DNA of 25,343 nucleotides from a virus (taxonomy: Duplodnaviria; Caudoviricetes). Shown here piece by piece: positions 1-25,343 of the stretch (its first letter is position 1; each line of letters starts with the position of its first letter). Location: positions 1 to 25,343 of IMG/VR virus record IMGVR_UViG_3300037150_000246. One strand, written 5' to 3'. Made by a program: the position numbers and the translations under genes. The notes below the pieces were generated by a model, which searched no databases, was not told the origin of the DNA, and saw only the letters and a program-made list of their open reading frames with translations.

Positions 1-420
1 GTCGATGATTACGTAGTTAGCTTGAATGTTGAACACGCCGGGACCACCGCCATCGTCGGTGATTACCGCTCCGCCTAACGTCGACGATCTCCACACGACA
101 TAGCCGGTAGAGCTGGCGGCGTTACCCCCATGAGTAATACCACCAGGACCAGTGGCAAATGTTCCAGCGCAATTGATGACAGACCCAGCTCCAACATTGA
201 CTGAAGCGGCGTGAGTCAGCGTCGCCCAAGGGCCATTGCTGCCACTGGTGAACGTGGCAGATGTTCCGTTGTAGCTGTCACTTCCGGTGCTGGAATTAAC
301 GTAGTACTGCGTGCCTGATCTTGAATAATACGGTGTCGCAAATAAAGCCGCGCTAGGGCCTGGCAGCTGAGAAGAGGAAGCGACACCGGCGCCCTCCATA
401 AACAAGACTTGCTGCAACAT
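1..420 (-). CDS. Right-handed beta-helix / pectate-lyase-like virion protein (tailspike or depolymerase-like), N-terminal part, truncated by window edge
   Basis: Not in the ORF track; translated by hand from ATG at 420, directly after the collagen-gene TAA: MLQQVLFMEGAG...TQYYVNSSTGSDSYNGTSATFTSGSNGPWATLTHAA...VFNIQANYVIID, open to position 1. YYVxxxxGSDxxxGT...PWxTxxxA is the typical DUF1565/Pel9-like N-terminal motif. Confidence 0.7.
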   Translation of the reverse strand, partial: MLQQVLFMEGAGVASSSQLPGPSAALFATPYYSRSGTQYYVNSSTGSDSYNGTSATFTSGSNGPWATLTHAASVNVGAGSVINCAGTFATGPGGITHGGNAASSTGYVVWRSSTLGGAVITDDGGGPGVFNIQANYVIID

Positions 421-3400
421 TTAGGTAAGCCCCACACCGCTGATAATCCACTCAGTGGTGTTGACTTTTAGTGCGGTCGCCACGCCAACAGCCGTCAAAG
501 TTCTACTGCCGGTAGTCGAAACTGCTCCGGCAAGATACATAGTGTCAGACGTGATGGCGATCAGAAGAGCACCAGCACCTGAATCGTTCACAAACGTAAT
601 TGCTGTACCGATCGGATAAGCAACCGACGAATTGGCGGCAATCGTGAAAGTCCGCGGCGTGGTATCTGACCCGGGATGAAAGATTTGCTCACCCGCATCT
701 CCGATCACCGTCGTATAATCTGCGCTCTTAGAATTTTGTGGAATAATTGTCTGTATCGGTCCTGTAGCACCAGAGACACCCGTCGGACCAACTACTCCCG
801 TCGCTCCAGACACTCCAGTTGGGCCCGTGACGCCGGTCGCGCCTGAGATGCCTGTCGCTCCCGTAGGGCCACCTGATGGGCCCGTAGGCCCGCCAGCGCC
901 GGTCGCACCGGAAACGCCAGTCGGACCAGTAATGCCCGAGGCGCCTGTTGCACCGGCCGCCACCATATTGGTTCTTGCAATTCCAAGGGAGCAGGTGACC
1001 CTCTGAATAGACGTAACGCCGGTGACATTATAGCCAATAACACTTCCGGCCGCGATGCTAGTTGTCCACCCGGTAAGTGTCGTGTCCGAATAATCTACGC
1101 CGCTGGAAATAGTCGGTACATCAGAGGCTGTGATGGTATTAGCAATTGTTGGCGGAAAGTTTGCGTACGCACATACCCAAATATCAACTGTGATCGTGCC
1201 GGTCTGGTTGGCATACAATCGAGCAGCGTTAATCGTGCAAGCGAACGGAACATCGAGAAATCCATATAAGCCCGTTGCAATGGCCGCGCCACCACCGTCA
1301 ATAACGAACTCAATTGCCGCTAACCCTGAAGAACCTAGAGGACCCGTCGCGCCTACAATACCAGTCGCTCCCGAAACGCCCGTAGGGCCGGTGGCGCCCG
1401 CCACTCCGGTCGCGCCAGAGACGCCCGTCGGGCCAGCAACACCAGTCGCGCCACTGACACCAGTCGGGCCAACAACACCCGTTGCTCCACTGACACCTGT
1501 CGGTCCCGTTACGGAAGCGCCTGTCGCACCGCTAACCCCCGTCGGGCCGGCAACACCGGATGATCCGGTACCACCGTAAACTGCGATTTCACATCGATCG
1601 CCATTCGTGAATGTGCCGCTCTGCGTGACGTAAGTTACGGCTAGCTCAACCCAAGTATTTGACCCCTCCTGCGTCGTCGCAGTAACAGTGTAAATAGCAT
1701 AAGCACCAGGCGTCGTAACGTCAGTTATATGAACCGATGCGCCGACAGGAATGTTGTCGAGCCACGGAATCGTGTTTGGGTTGCCGCTGTCTGCAGACGT
1801 CTCATAGATAGCAAGAATGGTTACACTGGCCCACGCCGCGTTATTTGCGCGAAACGCACCAGTACCAGGCGACGCCATCGTAGTGTTGCTCGAATAATTC
1901 CACGTAAAGGACGGCGTCAACCCGGTCGCACCGGACACGCCCGTCGGACCCGTGACGCCGGTAGCGCCGGAAACGCCCGTCGGACCAACGGCACCCGTCG
2001 CTCCTGACACGCCAGTCGGGCCGGTGACGCCAGTCGCACCGGATACACCAGTCGGGCCCGCGGCGCCGGTCGCACCGCTAACACCCGTCGGGCCAGTGAC
2101 ACCCGTTGCACCGCTCACACCTGTCGGGCCCGCGGCGCCGGTCGCGCCGGAGACACCAGTAGGACCAACACCAGAGGCGCCGGACACACCGCTCGGACCG
2201 GCAATGCCCGTCGAGCCGGTAAGGCCAGTCGGCCCCGCGACGCCGGTAGCGCCGGAGACGCCAGAAGGGCCCGCCGTGCCCGTAGCACCGGAAACTCCAG
2301 TCGGGCCTCCAGCGGGGCCAGTAGCCCCACTAACGCCTGCAACACCAGCTACGCCCGAGGCTCCTGTCGCTCCCGTAGGACCACCGGAGGGGCCCGTAGG
2401 GCCGCCAGCACCAGTCGCACCGGTGACGCCAGTCGGGCCGGTGACGCCAGTCGCACCGGAAACGCCAGTCGGGCCGGTGACGCCAGTCGCGCCCGTCGCG
2501 CCTATCCCACCGAAAAAGACTATGCCACAACGATCGCCGCTCGAAAACGTACCTGTCTGGGCAACGTAAGTGACCGCGATCTCGACCCACAAGCCGCCTT
2601 CCTGCGTCACTGCCCCCGCAGTGAAAACTGCGTAGGCACCGGGGGCCGCAATGTCTGTAATCTGAACCGTCGCGCCACTCGGGATATTGTTGAGCATCGC
2701 GGAGATGTTGGGGTTACCGCTATCTGCCGTCAAACACTCAATGGCGAGAGCCGTCACAGAAGACCACGACGAGTTATTTGCTCTGAACACACCGGTCCCA
2801 GGCGTCGACATCGTCAAGAGAGGCGAATAATTCCACGTGAACGTCGTCACGCCTGTCGAACCCGTTAGCCCGATACCGCCCGTTGCTCCCGAAACGCCTG
2901 TGGGGCCGGTGATGCCCGTTGCTCCCGAAACGCCCGTAGGTCCAACAGTACCCGTCGCACCAGAGACACCAGTCGGGCCGATGGTGCCCGTCGCGCCACT
3001 AACGCCCGTAGGTCCAACAGTACCAGTCGCACCAGACACCCCCGTCGGACCAGTTATGCCTGTTGCTCCACTTACACCGGTAGGCCCTGTGAGACCAACA
3101 AGCCCCTGAATGCCCGGAGCACCTGTGGCGCCAGCAACACCCGTGGCTCCCGTCGGGCTCGCAACACCCGTCGCACCGGAGGCGCCTACGGATCCGTCTA
3201 CGCCCGTTGCGCCAGAGACGCCAGTTGCGCCGGCGCCGGTCGCCCCGGCAGTCCCCACACCGGTCGCCCCAGCGGTCCCCACACCGGTCGCACCGGCAAC
3301 ACCGGTCGCGCCAGAAACACCGGTCGCCCCAGCTACACCCGTCGGGCCAACGTACGGGCTGGTTGCGCCCGTAGCACCGCCAACGCCTGGCGGTCCACTG

Positions 3401-3603
3401 ACGCCTGTTGAGCCTGTGATGCCTGTCGCACCAGATGGGCCATCAACACCCGTTGCTCCAGTAACGCCAGTCGCGCCCGTCTGGCCACCAGCAGGACCGA
3501 TTGGGCCGATGGGGCCAGGAGGGCCGATCGGACCAATCGCAATCGGTCCAATGAATGCGGAGTCAATATCGAGAGGGCCGGGACCGGTGCTGCCGTTCGC
3601 CAT
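421..3603 (-). CDS. Collagen-like (Gly-X-Y) virion fibre protein with interspersed globular domains
   Basis: Long GPT/GVS/GAT triplet runs, interrupted by two homologous ~112-aa domains, a third beta-rich domain and a C-terminal domain. Likely start is ATG 3603 (MANGS), just after the upstream stop; the ORF track extends it to 3618. Confidence 0.85.
1571..2841 (-). repeat. Internal duplicated globular domain in the collagen-like protein (about 2507-2841 and 1571-1908)
   Basis: FTWNYS...PGTGxFRANN..W.SVT.LAI....ADSGNPN...L.NIP.GA.V.ITD...PGAYA..T....TQEG...WVE.AVTYV.Q.GTF..GDRC.I...GG occurs twice. Confidence 0.9.
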
Positions 3604-3604
3604 A

Positions 3605-3964
3605 TCAGTAACCCCCACTCAGGAGCGCTTGCGTCGCCTTCAAGATCAATTTGGCGCCGCCGTAACCGTCGGGCTGGATGTCGTCAATCAGATACTGCTG
3701 CCCAGTGGCGATCGTGATCATGTCACCAACACACGGTGTGACTTCGAAATTGCCGAGTTGAATGCCGAGAGATATGGTCACCGTCGACATCTTCGAACCG
3801 TTGTCCATCATCACATCGAGGTGCTGCACCGTCCAAATACCGCCGGACCAATAAGACGTCGCACCGCCAGACGCCGGCTGACTTACAGTCGGCGTGATCA
3901 TAACGGGAACCGCGAAGATCGCCATGTTTGGCGAAAGGACTAATGAGCTAAAATCGATTGGCAT
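3605..3964 (-). CDS. Head-tail joining / head closure protein (lambda FII-like)
   Basis: 119 aa, beta-rich, ends with PxxGDxIxI...YxIxDxxPDGxGxxxLxL, a pattern typical of alphaproteobacterial phage head-tail joining proteins; lies in the virion operon. Confidence 0.65.
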
Positions 3965-4875
3965 TTCACATACCAGTCCCAGGTCTCTTGCAGACCGCGG
4001 TCAATCGAATAGTTCGAACGACACCCGAGGGTGTTAAGTCGGGTCAAATCAATCTCACAATTCATGCGACCGTTCGGCTTCGTCGGATCAAACACAACAC
4101 GAGCCATTGGCACGCCGCTGATGACGGAAAGCTTTTCTGCTATTTGCCGAATACTGTAGATCGTACCACTCCCCGTGTTCATCACACCGTCAACACGGTC
4201 CATACTAACGCGCACAATCTCTGCCAGGTCTTTCGAATAGAGAAAATCACGCTGAGGCGAACCGTCGCCCCACAAGTTGACCTGTCCACCGCTCTCGAGC
4301 GCCTTGTAAAACTTCAAGATCATCGTCGGAAGCACGTGTCCCGTTTCAAGATTGAACTTATCTCGCGGGCCGTACAGGTTACCAGATACGAGATAGCACC
4401 ACTCAAGGCCATAGCTCTCAGCGTAAACTTCCAACATTGCCAGCATCCCACGCTTCGCGTGTGCGTAGCCGGCCTCGCCAGCGTGCGGCCGCCCGTTAAA
4501 GACTGTATCTTCGCAAATAGGACGCTCATGTGGCCACGGGTAAACCGCGTTCGTTCCCATGACGGTGATCTTCTTTGCACCCGAAGTGCGGGCCGCGTCG
4601 ATCACGCTCGTGTTAATCAACGTGTTCTCGAGGTACGAGCGACCCTGATTGTTCAGGTTGCCACCGAGACCAAATACACAAGCGGCAGCATGGAAAACAT
4701 GACGTGGGCGCAAGCAGGCAAACACGGCAGCCGTCGCAGCGAAGTCACGCAGATCGCAGTTAAGCCGGCTAAGACCAACCACATTGAAATAGCCGAGTAG
4801 CCTAAGGTGTCTAACAACAGCGGACCCGACAAGGCCACGCGCGCCCGTGACGATAATCGTGTTTGACAGGTTCAT
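3940..4875 (-). CDS. fcl: GDP-L-fucose synthase family (GMER/WcaG-like) NAD(P)-dependent epimerase/reductase
   Basis: TGARGLVGSA (GxxGxxG), HAAACVFGLGGN, YAHAK (YxxxK), NLYGPRDKF...HVLP, WGDGSPQRDFLY. The canonical GSSCIYP reads GTNAVYP here. Confidence 0.85.
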   Translation of the reverse strand: MNLSNTIIVTGARGLVGSAVVRHLRLLGYFNVVGLSRLNCDLRDFAATAAVFACLRPRHVFHAAACVFGLGGNLNNQGRSYLENTLINTSVIDAARTSGAKKITVMGTNAVYPWPHERPICEDTVFNGRPHAGEAGYAHAKRGMLAMLEVYAESYGLEWCYLVSGNLYGPRDKFNLETGHVLPTMILKFYKALESGGQVNLWGDGSPQRDFLYSKDLAEIVRVSMDRVDGVMNTGSGTIYSIRQIAEKLSVISGVPMARVVFDPTKPNGRMNCEIDLTRLNTLGCRSNYSIDRGLQETWDWYVKCQSILAH

Positions 4876-5687
4876 TTTTTTCCGCCTACGTGCGGCGCTT
4901 CTTGAACCATCCGTACGACTTGCTTCGGTTGCTGCCGCTGCTCCAGAAGGTAGAGGCGGTGTGCCTCCGCGAGTTCCTTCATAGCCCTATGATCCTTGAC
5001 CGAGTGCAGTATATTCGCACCTTTGTTGCGTACAAGGTTCATGGCGATCTTAAAGCCGTTGCTGTAAACTTCGATCTCGTGCTCATTTGGGACCGGGTGT
5101 GCGACTATATCAATTGCAATAGGGCAACTCACGCAATCAAAAAACCGTTTCCACGGCAGACCGGCTGCCATAGTGAGTTGCAACATATAGAAGTCGATGA
5201 ACGGCATTACCGGGGAAGCGGTGATACCATCAGCCACGGCAAGCATCGCCTCGATGGTTCTGCGTGACAAAAAATACGGGGGTTGAAATGCAACGTGCGG
5301 CCACCGTGCAGGGAATGTAGACTGGTGCTCAGGAATGTCGTCATGCACTTGGTTTGACCAAACGACGTCAGGCTCATCGTAGAGATAATCCGGTATTTTT
5401 GGATCGAGGTTCACTGAGTCAGAATCGTGAATGAGAAAATTGTGTTCTGGAAACGTGAGAAGAATTTTTAAATGCTCGCGTTGACGGTCTAGCGAGTCCT
5501 GCCCGATGTACGCGCGTTTACCCCCATATCGGTTCTCAACTCCGGGATATGTAATAGTAGCTTTCGAATCTTCAGGCGACAAAATTACCAGCGGACACTC
5601 ATGATGCAAATACATGCCAATGGAGTGTATCACCATGTGTTGGTCGCCGGCGTAGCAACACACAGCCACTCTTGTGTCTTCGTTCAT
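4872..5687 (-). CDS. Putative GT-A-like glycosyltransferase / glycan-associated protein
   Basis: 271 aa; hydrophobic strand followed by a DxD motif (FLIHDSDS); 4-nt overlaps with both neighbours in the sugar cluster. Function inferred mainly from context. Confidence 0.45.
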   Translation of the reverse strand: MNEDTRVAVCCYAGDQHMVIHSIGMYLHHECPLVILSPEDSKATITYPGVENRYGGKRAYIGQDSLDRQREHLKILLTFPEHNFLIHDSDSVNLDPKIPDYLYDEPDVVWSNQVHDDIPEHQSTFPARWPHVAFQPPYFLSRRTIEAMLAVADGITASPVMPFIDFYMLQLTMAAGLPWKRFFDCVSCPIAIDIVAHPVPNEHEIEVYSNGFKIAMNLVRNKGANILHSVKDHRAMKELAEAHRLYLLEQRQQPKQVVRMVQEAPHVGGKK

Positions 5688-6562
5688 GCCACACCGTCGC
5701 GGCGCAGTTTAGAAGCAGCTAATAAGCACCGTCGGTTTTGAATATCAAAGTCACGAACAGCCTGTAGGCGGCGGCGTCGATCTTTGTCGTTATACACATG
5801 AGTGTAATAGTCGGGCATATGAAGATTGAGTTCCTGCTCAATCCAAGGAGCCGCACGAACAAGTAATCTCACCTTCTCGCGTCCGTGCGTGCCGTTTGAA
5901 AGGATTTTAGCGCGAGCAATAAGATCGTCACGCGTCAGTATTGCCGGCCAATTTGTGACGCAATGATATCCAAAACTACTGGGAGGCGTTTTTGGAATGA
6001 CCGGACCGTGCGCCGTCCAACCCTCATAAGCAAAATCCAAAGCAACATTTTCTGGCGCCCACTTGAAACCGCCGTTCTCTATCTCACGACGATAACGCCG
6101 TGAGATGTTCATGTCTGAATATATCGGGAACTGCTTCGCGTGACAGAACTCAATCATTCGCTTTGTGACTAGAGCAAATCCACCATTCCCGACCGTCAAG
6201 TCTGGGGTCCTCATACACATGTTCGAATGCCACGGCGCGCCGATGTAGTCGTATTGCAAGAACTCGTCGCGCCACATAGCCGGATTGCACGCCCCCGCAT
6301 CCCATTCCAAAAGTAGCGCGTGCGATGTTGTGATCCCAAGCGCCGCTTCCGTGTAATAAAATAAACTGGAGGCGTCCTTAGTGGGCCAGTCGTCGACCTT
6401 AACGTACCGCGCGCCGGGCACGGCTATCCGCTCGCAGTCGTCCGTGTAAATCAAGACATCTCCGAAGGCAACCTTGCTCACAAGATCATTGGCGGTGATC
6501 CGAGCCAACTCATGTGCTCGAGTTGTAGGGATAACTAGTGTCACGTCAGGAAGACTAATCAT
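5684..6562 (-). CDS. DUF5672-family glycosyltransferase-like protein
   Basis: Signature motifs [45 protein letters not shown]. Confidence 0.75.
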
Positions 6563-7572
6563 CGACTACAGTCCGCATTCACCATCTCTTTGACTAGATC
6601 GCGGAAAGTGACGGTAGGTTTCCAACCTAGTGTTATCAGCGCCTTGGTTGAGTCGCCGAGAAGCACGTCGATCTCAGCCGGTCGAAAATAATGTGGATCA
6701 ACACACACGAGTTTTTCGTCGGTGCCGGCGCACACTCCGTACTCGTCTAATCCGCTGCCACGCCATTCAATCGCCTGGCTTATGTGGGTGAACGCGCGCT
6801 CGACAAACTCTCGTACGGAATGAGTTTCACCCGTCGCCATCACGTAGTCGTCTGGCTCCGGCTGCTGTAACATAAGCCACATGCCTAATACGAAATCGCG
6901 TGCGTGACCCCAGTCGCGTTTTGCATCCAAATTGCCAAGGCGCAACGGCGGTTGCGGTCCGCGAAGATGTGCGGCGACCGCTTTCGTAATTTTGCGCGTG
7001 ACAAAAGTGGAACCGCGCCGCGGGCTCTCATGATTAAACAGGATGCCGCTTGACGCGTGCAGGCCGTACGCCTCGCGGTAGTTGCGTGTAATCCAAAAAC
7101 CGTAAAGCTTCGCCGCGCCATAGGGGCTGCGCGGGTGAAATGGCGTCGTCTCAGACATAGGCGTCGGGACGTTGCCGTACATTTCGGATGTGGCGGCCTG
7201 GTAGAAACGCACGCGATCGCTCATGCCTAAGAGACGAATGCCCTCGAGCAAACGCATCGGACCAAGCGCATCTGAGTTTGCCGTGTACTCTGGCGTCTCG
7301 AAGCTCACTTGCACGTGGCTTTGCGCCGCGAGATTGTAGACCTCAGTTGGCTGCACTTCCTGCAAGAGCCGTATCAGGTTCGTTCCATCCGTGACATCGC
7401 CGTAGTGGAGATGGAACGCCGGAGAGAGCGGGATGTGATCAATACGCTCTGTGTTGAATGACGATGCGCGACGCTTAAGGCCGTGAACTTCGTAACCCTT
7501 AGCCAACAACAAATCAGCCAAGTAGCTGCCGTCCTGACCCGTCACACCAGTGATCAAGGCAACTCTATGCAT
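6559..7572 (-). CDS. gmd: GDP-mannose 4,6-dehydratase
   Basis: [85 protein letters not shown]. Confidence 0.97.
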
Positions 7573-8420
7573 GCCACGAAGTCCTTGCAGCGCTGCGGCG
7601 CGTCAGTGTATGGCGGCGCGATCCCGAGGTATGGCACAGTCCTCGAGCAATTCAGCCACCCCACAGGTTCGTTTCCCACCACCGAGATAACCGGTGTCTT
7701 GACCGCTGGAGAGAGAATTGCACCGAAGCCAGCTGCGACGTAAGCCAACGACGCGCGCGCAAACAGCGCCACGAGCAACTCGATAGGTAAACCGCCGTGA
7801 AAAGTAGCCTCCGCTTGGACCTGTGGACCAACGATCCACTCCCTTCCAGGGAGGAGATCAGCAACTGATACAACAAAAAATTGTTCACGGATTTGAGCCA
7901 GGCAATCATGATAGACCTGTGGATCAGGATTGCGCCCGTCGTTCATGCGGGCCTCTGGTCGCTTCGTCAGTGGGCGATAAACCAACATCGGCTGGCCACG
8001 CCAACCTTGCTGCTCCAGCAAGTCGTCCAGCCTAAACTGCCACTCAAACGGCACCGGTATCTCAAAGGTGTCGTCGTCCTCCAGCGTGAGCCCCGCCGAT
8101 CTGAAGATTGCGTCAAGCACCGTCGAAGTCACGTCCATGTGCGTCGGCAGTCGTGTCCAGTATTTGAGTTGGGTCGTCTCGACACCTGTGGGCGCCTTGA
8201 CAAACTTGGTCGCCTCACGAGCCTCGTTCTTTGCCTGCGTCCACAGTGGGGAGTTCATCCGCACGCACTTCAAACCCTGCTGCATAAGATCGTAGTTGAG
8301 CACGGGCCAGCTGGTATACAGCCACACATCCCGGCCATCATGCATGAAACGCCTAACAACAGCCCTCTGGTTGATAGTATCACCTAAGCCATGCATTCCG
8401 CGGATCAACAGGGGCTTCAT
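7554..8420 (-). CDS. GT9-like (heptosyltransferase-fold, GT-B) glycosyltransferase
   Basis: N-terminal [11 protein letters not shown] (GxGD of GT9); C-terminal L..LVALFARA...V...G...LS.AV.TP.I resembles the GT9 donor-binding region. Confidence 0.6.
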
Positions 8421-8689
8421 TGCAGTCTAAACTCACCGTCAACAGTGCGGATTTCAGAGGGCTTGATCAAGGATGCATGCGCTACAGTGATCGAGTGTAG
8501 CGGCCCATCGAGTTGTTCAAGCCAGAAATTGAGAAACCTGTTCAGCTCTGGAAACATTGGACACAGATCGTACTCCTGCCAGACGAACGTCTGTAGAAGC
8601 CAGAGATGATCAGGCCGCCGGTAAAGAATTTCGGCGGTCGTCAGTCCGTAAGCGCCAGGGCTTCTTCCAAACTCAATCGCGGAAAGCAT
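8417..8689 (-). CDS. usg: Usg-family protein
   Basis: YGLTTAEILYRRPDH..LLQTFVWQEYDL.P.FPEL..FL.FW...LDGPLHS.TVAH..LIKP.E.R.VDG.FRL matches alphaproteobacterial Usg. Confidence 0.9.
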   Translation of the reverse strand: MLSAIEFGRSPGAYGLTTAEILYRRPDHLWLLQTFVWQEYDLCPMFPELNRFLNFWLEQLDGPLHSITVAHASLIKPSEIRTVDGEFRLQ

Positions 8690-9261
8690 TCGATTAAGCT
8701 CCCTGGAGAGGCATTAGTTATCTCGACACCATCAACTTTCTTAAAATCCTTAGACCAGCGTGGCCACGAGCGCTTGTTGGCCTCGTCGTTGATGCGCGAC
8801 CAAGCGTACTCGTTGTGATAGTGGCCTGGCGTGTAGTCGAAGCCGAGCAGTGTAATGCGCTTGGCCCCCTTGCGCAAAGCTATCTGAAGAGCAGCGAAAC
8901 CCGATGTACCCCGACGTTCAATGTCGGCTAGGTAGGAGGCTCCACGGATCGGTTTTGGTATCGCGTGCCACCACCATTTACCTAGTACCAAATACAACGG
9001 TTTCGCCTCCGCAAACGCCTCCAGCTGTTCTCTCTTACGCTCGACAAACACCGGGTCGATGCTGACACCGCAGGCGCAGAAATCGCAATCGAACATAGAC
9101 TGGTTGATGCCGACGCTGATACCACGCGATCGGATACGTTCGAAATCAAACCCCCGAAGGGAGGAGCCGCCGCCTATGAGATAAACGCGCGACTCCCCCC
9201 ACTCGGGCAGGCCGAGGTCGCCCCAAGGTATGGGTGACGTCTCGGTGTAGTCACGAGGCAT
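8641..9261 (-). CDS. Maf/MptE-like (DUF115 / sialyltransferase-like fold) putative sugar transferase
   Basis: VYLIGGGSSL, S.GINQS, TSGFAALQIAL.KGAKRITLLGFD, ITNASPGSLI.CFP motifs. Confidence 0.6.
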   Translation of the reverse strand: MPRDYTETSPIPWGDLGLPEWGESRVYLIGGGSSLRGFDFERIRSRGISVGINQSMFDCDFCACGVSIDPVFVERKREQLEAFAEAKPLYLVLGKWWWHAIPKPIRGASYLADIERRGTSGFAALQIALRKGAKRITLLGFDYTPGHYHNEYAWSRINDEANKRSWPRWSKDFKKVDGVEITNASPGSLIECFPRLSLEEALALTD

Positions 9262-9286
9262 TTACGCGCCCGCCTTCCAAGAACGT

Positions 9287-9900
9287 TTACGCAGCAGCGC
9301 GGAACGAACCATTGAGGCGCACGGCGCCGGTAACGTCGCCGGAAGCCTGCGCTGACACGGCAACGCCGATGACCACGTCGGTGCTGTCGTCGACCGTCGA
9401 GCAGACGCCGAGCTGGTTATCCCAATAGAGCAGCTCACCGATAGTCCACACTGCGCCGGTCTTCTTCGGCAGAGTGTAAACACCGGTGACCCAGAGCACA
9501 CCAATCACCGTCGTGGTGATGCTGTTGAGCGTGGTCTGAGTAGTGAAGCCGGCAACGCCGACCATGCTGCCAATCTTGTAGACGTCGCCGCTGACCATGC
9601 CGGTCGACGGCTGAGATGCGACGGGAATGTAAATTGCCAGTTTTTGTTGTCGCATCGGCTCTTTATCCGACGCTTCTGCATGTCACCATGCAGCTCAGAC
9701 TATATCATCAACTGATTTCTCAGATGTCGGGCGCTCGTGGGTGGATTATTGTTGGGACTCACCACCTAGTCGTTAGAGGTTCTACAGCACCAAAAGCCCG
9801 CTGTAGCTTCCTACGGGATTGTCTCCTAAGAGAGTTTCCCCGTTTCACCCGATTTAGAGGGGACTACTTTTTAATCCCCTTGCTGTAATTGGTTTTGCAT
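9287..9900 (-). CDS. DUF2190-family capsid cement/decoration protein, split by a group I intron (exons 9900-9874 and 9637-9287; 125 aa)
   Basis: Spliced product MQNQLQQGD|AIYIPVASQPSTGMVSGDVYKIGSMVGVAG...GVYTLPK...W..GE.LYWD...IGVAV...AVRLNG fits DUF2190 (MxNxxQxGD start). GAAAGG SD lies 8 nt before ATG 9900. Confidence 0.85.
9638..9873 (-). ncRNA. Group I self-splicing intron (IA-like, with a P7.1-type insertion), 236 nt, no internal ORF
   Basis: P1 exon AGGGGAU pairs with intron GUCCCCU, giving a U.G pair at the splice site. P3 UCGGGUG/CGCCCGA; P4 ACGGG/CCCGU; P6 extension CUACAGC/GCUGUAG; P7 GACUA (9771-9767)/UAGUC (9702-9698) within GAUGAUAUAGUC; P9 CUGCAUG/CAUGCAG; terminal G at 9638. 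Removal restores the reading frame. Confidence 0.92.
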
Positions 9901-9929
9901 AGGAGTAGCCTTTCATTTTGAAAACAAGT

Positions 9930-10649
9930 TCAACCCACCGTCACACCACTATTGATGCCGCGGGATTTTTCAACGACCTCTTTGTTGTTAAGACCCGGGG
10001 GCCGCCGTACCGGGGACAACACTTTGCGCGGTCGCCCACCGCACTTGATGCCGTTTTGCCGCTTACGCAGCTCGCGACTTACCGCTTTTTGACGCTGAAG
10101 TTCTTTGGCTTCTAATGAGTGTCGATGTCCCAAAGCGTTTTTGTTGCCGAGCTTACTCTGACCAGCCTTGTCTCTAGACGCCTCGGACCACGCTCGCCCT
10201 CTCGGTGAAGGCGGTACAGCATTACGTGCTATACTAGCCGCACGAATCTTCAACAGTGCCGCAGGCGTATGCTTATAGCCAAGTCCATTCTTATTACCAC
10301 GCAACTTCAAGCTCATATCAGGACGCGACACGCCAACCGTAGCCACGATCTTTGCTGACCTAGCAACACTGTATTGCCAACCTGATACAATACGCATGCC
10401 GTTCGCTTTACGCGTCATGGACCACAAAGCAAATTGCATCTTACGCTTCTGATCACCGACGAACGGAAACTTTGTTAGCAGCCAATGCGCCAAAAAGTGC
10501 TCACGATAAGTCAACCTGACAATGTTTGACTTATCGTTAGCCCCGCCAAGCGCGCGCGGCACGATGTGGTGACGCTCGCAGTAGTCAACCAGATCACGCC
10601 CGCCTGCGCGAACCATGATCTGGTTGTACCATTTTTCGTATTTGTTCAT
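9930..10649 (-). CDS. Free-standing HNH homing endonuclease with NUMOD3-like DNA-binding repeats
   Basis: ERHHIVPRALGGAND.SNIV.LT.REHF.AH.LL; repeats GNKNGLGYKHT and GNKNALGHRHS. Confidence 0.9.
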   Translation of the reverse strand: MNKYEKWYNQIMVRAGGRDLVDYCERHHIVPRALGGANDKSNIVRLTYREHFLAHWLLTKFPFVGDQKRKMQFALWSMTRKANGMRIVSGWQYSVARSAKIVATVGVSRPDMSLKLRGNKNGLGYKHTPAALLKIRAASIARNAVPPSPRGRAWSEASRDKAGQSKLGNKNALGHRHSLEAKELQRQKAVSRELRKRQNGIKCGGRPRKVLSPVRRPPGLNNKEVVEKSRGINSGVTVG

Positions 10650-10655
10650 GCTCTA

Positions 10656-10699
10656 CTTATAGCACGAAATCTCGGTGAAGGTCAAGCTAAGTGCTTGAC
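10656..10699 (-). promoter_or_regulatory. Putative sigma70-type promoter for a leaderless HNH transcript, overlapping a 7-bp inverted repeat
   Basis: TTGACC (10685-10680)-N18-TATAAG (10661-10656)-6 nt-ATG, no SD. GTCAAGC-N5-GCTTGAC at 10681-10699. Confidence 0.5.
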
Positions 10700-10700
10700 A

Positions 10701-12413
10701 TTACGCACCATAATTTAAATATGCACCTCGAAAATCGACGGCCCCAACTCCGAAATCGTGTTCTAAGGATATTTTCACGCCCTGAACACCGAATGGCTCG
10801 AAGGTCCGCACGCGCGGGCCGTTGGCGCCATTCAGGAAGCCGTAGATGAAGTTCGGCACACGAGACGGCTCAGAGAACAGGTACCACTGAGTGCCCGTGA
10901 TGTTCGCGTCCGACACCGAGCGCAGGCGCCCGGAGAACGGGTTGACCGATGTGGTCAACGTCGGTGTGATTGCCGTCACCATCTGATCAGCAACAGTCTC
11001 AGTTGCCGGACCAGAGAGGATCAGGCTAGGACCGACGTTCAAGAAGTTGCCCGAAAGCGACTTCATTTGACGCAGTGCCTGACGTGCAGTGCCGATCGTA
11101 GAAATGCCCGGGACTGCTCCGCTGCCTGAAGCGAGGTAGTTGCCGTGTCCGCCCGACGCCACCGACGTCGCGTTGAACACGTTCAAGCCGTCCTGGTTCA
11201 ACACCGGTCCAACGCCGCTGTTCAATTGCAGCATTGTGAAGAAGGTGGTGTTTTCGAAGATCAGCACGGTGTCGCCGGCGGAGCCGAGGATTTGGTCGAT
11301 GGCTCCGAGGTCGTCGTTGACCAGCATCTGACGGGAGATCGTGAAGATCACGCCGTATGGGCTGACGCTGATGTACTCGCCGCTGTCGACACTGGCTCCG
11401 TACTTCAGTTCGCCAGTCTCAGAAACCGGCTGCAACACCGGAAATTCACCCGCGCGGATTTGCGGATGCGGACGGAAGTCGGCAAACGGGCGTTCGACGG
11501 CCAGTTGACGATACGTCGGCATATGCAACTCATAGCGAGCGAGCAGCGACTTGTTGAGCACGTTCATAAAGATGTTCGGAAAGTCCGACGTGCTTTGGAA
11601 CGCGCGTTCGAAGATCAGGTTCGAGTCGGCAGCCGTCAGATAACGGCTGGAGTGACGCGGACGATAGTCGACGCACTCTGCGGCGATGTCCACGAGCCCA
11701 CGACCGAGATACGTCTCCGCGTGCTTGCGGTGCTTCTCGACGCGCGCTGCTTCGATCTTGTCCTTCGGCTTGTACTCGACGCGCGAACCGTGCCCGCCAG
11801 AGTTCAGAACGCGCTGGATCAAAGCGATTTCCATCGCATCGTTCCTGTCTGCGCGCTCGTCGTTGATCACGTCCACAGAAGCACCTCCGTTGATCGAAGA
11901 CTTCGGACCTTTCTCATCCGACTTCTTGGCCAGTTCAGCAAACACCGCCGTACGCATGGCGGCAACCGACTGGCCCTTCTTGATGAACGCCGACATGTCC
12001 AACTCGACGCCGAGCTTACGTGCCTCGACCACGAACTGGCTCATCTCGATGACCTGAGACGGCTTCAGCGAACGCTTCTTGTCGTCGCCTTCCTCGTCGC
12101 AACGCTCGTCGTCATCGTCATCATCTTCGTCGTCATCATCCTTGTCTTCGTCGTCGTCAGTCTTGTCCTTGTCTTTGCGGGCAGCGGCCTTGCGAGCAGC
12201 CACCTTTTCGGCCGTGCGGGCTTCCTTGCGCTCTGCTGTCTCCAGCGCACGCAGTTCTTTTTCCGCCACGAGAACTTTTGCAACGATCTCGGCATGCGAT
12301 GCCTCAATGGCCCGCACTTCTTCGGTAGTCGCCTCGGGCTTCACCTCGGCTAACTTTGCAGTAGCGGCCTGACGCAACGCATCCAGCTCCGCTTTCTTTG
12401 ACTTGCTATCCAT
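10701..12413 (-). CDS. Major capsid protein (Mu gpT-like, HK97 fold) with N-terminal scaffold-like domain
   Basis: AFQSTSDFP, ETGELKYG, YG.IF.ISRQMLVNDDLGA, HDFGVGAVDFRG. N-terminal coiled coil and Asp/Glu tract. SD AAGGAG before ATG 12413. Confidence 0.9.
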   Translation of the reverse strand: MDSKSKKAELDALRQAATAKLAEVKPEATTEEVRAIEASHAEIVAKVLVAEKELRALETAERKEARTAEKVAARKAAARKDKDKTDDDEDKDDDDEDDDDDDERCDEEGDDKKRSLKPSQVIEMSQFVVEARKLGVELDMSAFIKKGQSVAAMRTAVFAELAKKSDEKGPKSSINGGASVDVINDERADRNDAMEIALIQRVLNSGGHGSRVEYKPKDKIEAARVEKHRKHAETYLGRGLVDIAAECVDYRPRHSSRYLTAADSNLIFERAFQSTSDFPNIFMNVLNKSLLARYELHMPTYRQLAVERPFADFRPHPQIRAGEFPVLQPVSETGELKYGASVDSGEYISVSPYGVIFTISRQMLVNDDLGAIDQILGSAGDTVLIFENTTFFTMLQLNSGVGPVLNQDGLNVFNATSVASGGHGNYLASGSGAVPGISTIGTARQALRQMKSLSGNFLNVGPSLILSGPATETVADQMVTAITPTLTTSVNPFSGRLRSVSDANITGTQWYLFSEPSRVPNFIYGFLNGANGPRVRTFEPFGVQGVKISLEHDFGVGAVDFRGAYLNYGA

Positions 12414-12482
12414 GTGAAAAGCTCCTTTGGAATAGCGTTGAGCGCGCACGATTGCGCCAGAACCTCCTCCAAGAGGGCAGAG

Positions 12483-13154
12483 TTAAATTTTCTGATTGCG
12501 TCGGGCGATACGCTGGCGAGCCAGCATCCGACCGACGGCGTCTGCGTGAGGCGAACCAAAGATCGTGGCAACGGGCCACGCTACCTCACCGAGCTTTCTA
12601 ATAGCTGCGGTGGCGTCCGCCGGCACTCCAGTTAGGCTACATTCAAGAAGCTCCCATCGCACAGCTTCAAAATTGTATTCTTCATCCATGCGCATACGGT
12701 CGACCTCAGGGTCGAACTCGTCGCCGTCCTCGTCGGTGATGCGCCACTCTTCGACGCGGTAGCCGGCACTAACGCCGCCAATCTCTCGACGCGCCACCAT
12801 GCCCTCCGCTTTCCGGCCTTCCGGCGTAGCAGTGAACTGCAGTCTTCCGATCAGCGCCTTGTCGTCGAACCAAATCTTATTGATGCGACCGAGCACGTTG
12901 TTGATTGAGGCCTGCTGGTGCGAATCCAGCACGGGGATGCCGGGACTGTCGAGGCGTGTAGTAATCACGCTCTTCGGATGAATGCGCAACGTCTCTGTAC
13001 CGTAGAAGCGCTTGACCGGCACGCCACGGCTGATGACTGTTTCGACCGAATGGGTCTTCGCATCGTAGCTGGCAGCCGTCAAATCGGCGACACGCGTCTC
13101 GATCATACCGGGATGCCATCCCTTCAGACCATTAAAATCTGCCTTGTCAGTCAT
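12483..13154 (-). CDS. HK97-family prohead maturation protease
   Basis: PVLDSHQ (His), GVSAGY (Ser), WELLECSLTGVPAD; lies between portal and capsid. Likely start ATG 13154 (MTDKADF). Confidence 0.88.
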   Translation of the reverse strand: MTDKADFNGLKGWHPGMIETRVADLTAASYDAKTHSVETVISRGVPVKRFYGTETLRIHPKSVITTRLDSPGIPVLDSHQQASINNVLGRINKIWFDDKALIGRLQFTATPEGRKAEGMVARREIGGVSAGYRVEEWRITDEDGDEFDPEVDRMRMDEEYNFEAVRWELLECSLTGVPADATAAIRKLGEVAWPVATIFGSPHADAVGRMLARQRIARRNQKI

Positions 13155-13362
13155 TTTGAAACCTCTCTGGGTCGTGGTCCTGGCTCGCGCCGCTGGTTGC
13201 GTCGCGCATCTTGTAATAAACAAGTCGATCGCCGCTGTGATGCTTCACCGCCTCCTTCATCGCGGCATGCGAAGCCTTCGCAACCTTAACTTCTTTCAGA
13301 GCTGCTCCGAACGTGAATTCTGCCTCTTCCTGGTACAAAACGAAACGGGATTGTTTAGCCAT
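13147..13362 (-). CDS. Small protein whose C-terminus repeats the ART N-terminal peptide (LVYYKMRDATSGASQDHDP)
   Basis: 71 aa; overlaps the ART stop and the protease start; contains one copy of the 59-bp repeat in the same reading frame as the ART copy. Confidence 0.55.
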   Translation of the reverse strand: MAKQSRFVLYQEEAEFTFGAALKEVKVAKASHAAMKEAVKHHSGDRLVYYKMRDATSGASQDHDPERFQND

Positions 13363-14104
13363 CGGCGTACGTCCCGCTCATATGAAGAATTTTCTTGCCG
13401 TGGTGTGCCTCTACCCACTCCACTTTTTCAACTTTGAATGTCCCCGGGGCGAGCAGTTGCTCTTTCTGCGAACCGCCCCTTCCCCCCTGATCTGCAACGG
13501 GGCGCATGTCAACAGAGTGGTTACCCTTCGGAACCAATATGTTCAGAATAACGGGGCTTGGCTGGCCACCCAAATAGTCCTGTGCCGTTTTTTCATCAAG
13601 CGACGTCGACTGGAACCCACTCATCGGCACCGTCTTACCAACCATCGCATCCGCGTTCTTATTCAGCTCACGCGAGAGATTGCACTGAGCTATCCCACGA
13701 AACACATGCTCATCAGCGGCCAAAGGACTTTTTTTAATAGCAGAATTGATCAGGTCGATTGACGCGTCCAACTTTGCTAGTTCGTCCGCGGTCAACGCCG
13801 TCTTCTTATAGTGGACGTTATGATAAATGGGCCCCTTTCGGCCATTGCGGTAGTAAGGGTTTAGCCGCGCTGCAGCAGCAAGTGCACTCTCGTCAGCGTA
13901 ATGGCCAAGCGCCTGCTTTTCTTCCTTAGTGTAGGATGTCGAAGTCGAAGCCAGATCGGCTCCTATCGCGCCCTTCTTGCCCTCCGGGCCGATAGCGCCC
14001 TGGTCGCCTACGCTGCCACCACCGCTGCCAACAAACTGGCCGGTGTCTGGGTCGTGGTCCTGGCTCGCGCCGCTGGTTGCATCACGCACCTTGTAATAAA
14101 CAAG
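13166..14104. repeat. 59-bp direct repeat pair (13166-13224 and 14046-14104; 56/59 identical; 880 bp apart)
   Basis: tctgggtcgtggtcctggctcgcgccgctggttgc(g/a)tc(g/a)cgca(t/c)cttgtaataaacaag. Confidence 0.95.
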
Positions 14105-14140
14105 ACCGCGCGTTGCACGCCACCAATACTCAGTCACCAC
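13355..14140 (-). CDS. R-S-E clade mono-ADP-ribosyltransferase (VIP2/C3/Alt-like)
   Basis: LNPYYR, VFRG (Arg), GFQSTS (STS), ILNILVPKG, SQKEQLL (QxE). Likely GTG start at 14140 or 14137 overlapping the portal stop. Confidence 0.85.
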   Translation of the reverse strand: MVTEYWWRATRGLVYYKVRDATSGASQDHDPDTGQFVGSGGGSVGDQGAIGPEGKKGAIGADLASTSTSYTKEEKQALGHYADESALAAAARLNPYYRNGRKGPIYHNVHYKKTALTADELAKLDASIDLINSAIKKSPLAADEHVFRGIAQCNLSRELNKNADAMVGKTVPMSGFQSTSLDEKTAQDYLGGQPSPVILNILVPKGNHSVDMRPVADQGGRGGSQKEQLLAPGTFKVEKVEWVEAHHGKKILHMSGTYADG

Positions 14141-15785
14141 CTTTGTCGTCGTCCTTCTCGTCGACGCCTCCGATGACTGGATTTCCATCTTCATCGGTCG
14201 CATCCCCGTCCGAGGGTTTGGTCGGTTGCCGTCCGTGTTGGTCGACGCGACTGACGTCGATGTCGAGCACGACTTCCAGCTCGTGGGCCTTCTTAAAGAA
14301 GTCGGAGAAGTCTTTTAGGTCTTGTCGCCAGTTGCCGCCGCGGGCTGCGATGTAAGCTTGCGGCGTGACGCGGCCAGCGCGCACCTCGTTCTTCTCGGCA
14401 TCGGCGTCCTTCTTAGGATCGATGTATTCAACCGCCGGCACGACCCAGTCGCAAGGATAGTGCCCGGCCTTCAGGGCGCCGGAGAGAATGGCGCGAGAGA
14501 TGAAGCGGTCCCACACAGGCTTGCAGAGCTTCGGAATAACCGTGTGCTGCTGCAACTGCTTCACCAGGCGCCAAAAGTCTAACTTGCCTGCGCGAAGAGA
14601 AGAGTAGTTTGCCTGCCTAAGGTCGCCGGTTATCTGATCATACGTGCAACCGATGCCGGCCGCCATCGCCTGCAAATTGAAAATCATCATCGGCTCGACC
14701 TGCGTCGTACTTGTCGGCTGCGCGAACACAATATCTTGACCCGCGCGAAGCGACTTCACCATACCAGGTTCGAGCGTCGAAGAAAGAGCGTTGGGGTTAG
14801 CCCAGTCCATCGTCTGCATCATACTCTGCTGCGTCGCATCAAACATGTTGGTGGTGGGGATATCACTGGTATCATCATTCTTAATGAAAGCGGCGAAGCA
14901 CGCCTCAACCCTGGCCTTCACGTTCACCGCATCCATAAAGTCGCTGAAGTCTCGACCCGTCGTAAGGATCGGCGCCATCCAAGGAACGCCACGCACCTGC
15001 CCTGGGCGAAGCACCTTGAACATATGGATCAGGTGCTCTTGCCCGATGAAGTCTGAAATATAAGGCAGCTGCCAGATAGTATTCAGTTCGCCAGGGTGGT
15101 TGCGGAACAACCAAAGACCGACGAAGCGGTCGTACTGGCCAAGACCAACACCGAGGCGCGAACGCGTAAGCTTCTTCGCTGCGTTGCGCTCCTCCTTGCC
15201 GATGTCGACCTGCCCCTGGTCACCGTAGATGCCGTCGCGGAACTGATCGATGTAGTCGGACTCGAGCAGCTGCAAGTAGGTTGGCACTGGGGTCTTCGCG
15301 CCGGGAACGTCGAGCATCTCCTGATCAACAAGTCGAATGACAACCTCTCCGCTCTCGATCATGCTGCGCACTGCAAGCGCCTGCATGGCGTAGAAGTTCA
15401 TCATCCCCGTGATGTCGCAATCGTGCGCCCAGTCTTCCCAAAGCTGGTTCACTTTGTTGTCGACTGAATCCTTACCCGTCGAGCTAACCGGAATAATGCC
15501 AGTACCAACTGTATGCGCAGTAAGAATATCAAGCATACGAGCAGCGTGTGGCGTATTGCGCGCCAGATCACGAGAACGATCACGGAGAGGGCGGATCGCA
15601 TACATGAGTTCGCTATTTTCGCTGGTATGCAATGCTTTCCAGCTAGATGCGCGTCGCCCAATTGCCGCTCCTTCATAAATCCTTTGTGCCATACGCAGAC
15701 GTTGACGTCTCAGTCCCGCAGCCGGGTTAAAGAAACCCACAGTCCTATCCACGACGTTGCCGCGTGACTTACTCATGCTGCCCAC
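14130..15785 (-). CDS. Portal protein, lambda family
   Basis: YEGA..GRR, LRDRSRDL.RN, RPGQVRGVPW.AP, TGDL.Q.NYSS.RAG, IDP.KD. Confidence 0.95.
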   Translation of the reverse strand: MGSMSKSRGNVVDRTVGFFNPAAGLRRQRLRMAQRIYEGAAIGRRASSWKALHTSENSELMYAIRPLRDRSRDLARNTPHAARMLDILTAHTVGTGIIPVSSTGKDSVDNKVNQLWEDWAHDCDITGMMNFYAMQALAVRSMIESGEVVIRLVDQEMLDVPGAKTPVPTYLQLLESDYIDQFRDGIYGDQGQVDIGKEERNAAKKLTRSRLGVGLGQYDRFVGLWLFRNHPGELNTIWQLPYISDFIGQEHLIHMFKVLRPGQVRGVPWMAPILTTGRDFSDFMDAVNVKARVEACFAAFIKNDDTSDIPTTNMFDATQQSMMQTMDWANPNALSSTLEPGMVKSLRAGQDIVFAQPTSTTQVEPMMIFNLQAMAAGIGCTYDQITGDLRQANYSSLRAGKLDFWRLVKQLQQHTVIPKLCKPVWDRFISRAILSGALKAGHYPCDWVVPAVEYIDPKKDADAEKNEVRAGRVTPQAYIAARGGNWRQDLKDFSDFFKKAHELEVVLDIDVSRVDQHGRQPTKPSDGDATDEDGNPVIGGVDEKDDDKGGD

Positions 15786-16165
15786 CGCCGATAGTTTGCT
15801 GCACTGAGATTTGCTTTGTGCGCCGCAGTAAATGGCGCACGAGACACGCCCGTCTTGGTGGCAGCAATGCGCTGCTTCACATCTTCCGAGCGTGGAATAC
15901 CGAGGTGTGCTTCGCGCAAATTATCGCCGCATACAGTAATCTTGATGTTGCCGACTTCGTACGCACCTAGATCACCGGGACGAGCCATCACATACTGACC
16001 TCTTTTACGCCCGCGCTCTTCCAAATGCCCTGAGGCTGCCCAAACATTCAACCACTGATCAAACGTCAACCGAAAGGGTATCCCGCGAACACGCGCAGCG
16101 TAGCCTTGGTTTTTCCAAGCCCGACGAAGCTTTGACTGTGGACGTGTTGGATATCCCATTACCAA
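15773..16165 (-). CDS. HNH-like homing endonuclease
   Basis: A..RGIPF.LTF.QW...W, QYVMAR.GD.G.YEVGNI.I....N..E; NUMOD3-like tail (SEDVKQRI, TAAHKANLS). Confidence 0.75.
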   Translation of the reverse strand: MVMGYPTRPQSKLRRAWKNQGYAARVRGIPFRLTFDQWLNVWAASGHLEERGRKRGQYVMARPGDLGAYEVGNIKITVCGDNLREAHLGIPRSEDVKQRIAATKTGVSRAPFTAAHKANLSAANYRRWAA

Positions 16166-16401
16166 CCCGAATATAATTCACTGTCGTCGTCGGTCATCAT
16201 GCCACCGTAACCACGGTCGTGTGACATGACATAGGTGTTATCGGTTCCAAGCATGCCGAGGGATCTCATGATGATCGAGCGCACACGAAGCATCTCATCG
16301 AGCGATCCGAAAGTAGTTGATTTTCCTTCAAAGCTTACGGAGCGTGTACCAGACGCAATCGCGTTTTCTAAGTTGCTCAACTGATTCTGGGTGAAGGCCA
16401 T
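16159..16401 (-). CDS. gpW-like head-to-tail joining protein
   Basis: MAFTQ.QL..LE.AIASG...V.F.GK...F.SL.EM; located just upstream of the portal. Confidence 0.85.
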   Translation of the reverse strand: MAFTQNQLSNLENAIASGTRSVSFEGKSTTFGSLDEMLRVRSIIMRSLGMLGTDNTYVMSHDRGYGGMMTDDDSELYSGW

Positions 16402-16403
16402 TT

Positions 16404-16610
16404 CTATTCATCCTTCTTGAATTTGAATGCACGACGAGCCGCGGCGGTTGCGCGCTCATCGCGCGTCGCGCGAAACTCAATCTTGCCGTCATTGATTCGG
16501 AACTCTAGTTGATGAACAAGATGGCAATCGCAGCACATCTCTTTGAAGCCGCGCTTACGCGGGCGCAGCCACTCGCCGTCGGCCATGACGTGATAGCGAA
16601 CTCGCGCCAT
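16404..16610 (-). CDS. Small Cys/His (putative zinc-binding) phage protein
   Basis: 68 aa with CCDCHLVH; tightly spaced in the operon. Confidence 0.65.
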   Translation of the reverse strand: MARVRYHVMADGEWLRPRKRGFKEMCCDCHLVHQLEFRINDGKIEFRATRDERATAAARRAFKFKKDE

Positions 16611-16619
16611 GGCACGCCC

Positions 16620-17750
16620 TCAATCAAGACCAAGCCCAAGCTCTCTGTTGGTGCGCTGACCGCCCCAGACAAACCAAGGATCGTGGTTAGCCGTACGTGG
16701 TTCATCAACCAGCACAGGCCACTGACAAGTGAAGCCGCGCTTTGAGTGAAGAAAGATCAGGCTCTGCGCCGGCTTCGAAGCTCTCACACGCAGCTGCAAG
16801 TGTGCATACGTGTTGTGGCCAATCAGGCAGGGGTTGACGTAGACAGGCGTCGCGTCGCCACGCGGCATGTAAAAATGAAAGTGTCCGATGACAAGCGTGT
16901 CGAAGTCTTTGCCAATCGATCGCTGCTGCGCACCGAGCTTCATCGTCCCTCGTGAAATGGGCCCGAGCTTGCCAATCAACGAGTCGCCGCCGGTCACGCC
17001 TAACGTGTCTCCGTGCGTCACCATGAACTTGTGACCAAAGACCGAGAAGAACGCGTCCACCGCGTTTGGCACGTAGACCTTGACGCGGGCGTCGTCGCGA
17101 AAATACTTCTCGACGTTACAGTAGATCAGCCATTCCCAGCTCTCGTAAATCTTGTTGTTTAGCCGCGGCTTGATAGTCGAGCGCCCGTGGTTTCCGGGGA
17201 CGCAGACAACAGAAATGTGCTTGAACTTTTTTGCCCAAAACTTCAGCAGTCCAATGATGTAGTCCTGCACGTCCTGAATTGAAAACGTCAGAGGCCCATC
17301 GTTCGTGACAGTCAGGTCATCGTGCAAGCAGCCGGTTATAAAATCACCGAGCAACAACACGACCGCGCCAGGGTAGTTTGGGTTGGTCATGTGGTTGAAG
17401 CAGAGATCGTCTACAGCGTGAGCCAGGTTACGCACGCGGCGCTTCGCTATCTCGCGATTGAATTTATTCACGCCCCCGACTTGGTCGGGGTCGACCGTTT
17501 CGCCGATGTGCCAGTCGCCGAGAGTGATGATAGGGATGCCGGTGCTCGACTTGCCGGGTTCTTGATTGAGCCACTTCGGTGGATCGGGGCTGTACTCGGC
17601 GAGGCCAAAAATCTCTTTTCGTACACGCTCCGCGCTCTCGTTCTCCATCGCACGGCGCCGCAGGTCGCGCTCTAGGATGTTTAGCTTGACGTTCTTTTGG
17701 CGAATGACCTCACGAGCTTCTGAAAGTTCTTGCGCCAGCGTTGTGGCCAT
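16620..17750 (-). CDS. Calcineurin-like metallophosphoesterase with N-terminal coiled coil
   Basis: GDWHIGE, LLGDF, PGNHGR, THGD, GHFH motifs. Likely start ATG 17750 (TGATG coupling to the upstream stop). Confidence 0.85.
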   Translation of the reverse strand: MATTLAQELSEAREVIRQKNVKLNILERDLRRRAMENESAERVRKEIFGLAEYSPDPPKWLNQEPGKSSTGIPIITLGDWHIGETVDPDQVGGVNKFNREIAKRRVRNLAHAVDDLCFNHMTNPNYPGAVVLLLGDFITGCLHDDLTVTNDGPLTFSIQDVQDYIIGLLKFWAKKFKHISVVCVPGNHGRSTIKPRLNNKIYESWEWLIYCNVEKYFRDDARVKVYVPNAVDAFFSVFGHKFMVTHGDTLGVTGGDSLIGKLGPISRGTMKLGAQQRSIGKDFDTLVIGHFHFYMPRGDATPVYVNPCLIGHNTYAHLQLRVRASKPAQSLIFLHSKRGFTCQWPVLVDEPRTANHDPWFVWGGQRTNRELGLGLD

Positions 17751-18069
17751 CAGAGTACCTTGTGGGTATCGCGCCAACGTTGTGCCGCAACCGCGCGACA
17801 CTGTCGGCACAGACGACCACTGCGGCCATCTTTCCTACGATAAGTGTTCCCCTCAGTATACGTATGTCCGTGTTTACAAGCAGGAGCCAAAGGCCGAAAT
17901 ACTTGTGCCGCCTCCGTCGCCAACAATCTTGTTGCTGTAGACACTCGGCGCTTGCCCAGCCAGGGCTGCAACTGATTAAATACCTTACTTGCTTGACCGA
18001 TTCGCGACGTCTTCCAAGTGAAAACCCCCGTGCTGTTTGGCCCGTAAATAACGCCACACCGCACCTGGC

Positions 18070-18585
18070 CTAATGGCACATAGATACCAAGGCCCAAACT
18101 ACGACACCCACGAATGGGGCGGCGATGCCACAGATTGCACCCCATTTGAATTTCTTTGCATTGGCTTCGATAATGCGGAGATTGTCGGCAATCTGTTCTT
18201 GGATATGAACTGCGCGCTCGCCAAGACAGTCATGCAGTTTTTTGCCTGCAACTACATCTGATTCCCAATTTTCCGGCTCGCATCCCGGCAACCAGAATTT
18301 TACCGGCATTATGACCAGCAGGCACAATATCGCACCAAGCAAAAACATTCCGGCCGCTACACCAGCCCCAAACATAAGAGCCACATGGCCAGAGACATTC
18401 CACGCCGGATTTGCCAACGCGACAACGGCGGCCAGTAGAGCGGTGGCAGCAGCAGTAAACATGCCGGCGAGACCAGAAGCGCGCTGATCCGCCGATGTAG
18501 CTACCCGTAGCTGACCATCGAGATACGCTTCGCCGCCGCGAACAATCTCCTTGCTGAAAATGTCGTCTATCTTAGTAAAATCCAT
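18070..18585 (-). CDS. Three-TM membrane protein, Pycsar effector (PycTM/DUF5706)-like topology
   Basis: ADQRA followed by TM1 and TM2 ending in Pro, a soluble loop, QI..N..I...N.KK, then TM3. SD AGAGGA before ATG 18585. Confidence 0.5.
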   Translation of the reverse strand: MDFTKIDDIFSKEIVRGGEAYLDGQLRVATSADQRASGLAGMFTAAATALLAAVVALANPAWNVSGHVALMFGAGVAAGMFLLGAILCLLVIMPVKFWLPGCEPENWESDVVAGKKLHDCLGERAVHIQEQIADNLRIIEANAKKFKWGAICGIAAPFVGVVVWALVSMCH

Positions 18586-18809
18586 TGCCCATCCTCTAGG
18601 TAGCGACCACAACTATAGGGCAGAACGGCCAGCAAGGCTATTTGGCTTTTTTGTCCCTTGGGACTCTTCGCAGCTTTTCTTCTAGACTTCCCGATCTTCA
18701 TTCCTGAATGGGGCTTCGGAGGCGTGGCAAGCATCCGCTTAATCACCGCATCGCGGCGCAGACCGGTTTTTTGCACACTGTATTGGTCGGCTGCTCGGCT
18801 CTTGCTCAT
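18567..18809 (-). CDS. Small basic protein (RRDAVIKRMLATPPKPH)
   Basis: 80-aa Lys/Arg-rich ORF directly behind a promoter-like sequence inside the insertion. Confidence 0.55.
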   Translation of the reverse strand: MSKSRAADQYSVQKTGLRRDAVIKRMLATPPKPHSGMKIGKSRRKAAKSPKGQKSQIALLAVLPYSCGRYLEDGQWILLR

Positions 18810-19032
18810 CGGGGGAGAATAGCATGGCTAATAAAAACTCCTCAATAAAGGCTCTTCGCGCGCTTTTGCGCGATCCAGCACAACTCGCTTAAAATGTACA
18901 AGCAACCCACGATCTTTTTGAACTAAGCTTGCTGCCGTACGAAACACCCTCGTGCCGTTCACACGCGCCTTATAGTAGTGTGCATAAAAACAACCTTCCC
19001 CCTCAAAAAAACCGGCGGCCCATGCAAACGCT

Positions 19033-19287
19033 TCAGACATCGGGGTAAACCTCCCCGTTTTGAAGCACCCTCTGATCCTCGTACTTAGAGGCCAATTTTC
19101 GGTAAAATTCGAGCTTGGCGCATTCCAGAGCACCGATGATGTCGTTGATCTGCTGATAACGAGAACCGCACGACTGCCAGTACTCAATCAGCAGATGTGT
19201 GATGGTATAGTTAAGGTCGCCTGCGCGCTCGATGCCGCGTTCTTTGTTGTCTAGTTGAAAGCGCTCAAGCGTGCTCAGATAAGGCAT
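19033..19287 (-). CDS. Conserved phage protein (DUF6899-like)
   Basis: MPY...GDLNY.IT...Y...N.IIGALECAKLEFYR.....YED.....NG.VY is a recognisable conserved phage motif. Confidence 0.75.
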   Translation of the reverse strand: MPYLSTLERFQLDNKERGIERAGDLNYTITHLLIEYWQSCGSRYQQINDIIGALECAKLEFYRKLASKYEDQRVLQNGEVYPDV

Positions 19288-19293
19288 GCGGCA

Positions 19294-19324
19294 AGCCTAT
19301 GACTTATCCACAGCCCTCTGTCAA
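19294..19324 (-). promoter_or_regulatory. Putative promoter with a consensus DnaA box in the spacer
   Basis: TTGACA (19324-19319)-N19-TAGGCT (19299-19294)-6 nt-ATG; TTATCCACA on the + strand at 19304-19312. Confidence 0.4.
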
Positions 19325-19328
19325 GCCC

Positions 19329-19571
19329 TTACGTAGCCGAGGTAATGCTGGCATCGATACCGGCGTAGCGCGTCTCAGTGGTCGACAGAGAGGAGCTGAA
19401 ACTCAAGGCGGTGCCGCCATCATAGGCCTGCGTGCTGCCAAACGTCTCGCCTGTCGCGCCGACGCGAGAGGAGGCGTTTGAACCGCCGGTGTATGTAGTC
19501 TTCAGCTTCTCACCCATCATGGATGCCAGAAGCTTCAGACGCATTTCTGTATCGGGGAGCAGAAGAGCCAT
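19329..19571 (-). CDS. Hypothetical Ser/Thr/Gly-rich protein
   Basis: AGGAG SD upstream; fills the gap directly after terL. Confidence 0.55.
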   Translation of the reverse strand: MALLLPDTEMRLKLLASMMGEKLKTTYTGGSNASSRVGATGETFGSTQAYDGGTALSFSSSLSTTETRYAGIDASITSAT

Positions 19572-19580
19572 ATCAATCTC

Positions 19581-21692
19581 CTATTGTCGTTTGTTCAACC
19601 AGCCTGGGCGGCGAGGGATATACGACTGCTGGCCGGCTGGCCTTTCAAAAGCGGAGTGACGAGCGACGTCGACGAGGGCGGCTCCCTCGTCTCGCTCAGT
19701 TGGCGTACGCAAGTCCTCGCGACCGATGTTCTCGACAACCACCGAGGTGTCGTGCTGCACCGGCGGCGCCGGTGGTGCGTCAGGCTTGCTACTAAACTGC
19801 AGCGGGCGATCTAAGTAAAGGCCCAGAGACTTGCGAACACAAAAAGCGCCGACCAGTGTATCTAAGGCTTCATTGCGCTCTCTGATTTTTTCCCAGTGTG
19901 AAGAAGCTTGGCCTCGCACCAGTCGGCTCACTTTGCGTTCGCTGTTTAGTTGCTCGTAGAACTCCTGATTGAGGTTCTCTCCGATGCAGACGTGGATGAA
20001 CCCAGGCTTGCGAAACCCGGGCTCAGGTGGATCAATCAGCTGCAGACGCCCGTAGATTATATCTTTTGCTGTGTCAACGCCGATCGGATAAAACGGTTCT
20101 CGGGTTTTTGCAGTGCGCCCGGCTCGACCGGACCAAAGAGGCTTGGCGCCGGCTTGTCCCTGCGTGGCAAACACCCGCTGCCCGCGACGCGCGGCGCAAT
20201 AAGATAAAACCTGCGCAGTGTATGTGCCGCCCATGTCAACACCTAGGGCAGACACGCGCACAACACGATCAGAACCCCTTATCCTAAACTGGGATGCGCG
20301 CAGCGCGTCGAGCGCTTTCCATGCATCGGGCCCGGCGGGATGCAAGTTGATAATGGTGTACTGAAAAACCCAACACTCTTCCTCAAGACCCCAACCGACG
20401 AATATGACCTCGAGGCGATCTTTCTGCACGTCGCAGAAGCCGGTTACCACCAATACGCCTTCGGGAAGATCGTCGGGGCCGTACACCTCGGCCCGAGCCA
20501 TCAGGCGGTTGCTGTCTAGCTGCTGATCGAATCGTGGCTGCCACTGTTCAGCCAAAGCTGTATTGGTGAATTTTCTAATGAGTTCAGGGTTGCCTTTGCT
20601 TTCAATAAATTCTTGGACGATTTCAGGTAGGCGATGCCTCTTTGAATAGAGCTTGCTGAGATGAAAACCCGCATGCCCCGCGTAAGGGCTTCTTGATTTG
20701 CATATACTGCAGATGGACCTGCCGCCACTGTCCCAAGCAGATGGGACTTGAACCATGCCGCAGCATGTAAACTCTTTGGTCTGGCGCCATCCGTAAGAGG
20801 GATGTTTTTCCAAGGCATCGAGTGCTTTTATCCTATCCTTCTCCTCCCAGATCGAGCCGCACTCGTTGCAGTGGAGGGCGGCAGTATCGGGAAGATGTAC
20901 GCCGGTTTCCGTCTTGTCCCAGTGGACGTTTCTCCATTCGAGGAGCTGCTCGTGGCCGCAGTGAGGGCACGCGACGAAACACTTTCTCTGGTCAGAAGCG
21001 GCGTACTCGCGTCCGATGCGACTAAACCCTTCGACAGTTGGAGAGCTGCAACGGATAAACTTAGCTCGGCCAATAGCTTTGAAAGTGCTCGCTCTCTCTT
21101 CCGCAAGCTTGAGCGGGTCGCCTTCCGATCCGGCGCTCGGCGGATACTTGTCGATTTCGTCACAGAAGATAATCCGTTTTGGGCGGCTACTCAGATCAGT
21201 AGGACTGTTTGCGCCAACAAAGTCGAGAGTGCCACCGGGGTATTTCTTGTGTGTTATGGTGTTCTCCGAGTCGCGCGTCTTCGGAGGTACAATAAGGTCT
21301 CGCAGGCACGGCGTGCAGTCAATTGTAGGCCCGACGCGCTCCTTGCTAAACGCCGCTGCAGCAGATTGCGTGGGTTGCACGAACAGGATTGGAGCCGGGT
21401 CTTGATCGATGTAGTAGCCGAGAGCACAGATCAGTAGCTCCGTCTTAATGATCTGAGTGCCGGCCATGATCGAGAAGGTATAGGTGTCGGGCTCCGTGAT
21501 CGCCGACATCGGCCCGAATGTCGCGGGTTGGGCGTTAGTCTTCCACTTCCCTGGATTTGTGCTTGTCCCCACTGCGACGTACCGCTTTTGATCTGCCCAC
21601 TCGATCAGGTTCAGTCTCGGCGGGGGCCTCAGGATCAAGAACGATTGGCTTAGACGCTTTCCTAACGACGTCGTCGGGGCTTGATAGAGCAT
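19581..21692 (-). CDS. terL: Terminase large subunit, lambda gpA family
   Basis: PPPRL...EWAD, AGTQIIKTE (Walker A variant), IFCDEIDKY (Walker B), SSPT, CPHCG...CNECG, DVQKDRLE, RNEALD. Confidence 0.95.
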   Translation of the reverse strand: MLYQAPTTSLGKRLSQSFLILRPPPRLNLIEWADQKRYVAVGTSTNPGKWKTNAQPATFGPMSAITEPDTYTFSIMAGTQIIKTELLICALGYYIDQDPAPILFVQPTQSAAAAFSKERVGPTIDCTPCLRDLIVPPKTRDSENTITHKKYPGGTLDFVGANSPTDLSSRPKRIIFCDEIDKYPPSAGSEGDPLKLAEERASTFKAIGRAKFIRCSSPTVEGFSRIGREYAASDQRKCFVACPHCGHEQLLEWRNVHWDKTETGVHLPDTAALHCNECGSIWEEKDRIKALDALEKHPSYGWRQTKEFTCCGMVQVPSAWDSGGRSICSICKSRSPYAGHAGFHLSKLYSKRHRLPEIVQEFIESKGNPELIRKFTNTALAEQWQPRFDQQLDSNRLMARAEVYGPDDLPEGVLVVTGFCDVQKDRLEVIFVGWGLEEECWVFQYTIINLHPAGPDAWKALDALRASQFRIRGSDRVVRVSALGVDMGGTYTAQVLSYCAARRGQRVFATQGQAGAKPLWSGRAGRTAKTREPFYPIGVDTAKDIIYGRLQLIDPPEPGFRKPGFIHVCIGENLNQEFYEQLNSERKVSRLVRGQASSHWEKIRERNEALDTLVGAFCVRKSLGLYLDRPLQFSSKPDAPPAPPVQHDTSVVVENIGREDLRTPTERDEGAALVDVARHSAFERPAGQQSYIPRRPGWLNKRQ

Positions 21693-22128
21693 TCAGTGCC
21701 TCAGCAATATCTGCATTCAGGATGAACGTGATTGCCTCGCGGCGCTTCGGATCGGAATCGGCGCATTTGTCTGCGCTCCTGCCGGGGATAGCCAGCAGCT
21801 GCTCTCGCACGATCCCAAAGGCACGATCAACCTCCTGCCCAACTTCTTCAGTAAGCACATACGCGCCTTGAAGCACACGAAGTGCAAACTCGTTCTTCTC
21901 GCTTTGAGATCGCTCACGACGAGCCTTCTCCGCTGTTAGGTTCATGCCTGCAGCATTGCCCTGACGACCACCGGCCAAGTCACGCAAGTGTCGCAGTATC
22001 AGCTTCCTACATTCGTCCTGATCGTAACCAGTCTTGCCGCGCTTGATAAGCCCCGCCTGCTCGTACGTTTTGATCGTCTCAGGCGCACAAAAGAGGTGCG
22101 CTGCAAGAGCTTGCTGAGTCACTTTCAT
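21535..22128 (-). CDS. terS: Terminase small subunit (Nu1-like)
   Basis: N-terminal wHTH (VTQQALAAHL), coiled coil (EKARRE), REQLLAIP; overlaps terL. Confidence 0.85.
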   Translation of the reverse strand: MKVTQQALAAHLFCAPETIKTYEQAGLIKRGKTGYDQDECRKLILRHLRDLAGGRQGNAAGMNLTAEKARRERSQSEKNEFALRVLQGAYVLTEEVGQEVDRAFGIVREQLLAIPGRSADKCADSDPKRREAITFILNADIAEALNALSSPDDVVRKASKPIVLDPEAPAETEPDRVGRSKAVRRSGDKHKSREVED

Positions 22129-22169
22129 TACGAAAAGAAACCCCCTTAGAAATCAATGGTGCCTGGGGA

Positions 22170-22223
22170 CCCTGGGCCGGTCGCGCCACCCGCTTTAGGC
22201 CGGGGCCCCTTAGGAAGGACCCC
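22170..22223 (-). other. Putative cos packaging site (cosQ + cosN-like)
   Basis: GGGTCCTTCC (lambda cosQ is GGGTCCT; 22222-22216), then about 20 nt later GCGGGTGGCGCGACCGG, resembling lambda cosN; just upstream of terS. Confidence 0.65.
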
Positions 22224-22238
22224 AGCTAACAAACAAAC

Positions 22239-22291
22239 ATCAAACAAACAGGTTGCATTGCTACTCTTCATTTGATTGGTGTTTGTTTGAT
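22239..22291. repeat. 12-bp perfect inverted repeat within AAAC-rich tracts next to cos
   Basis: ATCAAACAAACA (22239-22250) / TGTTTGTTTGAT (22280-22291). Confidence 0.8.
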
Positions 22292-22294
22292 TGA

Positions 22295-22489
22295 TCACTT
22301 CGATGTTGAACTCATCACACCGCGCAGCATACGCAACGCATGATCAGCACGCTCCAACACAGGCTGTAGTGCGAGGTCACCTGTGCGCTCATAGTGTGTG
22401 TGCAGCAGCGTCTGCATCTCTTTGAACGACGTCATCATACTGTCGCCTGCATCACGCTTAGTAATCACTGTGCCATTAGCAGCAGCCAT
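22295..22489 (-). CDS. Hypothetical protein
   Basis: 64 aa; AAGGAAGG SD upstream. Confidence 0.55.
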   Translation of the reverse strand: MAAANGTVITKRDAGDSMMTSFKEMQTLLHTHYERTGDLALQPVLERADHALRMLRGVMSSTSK

Positions 22490-22643
22490 TTCTTGCCTTC
22501 CTTTGTGGAGTATCGCGCTCTATGGGTTATTACTATTCAGAGAGGATCGCCTATGGTTAGCATTTTTCAGATCAAGTTAGAGGTTTTCAGGTGACAGCGT
22601 TATCTCTTAGCACGTATAAGATCGCGCTATACGTTAATGCGTA

Positions 22644-22808
22644 TTAGAAATTGCCGTGCAATGCACCAGGCAACAACAACTGTACTAGACCAACAATGAA
22701 GATCACAACAATGCCAATGAATATGATCTTCTGCCACGGCTGAGGAATGCCAACCAACACCTGCACTACAGCAGCGATGATAGCCAGCACGATTGCGGTC
22801 ATCAACAT
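22644..22808 (-). CDS. Small two-TM membrane protein (54 aa)
   Basis: Below the ORF-track cutoff; AGGAG SD; MLMTAIVLAIIAAVVQVLVGIPQPWQKIIFIGIVVIFIVGLVQLLLPGALHGNF. Confidence 0.7.
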   Translation of the reverse strand: MLMTAIVLAIIAAVVQVLVGIPQPWQKIIFIGIVVIFIVGLVQLLLPGALHGNF

Positions 22809-22818
22809 AGAGCAGCTC

Positions 22819-23022
22819 CTACTTACTAAAAGCCTGCAGCTTAACTATCATGCCCCACACAGCATCGATCACAGCGTGTGAACCATCGTTTGCCATTGTG
22901 GTGGCGAGATCGGTTGGCACCATGCTTTCAAACATACCAGGTATTTTGCTGAACTCGTCTTTGTTCAGCACGGCGAGCAACGCAGCAGCGCCGGCCTTGT
23001 AGATGTCGTCAGAAATTGCCAT
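22819..23022 (-). CDS. Hypothetical protein
   Basis: 67 aa; GGAG SD; co-oriented with neighbours. Confidence 0.6.
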   Translation of the reverse strand: MAISDDIYKAGAAALLAVLNKDEFSKIPGMFESMVPTDLATTMANDGSHAVIDAVWGMIVKLQAFSK

Positions 23023-23079
23023 TCGAATCCACTCCCATTATGGCTCGCCATATGCCCATCCATGCGGCGAACAAAAGCA

Positions 23080-23271
23080 TCATTCCCACACACCGGCGTG
23101 CCACGTGGTGCTGGCCCACGCCCCCGCTGACCAGGCATTAGGTGACCAGGCTTTGCCACCACCGAGTTGCGTCACCGCAACCACGGGCGGAATTAGCCCG
23201 GTTTTATCTAAACCGGTTTCTTTAATCTGTGGTGCTGTTGCAACAACGCGCACCTTTTTAACTCTTGCCAT
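23080..23271 (-). CDS. Hypothetical protein with Trp-repeat C-terminus
   Basis: 63 aa; AWSPN-AWSAG-AWAST-TWHAG-VWE five-residue periodicity. Confidence 0.5.
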   Translation of the reverse strand: MARVKKVRVVATAPQIKETGLDKTGLIPPVVAVTQLGGGKAWSPNAWSAGAWASTTWHAGVWE

Positions 23272-23289
23272 GCTTCACACCCCACGCCA

Positions 23290-23748
23290 TCACGACCCCG
23301 GCGGCAACGGCACAACGCAGTAGATAATATTGTTAAACACGGAATAGAATACCCATGCCGTAGGTGTTGGGTTGCCATCCATTTCACGCGTGATCTTCTT
23401 GCCCGTAAACTTGAACGGGTTAGGCCCGTTCCAGGGAGAGCGATATTTACGAGAGCCGTCAGGGCGCACCACTATGCGGGCACTAGTGTCAGTAACTTGT
23501 GCTATCCCGTCTTCTTGACTTCCGCCTATTGTGGCTTCTTGCAAAATCACAATAGGATAAGCGTCACCAGCATCGCAGCACGACATCACGCTGCTCACTG
23601 ATGCATCAAAATCTGGGCGCTTCAATGACTCAAACCAATTCGCCAAGTCCTGAGATGGGTGGTACTCGGGGGCGTCTTGCACGCTTTGCACCACAGGTTG
23701 TGCATACGCAAATGAACAAAACATAAGCAGCGCGAGAAACACTTTCAT
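23290..23748 (-). CDS. Secreted Cys-containing protein
   Basis: Signal peptide MKVFLALLMFCSFAYA; WFESL.RPD, SCCD.GD, NPT..AWVF, YC..P. Confidence 0.7.
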   Translation of the reverse strand: MKVFLALLMFCSFAYAQPVVQSVQDAPEYHPSQDLANWFESLKRPDFDASVSSVMSCCDAGDAYPIVILQEATIGGSQEDGIAQVTDTSARIVVRPDGSRKYRSPWNGPNPFKFTGKKITREMDGNPTPTAWVFYSVFNNIIYCVVPLPPGS

Positions 23749-23936
23749 CGCTTCATCATTTCGGTTTTAATATCCCACAGCAACACATTAGCCTCGCCTA
23801 AGTCTGCGACCAATGCCAAGCCATCGAGTAGTTGATATGTGCGAATGAGCAAACGCGTGCGACGATCAAGGCGGTTGGCTGCGATGCGAGTTGCATCAAT
23901 CTTTCGCTGCGGCAGCACACCTTTAGAAACGGTCAC
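23745..23936 (-). CDS. Hypothetical protein
   Basis: 63 aa; 4-nt overlaps with both neighbours. Confidence 0.55.
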   Translation of the reverse strand: MTVSKGVLPQRKIDATRIAANRLDRRTRLLIRTYQLLDGLALVADLGEANVLLWDIKTEMMKR

Positions 23937-24331
23937 ACATCCTCCCCGCTATTGTCCAACACACAGTCGAGGCTCTTCAATACATCACCGCGCTCTGCCG
24001 CCGTAACCATTAGCTTAGTAATAGCTTCCAACAGCCTGTCGTCGGTCTTCTTGTTGGCGTCGCAGTCTTCCTTAGACTTGAAGAGAGCTTTCCCGGTTTC
24101 CTTCGTACCATAAGACAGCTTGATGGTCTCACCGTTCTTAGCCTGGATTGTTATAACCGTTACCCAACGCAGGCCAGGAGATACGTCAGCAGCAAACGCA
24201 CCTGAGGCCTCCTCACCGTGCGCAGCACGAATGGCCGCGAGACCGGCATAGAAAGCAAGAGTGAAGCCAATAACCGCGATCAAGACAAGTCCGGCGATAT
24301 TTTTAGCAGCCAATGCGCGGTACATAGTCAT
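23933..24331 (-). CDS. Membrane-anchored or secreted protein
   Basis: N-terminal hydrophobic helix; two Cys; 4-nt overlaps. Confidence 0.65.
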   Translation of the reverse strand: MTMYRALAAKNIAGLVLIAVIGFTLAFYAGLAAIRAAHGEEASGAFAADVSPGLRWVTVITIQAKNGETIKLSYGTKETGKALFKSKEDCDANKKTDDRLLEAITKLMVTAAERGDVLKSLDCVLDNSGEDV

Positions 24332-24924
24332 CTCCGTGTGATCATTGCTTTTGCCATCGCCTTCGGGAACGCTGCACGCGTAAGATCAATCATTGAGCTG
24401 TTGAAGTCGGTGGTGAATGGGACCATAGCCGAGATAGTCACGGATGGTCTCAACACGTACATTGCCTTTATGCGCTTCGCCTTGCCGTATCCAGTCTGCG
24501 CGTAGATCACAGGGCCTCGACCCCTATCGATGATCACGGAGTTGGCGATCTGACGCGGCAGCGGTCTTGAGCCCGATGCGGTGCGCGTGGTGTTCGCGGT
24601 AATTGGAATGGCAAGCTCTGCCTTAGCCGCGGTTTTTGTGCCGCCGGTCTCGTGCTGCTTCAGGTGGCCGCGGCCGAGGCGATCGACGATCGACACCTCG
24701 AGGTCTTCCTTGCTCGCCAGCACCACGACCAATGCAGCGCTAAGAAAATTATGGTTATACACGTGTACGTGCGACGGCCACGTATCCTCCACCAACGCGA
24801 TCTTGGTGTCGTATGCCGCATCGTTCAACATGAGCGACAGAGCGTACGGTAGCTCGCCCTGCGCGGCAACCGCGAGGTGATCAGCCAAAACCTTGAAGTC
24901 TTCGCATTGGAGTTGAAGGTCCAT
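24328..24924 (-). CDS. Lambda gpZ-like neck / tail completion protein
   Basis: LPYAL...LN..A, A.K..L, L..HE.GG.K, LAIP; such genes often precede the terminase in these phages. GAGG SD before ATG 24924. Confidence 0.55.
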   Translation of the reverse strand: MDLQLQCEDFKVLADHLAVAAQGELPYALSLMLNDAAYDTKIALVEDTWPSHVHVYNHNFLSAALVVVLASKEDLEVSIVDRLGRGHLKQHETGGTKTAAKAELAIPITANTTRTASGSRPLPRQIANSVIIDRGRGPVIYAQTGYGKAKRIKAMYVLRPSVTISAMVPFTTDFNSSMIDLTRAAFPKAMAKAMITRR

Positions 24925-24931
24925 ACCGACC

Positions 24932-25252
24932 TCACTTCCCAAGTAGTCGTTGCAACGCGGTCTTAGCCCTGTCAGAGCCACCAATAGACGCAGGGTCACT
25001 GAACGTAAGCAAATAACTGAGCATTTCCTCATAGCTGCGCATCATAACATCACCCGAATTATCTTTTATTCGAGGGCGATGAATGATTTTAGGAACAGCG
25101 TAATTTTCCTTTCGGGGTAGAGTCTGCGCTCGTCGCCATGTTCCAGATTGGCGACGAGCTACTTCAAATTGCCAACCACTTATGGGACGCGAGCCCCGTG
25201 TCATGCACCGAAATGCGTTGATCATAGCCGCACGGTGCTTCTTCGACACCAC
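24932..25252 (-). CDS. Possible hypothetical protein (start uncertain)
   Basis: Co-oriented ORF ending 7 nt before the gpZ-like start; its 5' half overlaps hairpins, so only the C-terminal part may be coding. Confidence 0.3.
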   Translation of the reverse strand: MVSKKHRAAMINAFRCMTRGSRPISGWQFEVARRQSGTWRRAQTLPRKENYAVPKIIHRPRIKDNSGDVMMRSYEEMLSYLLTFSDPASIGGSDRAKTALQRLLGK

Positions 25253-25343
25253 AATTTTCGTTAGTAACCAATGGGCTAAAAAATGCTCTCGATAGGTTAG
25301 GTCTACTAGGTTGGTGGGAGCGTCAGTGCCCCCTATAGCACGC

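Follow-up and report, generated by a model that had tools for sequence, protein, structure and literature searches.

Introns that encode no enzyme of their own, and that lie beside a free-standing endonuclease gene, are known from several phages. In T4, the MobE enzyme makes a nick in the 5' part of nrdB, the gene downstream, and mobilises the intron of nrdB (PMC2790892). Collaborative homing has been described for ORF-less introns located beside free-standing enzymes (PMC3984707, PMC2988022, PMC10448857) and, in ICP1, an endonuclease gene lies beside the short first exon of the terminase gene (PMC10448857). Reviews stress DNA metabolism and terminase genes as intron hosts (PMC3984707, PMC11878797); introns have also been described in the capsid gene of mycobacteriophage LittleE and in tail genes of BAKA/Optimus (PMC3706429), as well as in the major capsid protein (MCP) gene of crAss-like phages (PMC7886860).

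The window that we analysed is a whole contig of 25,343 bases. Three sequencing runs contain most of it, two of them labelled peat metagenome, and the contig may derive from the best of the three. Family profile searches identified on its minus strand the terminase, lambda-type portal, prohead protease, major capsid and cement genes, and the last of these is interrupted by a group I intron, with an HNH gene next to it (Table 1). The intron is real, and the locus adds one more case to a known class of selfish elements. The product of the second exon matched PF09956 (E 3e-19), the head decoration family phrog_122 and, at the profile level, PDB 9gay_C, the minor capsid protein gp48 (E 1.2e-4); the DUF2190 / Phage_cement_2 profile match and the place of the gene after the major capsid gene put it in the cement family. 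Elsewhere in the window, a 59-base direct repeat (95%) links positions 13166-13224 and 14046-14104, its motif lying near the start of an ADP-ribosyltransferase-domain ORF (14203-13355, after the portal gene) and again in the next small ORF (13362-13147). The head module is followed on the minus strand (3940-9261) by predicted sugar-modifying genes and a Usg-like gene, labelled partly from reading their translations, and then by a 1,065-aa collagen-like protein (421-3618); this block is partly common to the two related loci called L007 and L014 below.

Table 1. Features of the interrupted cement gene and its upstream flank, in window coordinates.
Feature	Position	Strand	Comment
Exon 1 of the cement gene, 9 codons, MQNQLQQGD	9874..9900	minus	Last base is the U of the U.G splice pair
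Likely ribosome-binding site AAAGG, 8 bases 5' of the start codon	9909..9913	minus	From sequence; function inferred
ORF-less group I intron, 236 nt, without P2, in-frame TAA first, terminal G9638 last	9638..9873	minus
Internal guide sequence, P1 3' strand; G9864 pairs with U9874	9858..9866	minus
Catalytic core: P7 strands 9771-9767 and 9702-9698, around P7.1, P3 3' strand and P8	9698..9771	minus
In-intron AUG taken by gene callers; sits in the P9.1 stem, unlikely start	9653..9655	minus
Exon 2, DUF2190 / Phage_cement_2 head-decoration gene, 116 codons and stop	9287..9637	minus
Free-standing HNH homing-endonuclease-like gene, 239 aa, T4 MobE/MobC family; predicted intron mobiliser	9930..10649	minus
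Major capsid protein gene, upstream flank	10701..12449	minus	PF25209 E 5e-42

A sequence-only reading of this DNA had proposed the intron, with P1, P3, P4, P6, P7 and P9 pairings, a U.G splice pair and a terminal G, all of which we recovered in the sequence. The covariance-model check that it had suggested gave a match to Rfam RF00028 (Intron_gpI) at 9883-9676 of the minus strand, with 62.2 bits for a gathering score of 50 (E 9.1e-14), the sole other Intron_gpI match in the window having an E-value of 0.76. The intron strand folds with a z-score of -4.3, and none of 200 shuffles was as stable. Besides P7, the fold comprises P1 (9880-9872/9866-9858), P3 (9852-9846/9733-9727), P4 (9843-9839/9817-9813), P5, P6 (9812-9810/9779-9777), P6a, P7.1 (9766-9762/9744-9740), P8, P9 (9693-9687/9682-9676) and P9.1 (9673-9667/9658-9652). 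P9.0 pairs A9695-G9694 with C9640-U9639, immediately 5' of the terminal G; P10 appeared weak by eye, with about two pairs.

Covariation was assessed on an alignment of 11 sequences, namely the window intron, its copy in L007 and nine more distant introns, with a structure derived from the window sequence. In this alignment 89% of cells pair and 28 of the 53 pairs change on both sides, a result equalled in 0 of 500 shuffles and higher than in all slid controls. P3, P6, P7 and P9 are 100% paired over the 11 sequences; P7 and P9 are invariant, partly since the search pattern fixed them, and P4 and P5 are misaligned (53-55% paired), so that the weight of covariation is carried by P3, P6, P6a, P7.1, P8 and P9.1. 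The P9.0 position is Watson-Crick in 50 of the 74 related introns with a found end motif, against 22 +/- 3 in shuffles, these sequences not being independent of each other. The score above the curated threshold, the core helices, the U.G pair in P1 and the terminal G together place the element among group I introns, and we hold it to be almost certainly a functional one with ends at 9873 and 9638, splicing itself being predicted. Subgroup IA2 is characterised by two hairpins, P7.1 and P7.2, between P7 and P3. The window intron has a P7 of this T4 type, and covariation supports a single P7.1 helix; we thus filed it as class IA-like and not as IA2.

The reading had also noted that the intron opens with an in-frame TAA, which is indeed present: an unspliced RNA would yield only a 9-residue peptide from the exon 1 start, and removal of 9873-9638 restores a product of 125 aa. 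The search for intronless homologues, another of its suggestions, recovered ten proteins forming one 90% cluster, about 72% identical to exon 2, that read M/V-KNQLQ[QN]GDAIYIP across the junction, and two loci (L014 and L015) with uninterrupted DNA at this place. Exon 1 is identical at 23 of 27 bases to L014, at 21 of 27 to L015 and at 25 of 27 to the intron-bearing L007, whose start is likewise preceded by AAAGG. The homologues thus continue straight over the junction, which confirms both splice sites, and they match the proposed 9-codon first exon. With a family HMM built from 110 more distant homologues, the spliced product obtained 111 bits over model positions 1-111, against 102 bits over positions 15-111 for the unspliced ORF from 9655; splicing recovers at codon 8 of exon 1 a glycine that occupies its column in 110 of 110 homologues, and the spliced N-terminus is family-typical, as claimed. 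The HMM is blind to a one-base shift of the junction at both ends; what tells the two junctions apart is the U.G pair, together with P9.0 and the Ala codon found in intronless alleles. Alternative in-frame splice pairs had a lower family score or lacked a U.G pair. Because the 27-base exon is invisible to gene callers, a wrong N-terminus was called in both intron-bearing phages (proteins P0001 and P0017), and the start of the cement gene is here corrected in both.

The second bearer, L007 (IMGVR_UViG_3300050119_000006), carries the same 236-nt intron at the same site. The two introns are identical at 225 of 235 aligned bases (95.7%), with compensatory changes in P8. Their host genes are far more divergent: exon 2 shares 66% of its bases and 61 of 115 amino acids with that of L007, versus 84 of 115 amino acids with the intronless L014, and fourfold-degenerate sites match between window and L007 at only 18 of 42 positions in exon 2 and 75 of 136 in the capsid gene. 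The last 900 bases of the capsid gene have 79% nucleotide identity to L007 and 78% to L014. Around the junction, by contrast, all 24 bases from -15 to +9 are identical to L007, versus 19 of 24 in L014 and 17 of 24 in L015. This pattern points to a recent horizontal transfer of the intron with short co-converted exon tracts, although constraint on P1 and on the ribozyme accounts for part of it and, since group I cores are strongly conserved, may lie behind part of the 95.7% identity. A single-sequence locus search of viral contigs gave no match, and in later viral scans the L007 contig was the only close cement allele found. We found no full-length copy of the intron in cultured phages, and the one bacterial-genome match to a junction pattern was an unrelated protein. 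The distribution of the intron is patchy and follows horizontal spread, not the relationships of the host genes.

The HNH gene, located between the capsid and cement genes, ends 29 bases before exon 1, so that its stop codon lies 56 bases from the insertion site. Its product matched phrog_655 (E 4.5e-33) and shares 45% identity with T4 MobE over 77 aa (E 1e-21) and 40% with MobC over 92 aa; no solved structure was found for it, and a promoter seen by eye was not found by a promoter scan. A broken orthologue occupies the same place in L007. The gene is thus upstream in two of two intron-bearing phages and in neither of the two close intronless loci (L014 and L015, a single lineage, with proteins 94-99% like one cluster). 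Neither an intron motif nor a match to the window HNH was detected in the 53 cement loci L014-L066 and, among 43 loci of the HNH family, the only one with a nearby intron motif was the L007 contig (42 without). We also considered an HNH gene residing inside a larger intron and rejected it, P1 being local and exon 1 matching the intronless alleles.

An ORF-less intron adjoining a free-standing homing endonuclease gene is the layout of collaborative or trans homing, and the association of HNH and intron across these few alleles may point the same way. By the established chemistry, free guanosine would attack after U9874 and exon 1 would then attack after G9638. In a mixed infection, the HNH enzyme would nick the start of an intronless cement gene, and repair would then copy the intron together with short stretches of exon, in the way that T4 MobE mobilises the nrdB intron; the cement-gene intron itself would be a near-neutral passenger and not a regulator. 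We favour with moderate confidence this full mechanism, a self-splicing intron predicted to be mobilised in trans through nicking by the adjoining HNH enzyme. The small number of alleles weighs against it, as do the frequency of this HNH family away from introns and the broken state of the L007 copy. The locus makes a compact test case for trans homing: its ribozyme is 236 bases long and lacks P2, the enzyme is MobE-like, L014 provides a natural intronless target and L007 an allele in which the enzyme is broken.

The capsid-cement interval differs in the intronless relatives (features at L014:1635-2165 and 2167-2583, and at L015:1905-2276). They have there an alanine-rich ORF of 123-138 aa, with no family match, that is absent from both intron-bearing phages, and L014 has in addition an unrelated phrog_374 HNH gene; this ORF and this HNH gene indicate that the interval is a hotspot of turnover. 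The window also contains other endonuclease-like ORFs, all on the minus strand (24932-25342, 17750-18145, 18828-19187 and 15773-16165): a second phrog_655 member truncated at the end of the contig, two other HNH-like ORFs and a phrog_16521 ORF just before the portal gene.

The best surviving alternative, unlikely but to be taken seriously, is that the intron splices while the HNH gene is an independent selfish gene at a hotspot beside the capsid gene, and that the intron owes its movement to a different enzyme in trans, to reverse splicing or to ordinary recombination. The different HNH gene of L014, without intron in the same interval, fits this explanation, as do the at least three further HNH-like ORFs of the window and the share of homing-endonuclease genes, 31% in one class, that are located near capsid genes (PMC10448857). 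It also agrees with the divergence of the HNH copies, which are 67.5% identical in nucleotides between the window and L007 and match at 12 of 25 fourfold sites (middle part): they have diverged like the host genes and unlike the intron, so that the intron and the HNH gene did not move together in the last transfer. Against this, the same HNH family flanks the intron in both bearers and was found in none of the 53 cement loci without it, and both the 56-base distance between the HNH stop codon and the insertion site and the MobE precedent, which shares the layout, argue for mobilisation by the adjoining HNH enzyme.

The claim that splicing gates production of a structural protein stood only in part. 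The in-frame stop does make splicing obligatory for the cement protein, but regulation is unsupported, and a regulatory gate on cement production seems to us improbable. A role of phage introns as molecular switches has been discussed (PMC11878797), and the intron persists in L007 despite the broken HNH gene; however, close relatives make the same protein without an intron, an Rfam search of the window found no riboswitch or other Rfam element nearby, and the distribution of the intron tracks horizontal spread rather than host-gene relationships. In-frame stops are moreover common in group I introns, having been described for many of them as a likely folding aid (PMC3984707).

In five RNA runs, assembled contigs match portions of the cement and capsid genes with no mismatch; such contigs show presence and not absence, their uncovered parts say nothing, and DNA may be present within the RNA-run libraries. 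The exon-exon joint was not found in the contigs of these five runs and of three other runs, where contig cover is thin. One RNA-run contig (X4, 9250-9659) crosses the 3' splice site unspliced by 22 bases and may represent precursor or DNA. Another (X8), mismatch-free over its 212 bases and of depth 3.5, has its end precisely at 9638, as expected of an excised intron, which is a weak hint given that contigs cannot show RNA ends. Runs X1, X3 and X12 yielded contigs with related introns matching window positions 9645-9676 and 9668-9840; two such contigs share the intron 3' end but have another exon after it, and a contig from an RNA run shows about 94% identity across 173 bases.

That the intron is dead or bypassed, the protein being made from the in-intron AUG at 9655 (MRQQKL...), is highly improbable: the missing spliced contig, the frame shared by this AUG and exon 2 in the window and the 122-aa database protein P0001 that begins there would fit, but the AUG lies within P9.1 and is closed in L007 by a stop after one codon, which makes this start an annotation artefact, as the sequence-only reading had held, its product lacks the invariant glycine of the family, and the core has kept its helices, P6 and P8 showing compensatory changes.

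The same reading had considered a decoration gene to be an unusual host. We surveyed related introns with a pattern drawn from the P3-P8-P7 region, which recovered 122 loci in half of the viral collection, corresponding to 87 distinct cores; 78 of these had a downstream frame of at least 30 aa, of which 69 were scanned after 9 near-duplicates had been dropped. The best PHROGs hits were to major head proteins for 35 frames (10 families), tape measure for 3, tail fibre for 1 and cement for 1 (L007), that is, a virion structural family in 40 of 69; the others were ATPases (4), nucleotide metabolism (2), families without known function (3), endonucleases (3) or none (17). A disjoint control pattern, in which P7 differs, recovered 122 loci in 3 of the 64 parts of the collection. 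The first 80 were taken, providing 73 usable frames, of which 60 were scanned at a stricter E-value and 13 dropped (chance-like, psbA or tmRNA hosts, or wrong frames). Virion structural genes represented 21 of these 60 (15 major head, 2 tail sheath, 3 tape-measure-like and 1 other), next to 3 terminases, 11 DNA/RNA metabolism genes, 1 glycosyltransferase, 7 endonucleases, 2 without known function and 15 without hit.

As judged from these assignments, structural genes are common hosts of such introns and the cement gene itself is a rarer one, the only cement match among the 129 frames being the copy of the window intron in L007; in both samples frames were chosen automatically, lineages were not dereplicated and the collection favours contigs with virion genes, and the automated 5' splice-site calls for related introns are noisy. 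The host is thus not unusual as a virion structural gene, as the published cases also indicate, and is rarer as a cement gene. We found no published intron in a DUF2190/cement gene, although the list of more than 100 phage introns of PMC11878797, which was outside the search, may include one. Across the loci recovered (L001-L013, L113-L234, L235-L314), major capsid genes were the commonest assigned host in both samples, with at least 10 PHROG families. One locus (L003) has at least three introns in a single capsid gene region, and related introns in L115, L130, L202, L213 and L216 lie in genes of unknown function (phrog_16490 for L202 and L216), possibly unrecognised structural genes. In uncultured phages, the major capsid gene looks like the commonest host, in contrast to the textbook emphasis on DNA metabolism and terminase, within the limits of automated exon calls and partial samples. 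This survey pattern outweighs the single case in importance, and mis-annotation of split capsid and decoration genes is probably widespread.

By core score as well as by path in the tree, the closest intron outside cement genes is located in an unrelated phrog_334 major capsid gene (L002:1810-2075, plus strand). Its insertion site and that of the cement gene agree at 14 of 21 bases (QDGD-LIY versus QQGD-AIY), and none of the 5,623 T-ending sites on the minus strand of the window matched as well. An intron apparently occupies this capsid site in L134 too. The lineage was seen in 10 major-capsid families, tape measure, tail fibre and cement genes. As a speculative scenario, which we consider doubtful, the intron could have jumped out of a capsid gene into a site of similar sequence in the cement gene, where a pre-existing free-standing nickase would then have adopted it, within a large, under-described lineage residing mainly in virion genes; only one such pair was examined, and the intron tree, in which the 10-row group has a support of only 81/82 and a long branch, is not settled by bootstrap.

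Compared with known introns, that of the window has the same P7 strands with a bulged C as the T4 td, nrdB and nrdD introns (NC_000866), and its P9 is identical to that of td. It differs from them by having no P2, no ORF and an altered, compensated P6, and by a single P7.1 helix with an internal loop where the T4 introns, which carry ORFs, have two hairpins between P7 and P3. Its presence in a structural gene is shared with the group I-type introns of LittleE, BAKA/Optimus and the crAss-like MCP (PMC3706429, PMC7886860); the BAKA intron is likewise short (265 bp) and ORF-less, and is kin to an intron in a different structural gene (PMC3706429). As in T4 mobE/nrdB, a MobE-family HNH gene (45% identity over the nuclease domain) lies just upstream of a gene whose intron cannot mobilise itself (PMC2790892), the differences being that the host is here a virion cement gene and that the intron is ORF-less and follows the first 27 bases of the gene. 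For the mycobacteriophage introns RT-PCR provided confirmation (PMC3706429), the MobE target has been mapped (PMC2790892) and collaborative pairs are defined by cleavage at the insertion site, whereas the window intron and its pairing with the HNH gene are known, and the role of this gene predicted, from sequence alone. The combination of an ORF-less intron and an adjacent free-standing endonuclease is also that of the cyanophage psbA intron, T7-like phages and the ICP1 terminase gene (PMC3984707, PMC2988022, PMC10448857), the latter having in addition a short unannotated first exon adjoining the endonuclease gene, as here (PMC10448857). The present pair is distinguished from these collaborative pairs by its host gene and by the different ages of its two members, the HNH gene being the older.
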